A DNA stretch of 63,009 nt from positions 1 through 63,009 of the forward strand of contig JBBQQR010000012.1 in NCBI GenBank assembly GCA_038215615.1. Reading direction: 5' to 3'. This DNA comes from Vulcanimicrobiales bacterium (GTDB taxonomy: Bacteria > Vulcanimicrobiota > Vulcanimicrobiia > Vulcanimicrobiales > Vulcanimicrobiaceae). Shown here piece by piece: positions 1 through 63,009 of this stretch (its first letter is position 1; every line of letters starts with the position of its first letter). The notes under the pieces were generated by a model. That model saw only the letters and a program-made list of their open reading frames with translations. It made no database searches and was not told where the DNA came from. The position numbers and the translations under genes are program-made.

Positions 1-1
1 G

Positions 2-1276
2 CCGCGCGTCCACACTGGCCGGCGTATTGCCGCGCAGCCTCACCGCCACTTCGCGAACGGGCAGCATGCGCAGCTGGGGAGCATAGGTGCGGCTTACCGG
101 CGCCCGCTCACCATGACACTGACTCAAGACCGGCGCGCCGTAAGTAACACGCGATTCCAAAAGATGGGCCGGGCGCACGTGCGCCTGTTGCGCCTGGATA
201 TCTCCAACCGCCTGCAAGCGTTCGAACGCGATCGCGAGCGTTTGCGGATCGGGCTGCGTTCCTGAAAAAAGCGTGGTGAAGGCGCCGCACTCTTCCAGGC
301 GCAGCGCTTGCAGCCGCAGCCCCGTCACCGGCGCGTCAAAAATTAGGCCTTCGATTTTGGCCCGCAAAATATCGAGCACGACGCGCGGATCGGCGGTCGG
401 CTGCGCGAAGCCGGCGTCCAATTCGCGCAGATCGCCGTTTTCGCATTCGAACGTCGTGCGCAAAAATGCCGCGGCTTTTCCCGCGCGGCTCAAATCGCTG
501 CAGATGCGCTCGGCCAAAACGCGCAGCGCGAAATAGACTTGCTCTTCTTGTGCCACGCTGCCCTCGCCGAACGCGGCAGCTTCGATCTGCAGCGCGTAGG
601 GACGCGGACGAAACGGCGCCGGATCGGTCCCGCGCGCGCATTCGTGCCACCGTGCCGCCCGCGCGCCGAAACGGCGGACGAACGGACCGTGCGGCAAGCG
701 CGCCAGTTCGCCCAGCGTCGCAATGCCGAGCAAGTGCAGCCGTTCGACGATGGCCGGTTCCACGTCGAGCACTTCCAGCGGTAGAGGCGCGAGCAACGCA
801 GCTGCTTCGTCCGCGCTGCAGACGCAGCCGTCGCGCACGTAGGTTGCCGCGCGGGCCGCGAACTTGTTGGGGCCGGCTGCGGCGCGCACCGGCAGATCGA
901 AACGCTCCAAGAGTGCATGCGCGTGCGCAATCCAGTCGCCCGCCGTGCCGTCGCAACCACGCATCTCCACATATGCCGTGCCTTCGCCTGTATCGTCCAC
1001 CAGCGGCGAAAGCGCGTCGAGCTCATCGAGCATGTCTTCCCACACGGTATGCGCGTACCGAGCGTCATGAACGAGCACGCGCGCTCCGCCGGCCGCCGCG
1101 CAGGCTTGCAAAACCGTCTGTCCGCGACGCGCGCCCAGCGCGTGCGCGCGATCGTCAACCTCGAGCACGCGCCCGCGATCGGCTTTGTCGGCCAGAATGA
1201 CGACGTCGTCAAAACTCTCGATGCCTCGGCGGGCCACCGCCAGCCGGAACGCGGGAACGTGTACGCATAACAGCAT
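2..1276 (-). CDS. imuB: ImuB-like inactive Y-family DNA polymerase, 3' end runs off the window
   Basis: Not in the ORF track. Manual translation from ATG at 1276 (TGATG overlap with imuA stop): MLLCVHVPAFRLAVARR...LDALSPLVDDTGEGTAYVEMRG...GPNKFAARAA...LHLLGIATLGELARLP. The frame is open to the window edge. Confidence 0.85.
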   Translation of the reverse strand, partial: MLLCVHVPAFRLAVARRGIESFDDVVILADKADRGRVLEVDDRAHALGARRGQTVLQACAAAGGARVLVHDARYAHTVWEDMLDELDALSPLVDDTGEGTAYVEMRGCDGTAGDWIAHAHALLERFDLPVRAAAGPNKFAARAATYVRDGCVCSADEAAALLAPLPLEVLDVEPAIVERLHLLGIATLGELARLPHGPFVRRFGARAARWHECARGTDPAPFRPRPYALQIEAAAFGEGSVAQEEQVYFALRVLAERICSDLSRAGKAAAFLRTTFECENGDLRELDAGFAQPTADPRVVLDILRAKIEGLIFDAPVTGLRLQALRLEECGAFTTLFSGTQPDPQTLAIAFERLQAVGDIQAQQAHVRPAHLLESRVTYGAPVLSQCHGERAPVSRTYAPQLRMLPVREVAVRLRGNTPASVDAR

Positions 1277-1938
1277 CAGGCGATCCGCAAGTGCACGACC
1301 GCGCCGAGAGCGCTGCGGCGATGCTTGAAGACCTGCGTGCAGACTTCGTAGCCGGCCAGTTCGCGCAACACGCCGCTGCCTTCGGTCCAAAAGATGCGAT
1401 CGATCGCGCACCGCACGCGCGTCGACGCGAAATATCCCAACTCCGTGCTCGCTTGTCCTAACGTCAACAGCAGCGCGTCGGATTTTTTCGCAAGTGCGCC
1501 GAGCCGGGACCAGACGGTGCCGCGCACGTGTACGGCCGGGAGCGTCACCAGCGAGAAAGCACGCGAGCGCAGCAAGATATCGGCACAGCGAGCGGACGCC
1601 AGCGGAGAGTTTGCACAGACGAGCAGCAGCCGGTCGAGAACGACCCCCGCGCGTTCCAAATCGGGAGGATAGAGCGTGCCGTCGTGAATCGCAGCTGCCA
1701 AACCGCAACGGGTCGCACTCGCCAGCGCCGCGGCTACTATTGCGGTCCGGCCGGAACCGGTACCCCCCTCGAGGGTCGCGATGCTTCCGCGGATGAAGCC
1801 GCCGGCCAGCGCGCGATCCAGTTCTGCAAAGCCGCTCGAGACCGGGTCCCCCGCAGACTCTACGATGCGCCCCGCGGCGTGCGCCTCCAAGCCGGCTTTT
1901 AGGCTCGCGAACGTGTCGGCAACCGCGGCAGAGACCAT
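1276..1938 (-). CDS. imuA: ImuA-like RecA/RadA-fold mutasome protein
   Basis: SGFAELDRALAGGFIRGS and P-loop-like GGTGSGRT; directly upstream of imuB; SOS box in promoter. Confidence 0.85.
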   Translation of the reverse strand: MVSAAVADTFASLKAGLEAHAAGRIVESAGDPVSSGFAELDRALAGGFIRGSIATLEGGTGSGRTAIVAAALASATRCGLAAAIHDGTLYPPDLERAGVVLDRLLLVCANSPLASARCADILLRSRAFSLVTLPAVHVRGTVWSRLGALAKKSDALLLTLGQASTELGYFASTRVRCAIDRIFWTEGSGVLRELAGYEVCTQVFKHRRSALGAVVHLRIA

Positions 1939-1946
1939 GGGCTCTG

Positions 1947-1975
1947 ATCCTAATCGAACATATGTTCGATGTCAA
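1947..1975 (-). promoter_or_regulatory. Sigma70-type promoter with a LexA (SOS) box in the spacer
   Basis: Minus strand reads TTGACA-17 nt-TAGGAT. The perfect palindrome ATCGAAC-ATAT-GTTCGAT (1953-1970) matches the Gram-positive/actinobacterial GAAC-N4-GTTC LexA box. Confidence 0.9.
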
Positions 1976-2126
1976 CAGGCCATCCGGCCCTCTTTCGGCC
2001 AAGTCGTCGGACCGGGCGAGAGAGCCCGAAAATCGCGGTCAACGTGAGCAAAAACGTGGACCGCAGCGGTCGTCGTTCGCGCTCGCAACACGAAGGTGGC
2101 ATTCTAACACGCCGTAAGTAAGCCCG

Positions 2127-4175
2127 ATGGCAACAGCCATCTTACGCGTGGGTATCGACGTCGGCGGCACCTTTACGGATGTCGCCGCTGTCGATAGTGT
2201 CTCCGGCGAAAAAATCGCTTTGAAGGTCGCGTCCACGCCGCAGGCGCCAGAGCTGGGTGTCATCGCCGCAATCCGGTCCATCATCGCGCTATTTCCGACG
2301 CCGCCGCACTTCGAACACATCGCGCACTCGACGACGATCGCAACCAACGCGCTCCTGGGACAGATCCATCTCGAACTGCCGCGCGTCGTCTTTCTCACGA
2401 CGCAGGGATTCCGGGACGTCATCGAAATCGGGCGGCAAAACCGCAGTGAAGTCTACAACCTCTTCGTAACGCGCCCGAGGCCACTGGTCGCGCGTGAAGA
2501 CCGGATCACCGTGCGCGAACGCGTTGATTATCGCGGCGACGTGCTCGTTGCACTCGACCAGAAGGAGATCGAGCGCGCGGTCGCGGCCGTGCGCGCGCGC
2601 AATCCCGCATCGATTGCCGTGGGTTTCTTGCATTCGTACATCAACGGCGATCACGAACGCGAACTCGGAGCGGCGCTGGCGCGCGCATTCCCTGAGATTC
2701 CCGTCACGCTGTCTTGCGAGATCGATCCCGAGTACCGCGAGTACGAACGCTTTTCGACGGCCGTCGTTAATGCGGCGCTGACGCCGATCGTCCGCGGCTA
2801 CATCGAGCGCCTGGCCGCGGCTCTAAAAGATCTCCAGATTAACGCACCGCTTTACGTCATGCAAAGCAACGGCGGACTCGCCGACGCGCACCGCATCGCC
2901 GCTACGCCCGCAGCGATCATCGAAAGCGGACCCGCGAGCGGCGCGATCGCCGCCGCGGATCTCGCGCGCGCAATGGGAATTGATCGCGCGATCTCGTTTG
3001 ACATGGGCGGCACGAGCGCCAAAGCCGGAACCATTACCGGCGGCTCCGTGCAGATCGCGTCCGAATTTGAAGCCGCCGGCTCGACCCACAGCGGACGCGG
3101 CGTCAAGGGCAGCGGCTACCCCGTCCGCTTTCCGTTCGTCGATTTGGCCGAGATCAGCGCGGGCGGCGGAACGATCGCGTACATCGACGAGGCCGGCGCA
3201 CTGCGCGTCGGTCCGCTTTCGGCCGGTGCCGATCCGGGGCCGGCATGCTATGGAAAAAGCGAACGCGCGACCGTTACCGATGCCAACGTCGTCCTCGGGC
3301 GCTTAAACCAGGCGGCACTGGCGGGCGGAACATTTCCGATCGATGCGCAGCGTTCGCACTCCGCAATCGGCGAGCTTTCGCGCCGCATCGGTCTCTCCAT
3401 TGCGGAAACCGCCGCCGGTATCGTGCGCATCATCGATTCGCAGATGGCGCGCGTGCTGCACATCGTCACCACCGAGCGCGGACTCGACCCGCGTGATTTT
3501 TCGCTGGTGGCCTTTGGTGGAAACGGTCCGCTTCACGCATGTGCGCTCGGGGCGGAACTCGGCATCGGAAGAATCGTGATTCCGGGCGGCCCCGGAGTCT
3601 TCTCGGCGCACGGCTTGTTAGCGGCGCCACTGCAAACGTCGTTTGTGCGATCCGTACTGCGCACTGCCGATTTGACCAAGGAGCAACTCGCGAGTCTCTT
3701 CGACGACCTGGAGACGCAGGCGCGTTCCGCGCTGCGCGCACAGGGCGCGGCCAATGGAGCGTTTTCGATGCGCCGCACGTTTGACGCGCGGTATCAGGGC
3801 CAAAGCTTCGAGCTCGAGGTGGAAGGCACGGAGCGCGCCGCGCAAGCGTTTCACGATGAACACCGCCGCCGTTACGGATACTGCGTCCAAGAGGAGCCCG
3901 TCGAACTTGTGAGCGCGCGTTTGACGGCCACGGCGGAGCTTGCCGCACTGCCGCGCGCACAGCGGCCGGCCGCCAACGGCGCGGCCGCGGCCACGCGGAA
4001 CGTCTGGCTCGACCAAGGATACGCGCCCGCCGCCGTACACGTTCGCGCGAGTCTGCCTGAAGGAAGCGATCTGACCGGCCCGGCGCTCATCGAGGAAGCC
4101 GACAGCTGTACGTATGTGGCGCCAAGCTGGAAGGCGCGCGTCGCGGATTGCGCGATCGTTCTGGAGCGCGTATGA
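2127..4175 (+). CDS. Hydantoinase/oxoprolinase subunit A
   Basis: GIDVGGTFTD, SGPASG, DMGGTS, SAGADPGPACY motifs. Confidence 0.92.
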   Translation: MATAILRVGIDVGGTFTDVAAVDSVSGEKIALKVASTPQAPELGVIAAIRSIIALFPTPPHFEHIAHSTTIATNALLGQIHLELPRVVFLTTQGFRDVIEIGRQNRSEVYNLFVTRPRPLVAREDRITVRERVDYRGDVLVALDQKEIERAVAAVRARNPASIAVGFLHSYINGDHERELGAALARAFPEIPVTLSCEIDPEYREYERFSTAVVNAALTPIVRGYIERLAAALKDLQINAPLYVMQSNGGLADAHRIAATPAAIIESGPASGAIAAADLARAMGIDRAISFDMGGTSAKAGTITGGSVQIASEFEAAGSTHSGRGVKGSGYPVRFPFVDLAEISAGGGTIAYIDEAGALRVGPLSAGADPGPACYGKSERATVTDANVVLGRLNQAALAGGTFPIDAQRSHSAIGELSRRIGLSIAETAAGIVRIIDSQMARVLHIVTTERGLDPRDFSLVAFGGNGPLHACALGAELGIGRIVIPGGPGVFSAHGLLAAPLQTSFVRSVLRTADLTKEQLASLFDDLETQARSALRAQGAANGAFSMRRTFDARYQGQSFELEVEGTERAAQAFHDEHRRRYGYCVQEEPVELVSARLTATAELAALPRAQRPAANGAAAATRNVWLDQGYAPAAVHVRASLPEGSDLTGPALIEEADSCTYVAPSWKARVADCAIVLERV

Positions 4176-5776
4176 CTGCGAAGCTCGATCCGATCAGCGT
4201 CGAAGTGATCAAGAACTCCCTGATTTACGCGAGTGAAGAGATGGGCATTGCCGTGCGCAATAGCGCTTATTCTCCCAATATCAAAGAACGGCTCGATCAT
4301 TCGTGCGCGCTTTTCGACTGCGATGCCCGGCTGATTGCGCAGGCCGAGCATATTCCGGTTCACCTCGGTTCGCTTCCGTGGGGCTTGCGGCGTACTCTGG
4401 AAGTTATCGTCCGCGAAGAAGGTGCGTGCGCAGAAGGCGAGATGTGGGTCGTCAACGATCCGTATATTTCCGGCACGCACCTGAACGACGTCACGGTGAT
4501 CCGTCCGATCTTCTTCCGCGGGAAGCTCGCCGGCTATGCGGCCAACAAGGCCCATCATACCGACGTCGGCGGAATGGTTCCGGGATCGATGTCGGCCGAT
4601 GCGCCCGACCTCTTTGCCGAAGGACTCGTCGTGCCGCCGATGCGGCTGGTCGCAAGAGACCGGAACGTGCCTGCGACGATAGCGTTGTTTCGCGCGAACT
4701 CGCGGACGCCTGACGCGCGCAGCGGCGATCTGCGCGCGCAAACCGCGGGCAATTATACGGGCGAGCGCCGTTTTCAAGAACTCTGCGAACGGTACGGCAC
4801 GCAGACGCTGCGCGCGGCGATCGACACGATTCTCGACCAAAGCGAAACGCGCATGCGCGCCGCGTTGGCCCGGATGCGCGAAGGCACGTTCGAAAGCGAA
4901 GACGTCCTGGAAGATCGCGACGGCCGCCCCACAATTCGGATTGCGCTGCGGCTCACGCTGAACGGTGGAAGCGCGCACTTCGATTATACGGGCACGGCGC
5001 CGCAGCTGCCGTTTCCCATGAACGCGGTGTACGGCGTAACTCTTTCGGGCGTCTATTACGCTTTGCGCGCCGTTACCGACCCGTCGATTCCCATGAACGA
5101 AGGCTGCTTCCGGCCGGTCTTCGTCGACGTTCCGGAAGGCACTCTGCTCAATCCCGTTCGCCCAGCGGCGGTCGGCGGGGGCAACGTCGAAACGAGTACG
5201 CGCAACGCGGACGTCGTGCTCGGCGCGCTCGCGCAAGCCGCGCCCGATCGCGTGCCCGCGCAAAGCGGCGGCACGATGACCAACGTCATGATCGGCGGAA
5301 CTCGGGCCGACGGCACGCCGTGGGCTTTCTACGAAACGAACGGCTGCGGCATGGGTGCGCGTCCCGGGATGGACGGACTGGACGCCATTCAATGCCATAT
5401 GACCAATACGCTAAACACGCCCATCGAAGCGATCGAACGCGACTATCCGCTGCGCGTTACGCGCTATGAAATTGTCGAAGGAACGGGCGGCGGCGGCACA
5501 TATAGGGGAGGCAACGGCCTCGTTCGCGCCTTGCGGCTGACCGAGGGACGCGCGCGCGTTTCGCTGCTTTCCGAGCGGCACGCGGTGCAGCCAAGCGGCG
5601 CCGGCGGAGGAAGCGCCGGAACGCTCGGACGGCACACGCTGGTGCACGCGGATGGAACGGCGGAAACACTCCGGGCAAAAACGACTTTTGAGTTTGAACC
5701 GGAAGAAACGCTGGAAGTGCAAACGCCGGGCGGCGGCGGTTTAGGTGCCGGGGACGTGTCCTCCGCAGAGCGGTAA
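4172..5776 (+). CDS. Hydantoinase B/oxoprolinase subunit
   Basis: ATGA overlap with subunit A; SPNIKERLDHSCA, HIPVHLGS, NDPY.GTHLND, TPGGGG motifs. Confidence 0.92.
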   Translation: MTAKLDPISVEVIKNSLIYASEEMGIAVRNSAYSPNIKERLDHSCALFDCDARLIAQAEHIPVHLGSLPWGLRRTLEVIVREEGACAEGEMWVVNDPYISGTHLNDVTVIRPIFFRGKLAGYAANKAHHTDVGGMVPGSMSADAPDLFAEGLVVPPMRLVARDRNVPATIALFRANSRTPDARSGDLRAQTAGNYTGERRFQELCERYGTQTLRAAIDTILDQSETRMRAALARMREGTFESEDVLEDRDGRPTIRIALRLTLNGGSAHFDYTGTAPQLPFPMNAVYGVTLSGVYYALRAVTDPSIPMNEGCFRPVFVDVPEGTLLNPVRPAAVGGGNVETSTRNADVVLGALAQAAPDRVPAQSGGTMTNVMIGGTRADGTPWAFYETNGCGMGARPGMDGLDAIQCHMTNTLNTPIEAIERDYPLRVTRYEIVEGTGGGGTYRGGNGLVRALRLTEGRARVSLLSERHAVQPSGAGGGSAGTLGRHTLVHADGTAETLRAKTTFEFEPEETLEVQTPGGGGLGAGDVSSAER

Positions 5777-6526
5777 CGCTTTCACGACGAGATCCGCTGC
5801 GCGGCCTTCGCTCGACTGCAGCATCTGCTGATACTGCCCGATCGCTTGATCGAAAACGTCGAGCGGGTTATGTCCGACGACAAATCCCGTGTCCTGCAGC
5901 GCCGGATCCGCCGCTTGCTGGGGAGTATTGCGAACGCCGGCATTGAGAATCTCAGATGGCGGCGGCGTTGGTGCGGCGCCCGCCGATTGCGCGCTCTGCG
6001 GACCATTCCCGCCCTGCGCTTTGGGGATTTCGCGCGTCTGCGTAAGTTTCAGCGCCTCGCTTCCGGCGGCTTGCATCTGACCCAATTGCTCGGTATCCAC
6101 GAAACCGCTGATCACGTCGAGCGCGCGTTTCTGCGCCGCCACAACCTGTAGCAAGTTTGCGCGTATTTCGAGCAGTTGCCGGTCCGCGTCCGATATTGCG
6201 CGCTTCGGAAAGACGAACGGATCGTTGAGCAGTTTCTCGATCGCAGCCGTGTTCTGCACGAGCGGCGTTATCAGGCGCTCGACGCGCGACACCTGAAGAT
6301 CTTTTGAGATACTGCCGGTCGCTGTCGCCTTCACATATCCACGCAGCAGCGGGCGGCTTTGCGCGATCGTGTGGTCGTTTTGCAACACTTTGCCGATCGC
6401 CGGCCCAATGTTTTGCCGCAAGCCCGTGCAGAGCGGCGAAACGTGCAAGTGCTCAATCGTCTTGAGGGGCGTGGCAGCCGGCGCCGGAGTGGCGAGCGAG
6501 ACCGCCATCGCGAGCGTGATCCACAT
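5741..6526 (-). CDS. Secreted hypothetical protein
   Basis: Signal-peptide-like N-terminus followed by ATPAPAATP; last gene of the blaI-led run. Confidence 0.7.
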   Translation of the reverse strand: MWITLAMAVSLATPAPAATPLKTIEHLHVSPLCTGLRQNIGPAIGKVLQNDHTIAQSRPLLRGYVKATATGSISKDLQVSRVERLITPLVQNTAAIEKLLNDPFVFPKRAISDADRQLLEIRANLLQVVAAQKRALDVISGFVDTEQLGQMQAAGSEALKLTQTREIPKAQGGNGPQSAQSAGAAPTPPPSEILNAGVRNTPQQAADPALQDTGFVVGHNPLDVFDQAIGQYQQMLQSSEGRAADLVVKALPLCGGHVPGT

Positions 6527-6550
6527 GCCCCTTTTTACGCCGCGAGCGGC

Positions 6551-8617
6551 TTACGTTCCCTTATCGGCGCCGAAATAGTGCACAACTTTGAAGATCAGCT
6601 GCGGTGAGGTCGAGAATTTGCTGGCATCGCCGTATACGAGATAGATCTCGTTGTGCTCCAGCAGTTTGTGATAGGCAAACGAAAGATTCCAGCCGCTCGA
6701 AAACGACGGCGTCTGACCGAGGTCGAGCACCGGAGAGAAGCCGATGATCCGGCGGACGCCGACCGCGAACGATTCGTTCGAACCGCTTTGGTACGAGTAG
6801 CTCAGGCGCTCAAGCCACTGTCGGTACGTTTTTCCGTTGTCGAGATGTTGCGCCGTATCGTTGGCTTGGAGCGTGACGGACGCCCGGTTTCCCACGCGGA
6901 TGACGATGCTGCGTCCCCACGATATGATGCGGCCGGGGCCAAATCTGCCGGTGTCGTATTCAATGTAGGTGGGATAGGCGGTCGTGCTGCGCCATCCGAA
7001 GCCGCGCGAGTTGATCGTGATCGGCGCGAAGACGCCGTTGCCGAGCAGCAGGTAGGACGACCCCGTGTTGGCCCAAAGTTCGATGAAGTTTTTCGTCAGG
7101 AGATCGAAGCCAAGGTTGTTGTCGGTCTGGTTGAGTGCGCCGGTCGTGCCGTGGTAGCGGTCGATCGAGCCGTAGATCTGGATCCACTTGAACGCGCTTT
7201 TGCCTGAATAGTTCCACTGCTTCCACAGATTGACGTTATAGCCCGCGATTCCCGGATGCGAGACGATGCCGTCAAATGGGTTGTAGTACGTGCCGATTTT
7301 TCGCATGCTGAAACCCGCGAAAAAGTTCGGCGGCGTATACCCGATTCCAAAGTCGGAGCGCTTGTTGTCGTTGTCATTGAGTACGGCGGTTCCGCGGTCT
7401 TCTCCCCAATTGTAATAGGCGAACAGATCCGAATGATTGTTGTAGGTGATGCCATCGGTGACGGTAACATCGCGGAACCCTGGCATGTTGACGGCTACCC
7501 GCTGAGTCGCGATCTGCACCCGGCGGTTCGGAGTTTTGTAATAGAACGATTGGGCGCTGTCGTTACGACCGACGCCAACGGCGTCGAAGCCGGCAAAATT
7601 GAAACGTCCTTCTTTGCCCTCGATCGCATAGCCATCGCGCGGCGTCGGAATGGCCGGCGTGTAGAGCTCTTGGATTCCGGGGCATCCGGTGCACGAGAAC
7701 GGGTTGTAGAAGTTCGCTCCCTGCGTGAAGAACGGTCGGACTTCGCTGAAAAACCGCCTGAACGCGGTCGGCGAAATGCTCTGCTGATCTTTTTCCACGT
7801 TCGAGTAATCCGGATGCAGGGTCGCGACGAACGTCGTGCTGGAATCGAGCGGAATCGAGAGATCGGCGCCGGCCCGCGACGTGCTGCCGCCAATCGAGCG
7901 TGAGGCCAGCGATCCCAGGCCGTAGACCGCGATGCGGCTCTTGGGACGCGTGCTTCCGACGGTCGGAATTCCCGCCAGCCGGCCCGCAAAGGTCACGTCG
8001 TTGAAGTTGGTGTCGCTGGCGGCTCCGCGCCAGACCAAGTTTTCGCGAGTTGCCGGGGACAGCCGAATGAATTGCACCAGCCAAACCTTGCCCGCGCCGC
8101 GCATTCCCGCGAGCGGAATCTTCATCGTCACCGTGTAGCCGCCCGCGCTTATTTTTCCGGCGGACACCCAATTTGGTTCGTAGGAGTTGTTTTCCGTCGA
8201 AAACTGATAGTGCGTGCCGATCGGGGTTGAGGTGAACTTGTACATGAAACCTTGGTCCCCACCCGGCCAAAGATCGACTTGCACTTCATCGTCGGTATCC
8301 ATGCCGACGCCGTTGGTGTGTTCTTGCGCGCTAATCGGCGCCGTTGTTTTCACTTCGAATGCGACGTAGAGAAACTTGCCGTCCGTCAGCAGGTACGCGT
8401 TCGTCGGCTGTTTCGCGGGCTGGTGGAAATTCATATCGTAGCCAAGGGTCGCCGTGGCGGCTTTTTGCCACAGCGGATCGCTCAGCGTACCGTCCATGGC
8501 GGGAGCCGAAGCAATCACGGGAACCGTAAGCATGTCCTGCGCGGGAACCGGTTCGATCGCGGCAGCCGTTCCCGTTGCAAACGCGGCCAGGATGGCCGCA
8601 GCGAGCAACACTTTCAT
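6551..8617 (-). CDS. Exported protein, CBM9-like sugar-binding domain plus probable beta-barrel (DUF5916-like)
   Basis: Signal peptide MKVLLAAAILAAFA; APAMDGTLSDPLW and LYVAF (CBM9-like); PDYSNVEKD and FFSEVRPFFTQG (DUF5916-like); aromatic beta-strand-rich C-terminus. Confidence 0.7.
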   Translation of the reverse strand: MKVLLAAAILAAFATGTAAAIEPVPAQDMLTVPVIASAPAMDGTLSDPLWQKAATATLGYDMNFHQPAKQPTNAYLLTDGKFLYVAFEVKTTAPISAQEHTNGVGMDTDDEVQVDLWPGGDQGFMYKFTSTPIGTHYQFSTENNSYEPNWVSAGKISAGGYTVTMKIPLAGMRGAGKVWLVQFIRLSPATRENLVWRGAASDTNFNDVTFAGRLAGIPTVGSTRPKSRIAVYGLGSLASRSIGGSTSRAGADLSIPLDSSTTFVATLHPDYSNVEKDQQSISPTAFRRFFSEVRPFFTQGANFYNPFSCTGCPGIQELYTPAIPTPRDGYAIEGKEGRFNFAGFDAVGVGRNDSAQSFYYKTPNRRVQIATQRVAVNMPGFRDVTVTDGITYNNHSDLFAYYNWGEDRGTAVLNDNDNKRSDFGIGYTPPNFFAGFSMRKIGTYYNPFDGIVSHPGIAGYNVNLWKQWNYSGKSAFKWIQIYGSIDRYHGTTGALNQTDNNLGFDLLTKNFIELWANTGSSYLLLGNGVFAPITINSRGFGWRSTTAYPTYIEYDTGRFGPGRIISWGRSIVIRVGNRASVTLQANDTAQHLDNGKTYRQWLERLSYSYQSGSNESFAVGVRRIIGFSPVLDLGQTPSFSSGWNLSFAYHKLLEHNEIYLVYGDASKFSTSPQLIFKVVHYFGADKGT

Positions 8618-8618
8618 A

Positions 8619-9449
8619 TCAAGGTCCTTTCGCACCGGTAAGATTAGCGTGCGCGACGTCGCGCAGCGTTGCCGCATCAAGCGGGCTGCAGGTACGCTTG
8701 TTGTCATAGTCCGATCGGTCGCCCGGATCGCAGAGCAACACTCCCCGCAGATCCGCTCCGCGTAAATCCGCGCCGCGCAGGTCCGTGCAAAAGACCCGCG
8801 TGCCGATAGTATAGTTTCCGTCGTTCCAATTGGTCTCGTGCCCACAGAGCGCGGCTCCGCTTAAATCCGCGTTTTGAAGATTGACGCGTGAAAGGTTGTC
8901 CGCCAGCAGCGAGGCCCCGCGCAAGCTCGCGCCGCTCAGGTTCGAATCCGAAAAGTTGCTGCCGGCAGTGTGAATGCCTTGCAAATTCTTGCCGTGCAAA
9001 TCCACATTGCGCAGATTGCAGCCGGCGCAATTCGAAAGGAGCGCGTGAATCTGACTATCGGGCAAACCGTTCAAAAAACTGCTCGAAAGATTAACGCCGG
9101 CCAGTTTGACTCCGCCCAACCGTGCGCCGTCGAGTTTAGCATTGCGCAGGTCGCAGCCCGCCAACTTGGCGTCGCGAAGATCCGCACCGCGCAAGTCCGC
9201 TCCGCGAAAACTCACGCCCGCCAACTTCGCGCCCGAGAAGTTGGCGTCGCGCAGATTTGCGCCGCTCAAATCGACGCCCACCCAGGAAACGTCGCGCAGG
9301 TCGCGTCCGTGCAGATCGTCGCCGCGCAAGTCACATCCCACGCAAGAGTGCGGAAGACCCAGCTGCGCTCGAGCTGCGCTCGAGCTGCCGGCAATCAGGG
9401 CGATCGCAATGACGGTGGCTGCGATGAGGGTTAGAAGGTGAGTTTTCAT
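8619..9449 (-). CDS. Secreted pentapeptide-repeat protein
   Basis: Signal peptide, many A(D/N)LxG repeats, SCVGCD and NCAGCN motifs; GGAGAG RBS upstream of ATG 9449. Confidence 0.88.
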   Translation of the reverse strand: MKTHLLTLIAATVIAIALIAGSSSAARAQLGLPHSCVGCDLRGDDLHGRDLRDVSWVGVDLSGANLRDANFSGAKLAGVSFRGADLRGADLRDAKLAGCDLRNAKLDGARLGGVKLAGVNLSSSFLNGLPDSQIHALLSNCAGCNLRNVDLHGKNLQGIHTAGSNFSDSNLSGASLRGASLLADNLSRVNLQNADLSGAALCGHETNWNDGNYTIGTRVFCTDLRGADLRGADLRGVLLCDPGDRSDYDNKRTCSPLDAATLRDVAHANLTGAKGP

Positions 9450-9522
9450 ACATCTCTCCAAAGGTCCGCAAGGAACTAAGCCTGCGCGCCCAGGCGTTCG
9501 AGAGGTTCCGGTTCGGGTCTAG

Positions 9523-11667
9523 CTACCGCATGATGTTGATTCTGCTGCCCGTGATTCGGGTGTGGCTCAAGTCCACGTTCCGAAGATCGACTCCAGTGAA
9601 ATCGCAGCCGTTAAAAGAAGCGCCGTCGAGATGCGCGCCGTCGAACTTGGCATTTTTGAAGTCGATGCCGTTGAACGAAGAGTTGCGCATATCGGCGCCC
9701 CGGAGATCCGCCGAGCTGAGATCGTCACCCGACACGGCGATACCGCGGAGATCCTGTCCGCGCAGGTTTGCGCCCCGGAAATCGCAGCCTTGGCAGTCGG
9801 CCAAGATCGCGCGCGCCTGCGAGGGCGTCAGTTTGGCAATCTCGATGTCGCAGCCGTTGATGTGCGCGCCCGCAAAGTTCGCGCCGGTCAAATCGGCGCG
9901 GCGCATGTCGCAGCCCTGCAGGTTTGCGTTTGCGAAGTTGACATCACGCAGATTCGCTCCCGAGAAATCTACGCCGCTCAGATTGGAAAACGAGAAATTC
10001 GCGCCGTGCAGATCCGCGCCGGAGAAATCCGAGCCGGTCAGCGATACGCGCGAGAGGTTGCGTCCGGCCCACTGCACGCGGCTGAAGTCGCAGCCGGTGC
10101 AAGACCCGTTGAGATCGGCGGCGCGCTTGAGGGACGCACGGTATCCGTACGGCACCTTGTAGCGCATAGCCGGAATATTGACGTTCACTGCGGGTACGTG
10201 CACGTCGATGGCCGGCACGTGAACGTCCGTCGCGGGCATGTGCACGTTGACTTCGGGAACGTTAACGTTGACGGCCGGAACCTGCACGTCGACCATACCG
10301 TTGTGTACCGTCGTGCGCTTGAAGATCGTCGTCGTGGTGTGTTTCTTCGACACGGTCGAAGAGCGAGGGCCTGGAGTCGCGACGGCGACGATCGCCGACG
10401 GAAAGGCTTGCGGCGCAGGCAGATATTTGTCGCGGTAGACGACAGTCGTCTTGGCCGCGCTTGCCGCTTTGACGGGTACGGCTGCACGGGCCGCCGTCTG
10501 CGAAGCGGCCGCAACCAAGCGCGTGACGTGAGCGGAGTGCGCGCCGGCCGCCAGCGTGAATGCGAATGACGGCGCGACGTTTTGCGCGACGAAGAACATG
10601 ACGATCAGGGCCGCGGCGACCGCGCCGGCCGGCCCGAATGAAACGCTCGTGCGCACGTTGCGGCCGGCCCGAAGCAGTCTCTCCACACGCACCGAGAGTC
10701 CGCGGCGCGTAAGAAACACGCCCGGAGCTGCGAGCGCGCGATGGGGCCACGCCGTCACTTCGGCCATGTGCGTAAGACAGGTTGCATACGGACGCACGTC
10801 ACCGGTTTGATGCAGCACCCAATCGTCGCACGCGACTTCGCGTTCCAAATCGAGTTGCTGCGCCATGAAAAGCACGGCCGGATTGAAGAAAAAGATGGCT
10901 TGGATGATGCGCTGCAGGCCGTTCGTCCAGTCGTCAGCGCGACGGAGATGCGCCAGTTCGTGCAGCGTGATTTGATCGATCTCTTTTTCCGAGAGCGTTT
11001 CGAGCAGATGTCTTGGAATCAATACCATCGAGTCGAACAGACCGACTGCAACGGGAACTTCGATATGCTCGGAGACGCACAGCCGCACGTCGCGCGTCCC
11101 CTTCTCAGCGAGAGTCCAACGGGCGAGCTGTTCGCGATAGTCCAGCGACAACGGGAGGGCATCCCGTTTGAGCGCCTCGAGTTTGAAGAGATTGAAAGCT
11201 AACCGCATTAAAAGGAAGAGCGAGGCTGCGACCCAGACTGCGAAGATGCCCAGCGCCAACGCCTGGGGCAGCGCAAAACGCAAACGGCTTGGAAAGCTCG
11301 GCGCGAGCACGGCAGGCTGCGAGGCACTAGCGGCAATATCCGATTGGCTCGCAGTGTTCACCAGTTTGGAGAGCGCCGCTTTAGGCGAGTGCGTTACCGC
11401 CGTCGTTTGCGGCGCCGCTGTCACGTTGTGAAATGCCGGCGCGCTCTGCACGCTGACTTGCGGAATGGCGGTGACCACCGGAACGACCAGCGCCGCAATC
11501 AGCGCGATGCACCACGCGACGTAGCGCGTCGTCGCGTTGATGTTCGGCAGATAGTTTAAGAGCGCCCAAACCGCGAGCGCCAGAATCGCGCCTTCCCATA
11601 AACTGTTGAAAAGCGTCGCGGCGGCGATCCGCGCGGCCGGTTCGGCAAAAGCAGCGAGCGCGTGCAC
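9523..11667 (-). CDS. BlaR1/MecR1-like M56 metallopeptidase with C-terminal pentapeptide-repeat domain
   Basis: N-terminal TM helices, LHELAH zinc motif, REVACDD, TM segment, Ala/Thr/Pro linker, then pentapeptide repeats with SCTGCD and DCQGCD. Confidence 0.9.
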   Translation of the reverse strand: MHALAAFAEPAARIAAATLFNSLWEGAILALAVWALLNYLPNINATTRYVAWCIALIAALVVPVVTAIPQVSVQSAPAFHNVTAAPQTTAVTHSPKAALSKLVNTASQSDIAASASQPAVLAPSFPSRLRFALPQALALGIFAVWVAASLFLLMRLAFNLFKLEALKRDALPLSLDYREQLARWTLAEKGTRDVRLCVSEHIEVPVAVGLFDSMVLIPRHLLETLSEKEIDQITLHELAHLRRADDWTNGLQRIIQAIFFFNPAVLFMAQQLDLEREVACDDWVLHQTGDVRPYATCLTHMAEVTAWPHRALAAPGVFLTRRGLSVRVERLLRAGRNVRTSVSFGPAGAVAAALIVMFFVAQNVAPSFAFTLAAGAHSAHVTRLVAAASQTAARAAVPVKAASAAKTTVVYRDKYLPAPQAFPSAIVAVATPGPRSSTVSKKHTTTTIFKRTTVHNGMVDVQVPAVNVNVPEVNVHMPATDVHVPAIDVHVPAVNVNIPAMRYKVPYGYRASLKRAADLNGSCTGCDFSRVQWAGRNLSRVSLTGSDFSGADLHGANFSFSNLSGVDFSGANLRDVNFANANLQGCDMRRADLTGANFAGAHINGCDIEIAKLTPSQARAILADCQGCDFRGANLRGQDLRGIAVSGDDLSSADLRGADMRNSSFNGIDFKNAKFDGAHLDGASFNGCDFTGVDLRNVDLSHTRITGSRINIMR
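10165..10296 (-). repeat. In-frame 7-residue tandem repeat (VPAVNVN-like, about 6 copies)
   Basis: VPAVNVN VPEVNVH MPATDVH VPAIDVH VPAVNVN IPAM within the M56 protein. Confidence 0.8.
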
Positions 11668-12050
11668 TACGGACCTTCCTCGTACTGTTCGATGAGCGTC
11701 TTGAGCCGTTGAAGCTCCGCTTCACCCGGTCGTTCGTTCTCGATCAAACGTAGCGCCAGTTCGGCGGATTTGTTTCCAAAGAATCGGTTGAGCAGCAAGC
11801 CGACCGCGGACTGCGCCGCTTCTTCGCGTTCGACCAGCGGTGAATAGACGTACGCCCGGCCCTCTTCTTCGTGGCTCACGTAGCCTTTTTGCTCCAGAAT
11901 CCTCATCGTGGTCAGCACGGTGTTGTATGCGATCGGCGGCGGCGGCAGCGCTTGGGTTACGTCGGCAATGGTGGCGCTGCGCTTTTGCCACAGCACTTCC
12001 ATCAAGCGCAACTCGGCCTCGGTCAGAGTCGGGGATTTCTTGCGAGCCAC
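11667..12050 (-). CDS. BlaI/MecI/CopY family repressor
   Basis: LTEAELRLMEVLW, YNTVLTTMRILEQKG, GRAYVYSP; stop overlaps the M56 start. Confidence 0.93.
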   Translation of the reverse strand: MARKKSPTLTEAELRLMEVLWQKRSATIADVTQALPPPPIAYNTVLTTMRILEQKGYVSHEEEGRAYVYSPLVEREEAAQSAVGLLLNRFFGNKSAELALRLIENERPGEAELQRLKTLIEQYEEGP

Positions 12051-12067
12051 GGCTACCTCCAGTAGAA

Positions 12068-12125
12068 ACTAATTCCTTAGTAGACTATAAAGTCTCCGGC
12101 GCCAGTTGTCAACTATGGAATTAAT
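12068..12125 (-). promoter_or_regulatory. blaI promoter flanked by two putative BlaI operators
   Basis: Minus strand TTGACA (12107-12112)-17 nt-TATAGT (12084-12089). Palindrome ACTAA-TTCC-TTAGT at 12068-12081 and an inverted near-copy ACTATGGAATTAAT at 12112-12125. Confidence 0.75.
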
Positions 12126-12191
12126 ACACCGCAAGGGTGGCGGGCCCCGTTCGGAGAGAGGACGAATAGCGCCGATTCGTTACCCCTATCA

Positions 12192-13229
12192 ATGGAGACT
12201 CAAATGCGGCGTCCCTTCGTCTTTCGCAGCGCCGGGTTAGTCCCGGCCGCCCTGGCCCTGCTGGCCTCAACTGCCTGTTCCGGCGGTACGGTGATTGGCA
12301 GCGGACCTTTGCCCACTCCCGCCCCGGTCGTGCCGCACGTATCGGCGGAGTTCACCGTTCCCACAGCCGCGAGCGCGCCGCAGGGAATCACCCTCGGTTT
12401 CGACGGCTTCATCTATTTCGTAGAAACGGCCGGCAACAAAATCGTCAAAATGACGACCGGCGGCGTCTTTGTCGAAACAGCCGTGCCCACCGCAAACGCC
12501 GGCCCGTTTGGGATTGCCGGCATGCCCGACACGAGCGTCTGGTTCACCGAAAATACGGCCAACAAGATCGGCACCCAGACAGGCACGACGGCTGCTACCG
12601 AGTATCCGCTGCCGACTGCGAACGCCGGGCCGACGTATATCACACGCGGACCTGACGGCGCACTCTGGTTCAGCGAAACCAACGCCAACAAACTGGGCCG
12701 CATCGATCTGAGCGGTGCCATTACCGAATTTCCCGTCCCGACGGCGAACGCCGGACTTGCGGGACTCGTCGGTTACAGCGACGGCGGAATCTGGATCGCG
12801 GAGAGCAACGCCTCGGCCATCGTGCGCTTCGACGTCACGGCCAAGACGTTCGGCACCCCGCGTCCGACGCTGACCGCAAGCGCCGCGCCGACGCAAATCG
12901 TCGTCTGCCCCGATGCTCAGACGTTGTGCTTTACAGAGAACAATGCTGCGAAGCTCGGACAGATCACGCCGGCGGGCGTCGTCACCGAACACTCACTTGC
13001 ACCGGCGACCTCCGCGTTTGGCTTGATTAACGGCGCCGACTTCAACCTCTACTTCACCGACCGCGCACAGAACAAGATCGGCCAAATTTCCGGCATTTCG
13101 TTCGGCGTCACCGAATTTGCGATTCCAACCGCCGGTTCTCAAGCGTCGTTCCTTTCGCTCGGACCGGACGCTCAAGTGTATTTCACGGAAACCGCAACGA
13201 ACAAAGTTGCCCGCCTGACCTACTTCTAG
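12192..13229 (+). CDS. Vgb (virginiamycin B lyase)-like beta-propeller lipoprotein
   Basis: Lipobox-like STAC; repeated GPDGALWFSETNANKLGRI-type blades. Confidence 0.85.
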   Translation: METQMRRPFVFRSAGLVPAALALLASTACSGGTVIGSGPLPTPAPVVPHVSAEFTVPTAASAPQGITLGFDGFIYFVETAGNKIVKMTTGGVFVETAVPTANAGPFGIAGMPDTSVWFTENTANKIGTQTGTTAATEYPLPTANAGPTYITRGPDGALWFSETNANKLGRIDLSGAITEFPVPTANAGLAGLVGYSDGGIWIAESNASAIVRFDVTAKTFGTPRPTLTASAAPTQIVVCPDAQTLCFTENNAAKLGQITPAGVVTEHSLAPATSAFGLINGADFNLYFTDRAQNKIGQISGISFGVTEFAIPTAGSQASFLSLGPDAQVYFTETATNKVARLTYF

Positions 13230-13546
13230 GCGGAGTGACCGGGCGGCGCATCCGGCAGCTCGGCCAGTAGCGCCACGCAGTTGCTTGCCGTGCCTACGAG
13301 ATAACGGCGCCCTTCCACGCCGGCCACGTGCAGTGCGGCCTGCTTCGTCAGCGGCGCGGAATCCAAAATACGGACGGTCTTTTTCTCCGCCGACAATGCG
13401 CGGCCGCGTGTAAAAACCCGCGCCGCCGCATTGAACCCGAGTAGCAGCAACGCCACGATGCCGAGCGCAAAGAGATAGTGCAGCGCAAATCCCACGGCCA
13501 CCCCCGCCTCTCTTGCAAGAGCCCCTCGGGACGCCGGACGCGCCAT
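13226..13546 (-). CDS. fliO: FliO/FliZ-like flagellar export accessory protein (start uncertain)
   Basis: Single TM helix then VRILDSAPLTKQAALHVAGVEGRRYLVG..VALLAEL, typical of FliO; TAATG coupling to the aroF stop. Confidence 0.6.
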   Translation of the reverse strand: MARPASRGALAREAGVAVGFALHYLFALGIVALLLLGFNAAARVFTRGRALSAEKKTVRILDSAPLTKQAALHVAGVEGRRYLVGTASNCVALLAELPDAPPGHSA

Positions 13547-14379
13547 TATTTGCAGGCGGCCAGTTTCGGTTTGACTTCGAGCGAACCGCGCAGCGCTTCG
13601 AGCTTGCGCATCAGCTGCGCGAACGCATCGAAGTCGAGCGCCTGCGCCGCATCCGAGAGCGCGGTCGGCGGTTCCGGGTGGACCTCGACGATCGCCCCGT
13701 CGAGCCCGGCGGCAGCAGCAGCCAAAACGAGCGGTTCGATCAAACTCGCCCTCCCCGTCGCATGGCTCGGATCCGCGATGACGGGCAGATGCGTGAGTTC
13801 TTTGAGCCGCAGCGCTCCGCCGAGATCGAAGAGGTTGCGCGTCTGCGGATCGAAGCCGCGCACGCCACGCTCGCACAGGACGACGTTGGGGTTACCTTCG
13901 AGCAGAATATATTCGGCCGCATAGAGCACTTCGTCGAGCGTTGCGAAGGGTGCGCGCTTCAAGAGAACGGGCTTGCCGGTGCGTGCCGCTGCCTGCAGCA
14001 GCGTGAAGTTCTGCATGTTGCGCGCGCCGATCTGGATCATGTCGACGTACCAATCAAGAATCAGCAGCTGCGTCTCTGCCAGCGCTTCCACGACGGCCGG
14101 CAGGCCCGCGCCTTGGCACGCCGCCGCGATCAACTTGACGCCTTCCTCTCCCAGGCCTTGAAACGCGTACGGCGACGTGCGCGGTTTGTACGCGCCGCCG
14201 CGCACCATGGCCGCGCCGGCCGACGCCACAAATTTCGCCGTCAGTTCGATCTGAGCGCGGCTTTCGATCGCGCACGGACCGGCGATCATCGTAAAACTTC
14301 CGTTGCCGAAGCTCGCCGTTCCCACGCGAACGACTGTCGCGCCGGCCCCTTCTTTACTCGCTAGTTTGTACACGGACAC
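13546..14379 (-). CDS. aroF: DAHP synthase class I-beta, no N-terminal regulatory domain
   Basis: IAGPCAIES, RGGAYKPRTSPYAFQGLG, QIGARNMQN, DPSH motifs. Confidence 0.93.
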   Translation of the reverse strand: MSVYKLASKEGAGATVVRVGTASFGNGSFTMIAGPCAIESRAQIELTAKFVASAGAAMVRGGAYKPRTSPYAFQGLGEEGVKLIAAACQGAGLPAVVEALAETQLLILDWYVDMIQIGARNMQNFTLLQAAARTGKPVLLKRAPFATLDEVLYAAEYILLEGNPNVVLCERGVRGFDPQTRNLFDLGGALRLKELTHLPVIADPSHATGRASLIEPLVLAAAAAGLDGAIVEVHPEPPTALSDAAQALDFDAFAQLMRKLEALRGSLEVKPKLAACK

Positions 14380-14391
14380 AGCCTTAAAGAC

Positions 14392-14421
14392 AAAAAAGCC
14401 ACCCCGGTAAGGGCGGCTTTT
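14392..14421 (-). terminator. Attenuator terminator hairpin upstream of aroF
   Basis: AAAAGCCGCCC-TTACCG-GGGTGGC-TTTTTT on the minus strand. Confidence 0.85.
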
Positions 14422-14452
14422 GAAGAGTGATTGACGATCTTCGCTGGCGCGC

Positions 14453-14515
14453 TTAACTTACCGGCATTTCTGCGGCGAGGTACCACCAATAGGAATAGCG
14501 CACGGACGAGATCAT
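14453..14515 (-). CDS. aroF leader peptide MISSVRYSYWWYLAAEMPVS
   Basis: 20-codon ORF with a TAT TCC TAT TGG TGG TAC cluster, lying between a promoter and a terminator. Confidence 0.85.
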   Translation of the reverse strand: MISSVRYSYWWYLAAEMPVS

Positions 14516-14524
14516 GTGGAGGGC

Positions 14525-14553
14525 AGTCTATCACGGCCCGTCGCCGCTGTCAA
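14525..14553 (-). promoter_or_regulatory. Promoter of the aroF leader
   Basis: TTGACA-17 nt-TAGACT, 9 nt before the leader ATG. Confidence 0.8.
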
Positions 14554-15131
14554 TTTTGGCTTTGCAGGCCGAGCGCGTTACGAACGATCCGCGCACCATT
14601 TTCGCTCAGGACCGACTCGGGGTGGAACTGCACCGCCGTGATCGGGAGCGAGCGGTGCGCGATAGCTTGGACGACGCCGTCGGAGCTACGCGCGCAGACT
14701 TCGAGTTCGGCGGGAAGCGTCGCCGGATCGAGGCAAAGCGAATGGTAGCGCGTGGCGTGCAGCGGCGAGGCGAGCCCTTCGAAGAGAGTGCCGCCACGAT
14801 GCGCGATGGCGGAGACCTTTCCGTGCATCGGTTCGGGTGCGCGCGTCACGCGCGCGCCAAACGCTTCGCCGATCGCTTGCAGCCCGAGGCAGACACCGAA
14901 GACCGGCATTTTCCGCGCGGCGGCGTCGCGAACGAGCTGCACGATCTGCGGCGTTTGACCGGGATTGCCTGGGCCCGGGCCGATCACGAGCGCATCATAC
15001 TCTTCTAAAAATTTGGGACCTAGCCGCGGGTCGTCGTTGTGCACGACGTCAGGCTGCGCGCCCTGTTCGGCCAACAAGTGGACGACGTTATACGTGAACG
15101 AATCGAAATTATCGACGAAGAGCACTTTCAT
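14550..15131 (-). CDS. trpG: Anthranilate/aminodeoxychorismate synthase component II
   Basis: DNFDSFTYN, GPGPG, GVCLG, QFHPES. Confidence 0.9.
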   Translation of the reverse strand: MKVLFVDNFDSFTYNVVHLLAEQGAQPDVVHNDDPRLGPKFLEEYDALVIGPGPGNPGQTPQIVQLVRDAAARKMPVFGVCLGLQAIGEAFGARVTRAPEPMHGKVSAIAHRGGTLFEGLASPLHATRYHSLCLDPATLPAELEVCARSSDGVVQAIAHRSLPITAVQFHPESVLSENGARIVRNALGLQSQN

Positions 15132-16519
15132 TGTACGCCGACCCCCTCGACTTGCGCGCGTACCGCGCGCTGCTCGGGGTCCCTCGACAGGTTCAGGATG
15201 ACACGGGCAATTTCTGTCTTGCCAAGGATCTCATCATACTCTGCTTCGGGATCGCTGTCGGCCACGATTCCAGCCGACGCTTGCCAGTGAATGTCTCCAT
15301 CATGCACGTGCATGCTGCGCAGCGTGATGCATGAGTCGAAATCGCCACTGAAAGCCCAGCGTCCGATGCTGCCCGCGTAGAATCCGCGCGTCACCGGCTC
15401 CACTTGGTCGATCAACTGCATGGCACGAATCTTCGGCGTGCCGGTAACCGTCCCAGCCGGGAAACCCGCGGCGAAAAGATCGAGCGCGTCACATCCGGAG
15501 CGCAGCGTACCCGTCACGTCGGAGACGATGTGCATAACGTGGCTGTAACGCTCGAGCTGCAGCAGCTCTGAAACTTTCACCGAGCCGAAATCGCAAACGG
15601 CTCCGAGATCGTTGCGACCGAGATCGACGAGCATCACGTGTTCGGCGCGCTCCTTTTCGTTCGCGAGGAGCTCGCCCGCGATGATCAGATCTTGCGACTC
15701 GTCGCGGCCGCGCGGGCGCGTGCCTGCCAGCGGACGGATGCGCGCCGTTCTGCCTTCGAGGCGCACCAAGAACTCCGGCGATGCGCCCAAGAGCTGCCCA
15801 AACGGCGCGTCAACGTAAAACATGTAGGGCGATGGATTGCGCGAACGCACGGCGCGGTAGACGTCGAAGGCCGTTCCCTCGAGGTGGGCGGAAAAGCGGA
15901 TCCCAAGCTGAAGTTGATAGACCTCGCCGTCCAAAATGTAGCCCTTCACCCTGCGCGCCAAGTTGAGGAATTGCGCGCGGTCGAGCGACGCTTCGACGGG
16001 TTGCGTTCCTCGCACGGCTCCCGGTAAAGACGGTCGCGCCGCCATGAGCCGGTCGACACACGATCCGATGCGCGAATCGAGTTCGGCTTGATGCGGGCCA
16101 CAGGTCCAGATCGTGAGCTCGTCGCTGAAGTGATCGAAGATTAGCCAGGTTGCCGGGAGCGCGACGTACGCGGCCGGCATCGGCGGATCCGCGGGCTCGC
16201 GGGCGGGCAATCGCGCAAACGAACGCGCGGCATCGTAAGAAAACGCCACCAGCGCTCCGCCCTGCCGCCGCGGATCGTCAACGCGGTCGCGGTGGCCGTT
16301 CACGAAGGCGCGAATTCCGGCAATCATGTTGCCGTCATCTTCAAAGGTCAGCGCTTCGAGGTAATCGATGCCGACGAACGAGTAGCGCGAGATCCGGCCG
16401 CCGCTTTCCACGCTCTCGAGCAAACACGATGCTCCCGGAGTACCGAGCGCGGCAAGCGCGCCGATCGGGGTGATCGTATCGGATGCTATGGTCCGGCTAC
16501 GAGAAACGAGGTTGGGCAT
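15128..16519 (-). CDS. trpE: Anthranilate synthase component I
   Basis: LLES, NPSPYM, PLAGTRPRG, AEHVMLVDLGRND, GTPKIRAM. Confidence 0.9.
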   Translation of the reverse strand: MPNLVSRSRTIASDTITPIGALAALGTPGASCLLESVESGGRISRYSFVGIDYLEALTFEDDGNMIAGIRAFVNGHRDRVDDPRRQGGALVAFSYDAARSFARLPAREPADPPMPAAYVALPATWLIFDHFSDELTIWTCGPHQAELDSRIGSCVDRLMAARPSLPGAVRGTQPVEASLDRAQFLNLARRVKGYILDGEVYQLQLGIRFSAHLEGTAFDVYRAVRSRNPSPYMFYVDAPFGQLLGASPEFLVRLEGRTARIRPLAGTRPRGRDESQDLIIAGELLANEKERAEHVMLVDLGRNDLGAVCDFGSVKVSELLQLERYSHVMHIVSDVTGTLRSGCDALDLFAAGFPAGTVTGTPKIRAMQLIDQVEPVTRGFYAGSIGRWAFSGDFDSCITLRSMHVHDGDIHWQASAGIVADSDPEAEYDEILGKTEIARVILNLSRDPEQRAVRAQVEGVGVQ

Positions 16520-16936
16520 CTAGGCTTGATTAGCTTCGTCGAGCTCCCGCTCTTCCTTTCGGGCTTCTTGCGCAGCATACTCCGTCGTCCGGCGCGCCTT
16601 AAGCGTTTCGGCGGCCTCGCGTTCGCGCATTGCCGCCCGAGCCTGATCGCGCAGCTCCGTCATTTCGTTTTGGCAGGCCAAAACCGTGGAGCGTGCCGCC
16701 GTGACCGCGCCATCGATGCTCGCGGCCAGTGCCGATCCGGTCATTCCGACCTCGCGGCAGGCACGTGCGAGATCCTGTTCGAGCCGCGTCAGGCGACGGT
16801 GGGCCTCGTCAAATCGCGCCTGTGCGAGAGCGAGCGCTGCGCGCTTGAGGTGTTCGGCAGACCGCCGACGCGCAAGCAGTGCCTCGAGCGCGTTATGAAC
16901 TCTATTAAACTGCGAGCTGCGACCGCTCCGGGCCAA
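16520..16936 (-). CDS. FliJ-like coiled-coil protein (start uncertain, TTG 16936)
   Basis: Helical heptads ending ETLKARRTTEYAAQEARKEERELDE, resembling the FliJ C-terminus. Confidence 0.55.
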   Translation of the reverse strand: MARSGRSSQFNRVHNALEALLARRRSAEHLKRAALALAQARFDEAHRRLTRLEQDLARACREVGMTGSALAASIDGAVTAARSTVLACQNEMTELRDQARAAMREREAAETLKARRTTEYAAQEARKEERELDEANQA

Positions 16937-18050
16937 CCGAGACGCATTCGACCGGAACGGCGAGCGACTCTTCGATGCGCTTGATATAAGCGCGCGCTTC
17001 GGCCGGAAGATTCGCAATGCGCGTAACGCCGGTAATATCGGCGTTCCAGCCTGGAAGGTATGCGATCTCGACGTGGAGATTCGGATCGGAAGCCGCTGCA
17101 AACGCGGCCGATTTTCCGCCAATACCGTACGCCGTCACGATGCCAATCCTTTCTAGACCTGAAAGCACGTCAAGTTTCGTGATCGCCGCCGCCGTCAAAC
17201 CGTTCAGACGCGACGCATAACGTGCAGCGACAGCATCAAACCATCCACAACGGCGCGGACGGCCGGTCACCGTGCCGAACTCCGCGCCGGACGCACGTAA
17301 ACGCTCGCCATCTTCGCCGGGAAGTTCCGACGGAAAAGGACCGGCGCCGACGCGCGTCGCGTACGCCTTGACGACTCCCAGCACGCGATCGATCGCACGC
17401 GGTCCGACACCCAGGCCGATGCAAGCGCCGCCCGCCAAAGTGTGCGAGCTCGTTACGTACGGGTAGGTGCCGTATCCCACATCCAGCAACGTGCCCTGCG
17501 CGCCTTCAGCCAGGACTCGCTGCCCGCGCTCTAGCGCGGAATGCAGATACTCAACGCCGTCCACGACATGACCGGCAACGGACTTGTCTAGTTCGCCCGA
17601 AGCGAGGAGCGCGGCGAACGTCACACCCTTGCGCGCGACTTTATCGACGTAGGCCGGCCCGATGCCGCGTCCCGTCGTCCCGAGTGCGCCCGCACCCCGA
17701 GCCTTCTCCGCTTCGCGATCCGCATCGGCGTGGTGCGGCAAGACGACGTGCGCGCGGTCGGAAATCTTGATCCGCGAAAGATCGACGCCGATCTTGGCAA
17801 GCGTTACGAACTCGGCAAGCAAGCCGGCCAGGTTGATGACGGTGCCGCCGCCGATGAACAGATCGCAGCGTTCTTGAAGCACTGCCGAAGGCACGACGCG
17901 AAGCGCAAGCTTACGATCGCCGACGCGAATCGTATGGCCGGCATTGTCTCCGCCGCCAAAACGCGCGACGATGTCGAAGTCGCGCGCATAATAATCGACG
18001 ATGCGGCCCTTACCCTCGTCACCCCACTGCAGGCCGACGATTACGTCGAT
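16905..18050 (-). CDS. purA: Adenylosuccinate synthetase; no canonical in-frame start codon
   Basis: The frame extends upstream of the track ORF as IDVIVGLQWGDEGKGRIVD...GGDNAGHT; also [18 protein letters not shown]. Confidence 0.92.
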   Translation of the reverse strand: MDVIVGLQWGDEGKGRIVDYYARDFDIVARFGGGDNAGHTIRVGDRKLALRVVPSAVLQERCDLFIGGGTVINLAGLLAEFVTLAKIGVDLSRIKISDRAHVVLPHHADADREAEKARGAGALGTTGRGIGPAYVDKVARKGVTFAALLASGELDKSVAGHVVDGVEYLHSALERGQRVLAEGAQGTLLDVGYGTYPYVTSSHTLAGGACIGLGVGPRAIDRVLGVVKAYATRVGAGPFPSELPGEDGERLRASGAEFGTVTGRPRRCGWFDAVAARYASRLNGLTAAAITKLDVLSGLERIGIVTAYGIGGKSAAFAAASDPNLHVEIAYLPGWNADITGVTRIANLPAEARAYIKRIEESLAVPVECVSVGPERSQLAV

Positions 18051-19330
18051 GTCTGCCCCATCGGAATCAGCGAGACGCCGCCGAACGACGTGAGGACGTA
18101 TTCGCTGAAGAGCGCGTTCGGCCAGCCGAAATCCACGCGCGTGTACCGCTTCGGATCGTTCGGATCGAATGACTCGTGCAGCAAATGATCGCCGGGATCG
18201 CTGGCCAGCAGCTGATTGAGGACGTCTTGCTTCTCGGTCTGGGAATCGGACGTGAGGCCTTCCATCACCAGCGCCAGCGGCCAGACCCAGTGATCCGCCG
18301 TATGATAGCTGCCGATTCCGCGCGCGACGTTTCCGGAATAATACGACGCGTTGTCTTGCGACAGTAAGAACGCCCGGGTGTTCACATAATACCGGTTGCC
18401 GGCCGACGTGTAACCGATGTACGGAGCAGAAAGCAGGCTCGGAATATTCGCATCGTCGGTGATGATGGAGTTTCCCAACCCATCGGTTTCGAAGGCGTAG
18501 ATCTTCCCGTACTTCTTGTCGTCTATCATGCCGTATTTTTCAATCCCGCGGCGGACTTGGTCGCGCAAGGTGGCTGCGGCCCGCGCCTTGCCTGCGTCAT
18601 GGTAGACTTGGCGCTCGATCTGTTCCATGTCGCCGAGCGCGACGACCGCGAACATCTCCGACGGAATCAAATAATTGTAGTAGCAGGCGTCGTCGGATGG
18701 ACGAAAGCCCGTCCATATCATGCCGGAGTACCCGACGGGGCGCCCCCCGCCCCCCGGGAGTTCCCGGTGCGCGTAGCGCGAATCGCGCGCATGATTTTGT
18801 TCGCGCTGCATCGTTGCCAGCGTTGCATCGAGTGCTTTTTGCTCGTCGGGCGTGAAGATGGCCCCGTCGCCGGTCTCATGCCAGTAACTCCACGCCAGGG
18901 TCACGGGGTAGGCTAGTGAGTCAAGCTCGTATTTTTCTTCCCAGACGCGATAGTCAAGTGTGAAGGCGTTCGCGTAGGGATCGATCTGCACGTATTTTGC
19001 CTGACGGGCGATGATCGCACGCAAAAGCGCCCGGACCGAAGGGTCGGTCTTCGCATAGTAGAGATAGGGCCGCACCTGCGCGCTGGCGTCGCGCAGCCAC
19101 TCCGCCGGGATGTCGCCGGTCTTTACGTATGCCGTTCCGTCGGGCGCGAACTCGGCGAGCTTCGTTGTATCCAAGAGTGCCGCCCGGAACATCGTTTGCA
19201 AATGGACGTTTGAATTTTGGTACTGAGCGGCGGCGCGCACGATCGACTGAATCTCCAGGCCAGATGCCGGCGCGACGGCAACCAGCGCGATGATCAGCAG
19301 TCCGAGAAACGTAGAAATCCGGCGAGGCAC
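18041..19330 (-). CDS. Secreted glycoside hydrolase family 125 (exo-alpha-1,6-mannosidase-like)
   Basis: TGDIPAEWLRD, EKYELDSL, FRPSDD, DDANIPSLLS, HESF, FGWPN. Confidence 0.88.
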   Translation of the reverse strand: MPRRISTFLGLLIIALVAVAPASGLEIQSIVRAAAQYQNSNVHLQTMFRAALLDTTKLAEFAPDGTAYVKTGDIPAEWLRDASAQVRPYLYYAKTDPSVRALLRAIIARQAKYVQIDPYANAFTLDYRVWEEKYELDSLAYPVTLAWSYWHETGDGAIFTPDEQKALDATLATMQREQNHARDSRYAHRELPGGGGRPVGYSGMIWTGFRPSDDACYYNYLIPSEMFAVVALGDMEQIERQVYHDAGKARAAATLRDQVRRGIEKYGMIDDKKYGKIYAFETDGLGNSIITDDANIPSLLSAPYIGYTSAGNRYYVNTRAFLLSQDNASYYSGNVARGIGSYHTADHWVWPLALVMEGLTSDSQTEKQDVLNQLLASDPGDHLLHESFDPNDPKRYTRVDFGWPNALFSEYVLTSFGGVSLIPMGQTST

Positions 19331-19337
19331 GCCGGGC

Positions 19338-19850
19338 TTACCGCGGCCAGCTGCCGTGAGCGTAGAGTGCCGGCAACTCCCTGTACTGACCCTGATAATC
19401 GAGGCCGTAACCGACCACGAAAACGTCGGGAATCTCGAACCCGCGATACTTTACCTGAAGACCGGCAATCCGGCGGTGCGGGCGATCGAGGAGCGTGCAT
19501 ATTTCGAGCGACGCCGGCTGCCGCGCACGCAGCGTCCGTGAGACGTATTGCAGCGTCAGGCCGGTGTCGATGGTATCCTCAACCAAAATGACGTGACGCC
19601 CCTCGACCGACGCCGAGGTATCTTTGACGAAACGCAAACCTTCGGCGTCTTGGTATCGGGTAAGCGCGATCACGTCGAACTCACACGGGACATCAATCGC
19701 GCGCGTCAGATCGGCCAGGAACACCGCGGAGGCAGTAAGCACGCCGACGACCATGGGGTTGAGTCCGGCATAGTCGCGGGAGATGGCAGCTCCGAGCTCG
19801 CGGACGCGTGCCTCGATGGCGGCTTCGTCGTAGAGCTGCTCAGCGATCAC
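19338..19850 (-). CDS. hpt: Hypoxanthine phosphoribosyltransferase
   Basis: VILVEDTIDTGLT, FVVGYGLDY..YRELP. Confidence 0.92.
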   Translation of the reverse strand: MIAEQLYDEAAIEARVRELGAAISRDYAGLNPMVVGVLTASAVFLADLTRAIDVPCEFDVIALTRYQDAEGLRFVKDTSASVEGRHVILVEDTIDTGLTLQYVSRTLRARQPASLEICTLLDRPHRRIAGLQVKYRGFEIPDVFVVGYGLDYQGQYRELPALYAHGSWPR

Positions 19851-20179
19851 GAAGCGCGCGCGAGCCGATTGGAGAACACGCGTTCCACATCGCGGCGGGT
19901 GAAGAGTTTGATGTGCACGTCGGGATAAGCTTGGCGCAGCAGTCTCATCTTGCGATTCTTGCGAGTAACCAGGCGCGGGCTCAGCACGGTCATTTCAACA
20001 AAAAGATCGAATTCAGGCAGAAAAAAATCGGGTGTAAACCATTCGCTGACGTAGCCGTGCGCGTCCCAGCAGATCGGAAAGGCACATGGTTCGTAGATCC
20101 AACTGACTTCGTAAAAATCCAGCAGCCGGGCGAACTCTTCTTCGCTGCGATGAGCGAACCGGGCGACGGTCATTGCCAC
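19847..20179 (-). CDS. Small PD-(D/E)XK-like hypothetical protein coupled to hpt
   Basis: WIYEP...FTPDFFLPEFDLFVEMT; overlaps the hpt start. Confidence 0.7.
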   Translation of the reverse strand: MAMTVARFAHRSEEEFARLLDFYEVSWIYEPCAFPICWDAHGYVSEWFTPDFFLPEFDLFVEMTVLSPRLVTRKNRKMRLLRQAYPDVHIKLFTRRDVERVFSNRLARAS

Positions 20180-20189
20180 GGACTTACAT

Positions 20190-21287
20190 CTACGACGGCT
20201 CCGTGGAAAACTCCGCCTGGGCGGGCAGGAGAACTTCGAAGCGAGCTCCTCCCAACGCCGAATCGGCGACCGCGACGCTGCCGCCGCACCGTTGGGCGAT
20301 CAGCTTCACGATCGCCAAACCAATGCCGGCGCCGCGGCGGGATGCGGCATCCTTACCGCGGACGCTCAGATCGAAAACCGCCGCGCGCTCCTGCGCACGG
20401 ATGCCGGGACCGTCATCCTCAACGGTCACGAGAACTTTTTCTCCCCGTGCATGCACATGGATCGCAATCGTACCGCCTTCCGCTCCGTACTTGGTCGCAT
20501 TTTCGAGCAGATTGATCAACATCTGCAAGCACGGGTCGGGATCGATCGCCGCTACTGCGCCCGCAGGCGCATCCCGCTCTACGGTCATTCCGCGGGCTCG
20601 TGCTAGCGGAGCTACCGTGTCGCAAGCCAGCGCGAGCTGTTCGGCGACGTCGCACCCGCGCGTTGCGGAGAGTCCGGCCGCTAAGTCCAGCAGCGAGAAT
20701 TCAAACATGCCCTCGATCATGCGCCCCATGCGCAGCGCCTCGCGCCGCGCGGTATGCAAGAACCGTTGCGAGGTCGGCACGTCGATCTCGCCGTCGAGTA
20801 ACGTTTCGAGATAGCCGCGAATCGACGCTAGCGGCGTCCGCAGCTCGTGTCCGACGGCGGCAAAAAATTCGTAGCGTTCGCGTTCGCGGGCGCCCCTTTC
20901 GAGCGCAATCTCGATCTCGGCCTCCAAGTCGAAGGGAGGTTGCGCCAGCGTCCATCCGCTCTCGACGGGCAGCCCGGTTTCGGCTGCCATTTCCGAAGCG
21001 ATTCGCTGCAGCATCGCGCGGCAGACGCTCGGATTGGGACGCGACGTTCCGCGCGGCGGCCCGTTCACCAAGACGGCGAAAATGTCGCGGCCGCGATCGT
21101 GAATGCGATGATCGCCGCGCCGCAGAACGCGCCGTGAAGCGGCGGCAAACGCGTGGGCCGCCCGGCGCTCGAGCCGGCAGGCCGCCCGCTTTCCTTCGCG
21201 CCATGCGATGTGCTCGAACTCGGGAACGCGCAGCACGAGCAGCGGCACGCCGCCGTTAACGGCAGGCAAACTTATAGCCGAACCCAT
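20190..21287 (-). CDS. Cytoplasmic histidine kinase with degenerate GGDEF-like N-terminus
   Basis: HELRTPL, NLLENATKY, DDGPGI, GAGIGL; no TM helices. Confidence 0.88.
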   Translation of the reverse strand: MGSAISLPAVNGGVPLLVLRVPEFEHIAWREGKRAACRLERRAAHAFAAASRRVLRRGDHRIHDRGRDIFAVLVNGPPRGTSRPNPSVCRAMLQRIASEMAAETGLPVESGWTLAQPPFDLEAEIEIALERGARERERYEFFAAVGHELRTPLASIRGYLETLLDGEIDVPTSQRFLHTARREALRMGRMIEGMFEFSLLDLAAGLSATRGCDVAEQLALACDTVAPLARARGMTVERDAPAGAVAAIDPDPCLQMLINLLENATKYGAEGGTIAIHVHARGEKVLVTVEDDGPGIRAQERAAVFDLSVRGKDAASRRGAGIGLAIVKLIAQRCGGSVAVADSALGGARFEVLLPAQAEFSTEPS

Positions 21288-21945
21288 GCACCGTCAGCAA
21301 AATGCCCGGCAGCTGGCGTTGTTCCTCGAGCTTTAAGCGTATTCGCCGGACATGCACGTCGACGGTACGCTCGTCGCCCAAAAAATCGAAACCCCAGATC
21401 TTCTCCAGCAGCATTTGCCGCGACATCGCCATGCCGGCATTGCTGGCCAATTCCAGCAGCAGCGAGAACTCGCGCGGTTTCAGTCTTATGCCCGCGCCGT
21501 CGACGCGCACCTCGCGCGCGACCTCGTCGATCTCGAGCCGTCCGAATTTCAGGATCGCCGGGTGGTCCTGATAGGCTTTGCCGATGCGCCGCGCCAGCGT
21601 TTTCACGCGCGCGATTACCTCGCGGGGGCTGAACGGTTTTGTGACGTAATCGTCGGCGCCCAATTCCAGCCCGACGATCCGGTCAACTTCGTCGGCGCGC
21701 GCGGTCAGCATCACGATGGGCAGTTCGCGCCTCTCCCGGCGGAGCGTACGCGCGACCTCGAATCCGTCGATCGCCGGCAGGCCGATGTCCAAAATCAGCA
21801 GGTCGGCCCAATTGCGTGCCATGCGCAGCGCTGCGTTCCCATCGCCGGCGATGCAAACATCGAGTCCTTCGCGCTGCAGGTGATATTTTAGCAAATCCGC
21901 GATGCTCGCGTCGTCCTCGGCGATCAGCACGCGAAGAACCGGCAT
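21256..21945 (-). CDS. OmpR/PhoB family response regulator
   Basis: Receiver domain (LILDIGLP, GADDYVTKPF) plus winged helix (RTVDVHVRRIRLK). Confidence 0.93.
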   Translation of the reverse strand: MPVLRVLIAEDDASIADLLKYHLQREGLDVCIAGDGNAALRMARNWADLLILDIGLPAIDGFEVARTLRRERRELPIVMLTARADEVDRIVGLELGADDYVTKPFSPREVIARVKTLARRIGKAYQDHPAILKFGRLEIDEVAREVRVDGAGIRLKPREFSLLLELASNAGMAMSRQMLLEKIWGFDFLGDERTVDVHVRRIRLKLEEQRQLPGILLTVHGFGYKFACR

Positions 21946-21965
21946 GTCAAGACGTGTGCCCGAGC

Positions 21966-22451
21966 TTAAGAAGCTTGGGCCACCTCGGCGAATGGGCCGA
22001 ACTCCGCCGCATGCTCGCGCAGCCGGCGGTAGACCAGCGGAGCCGGGAACCCGAGACGTTCGAGCGCGCGCGCGGCAGACGGGTAGCTCAGCTCGCTCTT
22101 TGTCCGGAAAAGTTTATCGAGTGCCTTACGCAGGCGCGTATCTTCACCGGCCGAGGCCCCCTGCACGGCGTGGCAGGCCGCCGCGCGATCGATACCCTTG
22201 CGTACGAGTTCGCCGACCAGCCGCACGTCGCCGACCGCCTTCTGCTTTCCCTCGACATAGAGTTGAGCGAAGAGCTTGTCGTCGACGTAACCGTCGGACT
22301 TGCAACGTTCGACCGCGTTGCGAATCTCTTGGGTCTCAAACGTCTTGCGTTCCAGCTTCTGCCAGAGCTGCGCTTCGGTGAGGCGCCGGTGCGCCAGCAT
22401 CCGCAAAGCGCATACGTAGGCCTTTGTCGTCCTGAGCCTGTCGAGCGGCAT
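21966..22451 (-). CDS. recX: Regulatory protein RecX
   Basis: [30 protein letters not shown]; directly after recA. Confidence 0.85.
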
Positions 22452-22454
22452 GGA

Positions 22455-23492
22455 TTACTCCGGAGAAACCGCCGTTGCCGTCCCGTTGCGCGAGACCGTC
22501 GCCGCGAGCTCCCCGCGAATTTTCGTCGCGATTTCATCGGCAAGATCCGCGTGTTCTTCCAGATAGGACTTGGCGTTTTCGCGGCCTTGCCCGATCCGCT
22601 GCTCGCCGTAGGTGTACCACGAGCCGCTCTTGCCCACGATGTTGCGTTCGAGTGCGACATCGAGAATCGAGCCCATCTTGCTGATGCCGTGGCCGTAGGT
22701 GATGTCGAACTCGGCCTGCCGGAACGGAGGCGCAACCTTGTTTTTGACGACCTTGACTCGCGTGCGGACGCCGACCACGTCCTGCCCAACCTTGATCTGT
22801 TCGAGCTTGCGGACGTCCAGACGAATCGAAGCGTAAAACTTGAGCGCCCGGCCTCCCGAAGTCGTTTCGGGACTGCCGAACATCACGCCGACTTTTTCAC
22901 GCAGTTGATTTATGAAGATCATCACGGCCTTGCTGCGAGATATGCAGGCGGTCAGTTTGCGCAGGGCCTGCGACATGAGCCGCGCTTGCAGACCGACGTG
23001 CGCGTCGCCCATGTCGCCTTCGAGTTCGGCTTTGGTGACGAGCGCCGCTACCGAGTCGAGCACGATCACGTCGACTGCGTTGCTGCGTATCAGCATTTCG
23101 GCAATGTCGAGCGCCTGTTCACCGGTGTCGGGCTGCGAAACGAGCAGGTTGTCCAAATCGACGCCGAGAGCCGCAGCGTAGGTTGGATCCAGCGCGTGTT
23201 CCACGTCTATAAAGGCTGCCGTGCCACCGAGTTTTTGCGCTTCGGCGATGGCATGCAACGCGAGGGTCGTCTTACCGCTCGATTCGGGGCCGTAAATTTC
23301 CGCGATACGTCCGCGCGGGAAGCCGCCGACGCCGAGCGCCAGATCGATCGCGATCGAGCCCGAGGGAACGACCTCGAAAGCCATCCGTTCGCTGAACTCG
23401 CCCATCCGCATGATCGAGCCTTTGCCGAATTGGCGCTCGATCTGCGCGAGGGCGTTGCTGAGGGCGGTCTGTCGTTCGTCTTGCGCTGCCAT
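22455..23492 (-). CDS. recA: Recombinase RecA
   Basis: [29 protein letters not shown]. Confidence 0.99.
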
Positions 23493-23568
23493 GTTGCTCT
23501 CTCCTAACCTTTAGCTTCTGTTATTTTCTCTATCACGATATCGGGTCAGAATGCCAAGTGCCTGGCAC

Positions 23569-24486
23569 TTAAAAAGTCGATTCTTCGAAAAGGGCATCGA
23601 TAAACTCACCCGGGGAAAACGGCCGCAGGTCGTCCGCGGACTCGCCGAGCCCGACGAATTTTATGGGAACTTCGAGCTCGTCGATGATGGCCACCAGTAC
23701 GCCGCCCTTGGCGGTCGAGTCGAGTTTGGTCACGACGGCCCCGGTCAGGGCGGACGCCTCGTGGAAAAGTCTAGCCTGCGAGATGGCGTTTTGACCGGTG
23801 GTGCCGTCGAGCACGAGCAAAGTTTCGGCGGGCGGGGCGCCCGTTTCACGCTCGATCACCCGGCGCATTTTTTTCAGCTCTTCCATAAGATTGGTTTTCG
23901 TTTGAAGCCGGCCGGCGGTATCGACGATCACGACGTCCGCGCAGCGAGATCGCGCGGCTTGCAAACCGTCGAAGACGACCGAGGACGGATCGGCGCCTTC
24001 CTTGCCGCGCACGAACGACGCGCCCGAACGCTCCGCCCAAATACCGAGCTGTTCGGCCGCGGCGGCACGGAATGTGTCGGCGGCCACGAGCGTCACGGTC
24101 TTCCCTTGCGAACGCAAACGGGTTGCGAGCTTGCCGATCGTCGTAGTCTTGCCGCTGCCATTTACACCGACGATGAGCATCACCGCCGGCGCGCCGGCGA
24201 GGTCCAGCTCAGCCCCGGGAAGCGTGAGAAACCGCTCGACGTCTTTTCGAAACCGCGCGACGATCTGATCGCTCGTGCTCCACAGCTCTTGCTTGGCGAC
24301 CGTTTTAAGGCCGCCGAGGACCTTCGTGGTCGTTGCGACGCCGAAATCAGCGGAGAGCAAAAGCTCCTCGAGTTCTTCCCACACCTCGGGAGTAATGGGC
24401 TTGCGCGCCCGGCCCAAGGCCTCGACGCCCGCCAGTGCCTCCCTCGCCATGCCGAACGAGGCCCGGAGCTTAGTAAGCCAGCTCAC
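23569..24486 (-). CDS. ftsY: SRP receptor FtsY
   Basis: GVNGSGKTTT, DTFRAAA, DTAGRLQT, TKLDSTAKGG. Confidence 0.97.
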   Translation of the reverse strand: MSWLTKLRASFGMAREALAGVEALGRARKPITPEVWEELEELLLSADFGVATTTKVLGGLKTVAKQELWSTSDQIVARFRKDVERFLTLPGAELDLAGAPAVMLIVGVNGSGKTTTIGKLATRLRSQGKTVTLVAADTFRAAAAEQLGIWAERSGASFVRGKEGADPSSVVFDGLQAARSRCADVVIVDTAGRLQTKTNLMEELKKMRRVIERETGAPPAETLLVLDGTTGQNAISQARLFHEASALTGAVVTKLDSTAKGGVLVAIIDELEVPIKFVGLGESADDLRPFSPGEFIDALFEESTF

Positions 24487-24509
24487 GGACCTGAGGCTTC
24501 GCCCTCATG

Positions 24510-24529
24510 AATCGAACTCCTGTTCGATT
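24510..24529. promoter_or_regulatory. Putative LexA (SOS) box upstream of ftsY-recA-recX
   Basis: AATCGAAC-TCCT-GTTCGATT, same arms as the imuA box. Confidence 0.7.
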
Positions 24530-24553
24530 GAAAGGCGCCTCCGCCCATAAGCA

Positions 24554-25369
24554 TTAGCCCGGCGGCACTTTGCGGACGTACTTTTGTTTGAGGGTCGGGT
24601 CGCCGTCTCGGATTCCCAGATCGCTTTGGAGCTCACGCAAAAGCTGGCGCAGATGGATGACGGCCTGTGCGTGGATCTGCGAGACACGCGATTCGGAGAC
24701 GTTGAGCCGCTCCTTGATGTCTTTGAGCGCTTGTCCTTCGAAATAATAGAGCGAGATGACGACGCGTTCTTGCGGCGGCAGTTCGCTGACGGCTTGCACG
24801 AGCGCGGTGCGGAGTTCGCGCTGCTCGACGCTCGCGGTGATGTCGACGCCGGCATCTTTGAGCGTATCGGCGAGCGGGATTTGATACCCCTTGTCGCTCG
24901 GGAGCGGTTCCTCAAGCGACAGCAGCGACGTGCCGCGCACGCGCTGCAGCAGTGCATGGTATTCCTCGATCGGCATCGAGAGATGCGCCGCCACTTCCGC
25001 ATCGGTCGGCAGACGTCCGAGCGTGACTTCGAGCTGCCCAAAGGCGCGTTCGATCTCGCGCGCGCGCTGCCGGACGGCCCGCGGAACCCAGTCGAGCGCG
25101 CGCAAGGCGTCGATGATCGCGCCGTTGATGCGCGTGATGGCATAGGTTTCGAACTTCACACCGCGGGAGTCGTCGTATTTTTCGATCGCGTCGATCAAAC
25201 CCACGATGCCATCATTGATCAAATCGTTCAGGTCCACGTTCGGCGGCAGGCTAACGGAGAGTTTCCCCGCGACGTATTTGACGATGTGCAAATACTTGTG
25301 GATGAGCTCTTCGCGCGAGTATTCGACGCCGTTGATGCGGTAGCGGCGCTTGCCGCCGCCCGTCTTCAC
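24554..25369 (-). CDS. fliA: FliA/WhiG family sigma factor
   Basis: FETYAITRINGAIIDALRALDWVPR, VSESRVSQIH. Confidence 0.9.
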   Translation of the reverse strand: MKTGGGKRRYRINGVEYSREELIHKYLHIVKYVAGKLSVSLPPNVDLNDLINDGIVGLIDAIEKYDDSRGVKFETYAITRINGAIIDALRALDWVPRAVRQRAREIERAFGQLEVTLGRLPTDAEVAAHLSMPIEEYHALLQRVRGTSLLSLEEPLPSDKGYQIPLADTLKDAGVDITASVEQRELRTALVQAVSELPPQERVVISLYYFEGQALKDIKERLNVSESRVSQIHAQAVIHLRQLLRELQSDLGIRDGDPTLKQKYVRKVPPG

Positions 25370-26385
25370 GTGTACCTGATGCGTGGATTTACAGCGGCGT
25401 AGAGCAAGTCAACGCCCGTGTTCACAACTACGAAGACGGTCGCAAACAGCAAGATAACGCCGTTGACCAGCGGCATGTCGCGGTTGCCGATCGCGTCAAA
25501 AGCCAAGCGACCCACTCCGGGCCACGCAAAGATGTGCTCGGTCAGCACGGCACCGCCGAGCAGCAGCCCCGTCTGCAAGCCCACAATAGTAAGAATGGGA
25601 ACGAGCGCGTTGCGAAGTGCGTGGTGCAGCAGAACCGTGCGTTCGCTCAAGCCTTTGGCACGCGCTGTCCGGATGTAGTCGCTGCGCAAGACGTCGAGCA
25701 TTCCGCTGCGCGTGATCTTCGCGATGATCGCCAGCGGGATCGTGCCGAGCGTCAGCGCAGGCAGCACCAGGTGCCAAAGCGCATCGGCCGCAGCTTGCCA
25801 GTTGCCTTCCAAGAGCGCATCCAGGACGATGAGGTGCGTGATCGGCGTGACGGTGTACTGCAGCGAGATGCGCCCCGAAATCGGAAAGAGATTGAGCCCG
25901 TAATGCGATGGTACCACCGAAAGCAGATAGACAAGCATCCAACCGAGCCAGAAAACCGGAATCGAGACACCCAGCAGCGCGAGGCTCATCGTGAAGGCAT
26001 CGGCGGCCGAACGGAATTTCACCGCTGCGATAATCCCGAGCGGGATACCGAAGGCGATGGCGACGATCATCGCGCCCAGCGCAAGCTCCACAGTAGCGGG
26101 GAAGTATTGTGCGAGCTTCCCGGCCACGCTCTCGTTGTCGACGAGCGACCGGCCGAGATCGCCGCGCGCAGCGTGCGCCATGTAAATCCCAAGCTGGAGG
26201 TACCAAGGCTTATCCAGCCCGAGCGATGCGCGCAGAGCAGCGGCCTGAACCGGCGACGCATGCTCGCCCAGCCGGATGGCCACGGGATCGCCCGGAATCG
26301 CTTTCATGAACGCGAAGCTCACGATCGTGATCGCGATCAGCACGAGTACCAGCCGCACCAGGCGCACTGCCGCGAATCTAGCCAT
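25366..26385 (-). CDS. Peptide/nickel ABC transporter permease (DppB-like)
   Basis: IPGDP, DYIRTARAKGL, FAWPGVG. Confidence 0.92.
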   Translation of the reverse strand: MARFAAVRLVRLVLVLIAITIVSFAFMKAIPGDPVAIRLGEHASPVQAAALRASLGLDKPWYLQLGIYMAHAARGDLGRSLVDNESVAGKLAQYFPATVELALGAMIVAIAFGIPLGIIAAVKFRSAADAFTMSLALLGVSIPVFWLGWMLVYLLSVVPSHYGLNLFPISGRISLQYTVTPITHLIVLDALLEGNWQAAADALWHLVLPALTLGTIPLAIIAKITRSGMLDVLRSDYIRTARAKGLSERTVLLHHALRNALVPILTIVGLQTGLLLGGAVLTEHIFAWPGVGRLAFDAIGNRDMPLVNGVILLFATVFVVVNTGVDLLYAAVNPRIRYT

Positions 26386-27568
26386 GCACCGTGCGCGCCG
26401 CGAAACGCAGCGCTCGACCGTAGAGAAATGTCTTGTCGCTCAACGAGCGCTCGTGATCTTCCCGCTGTAAAACATCGATGAAGCGCGGCGATTTTACGAG
26501 CTCATCAAAGAGCTTCGCGTAGCGCGAGGGCTTGCGTTCGAGAAAGCGCATGAGCTCGGCCCGGTGACGCAACCGCCCGTAGAAGCGTTTGTTTAACCCG
26601 GCACCGTAGCGCTCGTAAGCGCGTGCCGGCTGCGCGCGCGTGGAACTGACGGCTTCGGCCGCCATGCGGCCGCTCATAGCAGCTTCATAGATCCCCTCGC
26701 CATTGGTGGCGTCGACCAGGCCCGCAGCCGTTCCACCAACCATTGCGCCGGGAACCGCGACGCGCGGACGGGGCGCGCCGCCGTACAGCAAATGACCCTC
26801 GAGTTTGGTCGTGAAAGCCGCCGCCGGATAGAGCCGCGCGCGCACCCGCTCCGTGAAAAGGTCGAGCTCTTCGCGCAGCTGCGCGCCGGGCATTTTCCCC
26901 ATTACGCCGAGACCGATCGCTAAATGATCGCGTTTGGGAAACATCCACGCGACCGTCATGCGCCCGTCGCGCGTGGCGAAATAATGCATCTCGAGTGAGC
27001 GGTAAGCGACCGCGTCGGCCGGACGGTCCAAATAGACGCGATATTGAAGCGTTGTTACTAAACCGCCCTGCCATTGCGGATAGGCAAACTCCGTCTCTTC
27101 CAACTTTGCGGTCGAGCCCTGCGCAAAAAACACGTTCTGCGCTGCGATGGTTTTCCTATCGCCTGCGCGCGCGTCGGCGTATTCGATCACCACGCGATCG
27201 CCTTCGCGTTGCATTCCGCGAAACATCGCGGACGTGCGCACGTCGGCGCCTTCAGCTGCGGCGAGCTTTCCAATAGTTCCATCGAGCTCTTCACGCGTGG
27301 TCGTATGGCCAGGAACGATCGTCAGTTCGTATTCTTTTCCAGCCGGATCGAAAAGCGCTAAGCGCGGTGTGTCGCAGTGCACGATCTCCCGCGGCAAGTC
27401 GAACGTCGTGCAAAATGCCGGCCGGAGCCCGGCGGCGCAGACGCGTTTTGCGCCGACGACCGAATCTTTCTCAAGCACGACCGTTCCCACGCCGGCCCGC
27501 GCAGCTTCGCGGGCGGCAATCCCGCCGGCCGGGCCACAGCCGATCACAAGAAACTCGACGTGCTCCAC
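26378..27568 (-). CDS. Geranylgeranyl reductase family FAD oxidoreductase (start GTG 27568 or ATG 27601)
   Basis: VIGCGPAG, WMFPK, AAGLVDATNGEGIYEAAMSG. Confidence 0.82.
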   Translation of the reverse strand: MEHVEFLVIGCGPAGGIAAREAARAGVGTVVLEKDSVVGAKRVCAAGLRPAFCTTFDLPREIVHCDTPRLALFDPAGKEYELTIVPGHTTTREELDGTIGKLAAAEGADVRTSAMFRGMQREGDRVVIEYADARAGDRKTIAAQNVFFAQGSTAKLEETEFAYPQWQGGLVTTLQYRVYLDRPADAVAYRSLEMHYFATRDGRMTVAWMFPKRDHLAIGLGVMGKMPGAQLREELDLFTERVRARLYPAAAFTTKLEGHLLYGGAPRPRVAVPGAMVGGTAAGLVDATNGEGIYEAAMSGRMAAEAVSSTRAQPARAYERYGAGLNKRFYGRLRHRAELMRFLERKPSRYAKLFDELVKSPRFIDVLQREDHERSLSDKTFLYGRALRFAARTVHG

Positions 27569-27628
27569 GTTGTGGTCGTTTCGACGCCTCGTCACGCGCA
27601 CATGTTTGGCGTGGCCGCCCCGGCCGCC

Positions 27629-28603
27629 TTACCGGACCGCAAAGAGCGGGAGCATAGGAAAGACGGTCGCGTCGCCTGCGTGCGCTAAGTAGTTGTGGAT
27701 GCCGAACGCATCCTCGATCGTGCGCAGCAATGAGTAGTGGGTGTAGGGCGTAGGATCCGTTGTGTGCCTCGGACCGTGATTCGTGACGACGATCGTGGGA
27801 ATGTGGCCGCCGCCCGCGCTTCCCCCGTCGCCTTCATCAAAGGTAATGACGATCGCGGCGTTGGCCAATGATGACCATGCGGCGGAGGCCATGATTTCGC
27901 CTACCAGCGTCTTTATCTCGTGGTCGCCCCGGCGTATAAGACCTCGCGTAGTCCAGCAATCGAATGGGTTGCCGCCGATGGCGCCATGCATGTCGTTGCA
28001 AAGGTTGGGAACGATCAATGCAAAGTTCGGGATGTTGCCGCTTCGCAGATCGTTTTCCAGCTGAAGAAAACTCACAAGGTGATCGCTGCGTTTCGGATCC
28101 TGCTGCACAGATCGAAAGTTGAGAAAGCCCGAATGCTTCGAGGCATACAACCCGAACCGAATCGCAAGCGACCCCGGCTCGGGTAGGGACTCGTAATACC
28201 CTTTCCAGGTAAGGCGCGACGATTGCAGCTGCGTGGACAGGTTGGGCGCGTCAATCGTGTGGCCGGGAGACGAGAATGGCGCGTCATCGGCAATGCCAAA
28301 GGTTGAGCCGCCGACGATTGCGACATAGTTCGGCTCGCTCGGGTGTGTCTCGGCAGAAAATTGCGTGGCGGTGCCGTATTGTTTTGCCAAGGCAGCAATT
28401 ACCGGCGCGTCCCGGCCACCCACGATCCGCTCGTAGCTCTTGTTTTCATCGACGATCACGAAAATGTGCGCGTACCTCGGCATGCGCCGATCGCTTCCGG
28501 ACGGCGCGGCGGCAATCGATGCTGCTCCGATGAGCAGAACTGCGCAGGTAAGCCCGGTTACGCGCGATGCCAATCCTATGCCCACCGCCGGATCGTAAAA
28601 CAA
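27629..28603 (-). CDS. Secreted phosphoesterase (acid phosphatase/phospholipase C family)
   Basis: IFVIVDENKSY, THPSEPNY, PNLCNDMH, ITFDE, HYSLLRTIED. Confidence 0.85.
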   Translation of the reverse strand: MFYDPAVGIGLASRVTGLTCAVLLIGAASIAAAPSGSDRRMPRYAHIFVIVDENKSYERIVGGRDAPVIAALAKQYGTATQFSAETHPSEPNYVAIVGGSTFGIADDAPFSSPGHTIDAPNLSTQLQSSRLTWKGYYESLPEPGSLAIRFGLYASKHSGFLNFRSVQQDPKRSDHLVSFLQLENDLRSGNIPNFALIVPNLCNDMHGAIGGNPFDCWTTRGLIRRGDHEIKTLVGEIMASAAWSSLANAAIVITFDEGDGGSAGGGHIPTIVVTNHGPRHTTDPTPYTHYSLLRTIEDAFGIHNYLAHAGDATVFPMLPLFAVR

Positions 28604-28668
28604 ATCACCGGTAGAGGCAACGGGCGCGGGGAGGCTCGCGATGGCGTAGTGGCTAATTCGCGGCCCCT

Positions 28669-30801
28669 ATGCATTCAGTAAGCGGGATCAGCTCATCGGT
28701 CGCCATCTACCTGGGTCTGGGTGCGGGCGCCCTGGCCATTGTGTACGGAATCATCCTTATAAGCTGGGTTCTGGGACGTTCGCCGGGCAACGCCCGCATG
28801 CAGGAGATAGCGGGCGCGATCGAAGAGGGCGCGATGGCCTTCCTGCGGCGGCAGTACACGACGATCGGCATCGTCGCGGTCGGCCTGTTCCTCGTGATTC
28901 TGTGGGGCCTTCACTGGGAGACCGCAGTTGGATTTCTAGTCGGCGCCGTTCTTTCGGGCGCGGCCGGCTTTATCGGAATGATGGTATCCGTCCGCGCAAA
29001 CGTTCGCACAGCTGAAGCGGCGCGCAGCGGATTGGGTCCGGCGCTCGCGGTCGCCTTCCGCGGGGGAGCCGTGACCGGACTCCTGGTCGTGGGCTTAGGC
29101 ATTCTCGCCGTTGCAGGCTACTACTGGATTCTGCTCTCCGTTAATCACGGCAACGAACCGCAATCGCTCGGCGCCATGATCGGCCTCGCGTTCGGCTGTT
29201 CGTTGATCTCGGTCTTCGCACGCTTGGGAGGCGGCATTTACACCAAAGCGGCGGATGTCGGCGCCGATCTCGTCGGCAAAGTCGAAGCGGGCATTCCCGA
29301 AGACGATCCGCGCAACCCCGCCGTCATCGCGGACAACGTCGGCGACAACGTCGGCGACTGCGCCGGCATGGCGGCCGATCTTTTCGAAACGTACGTCGTA
29401 ACGACTGTCGCCGCGATGCTGCTCGGCAATTTGCTCCTGGGCACAGTCGCCGGCGCAACCACGTTCCCGATCGTCATCGGCGCGATCTCGATCGTTGCGT
29501 CGATCGTCGGCACGTTCTTCGTCGGCATCGGTAAAGTCGATCGGGCAAAGATCATGAACGCACTCTATTCGGGGCTCGGCGTCGCGGGTGTACTGGCGGC
29601 CATCGTCTTCTATTTTCTCACCAACCGCGAATTCGGAAGCGGCATCACCATCGGCACCGGCGCGCTGGCGCGCCAGGTCGCCCCGCTGAACATCTGGGGC
29701 TGCGCGATCATCGGCTTGGCGGTGACCGGGCTCATTACGTGGATCACCGAATACTACACTGGCACGCAGTATTCGCCGGTGCGCAGAATCGCCAACGCCT
29801 CAATCACCGGCCATGCAACGAACATCATCAGCGGCCTGGCCGTCTCGATGCAGGCGACCGCGTTGCCGGGTCTGGTCATCGTTATCGGCATCCTGGCGTC
29901 GTATGCGCTCGTGGGATTGTACGGCGTCGGCATCGCCGTTATGGCAATGCTTTCAATGGCCGGGATCATCGTCGCGATCGATTCGTTCGGACCGATCACC
30001 GACAACGCAGGCGGCATTGCCGAGATGGCCGACCTGCCGGTGGAGGTACGCGGCGTGACCGATCCGCTCGACGCGGTCGGCAACACGACCAAAGCTGTCA
30101 CCAAAGGTTACGCGATCGGCTCTGCGGGGTTGGCGGCGATCGTGCTCTTTGCATCGTTCTCGCAAGAGCTCAGCGCTAAATGCGCAGCCATCCATGGCTG
30201 CGTCGCCGGCGCGGGTTTGTTCAGCATTGAGTCGCCTTACGTGTTGGCAGGCTTGCTCATCGGCGGAATGCTGCCGTTCTTCTTCTCGTCACTATCAATG
30301 GAAGCGGTTGGCCGCGCCGCGGGATCGGTTGTCGAGGACGTGCGCCGGCAGTTCCGCGAGAACCCCGGCATCATGGCGGGGACGACCCGCCCCGATTATG
30401 CCAAAACGGTGGATATCGTAACCCGCGCCGCCCTCAAAGAAATGATTCTGCCCTCTCTCATCCCTGTCGGCGTGCCGGTCGTGATCGTTCTGCTGGGAGC
30501 GGCCCACATATTTCCCGGAATAAGCGCGGCGCAAGTGATGGGCGGCGTTCTGGTCGGCGCGATCGTGACGGGCTTGTTCCTGGCGATCGCGATGACCAGC
30601 GGGGGCGGCGCGTGGGACAACGCCAAGAAATACATCGAGGACGGGCACTTCGGGGGCAAAGGCTCCGACGCGCACAAAGCCGCGGTCACGGGCGACACGG
30701 TCGGCGACCCGTACAAAGACACGGCCGGGCCGGCCATCAACCCGATGATTAAGGTCCTCAATATCGTCGCGCTGCTGCTGGTGGCTTTCCTCATCCACTA
30801 G
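28669..30801 (+). CDS. hppA: Membrane H+-translocating pyrophosphatase, K+-independent type
   Basis: [26 protein letters not shown] has Lys at the K+-dependence position. Confidence 0.95.
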
Positions 30802-30883
30802 CCGCGGCAGGCGGCAAGCGGTTGGTCGCTGCGACGAACGGCCGCGCGGGTACGTACGTTTTATCAAAGTGAGGATGGGCTTG

Positions 30884-31807
30884 ATGAAACGACTCTGGGC
30901 AATCGCAGGCGCCGCGGCGCTGGTCTTCGCGTGGTCTGCGCCGGCGCTGGCCTCTCCGCAGGACGACCAAGTCGAAATGCAGATCGGCCAGCAAGAGTAC
31001 CGGCAGTTGCAACAAAAGGGCGAGATCCTGACGAACTCCCCGTATTACGCTATCCTCAATCCGATCGCGGCGAAAATCAAACGCATCGCCGATCCCCAGT
31101 ATTTCACCCCGTTCCACTTCATTTTGGTCAATGAGACTTCGCCCAACGCTTTTGCAGTGCCGGGCGGCAACGTGTACGTGACGACGGCGATGATGCGATT
31201 CGTCAAGAATAAAGAAGAGCTGGCAGGCGTACTCTGCCACGAAACATCGCACGACATCCATCACGACGTTCTTAACCTCTATCAAAAAGATCAACGCTTG
31301 AGCCTTTATGGCACACTGGCTGAAATTCTACTGGGCCGCAACGCGAGCGGACTCGCGAATGCCGTCATCAACATCGCGGCCAATCTTGAGGCGATGCACT
31401 TCTCACGACAGGTCGAAGAGAACGCCGACAATAAGGGTGCAATCACGTGCGCGCAAGCCGGTTTAACGCCCTACGGCTTGGTGTGGCTCATGCAAGCTTT
31501 CCAGACGTCCAACACCTCAAGTCCGCCGGAAGTCATTTCCGATCACCCAAGTGACACTCACAGAATTGCGGCCCTGCAAAACGAGTTTGCAGGCAGCCCC
31601 GGATTGTTCGGTAAGTATAACCAGCAAATCGCGTGCGGCACGCCGCTCAGCTATGGGGGATTATACGACCAATACAAGGGCGGCTGCGGCGTTCCGCGCC
31701 GGCAGACCGGCTCTTCGGTGTCGGCTACTCGATCGGGCATCACGCATATCGCGCCGGTACGTTCGTCTACCAAACGCAAGTGCCCGGCCGCCTGGAAGTA
31801 CTGCTAG
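30884..31807 (+). CDS. M48 family metalloprotease, secreted
   Basis: Signal peptide, NAFAVPGG, HETSH, DHPSDTHRI. Confidence 0.88.
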   Translation: MKRLWAIAGAAALVFAWSAPALASPQDDQVEMQIGQQEYRQLQQKGEILTNSPYYAILNPIAAKIKRIADPQYFTPFHFILVNETSPNAFAVPGGNVYVTTAMMRFVKNKEELAGVLCHETSHDIHHDVLNLYQKDQRLSLYGTLAEILLGRNASGLANAVINIAANLEAMHFSRQVEENADNKGAITCAQAGLTPYGLVWLMQAFQTSNTSSPPEVISDHPSDTHRIAALQNEFAGSPGLFGKYNQQIACGTPLSYGGLYDQYKGGCGVPRRQTGSSVSATRSGITHIAPVRSSTKRKCPAAWKYC

Positions 31808-31808
31808 T

Positions 31809-32228
31809 TTGAGGTGGACGCGGCTCGCCTTCATCCTGATCTGCACGGCGGCAACCGCGGCACCGGCCTTCGCACAAACGTCACCGCAGTTTCAGAGTTG
31901 CAGCGCAAGCGCAAAGACCCAATTATCGTTGGACAAATGCGCATGCGGCGAGTTAGCGCTGCGCAGCAAACAGATGCAGTCCGTTTATTCAAAGATTCTG
32001 TCGGCCGCCGCCGGACAGCGTGCAGCGCTTGCGAAGGCTAAAGCCATGCAGCAAGCCTGGCTTGCGTACGCCTCCGCGTATCTCGAGGCGCTCTATCCGG
32101 CCTCCAACAAACAGGTCGAATACGGCTCGATGTATCCGATGGAATCAGCCTTGGCCCACAGCGCCCTCGTCCAACGACACACGGCCGATCTGCAGGGACT
32201 GCTGACGAACCTTATGCGCGCGAAGTAA
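31809..32228 (+). CDS. LprI/DUF1311-like secreted protein
   Basis: Signal peptide, C..A.TQ..L..CA, MQQAWLAY, GSMYPM. Confidence 0.7.
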   Translation: MRWTRLAFILICTAATAAPAFAQTSPQFQSCSASAKTQLSLDKCACGELALRSKQMQSVYSKILSAAAGQRAALAKAKAMQQAWLAYASAYLEALYPASNKQVEYGSMYPMESALAHSALVQRHTADLQGLLTNLMRAK

Positions 32229-32243
32229 CCGCGAACGCCCGTT

Positions 32244-32978
32244 CTACCATCCACCGGAAGCTCCGCCGCCGCCAAAACCTCCACCGAATCCGCCGCCGCC
32301 CATGCCGCCGAATCCACCGCCGCCAGTGCTGCCCCACCCGCCGCTGCTCAATGCGCCTGTTAAGAACCAAAGTCCGGGGTTGCCGCCACCCCGCTGTTTT
32401 CGCGCTAGAAAGATAATGAGCCCGAACACCAGGATGAAAATGATCAGCGACCCGATGATGCTCGTCGGCGAGTCGTCCTTGGAGCTGCTGCTCGCTTCGG
32501 CTGCTACTTCGTGGCCGATTTGATTCTTGAACGACGGCGTAATCGTGAGCAACATGCGATCGACGCCGGCTTGGACGGCGCCATCGGTATCGCCGGCGCG
32601 CATCCGCGGACGGATGGTATCGTTGATGATAAGACCGGAATCCGCATCGGTTAACGATCCCTCGAGCCCATAGCCGACTTCAATCCGGACCTTGCGGTCT
32701 TGCATGAACAAGAACAGGATGGCGCCGTCGTCTTTTCCCGGCCGTCCAATCTTCCACGTCTCGGCAGCTTTGATCGTCCAGTCTTCAAGGGGCACATCGC
32801 CCGTCGTCTCTCCCATCCAGACGATGATGCGATGACCGGTCGCCTTTTCGTAGCGCTGCAGCTCGGCGTCGAGATTTTGGACCGTCGCGCTGCTTAAGAC
32901 GCCGGCATTATCGGTAACGTATTGCGCCGGCCTCGGTGGGGCGGTCAGTGCGGTCGCCAGCACCAGCGACGCGATCAT
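32244..32978 (-). CDS. TPM domain protein with Gly-rich tail
   Basis: VTDNAGVLS, RIEVGYGLEG, GGFGGGGASGGW. Confidence 0.9.
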   Translation of the reverse strand: MIASLVLATALTAPPRPAQYVTDNAGVLSSATVQNLDAELQRYEKATGHRIIVWMGETTGDVPLEDWTIKAAETWKIGRPGKDDGAILFLFMQDRKVRIEVGYGLEGSLTDADSGLIINDTIRPRMRAGDTDGAVQAGVDRMLLTITPSFKNQIGHEVAAEASSSSKDDSPTSIIGSLIIFILVFGLIIFLARKQRGGGNPGLWFLTGALSSGGWGSTGGGGFGGMGGGGFGGGFGGGGASGGW

Positions 32979-33358
32979 TGGGCGCCGGCTTTCGGAAAGT
33001 GCGCGCGCAGCTGCTCGCCGGCACGGGCGATGCCGTGCTCCAGCGCGCCCGTCATATCACCCTGCTTGAAGTGGGGCGTCATCTCCTCGACGACATCGCT
33101 CCAGAACTTCTCACCTACGCGTTTGTGGATCGCGTCGTCACCGTACACGGCAAACCTGCGCGATTTCGGCGCGACCAGAAAGATGACCGCATTGCGGTGT
33201 GGATGTTTGTGCAGCTCCGCTTGATGTAAACTCTCGCGTGCTGCCCCAAGCGCGTCGGCCGTGTCGTGCGGCAAGACGCGGACGGCGACGCGTCCGTTGC
33301 TTCCCGCCTCCGCGGACCGGATGGCCGCGTGAATGCGTCCGCTGTCTATCGGCTTCAC
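32975..33358 (-). CDS. TPM domain protein
   Basis: IRSAEAGSNG, RNAVIFLVA, GDDAIH, LRAHFP. Confidence 0.85.
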   Translation of the reverse strand: MKPIDSGRIHAAIRSAEAGSNGRVAVRVLPHDTADALGAARESLHQAELHKHPHRNAVIFLVAPKSRRFAVYGDDAIHKRVGEKFWSDVVEEMTPHFKQGDMTGALEHGIARAGEQLRAHFPKAGAQ

Positions 33359-33978
33359 GGGAAGTTGACTTGCGGTGCTTTCTCGGCTCCGGCCGCGGCC
33401 TGAAAGTAGGCTTTGTCGCTAAAGCGCGACCCGAATATCCCGGCGATCATCACGGTCGGAAATGTATTGCGTTTCGTGTTGAACGCCTGCGCCAGTTCAT
33501 TGTAGCGGCGCCGCTCGACGGATATGCGGTTTTCGGTCCCCTCGAGTTGCGTTTGCAACGTCTGGAAATTCTCGTTGGCTTTCAGCTGAGGATAGTTCTC
33601 GACCGTCACCAGCAGGCGCGAGAGCGCGGAACCCAGATTATTCTGGGCTTGCGAGAATTGGGCCATGATCTTCGGATCGTTGGCGGCATTCGCGACCGCC
33701 TGCGGCGAGAGTTGGCCGACGCTCGCGCGCGCTTGCGCTACGGCGATGTAGGTGGTCTTCTCGAAGTTCGCGGCGCCCTTGACGGTCGCAACGAGATTCG
33801 GAACGAGATCGGCGCGGCGCTGATACTGGTTTTGCACTTGAGCCCACTGCGACTGCACCGACTGGTCCATCGTCACTAGGCTATTATATGTGGATCCAAC
33901 CATGATCAGGATGACGGCAACAACCGCCAGTACGATCCAGATGCCGTACGAACGCGGCCGGCCTTGAACTTGTCCCAT
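33355..33978 (-). CDS. lemA: LemA family protein
   Basis: YQRRADLVPNLV, ENYPQLKAN, LEGTENRI. Confidence 0.93.
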   Translation of the reverse strand: MGQVQGRPRSYGIWIVLAVVAVILIMVGSTYNSLVTMDQSVQSQWAQVQNQYQRRADLVPNLVATVKGAANFEKTTYIAVAQARASVGQLSPQAVANAANDPKIMAQFSQAQNNLGSALSRLLVTVENYPQLKANENFQTLQTQLEGTENRISVERRRYNELAQAFNTKRNTFPTVMIAGIFGSRFSDKAYFQAAAGAEKAPQVNFP

Positions 33979-33986
33979 TCTTCCTC

Positions 33987-34508
33987 CTACGTCGCTTGCG
34001 CCGGCGCTTCATCAAGTGCGCGGAACTTGCGATAGATGACCCAGTAAGACGCCAGAATTGCCGAAATACCGAACAGCACGAGCCCGTCGCCGACAACGGT
34101 TGCGAGAACTCCCTGAGGCAGCAGCAACCGAATAACGGCCCGTAAAATAAATGCGCCGATCCAGATTACCGCCGTAATCCAGGAAGGTTCCACGTACATG
34201 ACGTGCGGTTTTTCGGTGCGCCGGACGATGCGGTGCGCCGACATGGCGATGCCCAGCGGAACGCCCAGCACGACGCCGGCGAGTACGGCGACCGCTATCC
34301 AAAGCGGCGGGGCGGGGTTGAGCTGCTCGGATGCCCAGATGCTGAAGACCGTAAGCGCGAGGAAAACCATGGGCGTGATGAACAGCCGAACGAGGCTCAT
34401 CTTCATCGGACGCGAGTAACGGAACAGCACGATGCCCGCGATCACGACGTAGATCGCAAGCTGGCTCCAAACCGAGGGTTGCGGCGGCCCGTGCGCGGCG
34501 GGGTTCAT
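33987..34508 (-). CDS. Membrane protein (CcdC/DUF1453-like)
   Basis: About five hydrophobic segments. Confidence 0.6.
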   Translation of the reverse strand: MNPAAHGPPQPSVWSQLAIYVVIAGIVLFRYSRPMKMSLVRLFITPMVFLALTVFSIWASEQLNPAPPLWIAVAVLAGVVLGVPLGIAMSAHRIVRRTEKPHVMYVEPSWITAVIWIGAFILRAVIRLLLPQGVLATVVGDGLVLFGISAILASYWVIYRKFRALDEAPAQAT

Positions 34509-34530
34509 CCGGTAAGCCTTTCTACGGAAT

Positions 34531-34565
34531 GAAAAGAGAGGAGCGATGAACGCTCCTCCCCTTTT
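34531..34565 (-). terminator. Intrinsic terminator after rplL
   Basis: GGGGAGGAGCG-TTCAT-CGCTCCTCTC-TTTT. Confidence 0.8.
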
Positions 34566-34585
34566 ACTTCGGCCTGCGTTGGCCC

Positions 34586-34960
34586 CTACTTGATTTCGAC
34601 TTTGGCGCCGGCTTCTTCGAGTTTTTTCTTGACGGCCTCGGCTTCGTCTTTGGCAACGCCTTCCTTCACCGGTTTGGGCGCGCTCTCCACGAAAGTTTTG
34701 GCTTCGGTCAACCCGAGGCTCGTAAGTTCGCGCACGGCCTTGATGACTTTGATCTTCTCGGGTCCGGCCTCGGTCAGAATGACGTCGAACTCGGTCTTTT
34801 CGGCTGCGGGTGCGGCAGCAGCGGCACCGCCGCCGGCGGCCATCATGGCAACCGGAGCTGCGGCCGATACGCCGTATTTCTCTTCGAGCTGCTTCACGAG
34901 ATCGGCGAGCTCGAGGACGGTAAGCTTATCAATGGTTTCGATGATTTCGGCGACTGCCAT
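34586..34960 (-). CDS. rplL: 50S ribosomal protein L7/L12
   Basis: [26 protein letters not shown]. Confidence 0.98.
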
Positions 34961-34978
34961 GATAGGTGTGATTCTCCT

Positions 34979-35506
34979 TTAAGCGTTCGTAGCCGCGGCT
35001 TTTTGTTCGCGGATAGCATTGAGCACGCGGACGAGTCCGCTTTGATTTCCCGACAGGACCGTTACCAAGCCGCGCAACGGCGAGGCGAGCGAACCGACCA
35101 GTCTTGCGATGAGTTCCTGCTTTGAAGGCAGCGACGCGAGAACCATGACCTCTTTTGCGTCGACGATGCGGCCTTCGATGTAAGCCGCTTTAATGCCGAT
35201 CGCTTTCACGTCGTCCGAAAATGTTTTGAGCGCTTTGGCCGGCGCAACCGGATCTTCGCCGGCGAAAACCACGCCGGTCGGACCGGCGAGAAACTGTTCG
35301 AGCTTCTTGGCGAGATCGGCCGCCGCAATCGAGAACAGCGTATTCTTCACAACCGCGTACGAGCTGCCGTCTTTGCGCAGCTCGCCGCGCAAGCGCGTGA
35401 TCTGCTCGACGGTTAGTCCCGTGTAATCCGTGAGAAAGAGATTGGTCGATCCCGAAAGTTTGCGCTGGAGTTCGGCGATCGCGGCTTCTTTTTTGGCTGT
35501 CGGCAT
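34979..35506 (-). CDS. rplJ: 50S ribosomal protein L10
   Basis: DYTGLTV, LRGELR, VVKNTL, LPSKQEL. Confidence 0.97.
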   Translation of the reverse strand: MPTAKKEAAIAELQRKLSGSTNLFLTDYTGLTVEQITRLRGELRKDGSSYAVVKNTLFSIAAADLAKKLEQFLAGPTGVVFAGEDPVAPAKALKTFSDDVKAIGIKAAYIEGRIVDAKEVMVLASLPSKQELIARLVGSLASPLRGLVTVLSGNQSGLVRVLNAIREQKAAATNA

Positions 35507-35521
35507 CTGTCCTCAAAGAAT

Positions 35522-35645
35522 AAAAAACGGCGCTCCATCCGTCCGGAGAGCGCCTGTTGGAAAGCACCGCTTTTACGCGATACGAATCTTCGAGAGCGTC
35601 CTCTGCAGCGTATTAAGGGCGGACCCTGCTGCGGTCTTCGGAGCC
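35522..35645 (-). promoter_or_regulatory. Ribosomal protein L10 leader with terminator hairpin
   Basis: CCGAAGACCGCAG...TTAA...CTGCAGAGG core, followed by GGCGCTC...GAGCGCCGTTTTTT. Confidence 0.8.
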
Positions 35646-35716
35646 GTCGGCCATCATAACAGAGGACGGGCAGGCGGCGCAAGGGGCCCCGGGCCGCCCA
35701 GTCCAAGCAAGGGCTT

Positions 35717-36382
35717 ATGAAGACAAATCGGCGTTCCTTCTTGCTATCCTCCGCCGCCGCGGTGGCCATCACGGCTGCGGAATCTCCCGCCCGCGCAGCG
35801 AACGAGCAAGCCGCAATGACTGCCTCCGACTCCCTGAAAGCGCTCCTAAAGGGCAACGCCCGGTTTATCGCCGGGACCCCCGCGTGTTTGCCGGCCACGG
35901 TAAAACGCGCCCAGCTCGCCAACGGGCAGGCGCCCTTTGCGGCAGTACTGGGCTGTTCGGACTCGCGGGTGCCGGTAGAAACCGTTTTCGATCACGAACC
36001 GGGCGATATTTTCGTCGTGCGGGTCGCGGGAAATTTTGCCGACCCGGTCGGCATCGGCTCCCTCGAGTATGCGGTCGCGGTTCTTAAGTCGACGCTTGTC
36101 ATGGTTCTCGGACATTCGTCTTGCGGCGCGGTGAAAGCCGCCACCCAATTCGTCGGCAGCGGCACGACGTTCCCCGGACACATTCAAGGCCTCGCCGCGG
36201 CGATCGCTCCGTCTGCCAAAGCAACGCAACATAGCGCCGGGGATTGGGTGCACAATGCCACCGTCGCAAACGTGCACGCCAACGTCGCGAAGCTCAAAGC
36301 CGATCCAATCATTGCCGCCAAAGGCGTCGACATCATAGGCGCCGTCTACGATCTCGCGTCGGGGAAAGTCTCGCTCGTCTAG
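35717..36382 (+). CDS. Beta-carbonic anhydrase with Tat signal
   Basis: NRRSFL twin-arginine motif, CSDSRV, RVAGN, GHSSCGA. Confidence 0.92.
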   Translation: MKTNRRSFLLSSAAAVAITAAESPARAANEQAAMTASDSLKALLKGNARFIAGTPACLPATVKRAQLANGQAPFAAVLGCSDSRVPVETVFDHEPGDIFVVRVAGNFADPVGIGSLEYAVAVLKSTLVMVLGHSSCGAVKAATQFVGSGTTFPGHIQGLAAAIAPSAKATQHSAGDWVHNATVANVHANVAKLKADPIIAAKGVDIIGAVYDLASGKVSLV

Positions 36383-36388
36383 GATCGG

Positions 36389-37093
36389 CTAGGCGGTTGT
36401 CGTCCGAACCTTGTTCGGATCGACTTTCACGCCAGGGCCCATCGTGCTCGTCAGAGTGATGCTGCGAAGATAGGTCCCTTTCGAAGCAGCCGGCTTGGCG
36501 CGGATGATCGCATCGAGCAGCGTCGTCACGTTCTCGGCCAACTGATTCTCGGCGAAGCTGGCTTTGCCGACGATCGTGTGCACGATCGACGCCTTATCCA
36601 AACGGTACTCAACCTTACCGGCTTTGATGTCGCGCACCGCGGCGCCGATATTCGGCGAAACCGTGCCGGCTTTCGGATTGGGCATCTTCTGCGCGAGGAT
36701 GCGGCCGAGCTGCGAACCAACCGGTCCCATCATATCCGGCGTCGCCACCGCGACGTCGAAGTCGGCGAAGCCGCCTTTTATTTTGTCGATCAGATCCTGT
36801 TCGCCGACGAAATCTGCACCGGCGGACTCGGCCTCTTTGGCCTTGTCCCCCTTAGCGAAAGCGACGACGCGAACGGCGCGCCCCGTTCCGTGCGGAAGCA
36901 AAACCGTGCCGCGCACGTTCTGTTCGCTCTTCTTAGGGTCGACACCCAAACGGATGTGTGCCTCGATCGTCTCGTCGAACTTTGCGTTCGCGTTTTTCTT
37001 GACGAGCGAAACGGCTTGGACCGTATCTAACGCTTCGGCGGGATTATAGCTCTTCGCCAGGTTGCGGAAACGCTTGCCGTGCGTGCGAGCCAT
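36389..37093 (-). CDS. rplA: 50S ribosomal protein L1
   Basis: [28 protein letters not shown]. Confidence 0.98.
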
Positions 37094-37518
37094 CAGCCTT
37101 CCACCTCCACGCCCATCGAGCGGGCGGTACCGGCGATAATCCGTTTGGCCATGTCGATATCGTTAGCGTTCAGGTCGGGCATTTTTGTTTTGGCGATCTG
37201 CTCGACTTGCGCTTGCGAGATTTTGCCGACCTTATCCCGATTGGGTTCTTTCGAACCGGACTCGATTTTCGCGGCCTGTTTTATGAGGAATGAAGCCGGC
37301 GGCGTTTTCGTGATAAACGTGAACGTGCGGTCTTCAAAAACGGTGATTTCCACCGGAATGATCATGCCCGACTGCGAGGCGGTACGTTCGTTGTACTGCT
37401 TGCAGAAATCCATGATGTTCAAGCTGTATGGACCGAGCGCCGGGCCGATCGGGGGCGCCGGGGTGGCCTTTCCGGCCGGAATTTGCAGGCCGATCTTGCC
37501 CACAACTTTTTTTGCCAT
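37093..37518 (-). CDS. rplK: 50S ribosomal protein L11
   Basis: [22 protein letters not shown]. Confidence 0.98.
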
Positions 37519-37585
37519 CTCTTCGTCCTTTCAAGACTCCCCCTACTATCGGGACGCGACCGGGGTCGCTTCGCGCCCGAAAATG

Positions 37586-37942
37586 CTATTTGGCGGGACT
37601 ATGTAATCCGAATTCGTTGCCTTCGAAATCCTTGAACTCCGCCCAGCCGCCCCAGGGTTCCGTCCGGGGCTGTTCCGTGATCTCGACGCCCTTGGCTTTG
37701 AGCGCTTCGGCCGTTCTTACAACGTCGCCGCACTCGATGATGATGTCGGTATCGCCGGCGCCGTCTTCTTTAGAGAGTTGAATGTTCGTCTGGCCGTCTC
37801 CGCCCGGAGCGACGCTCACCCAACGGCTCTCGCCCATCGGCGCGTCCGCCGTGCAGACCCAACCGAAGTTGTCCATGAAAAAAGCCTTGGCGCGATCTTG
37901 GTCTTTGACTTTGATCGAAACGATTCCGACGTACGGTTTCAT
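37586..37942 (-). CDS. VOC/glyoxalase family protein
   Basis: VKDQDRAKAFF, EPWGG, FKDFEGN; TAATG coupling to nusG. Confidence 0.85.
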   Translation of the reverse strand: MKPYVGIVSIKVKDQDRAKAFFMDNFGWVCTADAPMGESRWVSVAPGGDGQTNIQLSKEDGAGDTDIIIECGDVVRTAEALKAKGVEITEQPRTEPWGGWAEFKDFEGNEFGLHSPAK

Positions 37943-38724
37943 TAGACTTTCTCAATCTGGTAGAACTCGAGCTCGACCGGCGTTTCGCGGCCGAAGATCG
38001 AGATGAGCGCGCGCACTTTTTCCTTCTCGGGTTGGATCTCATCGATGAGCCCGGTGAAGTCGAAGAACGGTCCCGACGTGACTTTGACGCGATCGCCTTT
38101 TTTGAAGTCGATCTTGAGTTTGGGCGTTTCGATGCCCATCTGCTTGAGAATCGTCTTGACTTCTTTGTCTTGCAGCGGCACAGGTTTTTCGCCCGCGCCC
38201 GGACTGCCAACGAAACCAGTTACACCCGAGGTATTGCGCACGACGTACCAGGACTGATCATCCATGTCCATCTCGACCAATACGTAACCGGGGAAGACTT
38301 TTTTCGGCGTAATCTTGCGTTTGCCGTCTTTGAACTCGACTTCGTCTTCCATCGGCACGAGCACGCGGAAAATCTTGTCTTGCATGTTCATCGAATGGAT
38401 GCGCCGCTCGAGGTTGGCTTTCACTTTGTTCTCGTAACCCGAGTACGTGTGGATCACAAACCAGTTTTTGCGGCTGTCCTTGGCCTTTGACTTGGGCTCG
38501 CCGTCAGTCGCGGGCACGCCGTCGCTCGCCGGAACTTCCGCGTTTTCGAACCGTGCAACTTCCGTTTCGGGTGATTCGAGATCGGCGCTCACCGCGCCGT
38601 TGCTTTGCACGCCGTCACCCTGCGTGTCCTCGTAAGCCTCGGCCGCTTGCGCGGGCGTCTCTTGCACGCCGGATGCTTCAGAAAGCGCTTCCGCTTCCGA
38701 TTCGTGACTGGAGAATTCGATCAT
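37942..38724 (-). CDS. nusG: Transcription factor NusG with acidic N-terminal extension
   Basis: WFVIHTYSGYENKVK, FPGYVLVEM, IFGRETPVEL; ATG 38724 overlaps the secE stop. Confidence 0.96.
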   Translation of the reverse strand: MIEFSSHESEAEALSEASGVQETPAQAAEAYEDTQGDGVQSNGAVSADLESPETEVARFENAEVPASDGVPATDGEPKSKAKDSRKNWFVIHTYSGYENKVKANLERRIHSMNMQDKIFRVLVPMEDEVEFKDGKRKITPKKVFPGYVLVEMDMDDQSWYVVRNTSGVTGFVGSPGAGEKPVPLQDKEVKTILKQMGIETPKLKIDFKKGDRVKVTSGPFFDFTGLIDEIQPEKEKVRALISIFGRETPVELEFYQIEKV

Positions 38725-38945
38725 GATGTAACCGGCGGGTGAATGAGTGAAAACATTTGTGCAAAGACCCAATCGCAGCCGTATGTGTACAAGCCGACGG
38801 TGACGACGAGCACGACGGTCAGAACAGTCGCGGAGATCCACTCTTCGCGTGTCGGCCAAGTGACGCGGCGAAGCTCGAGCCAAACTCCGCGAACGAATTC
38901 GCGTGGATTTGGCCGGTTAGATGTCGTCGTTTGTACTTTACTCAT
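38721..38945 (-). CDS. secE: Preprotein translocase SecE
   Basis: ELRRVTWPTREE plus one TM helix. Confidence 0.95.
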   Translation of the reverse strand: MSKVQTTTSNRPNPREFVRGVWLELRRVTWPTREEWISATVLTVVLVVTVGLYTYGCDWVFAQMFSLIHPPVTS

Positions 38946-38965
38946 GATAAATAATCTTTAGAAAT

Positions 38966-39041
38966 TGGCAGGGCGGACAGGACTCGAACCTGCAACCGAC
39001 GGTTTTGGAGACCGCAACTCTACCAATTGAGCTACCGCCCT
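38966..39041 (-). tRNA. tRNA-Trp(CCA)
   Basis: Cloverleaf, anticodon loop CTCCAAA, encoded 3' CCA. Confidence 0.96.
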
Positions 39042-39045
39042 CCGC

Positions 39046-39210
39046 CTATTTGGTCTCCTTGTGCGGCTTATGGCAGCGGCAAAAGCGGCAGTACTTGCTC
39101 AATTCGAGCCGTTCCGTCGTTTTTTGTTTGTTCTTTTGCGTGTTATAGTTCCGGCGTTTGCACTCCGTGCACGCCATCACGACCATCACGCGATTTTCTT
39201 TTTTCGCCAC
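39046..39210 (-). CDS. rpmG: 50S ribosomal protein L33 (zinc-binding form)
   Basis: Manual translation [54 protein letters not shown]. Confidence 0.96.
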
Positions 39211-39276
39211 TTGTACAAGCCTCTGGACCGACGAGCCACATTAAATAAACGGACCCGCAAGTCCGTTGTGGGGCTG

Positions 39277-39306
39277 ATTATAGCACCGGGGGAGGGGGTC
39301 CGGCAA
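39277..39306 (-). promoter_or_regulatory. rpmG operon promoter
   Basis: TTGCCG-18 nt-TATAAT with extended -10 (TGcTATAAT). Confidence 0.7.
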
Positions 39307-39322
39307 GCAAGCGATGAGGTCG

Positions 39323-39396
39323 TGCGCCCGGACGGAATTGAACCGCCAACCTCGGCCTTAGGAGTGCCTTGCTCTATCCAATTGAGCTACGGGCGC
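39323..39396 (-). tRNA. tRNA-Arg(CCT), weak anticodon stem, CCA not encoded
   Basis: Acceptor GCGCCCG/CGGGCGC, D and T arms intact, loop CTCCTAA. Confidence 0.85.
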
Positions 39397-39482
39397 GCGC
39401 CTACGGCTCCTTACCCCCGCCTTCGGGCCTGCCCTGGGTCTCTTGGCGAGGGCTTCGATCGCGGGCGCCAAAAGAGCGGCAC

Positions 39483-39941
39483 GTGCAGGCGGTAGACTAT
39501 GCGTTGCTGGAGCGCCAAGTCAGCGCTCTCCTCGAAGAAGAGCGCGATTTTATTGCCAATGCGGCGAATTTCGCGGCATTCTTTTACACCGAGGTCCCGG
39601 CGATCAACTGGGCCGGTTTTTACTTGCCGGCGCCCAACGGCTTAGTGCTCGGTCCTTTCGGTGGAAAACCGGCCAGCTCGCGCCTGCCCGCGGGCCACGG
39701 TATCTGCAACCGAGCGTTCGATGAGAAGCTGACGATCGTTGTGGACGACGTCAGCCAAGAAGCGGATCATATCTATTGCGACTCGGCATCGAAATCAGAG
39801 ATGGTCGTACCGCTGCTCGTGGGCGGCGAGGCGCGCGGCGTTTTCGATATCGACAGCCCGGAGCTGGCGCGTTTCCGCGCGGAAGATCAAGCCGGTATCG
39901 AGGGGCTCGTTGCCGCTTTCTTGGAAGCGACGTCGATATAA
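39483..39941 (+). CDS. GAF-domain protein, free methionine-R-sulfoxide reductase (fRMsr/MsrC-like)
   Basis: NWAGFY, LGPFGG, GICNRA, HIYCDSASKSEMVVP, DIDSP. Confidence 0.85.
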   Translation: MQAVDYALLERQVSALLEEERDFIANAANFAAFFYTEVPAINWAGFYLPAPNGLVLGPFGGKPASSRLPAGHGICNRAFDEKLTIVVDDVSQEADHIYCDSASKSEMVVPLLVGGEARGVFDIDSPELARFRAEDQAGIEGLVAAFLEATSI

Positions 39942-41329
39942 GCTAAGAGCTCTTTCCCGAAGTCTCCGATGACTGTGAGCGCGGAGAGATCGATCGGCGT
40001 GAGCGGAAGCTGCAGGACGAGGGCATCGCGCCCTTCGAGCGCCCACGGAGCCGCCCCCGAGAAAAACAGCCCGCAAGATTCCGCAACGGTAGAGAGACCC
40101 GGCGTGGCCGGATCTTCGAGCGGCAGCCGTACGTAAATGGCGCCCAAGTGCGCGAGAGATCGCAGGTCTTCGATGTTCTGCCGAAGCGAGGTGGCACTAT
40201 CGGTGCCGACTCGCGTGACGTCGATCGTCGCGACGGCATCGGAGCGATTCATCGTTGTTCGCATCGCGCCGTTTCCCGAAGCCGGTTCGGGTCCGGCGAA
40301 CTCGGCGAGGATGCCGAGATTTTGGTAGATCTTCGCCAAGATGTGCGCGTGGGGTTGCGGCGCATAGAGGACGCGCGGCGCCGGTGTCTTCAGTATCTTA
40401 TAATACAACATCGTGCTTTGCCGCTGTGAGGTAGCGGAAAGCTCCATGTGCTTGGCCAGAAAGCTGCGCGGGGCGCAGGCCAGCGTAATCGCAGTCGCTT
40501 TCGCGCCGAAACTTTCGCTCGCGTGCTGGGTGCGCCCGTGATCGGTAACGGGTTCGGAGAAATACGCCTCCAGGCCGGCGCGCTGAGCTTCTTTCTCCAT
40601 CCCTTCGCGAAGTTTATTGAGCAGATCGCGTCCGCGGTGTGCGGGCAGAACGATCGCTCCGCAGCCGTCGCCGATCGGTTGATCGAGTTCACGCGACAGC
40701 GCGTAGTGGCCGGCGATCTCGCCGTCTTGGCCGACCGCGACGGTTGAAATGTACCGGCCGGAAGCGTTCAGCGCCGCCAACCTCCGCGGCTCGTAGACTG
40801 CCGGGAAATCGTAATGGTAGCCATACGTTAAATAGAAAGCGCGCGCGACCGCCCGCGCGTCAGCCGGTTCGAAACGGCGGATGCTGTATTCTTGCGGTGG
40901 CGCGAGTGGGACATCGTCACTTGCGGGCGGCGCTTCTTCGCGCTGGGCGGACGGCGCGTGGTTCATGACAAGCTCGAGTTCGCTTCCGGACGCTCCGTGC
41001 ACGTGCCAGTGCATCGCATCGACCTTCGCGGCGATCTGCGTCCAGGCCGGATCGCGCCGCGCTCCCGCGCTGTCCAGCGGTAAACCGCGTTCGCGGATAC
41101 GCACCCGCAGCTGATCGGGCATCGTTTGCAAGATCACGCGGACCGGTTCGCTCGATTCGACCATGGCCTGCTCGACAATCGCTAGGAATCCGCCGGCGGC
41201 GGCGGTCGTGAGATCGTCGTGGCGCGCGGGATCGAGTTCTGCGCGTTCGCATGCGTCGGCTACGGCCGCCCGCACCAACGGCGCAAACGCGGCATCCGGC
41301 GGAACGGCGAGCTCAACTCTAAATTGCAT
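39887..41329 (-). CDS. Anti-sigma-like ATP-binding domain fused to GNAT-like acetyltransferase
   Basis: RsbW-like N-terminus (RIRERGLP); YSIRRFEPAD and IVLPAHRGRDL GNAT motif. Confidence 0.65.
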   Translation of the reverse strand: MQFRVELAVPPDAAFAPLVRAAVADACERAELDPARHDDLTTAAAGGFLAIVEQAMVESSEPVRVILQTMPDQLRVRIRERGLPLDSAGARRDPAWTQIAAKVDAMHWHVHGASGSELELVMNHAPSAQREEAPPASDDVPLAPPQEYSIRRFEPADARAVARAFYLTYGYHYDFPAVYEPRRLAALNASGRYISTVAVGQDGEIAGHYALSRELDQPIGDGCGAIVLPAHRGRDLLNKLREGMEKEAQRAGLEAYFSEPVTDHGRTQHASESFGAKATAITLACAPRSFLAKHMELSATSQRQSTMLYYKILKTPAPRVLYAPQPHAHILAKIYQNLGILAEFAGPEPASGNGAMRTTMNRSDAVATIDVTRVGTDSATSLRQNIEDLRSLAHLGAIYVRLPLEDPATPGLSTVAESCGLFFSGAAPWALEGRDALVLQLPLTPIDLSALTVIGDFGKELLAYIDVASKKAATSPSIPA

Positions 41330-41353
41330 GCGTGGCCTTTCAGCCGAGGAAAA

Positions 41354-41428
41354 TGGAGCCGTCGGTGAGGATTGAACTCACGCTCTTTGCATTACCAATG
41401 CAATGCTTTACCACTAAGCTACGACGGC
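41354..41428 (-). tRNA. tRNA-Thr(GGT)
   Basis: Cloverleaf, TTGCA-TTGGTAA-TGCAA anticodon arm, 3' CCA. Confidence 0.95.
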
Positions 41429-41469
41429 ATTTCCACTGCACCGGGCCGATACTCCGCAGCCGCTGCCCC

Positions 41470-41850
41470 TCCCTACCTGGCTCCAAGAGATATCGCTCCG
41501 CCCAGCGGACTTTCTTTTCTTGACGGTTTTTCGGCGGCGCGATTCTCAGCCAGCCTGAGTAAGCCGCAATGTCGGCCAGTGGTACTAGATATGTACGCTC
41601 AACGTCGGGCAGTAGACTGCACATAAGTCGATTTCACCGGCTGCATGCTATAGCAAGCGAATAGGATTGCGCCTTTACGCAAACGGCCCGTCTTCACCTG
41701 AACCCTGTAAAGCGCATTATCTTTCCCGGCAATCAAATCGTAACGATGGTTTTCGCCGAACGGAATTGACACGAAATATCCGGCGCGCATGAGCGCGCCG
41801 AGAACCATGATTTCCGAGAGATCACCTATACGCTTCGTGTTTCGCCTGGT
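41470..41850 (-). pseudogene. Frameshifted PD-(D/E)XK endonuclease (group I intron-associated, PDDEXK_5-like)
   Basis: Three frames join: RNTKRIGDLSE..SIPFGENHRYDLIA..RVQVKTGR / AGEIDLCAVYCP / DVERTYLVP..LRIAPPKNRQEKKVRWAERY; no start codon before the conserved N-terminus. Confidence 0.75.
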
Positions 41851-41962
41851 ACGTGACTCGCATCGGTAAGCGGCTCTTTGCGCTCTTTCGGAAATGCGAA
41901 TGCATGAAACACTTTATGCCCGCAGAGAGATTTCTGCGGCATTGCCAAGTTATGGCGAAACT

Positions 41963-42036
41963 TGGAGCGGGCGGCGGGAATCGAACCCGCGCTGTTTGCT
42001 TGGAAGGCAAAAGCACTACCACTATGCAACGCCCGC
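41963..42036 (-). tRNA. tRNA-Gly(TCC)
   Basis: TTTGC-CTTCCAA-GCAAA anticodon arm, 3' CCA. Confidence 0.95.
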
Positions 42037-42042
42037 GAAATC

Positions 42043-42130
42043 TGGTGGGCAGGGCTGGATTCGAACCAGCGTACAGCGTTAGCTGGACAGATTTACAGTC
42101 TGTTGCCTTTAACCACTCGGCCACCTACCC
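42043..42130 (-). tRNA. tRNA-Tyr(GTA)
   Basis: ACAGA-CTGTAAA-TCTGT anticodon arm, long variable arm, 3' CCA. Confidence 0.95.
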
Positions 42131-42295
42131 ATATACAGGCGCACCAGGGTACGTCGCGCCCGGCCGCGAGTCCTGTGAGCGCTATTGTATCATTCTAATC
42201 CGATTTACCGCCTTCGCTAAAGTCCGCCTAATGAAGATGGGAACTTCCTGAGTTATAACTGAAGCAAGCACTCCGCTACTCATGGAGCTTCCGCA

Positions 42296-43462
42296 ATGAA
42301 AACCAGACATCTCCTCATCCTCGCGGCGTTTCTTACCTCGACGCTGACCGCATGCGGCGGCGGCGCATCGGGCTCCGGTTCGGTGACCCCGTCCGGCGGC
42401 GCCGCCAGCCAGTCCTCGCAGACCCAGACCGAGGACGCAATCTCCTCGACCGAGGCCGTAGGAACGCCCACGCAAGACTTCGCGAATTTCAACGACTCGA
42501 CGAACTCACCGCTGCAGTCAATCGCAATCCAGCCGCAGAGCGCGGTGACGCCGGCTGTGAACGGCACGTGCAGCAACGGTGTGAAGTTCTTCGCACCGGA
42601 CAAGAACGGCGATCCAAATTCGACCGAAACGCAGTTTTTCTACGACAACGCTTGCGCCGGACTCGCACGCGATGTCGTACGCATCTGGACGTCGACCGGA
42701 GCGAATTCGGAAAACGTCGCGCGGACGACCAAGATGTACGCGCTCAATTCTTCGACCCCTTATGCGACCGGAGTCGAAGCCGTCAGCTTCGTCAATGCGA
42801 CCTTCGATCAGTACGGCTATCCGATTCTCAAGAACGGCTTCGCCCGCTCACAAACCGGCGAACTCGACCTTGCAACGCTCAAGACCATCGATCAAGACAG
42901 TGAATTCGTGCTCGCTCCGGCTTCGGGAAATACGACCACCTTCTGCTCGGACGAAGCCGGCTACAACGAGACCGGCTACGCCTCGCTCGGCACCACATTC
43001 GGCTGGTCGGGTTTGCTGCCCAACGGGACACGCACCGTGAACGGCGATGGTTCGGTCACCTGGCAATCTACCCACACGGGCGCAACGTTCTCCGGCGCGA
43101 TTGGCTCGCTTTCCATCCACAGCGCCAACCGCAACACGGCGTGTCCGATCACAACGCCGATGTTCGCCATCGCCGGCGGCACACTCAAAGGCTCGTTCAG
43201 TATCCCGATCAGTGCCACGTATTTGCGCGGCGTTCTCACTAATCTCACGATTACGAACGCGACGCTGCTCAACGGCAACACGCTTAACGTCACAACGAAC
43301 GTCAGCCTCCAGCCGCCCGACCCGCATTTCATCTCCGGGACACTGACCAAGAACGGCGCCACCATTGCGACCTTCAACGTCAACGCATTCGGCGACGGCG
43401 TGCTGACTGTAACGGCAAGCGGTAAACAGTACATCATTAACGACTGGCACGTCGTCAAATAG
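42296..43462 (+). CDS. Hypothetical Thr/Ser/Asn-rich lipoprotein
   Basis: Lipobox LTAC, GGAG RBS, beta-rich composition. Confidence 0.8.
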   Translation: MKTRHLLILAAFLTSTLTACGGGASGSGSVTPSGGAASQSSQTQTEDAISSTEAVGTPTQDFANFNDSTNSPLQSIAIQPQSAVTPAVNGTCSNGVKFFAPDKNGDPNSTETQFFYDNACAGLARDVVRIWTSTGANSENVARTTKMYALNSSTPYATGVEAVSFVNATFDQYGYPILKNGFARSQTGELDLATLKTIDQDSEFVLAPASGNTTTFCSDEAGYNETGYASLGTTFGWSGLLPNGTRTVNGDGSVTWQSTHTGATFSGAIGSLSIHSANRNTACPITTPMFAIAGGTLKGSFSIPISATYLRGVLTNLTITNATLLNGNTLNVTTNVSLQPPDPHFISGTLTKNGATIATFNVNAFGDGVLTVTASGKQYIINDWHVVK

Positions 43463-43485
43463 TCGGGACGTCTCCTCCCGAGACA

Positions 43486-43518
43486 AGAAGGCCCGCTCCG
43501 TGCGGGTCTTCTCTTTTT
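43486..43518 (+). terminator. Intrinsic terminator after the lipoprotein gene
   Basis: AGAAGGCCCGC-TCCGT-GCGGGTCTTCT-CTTTTT. Confidence 0.8.
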
Positions 43519-43524
43519 ATGTAG

Positions 43525-43731
43525 CCGCGACACGAGGTGACGGGTCGCGTTCCGGTCGAGGTCGAGCATATCGATGGCAATTGGCAAAACAATCTTTTCT
43601 CAAATCTGACGATTCTTTGCCCAAACTGTCACTCGCTGACGAGAACATTTCGCGGGTTGAACCGAGGAAAAGGGCGACCATACCGACTGGGGGTCGCGCT
43701 AATCCTCACGGAACAGGGCAGCGCTCTATAG
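43525..43731 (+). pseudogene. N-terminally truncated HNH endonuclease
   Basis: RHEVTGRVPVEVEHIDGNWQNNLFSNLTILCPNCHSLT: HNH core with CxxCH, upstream part missing. Confidence 0.78.
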
Positions 43732-43807
43732 AGCAGAAGTCGAGGGTGGCGCGACTGCCGGTTGTAGTGGACCCGCAAGGACGGCACTGGCAGTTACCGT
43801 TGCTCTT

Positions 43808-43881
43808 GCCGACGTAGCTCAGATTGGTAGAGTCTCCGATTTGTAATCGGAACGTCGTGGGTTCGAGTCCCACCGTCGGCT
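43808..43881 (+). tRNA. tRNA-Thr(TGT), CCA not encoded
   Basis: GCCGACG/CGTCGGC acceptor, TCCGA-TTTGTAA-TCGGA anticodon arm. Confidence 0.95.
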
Positions 43882-43891
43882 AAAATACTTT

Positions 43892-44224
43892 ATGCAGCCA
43901 ATAAAACCGAAGTGGTCTGATTCCGGACTCGTGCTCGTTTGCGAACGGTGCGCGAAAGAGCGTATTCCCGAGGAAGACCCGGACAAAGCCGTGGAGATCG
44001 GTGACTTCCACCTCCGTGACTGGCTCAAGGACCGACTCAAAGCCGACGGCTTGTGGGGAAAGATCCGAGCAGTCAGTACGAGCTGCATGGACGTCTGCGC
44101 GCGCCGCCATGTAACAGTAGTGATCGATCCCAAGACCGCAGGCAAAGAAGCGCAAGCCTTCATCGTCGATCCACTTGCGGACCGAGAGGCGCTCTATGCG
44201 GAAATCGTGAAGCGCCTGGGATGA
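43892..44224 (+). CDS. Thioredoxin-like (2Fe-2S) ferredoxin domain protein
   Basis: VLVCERC and TSCMDVC motifs. Confidence 0.65.
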   Translation: MQPIKPKWSDSGLVLVCERCAKERIPEEDPDKAVEIGDFHLRDWLKDRLKADGLWGKIRAVSTSCMDVCARRHVTVVIDPKTAGKEAQAFIVDPLADREALYAEIVKRLG

Positions 44225-44583
44225 ACGAACAGAAAATTCCGCTGCGCGGACTCGACGTCGTCTTCTATACCGTCAAAGACATGAAGCGGGCGCGCGCCTT
44301 TTACGAAGGCCTCTTCGATTGGAAGACCGGAATGGAATCCGACTATTGGGTGGAGTACGGCTTGCCCGACGGCGCGACGTTTGCCTTAGCGCAAGATCCC
44401 TCCGCGGGTTGGAAGGAAGGCCACGGTATCATGTTCGGCGTCAACGACATGACCGAAGCCTCAGAACGGGCGAAGCAACTCGGCGGTACGATCACCGATC
44501 GCAAGTTCGAAGGCGAGTCATGCGGCGCTACGGAGTGCATCGACACGGAAGGCAACTACATCTACCTGCATCAGCGCAAGTAG
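44221..44583 (+). CDS. VOC/glyoxalase family protein
   Basis: VKDMKRARAFYEGLF, IDTEGN; ATGA overlap with the previous gene. Confidence 0.85.
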   Translation: MNEQKIPLRGLDVVFYTVKDMKRARAFYEGLFDWKTGMESDYWVEYGLPDGATFALAQDPSAGWKEGHGIMFGVNDMTEASERAKQLGGTITDRKFEGESCGATECIDTEGNYIYLHQRK

Positions 44584-44595
44584 CCGCTGCAAAAG

Positions 44596-45243
44596 TTACG
44601 GCAGTTCGATCTCCGAGAGGTTCTTCTCAATCTTGCGCTTGACGCGCTGCAAGGCGTTGTCGATCGACTTGACGTGCCGGCCGAGGTCGCGGGCCATCTC
44701 CTGATAGCTCTTGCCCTCGAGATACGACAGCAGTACCTGCGATTCGAGCTCCGAAAGGTTTTCCTGGATCCGCTCCTTGATGTCTTGCGACACTTCTTGG
44801 TTGATCACCAGCTCTTCGGGATCCGACATCTTGTTCGACGCCATCACGTCGAGCAGCGTGCGTTCGCTGTCTTCATCGTAAATCGGCTTGTTCAGCGAGA
44901 TGTACTGATTGAGCGGGATATGCTTCTGACGCGTTGCCGTCTTAATCGCGGTGATGATTTGCCGCGTAATACAAAGTTCGGCGAACGCGCGGAAGCTCGA
45001 CAACTTGTCGGCTTTGAAGTCGCGGACGGCTTTATACAAGCCAATCATTCCTTCTTGAATGATGTCTTCGCGGTCGGCGCCGATCAAGAAATAGCTTTTC
45101 GCTTTTATGCGGACGAAATTCTTATACTTGTTGAGGAGGAATTCCATCGCGAGGTTGTCGCCCGATTTAGCTGTTGCGACCAAGTCCTCGTCTACCCGCT
45201 CGTGATAGTCCAACGGCTCCGAGACGGGTTGGGTCATCGCCAT
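44596..45243 (-). CDS. sigH: RNA polymerase sigma factor SigH
   Basis: YFLIGADREDIIQEGMIGLYKA, RQKHIPLN, KSIDNALQRVKRK; Bacillus-like synteny. Confidence 0.93.
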   Translation of the reverse strand: MAMTQPVSEPLDYHERVDEDLVATAKSGDNLAMEFLLNKYKNFVRIKAKSYFLIGADREDIIQEGMIGLYKAVRDFKADKLSSFRAFAELCITRQIITAIKTATRQKHIPLNQYISLNKPIYDEDSERTLLDVMASNKMSDPEELVINQEVSQDIKERIQENLSELESQVLLSYLEGKSYQEMARDLGRHVKSIDNALQRVKRKIEKNLSEIELP

Positions 45244-45318
45244 AAGTGCCTCTACCCTTTTGAACCGATGTGGGCAAATCGCGGGCCGGAGCCCGTCGAG
45301 CGCCACACATCTCGCCCA

Positions 45319-45348
45319 AGTATAAAAGGGTACTCCTTGCGCCGTCAA
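45319..45348 (-). promoter_or_regulatory. sigH promoter
   Basis: TTGACG-18 nt-TATACT. Confidence 0.7.
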
Positions 45349-45361
45349 GGACTTCGACCGT

Positions 45362-46111
45362 TCAGACCCCTCTTCGCTGCCTGACTGCCTCGTAGAGCAG
45401 TACGGCCGCGGCAACCGAAGCATTCAGGGAAGCGACCTTCCCGAGCATCGGAATCCGAACCCGGAAGTCGCACTCCTTGCGGGCCACCTGCGAGAGGCCC
45501 TGGCCCTCGGCTCCGATGACCAGCGCCAGATCGCCGCCCAGATTTGCCTTATCGTACTCGACGCTGGAGTCACCCATATCGGCTCCCGCAATCCAGATTC
45601 CGGCCTTCTTCATCTTGCGCAGCGTCTCGGCGACATTGCTGACGCGCGCGATCGGCAAGTGCGCGGAAGCGCCGGCGGAGGCTTTTCGAACCGTGGCGTT
45701 CACGCCGGCCGAACGCCGTTCCGGTAAAACGAGCGCGTCGGCGCCCGCGGACTCGGCCGTGCGGATGATCGCCCCCGCGTTGTGTGGATCGGTAATGTGA
45801 TCGAGCACAACATACAGCGCCGGGCTGTTGCGTTTCGCAAGCACGCCCTCCAGTGTTTCATAGGGAAACGGCTCGCCGACCGCCACCACGCCTTGATGCG
45901 CTTTGTACGGAAATTGCGTGAAGAAGCGCCGATCTTCAAAACGGATCTGCGTGCCGCGCTCGGCAGCGAGATCCAGCAGCTTACGTATGGCCGGATCGCG
46001 CCGGCGTTCGCCCGACACGTGAATGCGTCGAAGATTTTCGCCTGCGGCAAGCGCTTCTTCGATCGCGTGCACGCCGTAGACGGCGTCGTCGAGATCTACG
46101 CGGGCTGCCAC
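45362..46111 (-). CDS. rlmB: 23S rRNA Gm2251 methyltransferase
   Basis: HQGVVA, DPHNAGAIIRTA, GAEGQG, SLNASVA. Confidence 0.93.
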   Translation of the reverse strand: MAARVDLDDAVYGVHAIEEALAAGENLRRIHVSGERRRDPAIRKLLDLAAERGTQIRFEDRRFFTQFPYKAHQGVVAVGEPFPYETLEGVLAKRNSPALYVVLDHITDPHNAGAIIRTAESAGADALVLPERRSAGVNATVRKASAGASAHLPIARVSNVAETLRKMKKAGIWIAGADMGDSSVEYDKANLGGDLALVIGAEGQGLSQVARKECDFRVRIPMLGKVASLNASVAAAVLLYEAVRQRRGV

Positions 46112-47508
46112 GTAGTGTCCCCGCCTTGCTCGTCGCGCAGTTCGACGCCGCAGCGCAGCAGCACGTCGCGCAGACGATCCGATTCCTTCCAGTTTTTCTC
46201 GGCACGGGCGCGCGTCCGTAGGCGAATAACTTGCGCGATCGCACTCTCGGGCGTCTCTCGGCTGAGCGCGATTTCCGATCCCAGTTCGTCATGCAGGCAA
46301 TCCAAAAAGCCCGCCCGCAGCTGACGCGGGGCGTCGGCTAGCCACGAATCGTCCGGCTTGATCCCTAGCATCGCCAGCGCATAGCTGAGCTCGGCGCCGT
46401 TTGCGGCTTTCGGATTGGCGATGTACCCAAAGACTTCCGAAAGCGCTTGCGACGTGTTGAAATCTTCATCGAGCGCGGCCTCGATCTCTGGCATCAAACT
46501 TCCGTCGCGTCCTTCCCCCCGCTCGAGTTCGCGCCAGCATTCTTTGATGCGAGTCAAAGCCGTAGTCGCCGCCGTCATGGACTCGTCGGTGAAATTCATC
46601 ACCTTGCTGTATCCGGTTTGCAAGAATGCCAGCCGCACCGCCTGGGGATCGAAGCGTTCCAGCAAATCGGCCAGCGGTTCGAAGTTTCCGAGCGACTTGC
46701 TCATCTTGCGGCTTTCGAATTGCACCAGTCCGCCGTGCAGCCAATAGTTCGCCATCGGCGGATGCTTCATCAACGGTTCGCTTTGGGCGATCTCGTTTTC
46801 GTGATGCGGAAAAATCAGGTCCGCGCCGCCGCCGTGGATATCGAAGCCCTCGCCATCGGGATCGAGCAGGGCGCGGGACATCGCCGAGCACTCGATGTGC
46901 CAGCCGGGCCGCCCGTCTCCCCAGGGCGACGGCCACGTCGGTTCGCCCGGCTTGGCAAATTTCCACAGCGCAAAATCGAGCGGATCGTCTTTGAACTCGT
47001 CCACCTCGACGCGCGCGCCCGCTTCTAAATCCGTGACGTTGCGCCCGCTGAGCGCTCCGTAGCCCGAAAACTTTGCAACCCGGTAGTAGACGCCGCCGTT
47101 GGAAACGTAGGCATAACCCTTGTCGACGAGTTCGCCGATCATCTCCACAATCTGCGGAACGAAGCGCGTGGCGTAGGGCTCTTCGTCCGGCTGACGTACG
47201 CCCAATTTGCGCATCGACTCTTTGAACGACGCGTAATAGCTGCCGACGATATCGTACCAGTGCTCGCCCGTCTCTTTCGCGCGTTCGATACTGCGATCGT
47301 CGATGTCGGTGACGTTCTGCACGAACGTTACATCGTATCGCAGATGCTCGAGATAGCGGCGGAGCACGTCGAAAAACAGAAACGATCGCGCGTGACCGGC
47401 ATGCGCCGCAGCCGAAGGCGTCAGCCCGCAGACGTAGATACGCACGTGCGGCGGCCGCAGCGGCTTGAACTCCTGGAGACTCCGCGTACGCGTGTTGTAC
47501 AGCTTCAC
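46096..47508 (-). CDS. cysS: Cysteine--tRNA ligase
   Basis: YVCGLT, HAGH, GRPGWHIECS, KMSKS. Confidence 0.97.
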   Translation of the reverse strand: MKLYNTRTRSLQEFKPLRPPHVRIYVCGLTPSAAAHAGHARSFLFFDVLRRYLEHLRYDVTFVQNVTDIDDRSIERAKETGEHWYDIVGSYYASFKESMRKLGVRQPDEEPYATRFVPQIVEMIGELVDKGYAYVSNGGVYYRVAKFSGYGALSGRNVTDLEAGARVEVDEFKDDPLDFALWKFAKPGEPTWPSPWGDGRPGWHIECSAMSRALLDPDGEGFDIHGGGADLIFPHHENEIAQSEPLMKHPPMANYWLHGGLVQFESRKMSKSLGNFEPLADLLERFDPQAVRLAFLQTGYSKVMNFTDESMTAATTALTRIKECWRELERGEGRDGSLMPEIEAALDEDFNTSQALSEVFGYIANPKAANGAELSYALAMLGIKPDDSWLADAPRQLRAGFLDCLHDELGSEIALSRETPESAIAQVIRLRTRARAEKNWKESDRLRDVLLRCGVELRDEQGGDTTWQPA

Positions 47509-47509
47509 G

Positions 47510-48088
47510 CTAAATCACCCAGGTCCAATTGGCTTCTTCTTCGGCGGGCGCGCTAACCGGAACGCCGTCCTTCATGACAATGCGCGCGGGGACGCCGACT
47601 GCAGTCGCGTTGGGCGGCACGTCTCGCACCACGACCGAACCGCCGCCGATCTTCGCATTATCGCCGACGGTAATCGCTCCCAGCACGGCGGCTCCCACGC
47701 CGATCGTCACATTGTTTCCCAAGGTCGGGTGACGTTTGCCGTGCGCCAGGCTCGTCCCGCCAAGCGTTACGCCCTGGTAGATCGTGCAGTTCTCGCCGAC
47801 CTCGGCGGTTTCACCGATGACGACGCCCATTCCATGATCGATGAAAAAGCCGCGGCCGATGTGCGCGTTGGGGTGAATCTCAATTCCGGTGAAAAAGCGG
47901 TTCACATTGGAGAGCCACCGCGGCAGCAGCGGGATGCCGCTGCGATGCAGCGCGTGGATGAAACGGTGCGCCGCCACTGCATGGAATCCGGGATAGGAAA
48001 GCACGACATCAAGCATTCCGCGCGCAGCGGGATCGCGCTCCAGAGCAGCTCGCAGATCCGATCCGATCGCGGAAAACACGTCATCCAT
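47510..48088 (-). CDS. cysE: Serine O-acetyltransferase
   Basis: [27 protein letters not shown]. Confidence 0.95.
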
Positions 48089-48623
48089 GCAGTGGACGTT
48101 CTCCATGGATCGGCTCGAACGGCTTTCCGTCCGGGCCGAAAGCCAGCGGCTGCAAGCCGCGGCCGTGCAGCAGGCGCGAATTGACCGCACCGATGCGGAT
48201 CAAAATTCGATCATGCCCGAGCAACGGAAAAAGCAGGTTTAGCGGCGGCCCCTCTCTTTCACCCGTGAGCGCCAAGCGCGTTGCCAGCAGCGCATCTTCA
48301 GGCGAAAGACCGAACTCTTTTGCGATTTCAGAAAGGTCGCGATCCACCGGCAAACCGCGCAGCTCCGGCTGCTGATCCACGTATTGGCCGACTGAGTCGA
48401 CAAAAAAGAGTGTATCTCGAGAACGCAACCGCTCCAACTCGAGCGCCGGAATGATACATGCCTCCGACCGCAGCGCGCCGACGAGCGGCCGCGCGGTTTC
48501 GATCGAGCTGTCGGGATAGGCTTGGAGAAAAGTCTCGATCCATTGCCAAGCGGCGGCGGGTACCGGGTCTTCCAGAAATCCCCAGCGTTGCATCGCTGCC
48601 GCGAGCGCTTGTGGTTCCAACAC
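48081..48623 (-). CDS. Stand-alone glutamyl-tRNA synthetase anticodon-binding-like domain
   Basis: [28 protein letters not shown] resembles the GluRS C-terminus; no HIGH/KMSKS; sits at the gltX position. Confidence 0.65.
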
Positions 48624-48624
48624 G

Positions 48625-49098
48625 TTAGAGCGTTTCGATCAGCGCGACCGCGGAGGCGGCCACGCCCGTGCCGTCCCCGGTGTAACCCAGGCCTTCACTG
48701 CTTTTCGCCTTCACGCTGACCTGCCCGGTGGAAATCCCCAAACTGCGCGCGATATTCTCTCGCATCCGTTCGACAAACGGCGCCAGCCGCGGCGACTCCA
48801 GCACGATTGTCGCGTCCACATTTTGGATGGAGTAGCCCGCGCGCTGCACGTCTGCGGCGCATTGCGCGAGCAGCTGGAGCGAATCGGCGTTTTCCCAACG
48901 CGGATCTGAGGCCGGAAAGCGTCCACCCAGATCGCCGATCGCCGCCGCGCCCAGGATCGCGTCGCTCACCGCGTGCGCCAGCACATCGGCATCCGAGTGT
49001 CCGATGGCGCCGCGATCGCTTTCGATATGCACCCCACCCAGCACGAACTTTCGACCGAGCTCCAGACGGTGCGCGTCGAAACCGAACCCGGCGCGCAT
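48625..49098 (-). CDS. ispF: MECDP synthase
   Basis: MRAGFGFDAH, GHSDADVLAHA, VSVKAK. Confidence 0.95.
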   Translation of the reverse strand: MRAGFGFDAHRLELGRKFVLGGVHIESDRGAIGHSDADVLAHAVSDAILGAAAIGDLGGRFPASDPRWENADSLQLLAQCAADVQRAGYSIQNVDATIVLESPRLAPFVERMRENIARSLGISTGQVSVKAKSSEGLGYTGDGTGVAASAVALIETL

Positions 49099-49805
49099 TA
49101 ACGGGCGTCCGCAAAGCGGCGGCGGAGAATATCTTCGGCGCGCGCCAAGTCCTCCGGCAGCGTCACTTTGAAATTGTCGGGAGAGCCCGGCACGATCTGC
49201 ACCGTGACCCCGATGCGTTCCAGCAGCATCGCGTCGTCGGTAGCGGAAAAATGATCGCGGCGCGCGGCCTCGTGGGCCAAACGCATATCCGCAAGCGTCG
49301 CAAATTGCGGCGTCTGCGCGGCCCAAAGTCGTTCGCGCGGCGAGGTTTCTTTCACGATACGCGAATGCGGCTCCACGATCTTCACCGTATCGACCACCGG
49401 CACGGCGAGCAAACTTGCGAAGCCGTCGCCGATGATCTGCATGCCGTTGCGCACGATCTCCGCGTTGATGAGGGGGCGCGCCCCGTCATGGACGAGCACG
49501 GCGTCGCACCCGTCGGGAACCGCTCGCAGTCCCTCATAGACGCTGGCCTGCCGCGTTGCGCCGCCGGGCACGACCGCCGAACACTTCGTGCCGCCGGCAT
49601 GTGCGGCGAGCGCCGAGATCTCTGTCAGCCATTCGCTTTCGGTGACGACGACGACCGCATCGACTTCGGGCATCTCGGCGAACGTGCGAATCGACCATGC
49701 GAGCATAGGCCTTCCCGCGATCTCGAGCAATTGCTTGGGCCGGCCGAATCGCGTTCCCCGGCCTGCCGCGACGACGATGGCGGTCCACGACGGCGGGCGG
49801 CGCAT
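49098..49805 (-). CDS. ispD: MEP cytidylyltransferase
   Basis: AAGRGTRFG, VHDGARP, AQTPQ, TDDA, KVTLPEDL. Confidence 0.95.
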   Translation of the reverse strand: MRRPPSWTAIVVAAGRGTRFGRPKQLLEIAGRPMLAWSIRTFAEMPEVDAVVVVTESEWLTEISALAAHAGGTKCSAVVPGGATRQASVYEGLRAVPDGCDAVLVHDGARPLINAEIVRNGMQIIGDGFASLLAVPVVDTVKIVEPHSRIVKETSPRERLWAAQTPQFATLADMRLAHEAARRDHFSATDDAMLLERIGVTVQIVPGSPDNFKVTLPEDLARAEDILRRRFADAR

Positions 49806-50911
49806 CAGTTCGGCACGTCCTTTCGCGCTTTTGCGAAGATCATGCGGCCGGCCACTGTTTGCAAGACGCTCGAAACCACCACGTCGGCCGATTCACCGAT
49901 GAGCCGTCGCCCGTTTTCCACCACGATCATCGTTCCGTCGTCGAGATATCCGACGCCTTGATGGGACTCTTTGCCATCGCGAATCACCTGTATGTGCAGT
50001 TCTTCTCCCGGAAGAACGACCGGTTTGACCGCATTTGCGAGCTCGTTGACATTGAGCACCGCAACGCCTTCGACGTGCGCGACACGGTTAAGATTATAAT
50101 CGTTGGTGACGAGTTTGCCGCCGAGCTCGCGTGTCAGGCGTACCAGCTTTGCATCCGCTTCGCGGACGCCATCGTAATCGATTTCGCTGATTTCGAGTGA
50201 ACCGAGCTCTTGCAGCCGGTTGAGGACGTCTAGTCCGCGGCGTCCGCGCGTCCGCTTGAGTGCGTCGGCGGAATCCGCGACCGCCTGCAGCTCGCGTAAG
50301 ATGAAACGCGGCAAGATGAACGGACCCTCAAGAAATCCGGCCTGCAATATCTCCACGATGCGTCCGTCTACGATAATGGAGGTGTCGATAATCTTCGGGA
50401 CACTGCCGGCGGCTACGTTCGACGCCGCCAGCGAAAGCGGCACGATTTTCCTCGAGCCTACGCGCGCGCCCAGGTAAGCGAAAAAAACGCTCAGCACGAT
50501 GTAGAGCAGAATAGCGACGTAACTTCCGGATCGTCCGGTCGTCGAGATGAATTCGAAGAGAACGCTGCGGATGAGGAAAGCGATCACGAGGCCGGCGATC
50601 AGACCGATCGCTCCCCCGGCAATTTCGTACGGCGCCAGCCGCTCGATCGCGCGCTCGATCGCGTTGAGTTCTTTTTCGAAGATGGTCTGCGCGGCCGGCG
50701 CCAAGAAAAGTCCGAGTAATGCGCCGGCGAGCGGAACGCCGATCGTGAACGCGAGCTGCAGACTTTCGGCTGCGAAATGAGACGCCACGAGATAGACATA
50801 CGCCTCGCGTCCCAATAAGAATCCGGTAATGGCAAAAACGACCGCAAAAACGGCGCGAAGGATCGCGGCGGCGACGTGGGGGCCTAAGGAAGCGTTATGA
50901 ACGTTGCGCAT
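49805..50911 (-). CDS. YacL-like PIN/TRAM membrane protein
   Basis: Four TM helices, [29 protein letters not shown]. Confidence 0.9.
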
Positions 50912-52011
50912 ATGTCGTTGGCTACGAATCGACCGCGCTTGGTCAGCCGCGCGCCGGCTGCATCGACCTCGAGCAGTCCCGCCGCGCGATACGGCTCGAC
51001 GATTGAAGCGTAGTATTCCAAAAATTCCAACCCGTAACGTTCTTTGAAGGCTGCAAACGACAGCCCCTGCGCGGTGCGCAGGGCCAGCATAACGGCCTCC
51101 CCGGCGCGCTGCGCCCCTTCCAGACGTTCGGATTGGTCGGGAATTTTACGCCTCTCCGATGCGGCGGACACATACGCGTCCAAGTCACGCGTGTGCGTCG
51201 AACGCACGCCGTTCCGGTACGATGCGGCGCCGACGCCGAAGCCGGCGTACTCGCCGTTGGTCCAATAGTTTGCGTTGTGCGCGCAGTGATGTCCGGGACG
51301 GGCGAAGTTGCTGATCTCGTAGTGTTCGAAGCCCGCCCTCTCCAGGGTATCGATTGCCATCTCATAGAGGTCGGCCTCCAAGTCCTGATCGGCGAAAGCT
51401 GCCGGTTCACGATCGCGCCAAACCGCGTACGGTGTTCCTTCTTCAACCGTCAAACCGTAAACGGAAACATGATCCGGCGCAAGCGCGATCGCCGTCTCCA
51501 GCGAGGCCCGCCAACTCTCTTTGGTCTGCCCCGGAACCGCGAACATCAGATCGAGGCTTACACTGCCAATTCGGGCCGATCGAGCGGCCGCAATCGCGGC
51601 GCGCACTTGCGCGTCATCGTGGTGCCTCCCGAGCGTCCGGATCTCCATTTGCACAAACGATTGCACGCCGATGGACAGACGCGTCACGCCCGCAGCCGCG
51701 TACGTTTCTAAAACACCGGCCGTTACCAGCTCCGGGTTCACTTCAATCGTCACTTCGGGCGGCCGCGCGCCCGGAAATTTGGATGCGATACGCGCCAGCA
51801 AAGCGGCGATCGCTTCCGGCGCATACGTGTTCGGTGTCCCGCCTCCCAGAAACACAGTGTGTTCGCCATCGCCCGCCGGCGCCGCATCGATCTCGCTGTG
51901 CAACGCGTCCATGTAGCGCCGCGCCGCGCTTTCCTTATGCGGCCACTTCACGAAATCGCAGTACGGGCAAATATACGGACAGAACGGCAGGTGTACGTAG
52001 ATGCCGGTCAT
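50884..52011 (-). CDS. hemW: Radical SAM heme chaperone HemW
   Basis: [33 protein letters not shown]. Confidence 0.92.
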
Positions 52012-52856
52012 TGCGCCGAGAACACTCCGACGGCTCCGGGACCGCCGTGCGTAGCGATCACCGGGCCCGCTTCGAGTACTTCTAGCAATCTCGGCTTGGC
52101 GCCGGCGAAGCGTTGCTCGAGCCGCTCGCGCACCGTTTCGGCAAGCGCGGGCGCGTTCGTATGCATCACCAAGAAACGCCCTTCCGGAATTTCACGCACG
52201 TTTTTTAGCGCCAAGTCGATCATCGCCTCTTCGGCCCGTGCAAACGTCCGGACTTGCGCTTCGGCGACAACCTCTCCGTCATGCAGTGAAATGACCGGTA
52301 CGATCTTCATCAGCGTCCCGATCGCAGCCTGGGCTTTTCCAATCCGTCCGGTTCGCACGACGTGCGAAAGATCGGGAATGCAAGCGTACAGCCGCTGCGC
52401 GCGCCGCTCGTTTTCGAGGGCCTGCACGATCTGGTCCGCACCAGCCCCACCTTTGGCCAAGTCATTCGCTATCCGGGCCTGCATACCCAGACCGCCAGCG
52501 ACGCTGAGGGAATCGAAGATCGTGATGCGCGCGCCGTCGAACCGGCCGGCGGCCGCGCGCGCGGCATTTATAGTGCCTGAGAGTTTGGAGCTGACCGTTA
52601 TGCAAACGATCTCTTGACCCGCGCTCGCGAGCGGCGCGAATGCCTCTTCGAACATCTGCGGCGAGGGCTGGGATGTTTTCGGTAATTCGGATTCGGATGC
52701 CAGCCGCCGGTAAAACTCCCGGCGGCTCAGATCGATGTAGTCGCGGTAGCTGCGGTCGCCCCAGATGACGAAAAGCGGAACGACGGTAATGCCCAGGTGA
52801 TCCGCAAGCTGCGGCTCGATATCCGACGTGCTGTCGGTGACGATCCCAACAGCCAT
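52008..52856 (-). CDS. DegV family fatty-acid-binding protein (FakB)
   Basis: IVTDSTSD, KTSQPS, SSKLSGT, HGGPG. Confidence 0.93.
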   Translation of the reverse strand: MAVGIVTDSTSDIEPQLADHLGITVVPLFVIWGDRSYRDYIDLSRREFYRRLASESELPKTSQPSPQMFEEAFAPLASAGQEIVCITVSSKLSGTINAARAAAGRFDGARITIFDSLSVAGGLGMQARIANDLAKGGAGADQIVQALENERRAQRLYACIPDLSHVVRTGRIGKAQAAIGTLMKIVPVISLHDGEVVAEAQVRTFARAEEAMIDLALKNVREIPEGRFLVMHTNAPALAETVRERLEQRFAGAKPRLLEVLEAGPVIATHGGPGAVGVFSAQ

Positions 52857-52862
52857 GAGCCG

Positions 52863-53876
52863 TTAGACCTCGGTCAGATCGGGCGTAACAAGATCGCTGA
52901 TCTTGCCGACGACGTCATTGCGCACTTCGTCGGCGGCAACGTGTATGGCGCCTCTTATGGCATTACGCGTCGCACGTCCGTGCGTCACGATGCAGTTTCC
53001 GCGCAGCCCCAGCAGCGGCGCGCCGCCGTATTCCTCGTAATCGAATTTCCGCCGCAAACCGCGCAATGCGGGAGCAACGAGCGCAGCGCCGATCTTCGTG
53101 ACGAAATTTCCGCCCAGAATCGTCTCGCGAATCACCTTTCCGAGATCGCTGATAAGGCCTTCACCCATTTTAAGCACGACGTTGCCGACGAAGCCGTCGA
53201 CAACGACCACGTCAGCCGCGTTGTGAAAGAGATCTTTACCTTCCACGTTGCCGATGAAATTGATTGGCGCACGTTCGAGCAGCTTGGCCGCTTCGAGCAC
53301 TTGCGCGTTCCCTTTCGAGCGCTCTTCGCCAATCGAAAGAATCGCGACACGCGGATTGGCGATCTTCAGCACCGCCTTGGCGTAAGACGATCCCATGATG
53401 CCGAACTGCTCGAGCCACTCGGGGCGGCAGTCGACGTTTGCGCCCGAATCGAGCAGCACCATAGGCCCATTGAGCGCGGGCCAGACGGTCGCGATGGCGG
53501 GACGCGCGATGCCGGCGATCGGCCGGAGTTTTACCAAAGCAATTCCCAAGAACGCCGCGCTGTTGCCGGCTGAAACGACAGCGTCGGCACGGCCGTCTTT
53601 CACGGCTTCAACTGCTACGCCCAGCGACGTCTCCCCGGCAATGCGCAGCGCCTGCGATGCGTGCATATCCATCGGTACGTTCTTGGGCGCGTGCAAGATC
53701 GCAATGCGGGACGCCGCCGGTCCGCGCAGCAGCGGCCTAATCTGGGCTTCGTCGCCGGCCAGGGTTAGGTCGGCGTAATCGCCTTGCGCTGCCAGCAAAG
53801 CACCAGCGACGATCTCCGCCGGAGCGTGATCGCCGCCCATCGCATCGATGACGATGCGCGGGCGCGCGTTATTCAT
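52863..53876 (-). CDS. plsX: Phosphate acyltransferase PlsX
   Basis: IDAMGGDHAP, LDSGANVD, DGFVGNVVLK, GGAPLLG. Confidence 0.95.
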   Translation of the reverse strand: MNNARPRIVIDAMGGDHAPAEIVAGALLAAQGDYADLTLAGDEAQIRPLLRGPAASRIAILHAPKNVPMDMHASQALRIAGETSLGVAVEAVKDGRADAVVSAGNSAAFLGIALVKLRPIAGIARPAIATVWPALNGPMVLLDSGANVDCRPEWLEQFGIMGSSYAKAVLKIANPRVAILSIGEERSKGNAQVLEAAKLLERAPINFIGNVEGKDLFHNAADVVVVDGFVGNVVLKMGEGLISDLGKVIRETILGGNFVTKIGAALVAPALRGLRRKFDYEEYGGAPLLGLRGNCIVTHGRATRNAIRGAIHVAADEVRNDVVGKISDLVTPDLTEV

Positions 53877-55455
53877 CGCGCGAGATCCAAAACTCGACGT
53901 CGCGCTGGCCACCGAAATAATATTCGGCCTCGGCGGACGGAAATTCGGCCCGCAGGCGTTCGGCCAACCGTTGCGCGTCGCGTTCTTTTTGCGCACCCCC
54001 GTAGTACACGGTGATCAACCCTCCATCTCGTGCGCCCATGGCATCCAAGGCCGACGCGGCCGCATCCGCGAGCGACTTCCCGGCATACAGGCTGCCGCCG
54101 CTTGACGCAGCCGGCTTCCCGCGTGCGACGGTCGTTCCACCGAGCGTTGCGTCCTTCCCGGCGAAGAAGACTTGCGCGCTTCGCGGACGCGCGGCCGAAG
54201 CCATGACCTCTTTGGGCGGCGGAACGCCGCTGTTACTCGATCGCATCGCAAAGAGACCCGCAATCCCCGCCACGATGTCGGGAGTCGGCAGAATCAGAAC
54301 CGAGCGGCCGCTCAGCCTCACCGCTTCTTGCGCCGCGAGCACCGCGTTCTTATCGTTCACGAACACGTACACGTCGGGCGCCAAACAGGAATTGATCGCG
54401 AGCAGAAACTCTCTCACGCTGGGGTTTTTGTGCGTCACGAGCGGCACTTCTACGCCGAGCTCCCGCACGATGCGTTCGAAGCCTAATCCCGGCACAACGG
54501 CAACCACGGAATAGGGCGGCGCCGGCGCGTCGATCAGAACGTTGTGCTGCTGCTCCATGTCGTCGACTTTCAAGCGCGTAACGGTTCCGTATTTTGCGGC
54601 GGCTTCTTGGACGCGGTCGGGATGGTCGGTGTGAATGTGGACCTTCAGCGTCGGAGTTTCGCCGGCGACGATCAGCGAGTCGCCGCGGGGCTGCAGCGCT
54701 TCACGCAGATCGAGCGGCGCGCATGTCGCGCCTTCAAGAATGAACTCGGTGCAAAACTTCCGCTCGCCCACGTGCTGCTGCGGCGTAAATGCCGTCTGCC
54801 GCAGGGGCCGCCGCGGAAACGCAGTCGCGTGTACTTTGCTGTCGGGCAGAAAGCGTAAGGCTCCCTCAAGGAAATAGACGAAGCCCGCGCCGCCGGCATC
54901 CACAACTCCGGCTTCCTTTAATACTGGCAGCTGGTCGGGCGTCCGATCCAAGGCCTCGTTGGCAGCACGCAGCACGGCGTTGCACAGCCGGTAAAAATCT
55001 TTCTCGTGCAAAGCTAAACGGTAGGCGGCCTCGGCGGCAGCGTCGGCCACGCTCAGGATGGTTCCCTCAACCGGGCGCACCAAGGCTTGCCGCGCGGCCG
55101 CGACGGCTTCGCGCATTCCCGTCGCGAAAACGAACGTGTCGATTGAGTCCCGGTGCCGGACGTGGTGCGCGAAACCCCGGAGCATCTGGGAGATGATGAC
55201 GCCGGAATTGCCCCGGGCTCCCATCAGGCTGCCCTGGGCGGCCGCTTCGGCCACTTTCGAGATGGGACCGTCCTGATGTTTGGCCGCTTCGAGGGCCGCC
55301 TGCCGCACCGTCAGGTACATGTTGGTCCCGGTGTCGCCGTCGGGCACAGGAAAAACGTTCAAATCGTTGAGGACTTGGCGGTATTTACGCACGAAATAGG
55401 AACCGGCCGCAATGAATTTGGAATAGCCGCGGCCGTCCAGGACGGTAACATCCAT
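53869..55455 (-). CDS. DAK2-domain fatty acid kinase subunit (FakA)
   Basis: [33 protein letters not shown]. Confidence 0.93.
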
Positions 55456-55549
55456 CGGGCGATGCCCTTCTCGCTCGACTGCCCGTCATCCTGAGTTTGC
55501 GCAAGGGCCATTGTCAATGCCCCCAGGCCATGGTACTATGCGGAACGTT

Positions 55550-55741
55550 ATGGCAAAACGCTGTGAAGTCTGCGGCAAGGGACCGATGGCCGGCAACAAT
55601 GTCAGCCACGCGATGAACAAGACCAAGCGCCGCTGGCTGCCCAACCTTCAGTCGGTCAGAATAACCGACCGCGGCACCAACCGCACCGCGAAGGTCTGCG
55701 CGGCATGCCTGCGCGCGAAGCGCGTCACCCGCAAAGCCTAA
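55550..55741 (+). CDS. rpmB: 50S ribosomal protein L28
   Basis: [23 protein letters not shown]; promoter TTGTCA-17 nt-TACTAT at 55511-55539. Confidence 0.96.
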
Positions 55742-56667
55742 GGCGAAAAGTGGTCCCAACCCGTAGCGGCAACCTCTTGCTCGCCGCTATCGGTTTTTCT
55801 TACTACTCCTGAGCCCTCACGAATAATCCCGACGCGCTCGAGATCGCGGCCGAAGCGTTTCCGAAAACGTGCGGCCACGTAACGGAACGCTCGCGCTTTT
55901 ACGGCGACAAGGAGCTCGTAATCTTCGCCCGCCCCCAGCGCATAGGTCTCCGGTTCTTCTCCTGCTTCGCGCGCGGCAGTTTGCGCGGCCGGCGCTACCG
56001 GCACTCGTTCGATCAGTGCTGCGCATTTCGACTGCGCGCACAAGCGCGCCAAATCGCTGGACAGTCCATCGGACACATCCATCATTGCGCGCACTGATGC
56101 ACTTGATGCCAGCCACCGGCCTTCCGAGATGCGCGGCAATGCCACCGCCCGGAATCCGCTTGCACGCGCAGCACCGAGCGCTCCGGTGACCGCGATAACG
56201 TCCCCGGGCCGCGCGCCGGAGCGCAGCGCAACGTTTGATGCGCGAACCTCACCGACGACCGTCACCGCGAGCGCGATGACCGGCGCGCGCGTGAGATCGC
56301 CGCCCGCGATCGCACATGCATTGGCGGCGGCACATTCGGCAATGCCGCGGTACAGCGCCAGCGTGTCGTCGCGAACGCGCTCCGGAGGAACCGAGAGTGA
56401 AACAACCGCCAGGACGGGACGCGCGCCCATAGCGGCGATGTCGCTCAGACTCGCGCCCATCGCGCGCCGGCCCGCGTTTTCGAGCGAGTCCTCGCGCTTG
56501 AAATGCACGTTCTCCACGAACGTATCGGTCGTTACGACGCTGCGGTGCGAGCGCGACGGCTGCCAAACCGCCGCGTCGTCGCCGATGCCGGTGAAGATCG
56601 CGCCAGCATCCGGCCGCTCGACGAGTTGGCGGATCTCTTCAACGAGCCGGTCTTCGAACGCGCTCAG
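55738..56667 (-). CDS. thiL: Thiamine-monophosphate kinase, probable CTG start
   Basis: The frame extends upstream of the track ORF ([31 protein letters not shown]); SDIAAMG, DVSDGL, GEDYEL. Confidence 0.9.
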
Positions 56668-57335
56668 CGGGTTGCGGCCCCGTCGAGCAGTTCGCGGAAC
56701 TGCTTCGTCGCGCTGCCGCAGTTCGGCGTATCGAAGATGGCCGAACCGATCACAATGACGTCGGCGCCGGCTTCCGCGGCGCCGCGCGCATTTTCCAGCG
56801 TTATCCCGCCGTCTACTTCGATGTCGAACTTCGCACCGGAACGCTCGCGTAACGTTTTCGTTTCGCGAAGTTTTTCCAGCGCGTGCGGAATGAAACGCTG
56901 ACCGCCAAAACCGGGGTTCACGCTCATCACGAGCGCCAAATCGAAATCTCCCGCGAGGTCTTCCAGCATCGCGACCGGCGTTTGGGGCGAAATGGAGATC
57001 CCGGACTTCGCGCCGATGGATCGGATGTGTTCCAAGAGCCGGTGCGCCTGCGTGGTGGCCTCCAAATGGAACGTGATGATCTCCGCTCCGGCCTCGCGGA
57101 ATCGATCCACATACCGCTCGGGCTCGACAATCATGAGGTGGCAGTCGAAAACGAGCGCCGTATGTTGACGCAGATCGGCAATCACTTTGGGACCCCAGGT
57201 AATATTCGGAACAAAGCGGCCGTCCATGACATCGAGATGGACGTAGGACGCGCCGTTGCGTTCGACTTCAGCGATCTGTTCGGCGATCCGGCTAAAATCC
57301 GCCGAAAGAATCGAAGGCGCGATCTTAACGGCCAT
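56664..57335 (-). CDS. rpe: Ribulose-phosphate 3-epimerase
   Basis: IAPSILSADF, HLDVMDG, MSVNPGFGGQ, VDGG. Confidence 0.97.
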   Translation of the reverse strand: MAVKIAPSILSADFSRIAEQIAEVERNGASYVHLDVMDGRFVPNITWGPKVIADLRQHTALVFDCHLMIVEPERYVDRFREAGAEIITFHLEATTQAHRLLEHIRSIGAKSGISISPQTPVAMLEDLAGDFDLALVMSVNPGFGGQRFIPHALEKLRETKTLRERSGAKFDIEVDGGITLENARGAAEAGADVIVIGSAIFDTPNCGSATKQFRELLDGAATR

Positions 57336-58383
57336 GCGCATTCTTCGTGGCCGGAGCCGGAGCTCCGTAGGCGTTGGGCGGCTCTTGTCCGACTTTCGTT
57401 TCGCCCATCAGCGTATCGTTAACGAAAAAATACACGGCGGACGTGCCGATGGTCGTTACGGTCAGATCGAATTTCTGGCCCGGCGTCGCGTAGCCGTTAT
57501 ACACGTCGTATTGCCCCGTTGCATCGCTCACCGAAAACCGCACGCGCAAAGCCTTGTTCTGGTCGGCTTCCGATGGCGGCACCGCCGCGAGAATGTGCGT
57601 CTGATGAATGATGTAGCCCGATTCGTGCGGCCCCGCGCTAACGTCGAGCGAAACCGTATCGTAGGTTCCAATCATCGAGCCGGGCGCGGGCCTTTGCTCG
57701 ACGACGGTTCCGTGCGCCGGACCACCCGGACCCAGCGGCGTCCACACGACTTGGCCGAGCTTTACGTGCGCCGCGGCGGCGGCTCCGCGGGCTCCGTCGA
57801 TGTCCATGCCGGTCATGTCGGGAACGCGCACGGTCGGATTGCCGCCTTTGCTGATCAGCAGCGAAACGGCCGCGCCCTCAGCGATACTCATCGACGGCTC
57901 GGGATTTTGCGAAATCACGTGATCCGATGGGATGTCGTCACTGGGCGCGTAGGTCGTCTTTGTCAGCGTGAGGTGCGCCTGCGAAAGATCGAGCCGCGCG
58001 TCGCGGTAGGACTGATAGCGTAAATCCGGCATCAACTCAGATTTCAAGCCGTCACTCACAATCAGCGAAATCTGCCGTCCGGCGCGGACGTGCAGTCCGG
58101 CCTGCGGCTGTTGGCTCATCACCACGCCCTTGGGGAATCGATTGCTGATCGAGTGCCCTGCAATCGTCGCTTTAAGATTTATGCGCGCGATTGCGCCGGT
58201 TGCGTCGTTGGCGGTGAGCCCGATGAACGACGGTACCGTTACGGTATTGGGTCCGGGCAACAAAAATTGCTGAACGGAGTGTCCAAACCAGACGAGTACG
58301 CCGACAAATGCGGCAAGAACCAACGGGAAGACCCAATCGCGCGGTATGTAACGCTCGATCGGGGGACGAGCGTCTGCGCTCAC
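57325..58383 (-). CDS. Membrane-anchored PASTA-domain protein without kinase domain
   Basis: One TM helix and three PASTA repeats (VPSFIG, MPDLRY, VPDMTG). Confidence 0.85.
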   Translation of the reverse strand: MSADARPPIERYIPRDWVFPLVLAAFVGVLVWFGHSVQQFLLPGPNTVTVPSFIGLTANDATGAIARINLKATIAGHSISNRFPKGVVMSQQPQAGLHVRAGRQISLIVSDGLKSELMPDLRYQSYRDARLDLSQAHLTLTKTTYAPSDDIPSDHVISQNPEPSMSIAEGAAVSLLISKGGNPTVRVPDMTGMDIDGARGAAAAAHVKLGQVVWTPLGPGGPAHGTVVEQRPAPGSMIGTYDTVSLDVSAGPHESGYIIHQTHILAAVPPSEADQNKALRVRFSVSDATGQYDVYNGYATPGQKFDLTVTTIGTSAVYFFVNDTLMGETKVGQEPPNAYGAPAPATKNAHGR

Positions 58384-59126
58384 GTGGCGAGAGCCTCCAG
58401 CGCCGCCTCGCTGACATCGAGGTTGGAGAAGACTCGCTGCGCGTCTTCATGTTCTTCGAGCGCTTCCAAAAAGTTCAGCGCCTCCGTCAAGTCTGCGCCT
58501 TGCAAAGGCGAGTTCTGCTTTGCGCGCACGCCGAGAAACGCCCCGGAAACCTTCACCCCGGCGTTCTGAAGCGCCGACCGCACTTCGCCTAAGCGCACGG
58601 GATCCGTGTAAACCTCGGACGGCTGCCCGTACTCGAGATCGACAACTCCAGCGACCAACGCCGCCTCGGTGAGTTCGTCTTCCGAACGCCCTTGAGGATC
58701 GACCTCCAGCACACCGACGGGATCGAACATCCATGCGACGCTGCCGGTCTCTCCTAAACTTCCGCTGTTCTTGCTGAACAGAAACCGCAGTTCGCCCGCC
58801 GTACGATTGCGGTTGTCAGTGGCCGCATCGATCACGACGGCGAGGCCGTGCGGCCCGTATCCCTCGTAACGAATCTCGTGGATCTCTTTTTCGCCGACAC
58901 CGCCGGACGCGCGCGCGATCGCGCGTTTAATGTTGTCCGCCGGCATGTTGTTCTCGCGCGCTTTTTCAACGGCCATTTTCAGCCGGTAATTGGACTCGGG
59001 ATCGGGCGAGCCCGACTTCGCGGCCAGAATGATCTCTTTGCTCAATTTCGTGAAAAGTGCGCCGCGCTGCGCGTCAACTTTGCCCTTGCGCAGCTTGATG
59101 TTATGCCATTTGGAGTGCCCGGACAT
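58380..59126 (-). CDS. yebC: YebC/PmpR family protein
   Basis: MSGHSKWHNIK, YEGYGPHG, TDNRNRT. Confidence 0.95.
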   Translation of the reverse strand: MSGHSKWHNIKLRKGKVDAQRGALFTKLSKEIILAAKSGSPDPESNYRLKMAVEKARENNMPADNIKRAIARASGGVGEKEIHEIRYEGYGPHGLAVVIDAATDNRNRTAGELRFLFSKNSGSLGETGSVAWMFDPVGVLEVDPQGRSEDELTEAALVAGVVDLEYGQPSEVYTDPVRLGEVRSALQNAGVKVSGAFLGVRAKQNSPLQGADLTEALNFLEALEEHEDAQRVFSNLDVSEAALEALAT

Positions 59127-59166
59127 CAGGCCCTTACCTTTGGCTTTCGGGCCGGAACTGTCATGC

Positions 59167-62100
59167 CTAAATGATCCACCGGGTGAGCCACATGCGGTGG
59201 CTCCAGTGGTCCCACGGAATAGGTACGCCTGCCAGAACCGGATAGAACCAGACGAACGCGCCCACCACCGCTGCGACGTAACTACAGACGAGGATGCGGC
59301 TGGGCCACTTGCCGTCGTTGCTCGACTCGCCGAGCTGCCAAATACGCTGCAAAACGATCACGTTGCACAGCACGATGATCGGAATGTCAACATAAAAATG
59401 ATAGATGAACGTGATACGCGGCGAGCGCGCCCATGGCAGCCACTGCAACAAATACGCAATGACGAGGAGCGCATAGCCTTTGTTGCGTTCGCGCCACGCC
59501 AGGAAACCGACGATCGGCACGCACGCCAGTCCCGGCCACAAGATGAACGGATTGGGAAGCGACATGATCTCCGCCACGCAACAGGCCGTTGACTGGGCAG
59601 CCGCGATGCCGGTGCGCGAATCGTTCCAATAGTAGGCGATCGGGCGCAGATCGATCGGCCACGTCCAAAACGCCGACGCATACGGATGCGTCGCCTTCAG
59701 CGTGTCGTGATACATGAACATTGAGTACTGGCGGTAGACAAGATCCGTGAGATTCTTTATCTCGATTTGCCGGATGAAATCCGGAACCCAAACCAGCGCG
59801 TAGACGGTCATGCTCAAAAAAATCGTCGCAGCTATGGTAACGTCCAGACGAAATCCATATGGGTTGCCCCAAGCCTTCAGCTTGCCGACGTTCCAATAGC
59901 GCTGCGCCCAGACGAACGCGATGACCACGAACGAAACGCCGTACGCCATCACGCCGTACCATTTGCTCGCGACCAGCGCGCCCAAGAGAATAGTGAAGAC
60001 GATCAACCACGCGCCGGCATGGCGCCCTTCTTGCGTTTCAAACTCGCTCGTGGTCACCAATCCGGGCGAATACGTCGCCGACCCATCCGGAGTTTGATAG
60101 CGTACCGTGCCGTCGCGCTCGTACTCGGCTTTCAGAGCATCCTGCGCAATCTGCAGCGTTTTTGCGCGAACGGCGCGGCCGTCCGGGGTTTCTAGCACTG
60201 CTGCACCGCCCTGACGCAATAGGCGCGAACCCTCCGGATACGACCCGAACTCGCCGGACCGGCCGAGCAGGCGCGGCACGATCGCCAGGCGCAGCAGCAG
60301 GTAGAGTCCGCACGCCAGATACAGCGCCGTCACCACGAATGCCGCGCGCGATTGGTGAAACGGCAAAGTCACGAGGGCGCTAAGCGCAGATCCTCCGGCC
60401 AGCGCAACAAGCGCCGAAATTCCCGCGCGTGAAAACGTGTCCGGTTCGTGTGCCCGTAACGTCGACTGCGACGCGATCCAAAAACGGTAGAACGCGTAGA
60501 GCGTGCCGAGCGCGAAAACGACGACGATGCCCTCGGGCGTCGCGATGCGGGACTGAACGAAGTGCATGCCGTCGGCGGTAAAAATGATCGCGGCGAATGA
60601 CGCAAATAACGTCGCGCGCGTCAATCTTTTCGCAAAAATATAAATCAGCACGATCGCAAACGCGCCGAATACGACGTCCAAAAAACGCCAGCCGTGCGCA
60701 TTATCCCCGCCGAAGAGCATCGTGGATACCGTGATGATAAGCTTCGTTAGCGGCGGGTGTGTGTTCTCGTAGATGTACTTATGCGAGAGATACTCTTCGG
60801 CCGCGCGAGCGAAGTAAATTTCATCAAAAATCTTGCCCTTAGGAGCCCAGTAGTTCACGTATGACAAGATAAATGAAATGGTGCCGAACAGTGCGGCCAA
60901 TCCATAGTCGAGCGGCCATACCATGCGCGCCAAACCCTCGCGCGGGTCGAACCATGCGCGTGCTTTCAACCCGCGTAAGGGTTCCATAAAAGCATCGCGC
61001 AGTGAAGGCTCGCCGGCGGCCGCAGCCTTTGCCGCGGGCACCTCTTGTGGGGTCTGCCCTAAATAGATGTATCCTAAGTAGAAAAATGCCAGGACGTTAA
61101 GAGCCGAGAGCGGGTGCGTCAACAGCGGCCACATGTCCCGCGCGTTCACGCCCGGGATACTTTGCACGACGACCGTGAGGTACGTCAGTGAGTAAAACAG
61201 ATTGACGAGCAGCGTAACGGAAAAGATCGCCGCCGACCAGGCGTAACGTCGTGCCACGGGCGCGGCCGCAATCGTGAACAGCAGTCCATCGAAAAGATAC
61301 CGCTCGTGCATGCGCGTCGAGAGCATAAAGAAGGCCAGCGTCGAAAGCGCGGCGGCTTCGACGAACGCTTCCTGCGTGCGCGACTGCGCATACCGCACTA
61401 AAATCAGCACGAGCGCAATACCCGCAAGCACGACACCCCAAAGGTATTGCGGCCAGACGGCAATCAGCTGCGAGTCGGGCTGCCAAAATGGATGGACGAT
61501 GGACCACAGATTGAACGCGTTGACCGAATTGACGGCGTAGACATCTTTGCCGACTTCGTAGCGCTGGTACAGCCACGACAATGCGGCGACGGGGTTAGCG
61601 GTGGGATGGAACGGCACCGTCAAGAGAAATGCGAACGCGATCGCTGCAATGATACCAACACCGGTGGCCACGAGACGTCGCGATCTCAAATCGGGCGAGA
61701 CGAAAGCGAAGACGATAAAGAGCGGAACGAGCGCCGCCGCCTGCGGTTTTATCAGCAGGGAGTACGCCAGCAGCAGCCACGCGACGGGAATGCGCCACGC
61801 AAAACCCTCGGAAAAATCAGCCGAGCGTAAAAGTAAATACGCCGCGCCCAACGCCAGCCCGGCGGCGACCGAATCAACTTGCCCCCAAGACGCAGAAATG
61901 AAAATCACGGCTGGATTCAAGGCGAAAAACGCCGCGGCTCCCAGCGCCCAGCGTTCCGAAGCGTAGCGCCGCACGAGCAGATAGAGCAGCGCGGCGTCGA
62001 CGAGATCCATCAGGATCGCCGGCATCTTCACCAGCACGCGGAGCACGTCGAAATTCCCGTGCGGTGAGATCACCGAGTAGACGTGGCCGACGACCCATAA

Positions 62101-62298
62101 GATGTAAAAGTACCCGGTCGGGTAGTCGACGAATTTCGTCGACGCATAGAACTGCGACATCGGGTGAGTGGCCAGCGTCAGCGCCCACGCTTCGAACGAT
62201 TCGATATCGTTTTTGAAACCTTGATCGCCGATGAAAAACAGCCGGACGACGAATGCCGCCAGCAAGAGGAGCAAGAGACGAGGCCTTACCGAGGTCAC
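59167..62298 (-). CDS. Double GT-C fold glycosyltransferase: N-terminal membrane GT plus PMT-type protein O-mannosyltransferase
   Basis: N-half has DYP, WGQVD, IKPQ, RMHERY; C-half has IFDEIYF, HPPL, SKW, HPYASAFWTWP, FIYHF. Confidence 0.75.
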   Translation of the reverse strand: MTSVRPRLLLLLLAAFVVRLFFIGDQGFKNDIESFEAWALTLATHPMSQFYASTKFVDYPTGYFYILWVVGHVYSVISPHGNFDVLRVLVKMPAILMDLVDAALLYLLVRRYASERWALGAAAFFALNPAVIFISASWGQVDSVAAGLALGAAYLLLRSADFSEGFAWRIPVAWLLLAYSLLIKPQAAALVPLFIVFAFVSPDLRSRRLVATGVGIIAAIAFAFLLTVPFHPTANPVAALSWLYQRYEVGKDVYAVNSVNAFNLWSIVHPFWQPDSQLIAVWPQYLWGVVLAGIALVLILVRYAQSRTQEAFVEAAALSTLAFFMLSTRMHERYLFDGLLFTIAAAPVARRYAWSAAIFSVTLLVNLFYSLTYLTVVVQSIPGVNARDMWPLLTHPLSALNVLAFFYLGYIYLGQTPQEVPAAKAAAAGEPSLRDAFMEPLRGLKARAWFDPREGLARMVWPLDYGLAALFGTISFILSYVNYWAPKGKIFDEIYFARAAEEYLSHKYIYENTHPPLTKLIITVSTMLFGGDNAHGWRFLDVVFGAFAIVLIYIFAKRLTRATLFASFAAIIFTADGMHFVQSRIATPEGIVVVFALGTLYAFYRFWIASQSTLRAHEPDTFSRAGISALVALAGGSALSALVTLPFHQSRAAFVVTALYLACGLYLLLRLAIVPRLLGRSGEFGSYPEGSRLLRQGGAAVLETPDGRAVRAKTLQIAQDALKAEYERDGTVRYQTPDGSATYSPGLVTTSEFETQEGRHAGAWLIVFTILLGALVASKWYGVMAYGVSFVVIAFVWAQRYWNVGKLKAWGNPYGFRLDVTIAATIFLSMTVYALVWVPDFIRQIEIKNLTDLVYRQYSMFMYHDTLKATHPYASAFWTWPIDLRPIAYYWNDSRTGIAAAQSTACCVAEIMSLPNPFILWPGLACVPIVGFLAWRERNKGYALLVIAYLLQWLPWARSPRITFIYHFYVDIPIIVLCNVIVLQRIWQLGESSNDGKWPSRILVCSYVAAVVGAFVWFYPVLAGVPIPWDHWSHRMWLTRWII

Positions 62299-63009
62299 GT
62301 CGATGCCAGTTCGAGCGAACTCAAGAGAAACTCCCGCACTTGCTTCACGGGGTGCCGTTCCACGACCGCAAGATGTCCGGCAGCGGCTTGATTGGCTGCA
62401 TCGCGCGCGCCGAGTTCGTCAAGCGCCTCCACTACCGCACCCACCGTACCTGTGTCGAGCGTTTCGCCGCGAGCGTATGCTGCCGCAATGCGGCCGCGTG
62501 CGGCCGAAGGCCGCTGCGCCAGCGCCCACACGACCGGGAAAGTCCACTTGCGGCGCGCGATGTCATTTCCGGAGACTTTTCCGGTCGCATCGAGCGTTCC
62601 CCAGATCCCCAGCACGTCGTCACGAATCTGGAACGCCATTCCAAAGGCGCGGCCGAGCTCGCGGTAACGCAGGACCGCTTCACCGTCACACGGCGCGCAT
62701 AACGCACCCAGCTGCGAGGATGCGCCGAAGAGCGCCGCGGTTTTTGCGCCGATCATCCGGTTGTACGCTTCCAGGTCCACTTGCCCGGCGCGTTCGTAGG
62801 CCAGATCCATCGACTGCCCGTCGCACATCGTCGCATGCGCCTCGTGCAGCGCGCGAACCATCCGCACCACGCGCTGATCCGAATGCCGCGCGACGCTGTT
62901 GGTCAGCACGAGAAAACTTATCGCGCACAGCGCGTCGCCGGCGTTGAGCGCTTGAGGAATGCCGTAGACGGCCCAAACCGTCCGGCGGCCGCGGCGCAGC
63001 TCGTCGTTA
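62295..63009 (-). CDS. Polyprenyl diphosphate synthase, 5' end outside the window
   Basis: RRGRRTVW, NAGDAL, GQSMDL, KTAALF, AFQIRDD. Confidence 0.9.
   Translation of the reverse strand, partial: NDELRRGRRTVWAVYGIPQALNAGDALCAISFLVLTNSVARHSDQRVVRMVRALHEAHATMCDGQSMDLAYERAGQVDLEAYNRMIGAKTAALFGASSQLGALCAPCDGEAVLRYRELGRAFGMAFQIRDDVLGIWGTLDATGKVSGNDIARRKWTFPVVWALAQRPSAARGRIAAAYARGETLDTGTVGAVVEALDELGARDAANQAAAGHLAVVERHPVKQVREFLLSSLELAST

Follow-up and report, generated by a model that had tools for sequence, protein, structure and literature searches.

An envelope-surveillance circuit is likely to be encoded on the minus strand of the window, the whole 63,009-nt stretch of DNA that was analysed. 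In this circuit a BlaI-type repressor and an M56 membrane protease carrying a pentapeptide-repeat (PRP) sensor would control both a secreted twin of that sensor and an outer-membrane barrel. Surveillance of the envelope is proposed because likely repressor sites precede secreted copies of the PRP rod and the outer-membrane barrel. Taken jointly, the proteolytic switch and its regulon are highly probable, and it is the regulon and its layout that are new here.

The unit consists of five minus-strand ORFs, namely blaI, an M56::PRP gene, the secreted PRP twin, a CBM9/DUF5916 barrel gene and a hypothetical gene. In 5' to 3' gene order, blaI and the M56 gene overlap by 1 nt and are followed by gaps of 73, 1 and 24 nt, confirming an earlier note that had described five co-oriented, closely spaced genes. 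A neighbourhood comparison across genomes showed that the unit is kept throughout Vulcanimicrobiota and that the downstream genes are conserved with blaI, as that note's operon implied. All M56+PRP members with a taxon name belong to Vulcanimicrobiota/Eremiobacterota, the majority of members carrying no taxon. The host is a soil bacterium. A scan of the five genes and of genes flanking them turned up neither a beta-lactamase nor a PBP gene. The Vgb-like lipoprotein gene at 12192-13229, which is divergent from blaI, was rejected as a 'blaZ equivalent': the genome has four loci of this kind, the divergent placement next to PRP-type blaI is limited to the genus, and the stretches aligned to the His-bearing, catalytic motifs of Vgb are devoid of His. 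The system is not described in the literature searched, in keeping with the earlier statement that no characterised example was known, and the nine architectures reported to have 100 or more entries do not include M56+PRP (PMC13492132).

The repressor gene (11667..12050, minus strand) encodes a 127 aa protein that matches PF03965 with 106 bits, and the adjoining gene (9523-11667, minus strand) matches PF05569 (126 bits) and PF00805 (160 bits). PF05569 spans residues 24-328 (10684..11598, minus strand), a zinc-protease and membrane domain that keeps its HELAH motif at 236, as had been noticed. Residues H236/E237/H240, D245, E277/D281, F318, R327 and R330 are invariant in 101/101 M56 homologues and correspond to the HEXXH, EXXXD, P1' Phe and Arg294 of BlaR1, and the gluzincin motifs HEXXH and EXXXD are both intact. 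The fold is matched by Foldseek to the BlaR1 structures 8EXP-8EXT, with a TMt of 0.60 for 8EXR. From these motifs the M56 membrane zinc protease is likely to cut the neighbouring BlaI, as the transmembrane proteolysis system suggested earlier would require. Against this, alignment with 1SD6 and 1SD4 puts Arg-Leu in this BlaI where MecI/BlaI have their Asn-Phe cut site, and the Phe is described as almost invariant (PMC9834060); sister repressors have Asn-Leu or similar at this position. The M56 protein has no Pfam match to a penicillin-binding (transpeptidase) domain and scores 86 bits with blaR1_generic against a cut-off of 400, with the N-terminal part alone matched. The significance of this had been overstated, as only about 6% of M56 proteins have such a domain, some 94% of M56/BlaR-like proteins being without one, and their ligands are termed unpredictable (PMC13492132).

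The blaI promoter is of the sigma70 type (TTGACA-17-TATAGT, 12084..12112, minus strand, 11/12 consensus matches) and is flanked by two predicted operators. O1, a YTAR-N4-YTAR palindrome (12111..12126, 19.2 bits), overlaps the start of the -35 box, and O2 (12067..12082, 23.1 bits), the best site in the genome, lies directly after the -10 box. A site at the O1 position and the TTGAC are both kept in 22/22 aligned PRP-type promoters, and O2 is conserved too. The BlaI-type repressor is likely to bind both palindromes, giving the arrangement of palindromic operators over an autoregulated promoter that belongs to the BlaIR family. Genome-wide, six sites exceed 15 bits, five of them at blaI or barrel promoters. 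A predicted operator also lies upstream of 27/54 further close-family barrel genes, against 0.19 expected from block shuffles and a background rate of 3/2340 ORFs, and two precede each of the five intact unlinked twins (5/5), which are spread over four genomes. The operator scan hence supports the twin as a member of the predicted regulon, in agreement with the earlier note, which had overlooked both the operators and those regulon members that lie elsewhere, unlinked to the cassette. The genomes compared are kin, so the locus counts given here are non-independent events. The predicted regulon contains no metal or redox gene. A terminator scan gave sites no commoner than in shuffles.

Hydropathy, the AF2 model, the 8EXR match and charge bias (mean K+R among homologues of 7.0 before TM4 vs 0.3 after) predict four transmembrane helices with the protease inside and the C-terminal domain outside. 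The last helix (10561..10644, minus strand), defined by hydropathy, the AF2 model and homologue alignment, ends in P-S-F-A, which we take to resemble a signal peptidase I site; in 101/101 homologues P366 and A369 are unchanged and position -3 is S/T/V. It is followed by an Ala/Pro/Val-rich linker with P-x-V-x-V repeats (10108..10554, minus strand), predicted to be disordered (pLDDT <50 over most of residues 382-517) and about 150 aa long (81-178 aa in 101 homologues). Only then does the sensor PRP beta-helix begin (9523..10107, minus strand, pLDDT 95-98), with two modules opened by CxGC motifs at residues 523 and 625. The earlier note was correct about the repeats and both motifs, but not in placing them directly after the last helix. 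C625/C628 are present in 101/101 homologues and C523/C526 in 95/101, and seven sensor-domain cysteines are conserved in 95-101 of 101. The helix has no C-terminal cysteine cap, and 0/101 homologue tails contain a cysteine. The sensor is predicted to face the periplasm on a long tether as an open-ended, uncapped rod. Its outside location, and not the cytoplasmic one that would have spoken against the original proposal, is argued from the charge bias, the BlaR1-like fold with an outside C-terminus and the presence of Omp85 and VKOR in the genome, where a search for DsbB found none.

The twin (8619..9449, minus strand, ATG at 9449) was defined by profile, hydropathy and alignment. It is a 276 aa protein with a hydrophobic N-terminus, CxGC motifs at 36 and 141, and nine cysteines, four of which are invariant in a C-terminal cap (8622-8861, minus strand). 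It had been regarded as a secreted version of the sensor's two-CxGC architecture; a paralogue it is, but the added four-Cys cap makes it more than a copy. The two share 37.5% identity over 200 aa, including an internal helix and the second CxGC, and the pairing exceeds generic repeat similarity, since four other PRP ORFs examined in the genome have no CxxC. Twins and sensors form separate clades with similar branching, one long-branch twin aside, and repeated recent duplication of the twin from the sensor was rejected on this ground. The comparison shows sensor and twin to be co-inherited. By hand tally, a twin follows the sensor at 18/30 PRP loci and a fused cap is present at 3 more; 8 loci have neither, nor a cap elsewhere in their genomes. 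Each of 16 new loci (16/16) has a sensor-type PRP upstream of its twin. A sensor with a fused twin-type cap is seen in 5/285 M56-type proteins, 3 of the 5 at loci without a separate twin, and in P0256 a twin-type domain replaces the sensor domain altogether (190 vs 174 bits). A homologue search with the twin as query returned 7 proteins, generic repeats having filled the candidate list. A complex prediction pairing the twin with residues 516-714 of the sensor PRP scored 0.00, was run without controls and is weighed neither way. The twin does not group with the gyrase-protecting Qnr/MfpA proteins, its best scores being 50-54 bits vs cut-offs of 240-500, and it has a signal peptide.

The fourth gene (6551..8617, minus strand, ATG at 8617) encodes a predicted outer-membrane protein that matches PF06452 (26.9 bits) and PF19313 (27.8 bits), both above cut-off, and contains the CTGC noted earlier, at 309. 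Its AF2 model (pLDDT 87, pTM 0.86) has a CBM9-like beta-sandwich and a barrel of about 24 strands, with structural matches to CBM9 1I82 (Z 19.1) and to the FyuA and Mtr barrels (Z about 16); a sequence search found no match to solved CBM9s. With both Pfam families and a sandwich-plus-barrel fold it fits the DUF5916/CBM9 proteins, for which control by BlaI-type operators is a prediction made here; no paper in the literature searched names DUF5916. The last gene (5741..6526, minus strand) encodes a hypothetical protein with two invariant cysteines and no match in Pfam or PDB profile searches, an ESM Atlas lead at 0.76 being the sole lead. Its own signal peptide falls below the hydropathy threshold, a correction to the secretion claimed for it, and those of relatives are clearer. 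It occurs in 25/36 genomes of one family (f1) vs 0/24 others and was rejected as a core member, with an operator before 0/14 unlinked copies; it is probably a secreted accessory member.

This genome has a second cassette with the same gene order, a barrel of the same family and operators nearly identical to those described above; the PRP is replaced there by a helical repeat that is free of cysteine. A twin is present at 23/23 helical-repeat loci (hand tally), and TonB_C domains occur on some sister sensors. The idea that every M56 sensor has a twin was rejected, as a matching neighbour was seen at 0/24 other M56 loci (TonB_C, HEAT, HEAT+DUF4097 or a short tail), some of them cut by contig ends.

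Compared with the S. aureus BlaI/BlaR1 and MecI/MecR1 systems (PMC9834060; 8EXP-8EXT, 1SD4, 1SD6), the cassette has the same repressor family, the M56 HEXXH/EXXXD motifs, equivalents of the autocleavage-loop Phe and Arg, four transmembrane helices with a C-terminus predicted outside, predicted palindromic operators at the promoter and a signal-peptidase-like site after the last helix. Unlike them, it lacks a penicillin-binding domain and a beta-lactamase/PBP gene, carries a PRP on a long linker, has the Arg-Leu cut site and a diderm host, includes an outer-membrane barrel in its predicted regulon, and has YTAR-N4-YTAR as its predicted operator rather than TACA-N2-TGTA, an operator that the available text of PMC7253601 gives for CopR/CopY. 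A BlaI with an M56-type protease free of a beta-lactam domain is also found in CenIR of C. difficile (PMC13492132), PvmSR of P. aeruginosa (10.64898/2026.08.03.742534) and, from the available text, PetRP of Synechocystis (10.1101/2020.07.31.226407). Unlike the PRP sensor, the outer parts of these three are disordered or absent and, in the text available, are not described as paralogues of a target. CenIR has an envelope role, its most induced target being an adjacent exported protein (PMC13492132).

How the twin takes part is a more tentative matter, and the reading we prefer is given slightly less than an even chance: by analogy with YjbI (PerA) of Caulobacter crescentus, the twin may be a sentinel that restrains the protease and is removed under envelope stress. 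The twin would dock on the sensor's open end; once it was degraded, titrated or exported, the protease would cut BlaI, and production of the sensor, the twin and the CBM9/DUF5916 barrel would go on until the twin pool was restored. According to the available text of PMC12864828, YjbI is a secreted PRP with Cys pairs flanking its beta-helix, as in the twin, and is an envelope sentinel in a feedback loop controlling outer-membrane barrels: it keeps envelope-stress signalling silent, is broken down when stress occurs, and is induced again by the very system that it represses. The likeness is one of described features, not of alignment, with four cysteines in YjbI vs nine in the twin; moreover, YjbI signals through the two-component systems UzcSR and ChvGI and not an M56 protease, and that text describes no paralogous sensor PRP. 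Exported cyanobacterial PRPs (PMC8145042; 2O6W, 2F3L) also share the Rfr fold, Rfr23 having a Cys39-Cys42 bracket and Rfr32 a signal peptide and a disulfide-stabilised C-terminal cap, but they stand alone, with no assigned function and no protease switch described. Protease motifs, operators, sensor-twin pairing, fused caps, clade structure and the YjbI precedent speak for the sentinel. Telling against it are the eight of 30 PRP loci without twin or fused cap, five of them with an intact sensor, and the additional twins that have operators of their own, which look like dosage-dependent output and not a stoichiometric co-sensor; the sensor domain of P0256 fits simple interchangeability equally well. 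The effector or decoy role proposed earlier may still apply, but the fused forms and YjbI favour a twin inside the sensing loop.

Those same observations suit a second explanation, somewhat unlikely overall, in which sensor and twin independently bind one outside ligand, binding to the sensor sets off BlaI cleavage, and the twin that is then induced sequesters the ligand or shields against it, much as in the BlaZ system, where the BlaR1 sensor resembles the penicillin-binding/beta-lactamase fold. The twin's place in the predicted regulon, its five extra copies, the five intact sensors without a twin and P0256 are all consistent with this. A single ligand-binding fold would not, however, explain why unrelated solenoids, PRP and helical repeat, occur with one barrel family and near-identical operators. 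The cap, moreover, is kept in the twin, absent from split sensors and present in fused ones.

A circuit centred on the barrel is improbable, with the tethered PRP reaching the outer membrane to report barrel assembly, occupancy or imported substrate and the twin serving as barrel cargo or plug. No output is more constant than the barrel: 34/146 barrel matches lie no more than 4 kb from an M56 gene vs about 1 expected, and 15/16 new loci have it beside the twin; the 1-nt gap, the long linker, the TonB_C domains of sister sensors and the likeness to TonB-dependent, Mtr and usher barrels also fit. Yet four PRP loci with a twin lack an adjacent barrel, several with a barrel lack a twin, 27/54 further close-family barrels have no operator, and the fold matches are those of any large barrel, at 5-12% identity.

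It is very unlikely that signal peptidase cuts after the last helix to shed the PRP as a second secreted solenoid, leaving the membrane part to sense via its own loop as in the sensor-less BlaR systems that exist. The conserved P-S-F-A motif could release the whole sensor domain, which also weighs against the preferred model; SpsB sheds the BlaR1 sensor by cutting at G331 (PMC9834060), and G014, G015 and G017 encode sensor and PRP in two different frames. Shedding of BlaR1 is, however, proposed as turnover of unliganded receptor and not as a working state (PMC9834060), the split frames may be decay or sequencing errors, and in the AF2 model residues 367-371 form a paired strand resembling the outer-loop strands, a pairing read from secondary structure alone.

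Least probable of all is a PetR/PetP-like redox or metal switch working through the CxGC motifs: the seven conserved sensor cysteines and, in the available texts, copper sensing by the Synechocystis pair (10.1101/2020.07.31.226407) and loss of YjbI under Zn and Cu stress (PMC12864828) fit it, but the sister repeats, twin and sensor alike, lack cysteine under the same layout, the barrel keeps its CxxC whichever repeat accompanies it, genes for metal or redox functions are missing from the predicted regulon although an RND efflux system does adjoin a separate blaI-like/short-protease pair on C22, and cysteines are dispensable for YjbI turnover (PMC12864828). The CxxC as sensing element, as the earlier note had it, is unlikely because such brackets are known PRP structural features, as in Rfr23 (PMC8145042), and the CxGC motifs are likely to be structural disulfide brackets; the comparison rests on that paper, since a PDB search with the second CxGC module left the motif unaligned to Rfr23.

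More broadly, and as an unlikely generalisation, many non-beta-lactam BlaR proteins may sense the envelope through three parts, with a solenoid that can be exchanged: an open rod on the protease, a co-regulated secreted twin completing the rod like-with-like, and the CBM9/DUF5916 barrel exporting or holding the twin, such that the state of the outer membrane would be read as the amount of free twin. The cassette offers a concrete candidate ligand for BlaR-like sensors, the sensor's own secreted paralogue, along with a regulatory handle on DUF5916 barrels. It would also provide a second setting, after YjbI, for exported PRPs in envelope control, and its operator and gene set make the circuit testable.

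The cassette consists of five open reading frames, placed as in the earlier note and all on the minus strand: blaI (11667-12050), the M56 sensor (9523-11667), its secreted pentapeptide-repeat (PRP) twin (8619-9449), a barrel (6551-8617) and a last, hypothetical gene (5741-6526), spaced by a 1-nt overlap and then by gaps of 73, 1 and 24 nt. Pfam assigns BlaI, Peptidase_M56 plus Pentapeptide, Pentapeptide, and CBM9_1 plus DUF5916 to genes 1-4, and its search returned no family for the last. The genome totals 2.2 Mb, with the window as contig C12, and the closest named homologues belong to Ca. Rubrimentiphilum and other Vulcanimicrobiota. Omp85 and VKOR are encoded, a search of the genome for DsbB found none, and an outer membrane is described for the phylum's cultured member (PMC9758169). 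A Vgb-like beta-propeller lipoprotein gene, of a kind with four loci in this genome, lies divergent from blaI at 12192-13229 (+), 66 nt from the predicted operator O1, a place that is kept only within the genus. At 336-1938 (-), reading by eye finds a RecA-like (ImuA-type) ORF (1276-1938), followed at the left window end by a frame resembling DNA polymerase Y.

Nine sensor residues, H236, E237, H240, D245, E277, D281, F318, R327 and R330, are invariant in 101 aligned M56 homologues. Their BlaR1 counterparts are the HEXXH and EXXXD motifs, the autocleavage P1' Phe and Arg294 (PMC9834060), F318 and R327/R330 being equated by position and the alignment itself stopping at residue 295. The AF2 model of the sensor (mean pLDDT 76.8, pTM 0.56) joins a membrane-protease region through a disordered linker to a beta-helix modelled with confidence, and its Foldseek matches are PRPs and the BlaR1 structures 8EXP-8EXT. 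The linker closes with P-x-V-x-V heptad-like repeats (10108-10330, minus strand), with similar stretches in distant homologues. Lysines and arginines average 7.0 preceding the last transmembrane helix against 0.3 after it (101 homologues). As basic residues mark the cytoplasmic side of a membrane protein (the positive-inside rule), this charge bias puts the sensor PRP in a predicted extracytoplasmic position, as in BlaR1; the outer loop 69-135, which is basic (6.1 K+R per 65 residues), fits poorly. By alignment, the BlaI cut site is Arg-Leu, not Asn-Phe.

The arrangement was followed through 79 M56 matches from 61 related genomes, of which 76 were fetched after 3 from unpublished genomes were dropped, and one partial locus (G010:C113) was added; the loci were tallied by hand, and, the genomes being kin, the counts mean conservation rather than independent events. 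G030, G048, G059 and G261 enter the automatic tallies only, and no conclusion is drawn from them otherwise. The twin is present at 18 of 30 PRP-type loci, with its C-terminal cap fused to the sensor at 3; 8 have neither, 3 of these with a split or frameshifted sensor, and 1 is at a contig end. A twin is found at 23/23 loci whose sensor carries a helical repeat, two of them broken in pieces, and a matching neighbour at none of the 24 loci of other types (TonB_C, HEAT, short). Barrels lie within 4 kb of 33 of the 76 M56 loci, 31 of these being of the two solenoid types; conversely, 34 of 146 barrel matches (150 of 161 listed, minus 4 from unpublished genomes) lie within 4 kb of an M56 gene, where about 1 is expected. 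In a phylum sample the cap occurs in 104 of 251 genomes, counting the unpublished G261, and is confined to two families; the best-scoring 16 new loci have a sensor-type PRP upstream in every case and a barrel downstream in 15. In the census the downstream genes are kept with blaI, the last gene being confined to family f1 among the genomes examined.

A second cassette on contig C14 (L007:4052-9331) starts with blaI; next come an M56 gene whose product carries an unnamed helical repeat as a fusion, a gene for a secreted protein that also has this repeat, and a barrel gene whose product shares 42% identity with the window barrel. The operator of this cassette has flanks of its own (ACCTAA-N4-TTAGGT). 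The alpha-helical repeat matches no Pfam family, and in the Atlas the look-alikes of this secreted protein fall mostly into Acidobacteriota clusters (0.94, of low recognition value). A further blaI-like gene, the third, stands on contig C22 (L011:129-7104) together with a short M56/M48 protease gene that lacks a sensor part; an RND efflux pair comes next, an MntP-like gene is oriented divergently, and the arrangement is a candidate for a protease switch responding to metal. Elsewhere, an M56 sensor combines a HEAT-like helical array with a DUF4097 (Toastrack) domain (L064:2233-4980, G054:C29).

In a tree of 45 rows, sensors and twins form separate clades with similar branching, one long-branch twin excepted, which points to a single old duplication inherited together. 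Split sensors have their C-terminus no more than about 16 residues from position 700; none of 101 sensor tails contains Cys. The cap that closes the twin holds four invariant Cys. Among 285 M56-type proteins, five carry this cap as part of the sensor: those of G047, G054 and G056, where a separate twin is absent, and P0301 and P0256, known from protein sequences rather than gene neighbourhood, the domain of P0256 being twin-like. These fusions are compatible with a split sensor and also with plain interchangeability. A 102-aa mini-twin (L132:836-1144, G009:C228) keeps only the signal peptide, first CxGC coil and cap end. The reading favoured over its rivals, tentatively, is that the secreted twin would hold the sensor off until envelope stress removes it. 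In Caulobacter, the secreted PRP YjbI, whose beta-helix is flanked by Cys pairs, keeps two envelope-stress systems silent; stress from Zn, Cu, sucrose or acid leads to its destruction, and UzcR induces it again (PMC12864828). That sensor and twin instead share an outside ligand is rather unlikely.

The blaI promoter, TTGACA-17-TATAGT by sequence match, lies at 12112-12084 (-). Relatives' blaI genes have, upstream, a YTAR-N4-YTAR palindrome that overlaps with the -35 box and, in most cases, another after the -10 box; 22/22 aligned PRP-type promoters have two. A matrix derived from 75 blaI upstream regions (120 sites) places six genomic sites above 15 bits: two at the window blaI, two preceding a barrel paralogue on C41 with no blaI nearby, and one each at the second blaI, on C14, and at an unrelated palindrome on C5. 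The C41 gene (L008:3329-5509) is a stand-alone CBM9/DUF5916-family barrel with its predicted BlaI-type operators around the promoter, behind two secreted beta-propeller-like genes. A different palindrome, TACTAGTACACTAGTA (L009:2550-3090 and 4585; G000:C5, near 26090 and 27584), recurs in five genomes of the genus, upstream of the distant-family barrel and close to an ABC-transporter unit, and is probably another regulator's site.

Predicted operators lie no more than about 200 nt from the start codon in 27 of 54 further close-family barrel genes, against 0.19 expected from block shuffles and a background of 3 in 2340 long ORFs of the genome; one of the 27 proved divergent from a blaI, and one of those without an operator is 2.9 kb from an M56 gene. 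Proximal sites above 15 bits were found at 0/26 distant-family barrels and at 0/3 close-family barrels in genomes without detected BlaI. Away from M56 loci the cap has six matches, with two operators at each of the five intact genes and none at the sixth, a 57-codon remnant. In four congeneric genomes the extra twin gene whose 57-codon remnant sits at L258:1477-1650 (G000:C28) is intact and has two operators. A site is likewise present at one unlinked helical-repeat gene, but at 0/14 unlinked copies of the last gene. This distribution suggests a predicted core of sensor, twin and barrel, with the last gene accessory. In G001 (C35:9664-11044) blaI is directly followed by a split last-gene homologue with no M56 gene between, suggesting a deleted cassette.

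The AF2 model of the barrel protein (pLDDT 87, pTM 0.86) has an N-terminal sandwich, matching CBM9 with Z 19.1 over 172 aligned residues (rmsd 2.9), and a barrel resembling, with about 24 strands by hand count from the DSSP list, TonB-dependent, Mtr and usher barrels (Z 13-16, 5-12% identity), comparisons that speak to predicted fold rather than function. A circuit whose input centres on the barrel is improbable. Ectodomain shedding as the input is very improbable. The last transmembrane helix terminates in P-S-F-A, a signal-peptidase-like site with P366 and A369 invariant, and BlaR1 is shed at a similar place (PMC9834060). Least probable of all is redox or metal sensing through CxGC, correctly counted earlier as two motifs each in sensor and secreted protein and one in the barrel. 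These motifs are read as structural, since a Cys39-Cys42 bracket is present in Rfr23 and a cap stabilised by a disulfide in Rfr32 (PMC8145042), the barrel CxxC (C289/C292, nearly invariant) is retained in barrels of both cassette types and the C14 helical-repeat arrays are free of Cys.

A transpeptidase domain occurs in only about 6% of some 15,000 M56 proteins, which span 254 architectures (PMC13492132); 'pentapeptide' is absent from two supplements of that paper. PvmSR and PetRP are further non-beta-lactam BlaIR cases. A literature search on M56 with pentapeptide repeats, DUF5916 and the paired layout, with most subscription journals outside its coverage, found no description. Comparison with the BlaIR family upholds the proposal of a non-beta-lactam switch, and the BlaI/M56 switch with its predicted regulon is well supported on these comparative grounds, with high confidence. 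The unit would work like BlaI/BlaR1 and belong to the BlaIR family, broadly defined, but would not be one of the beta-lactam sensors.
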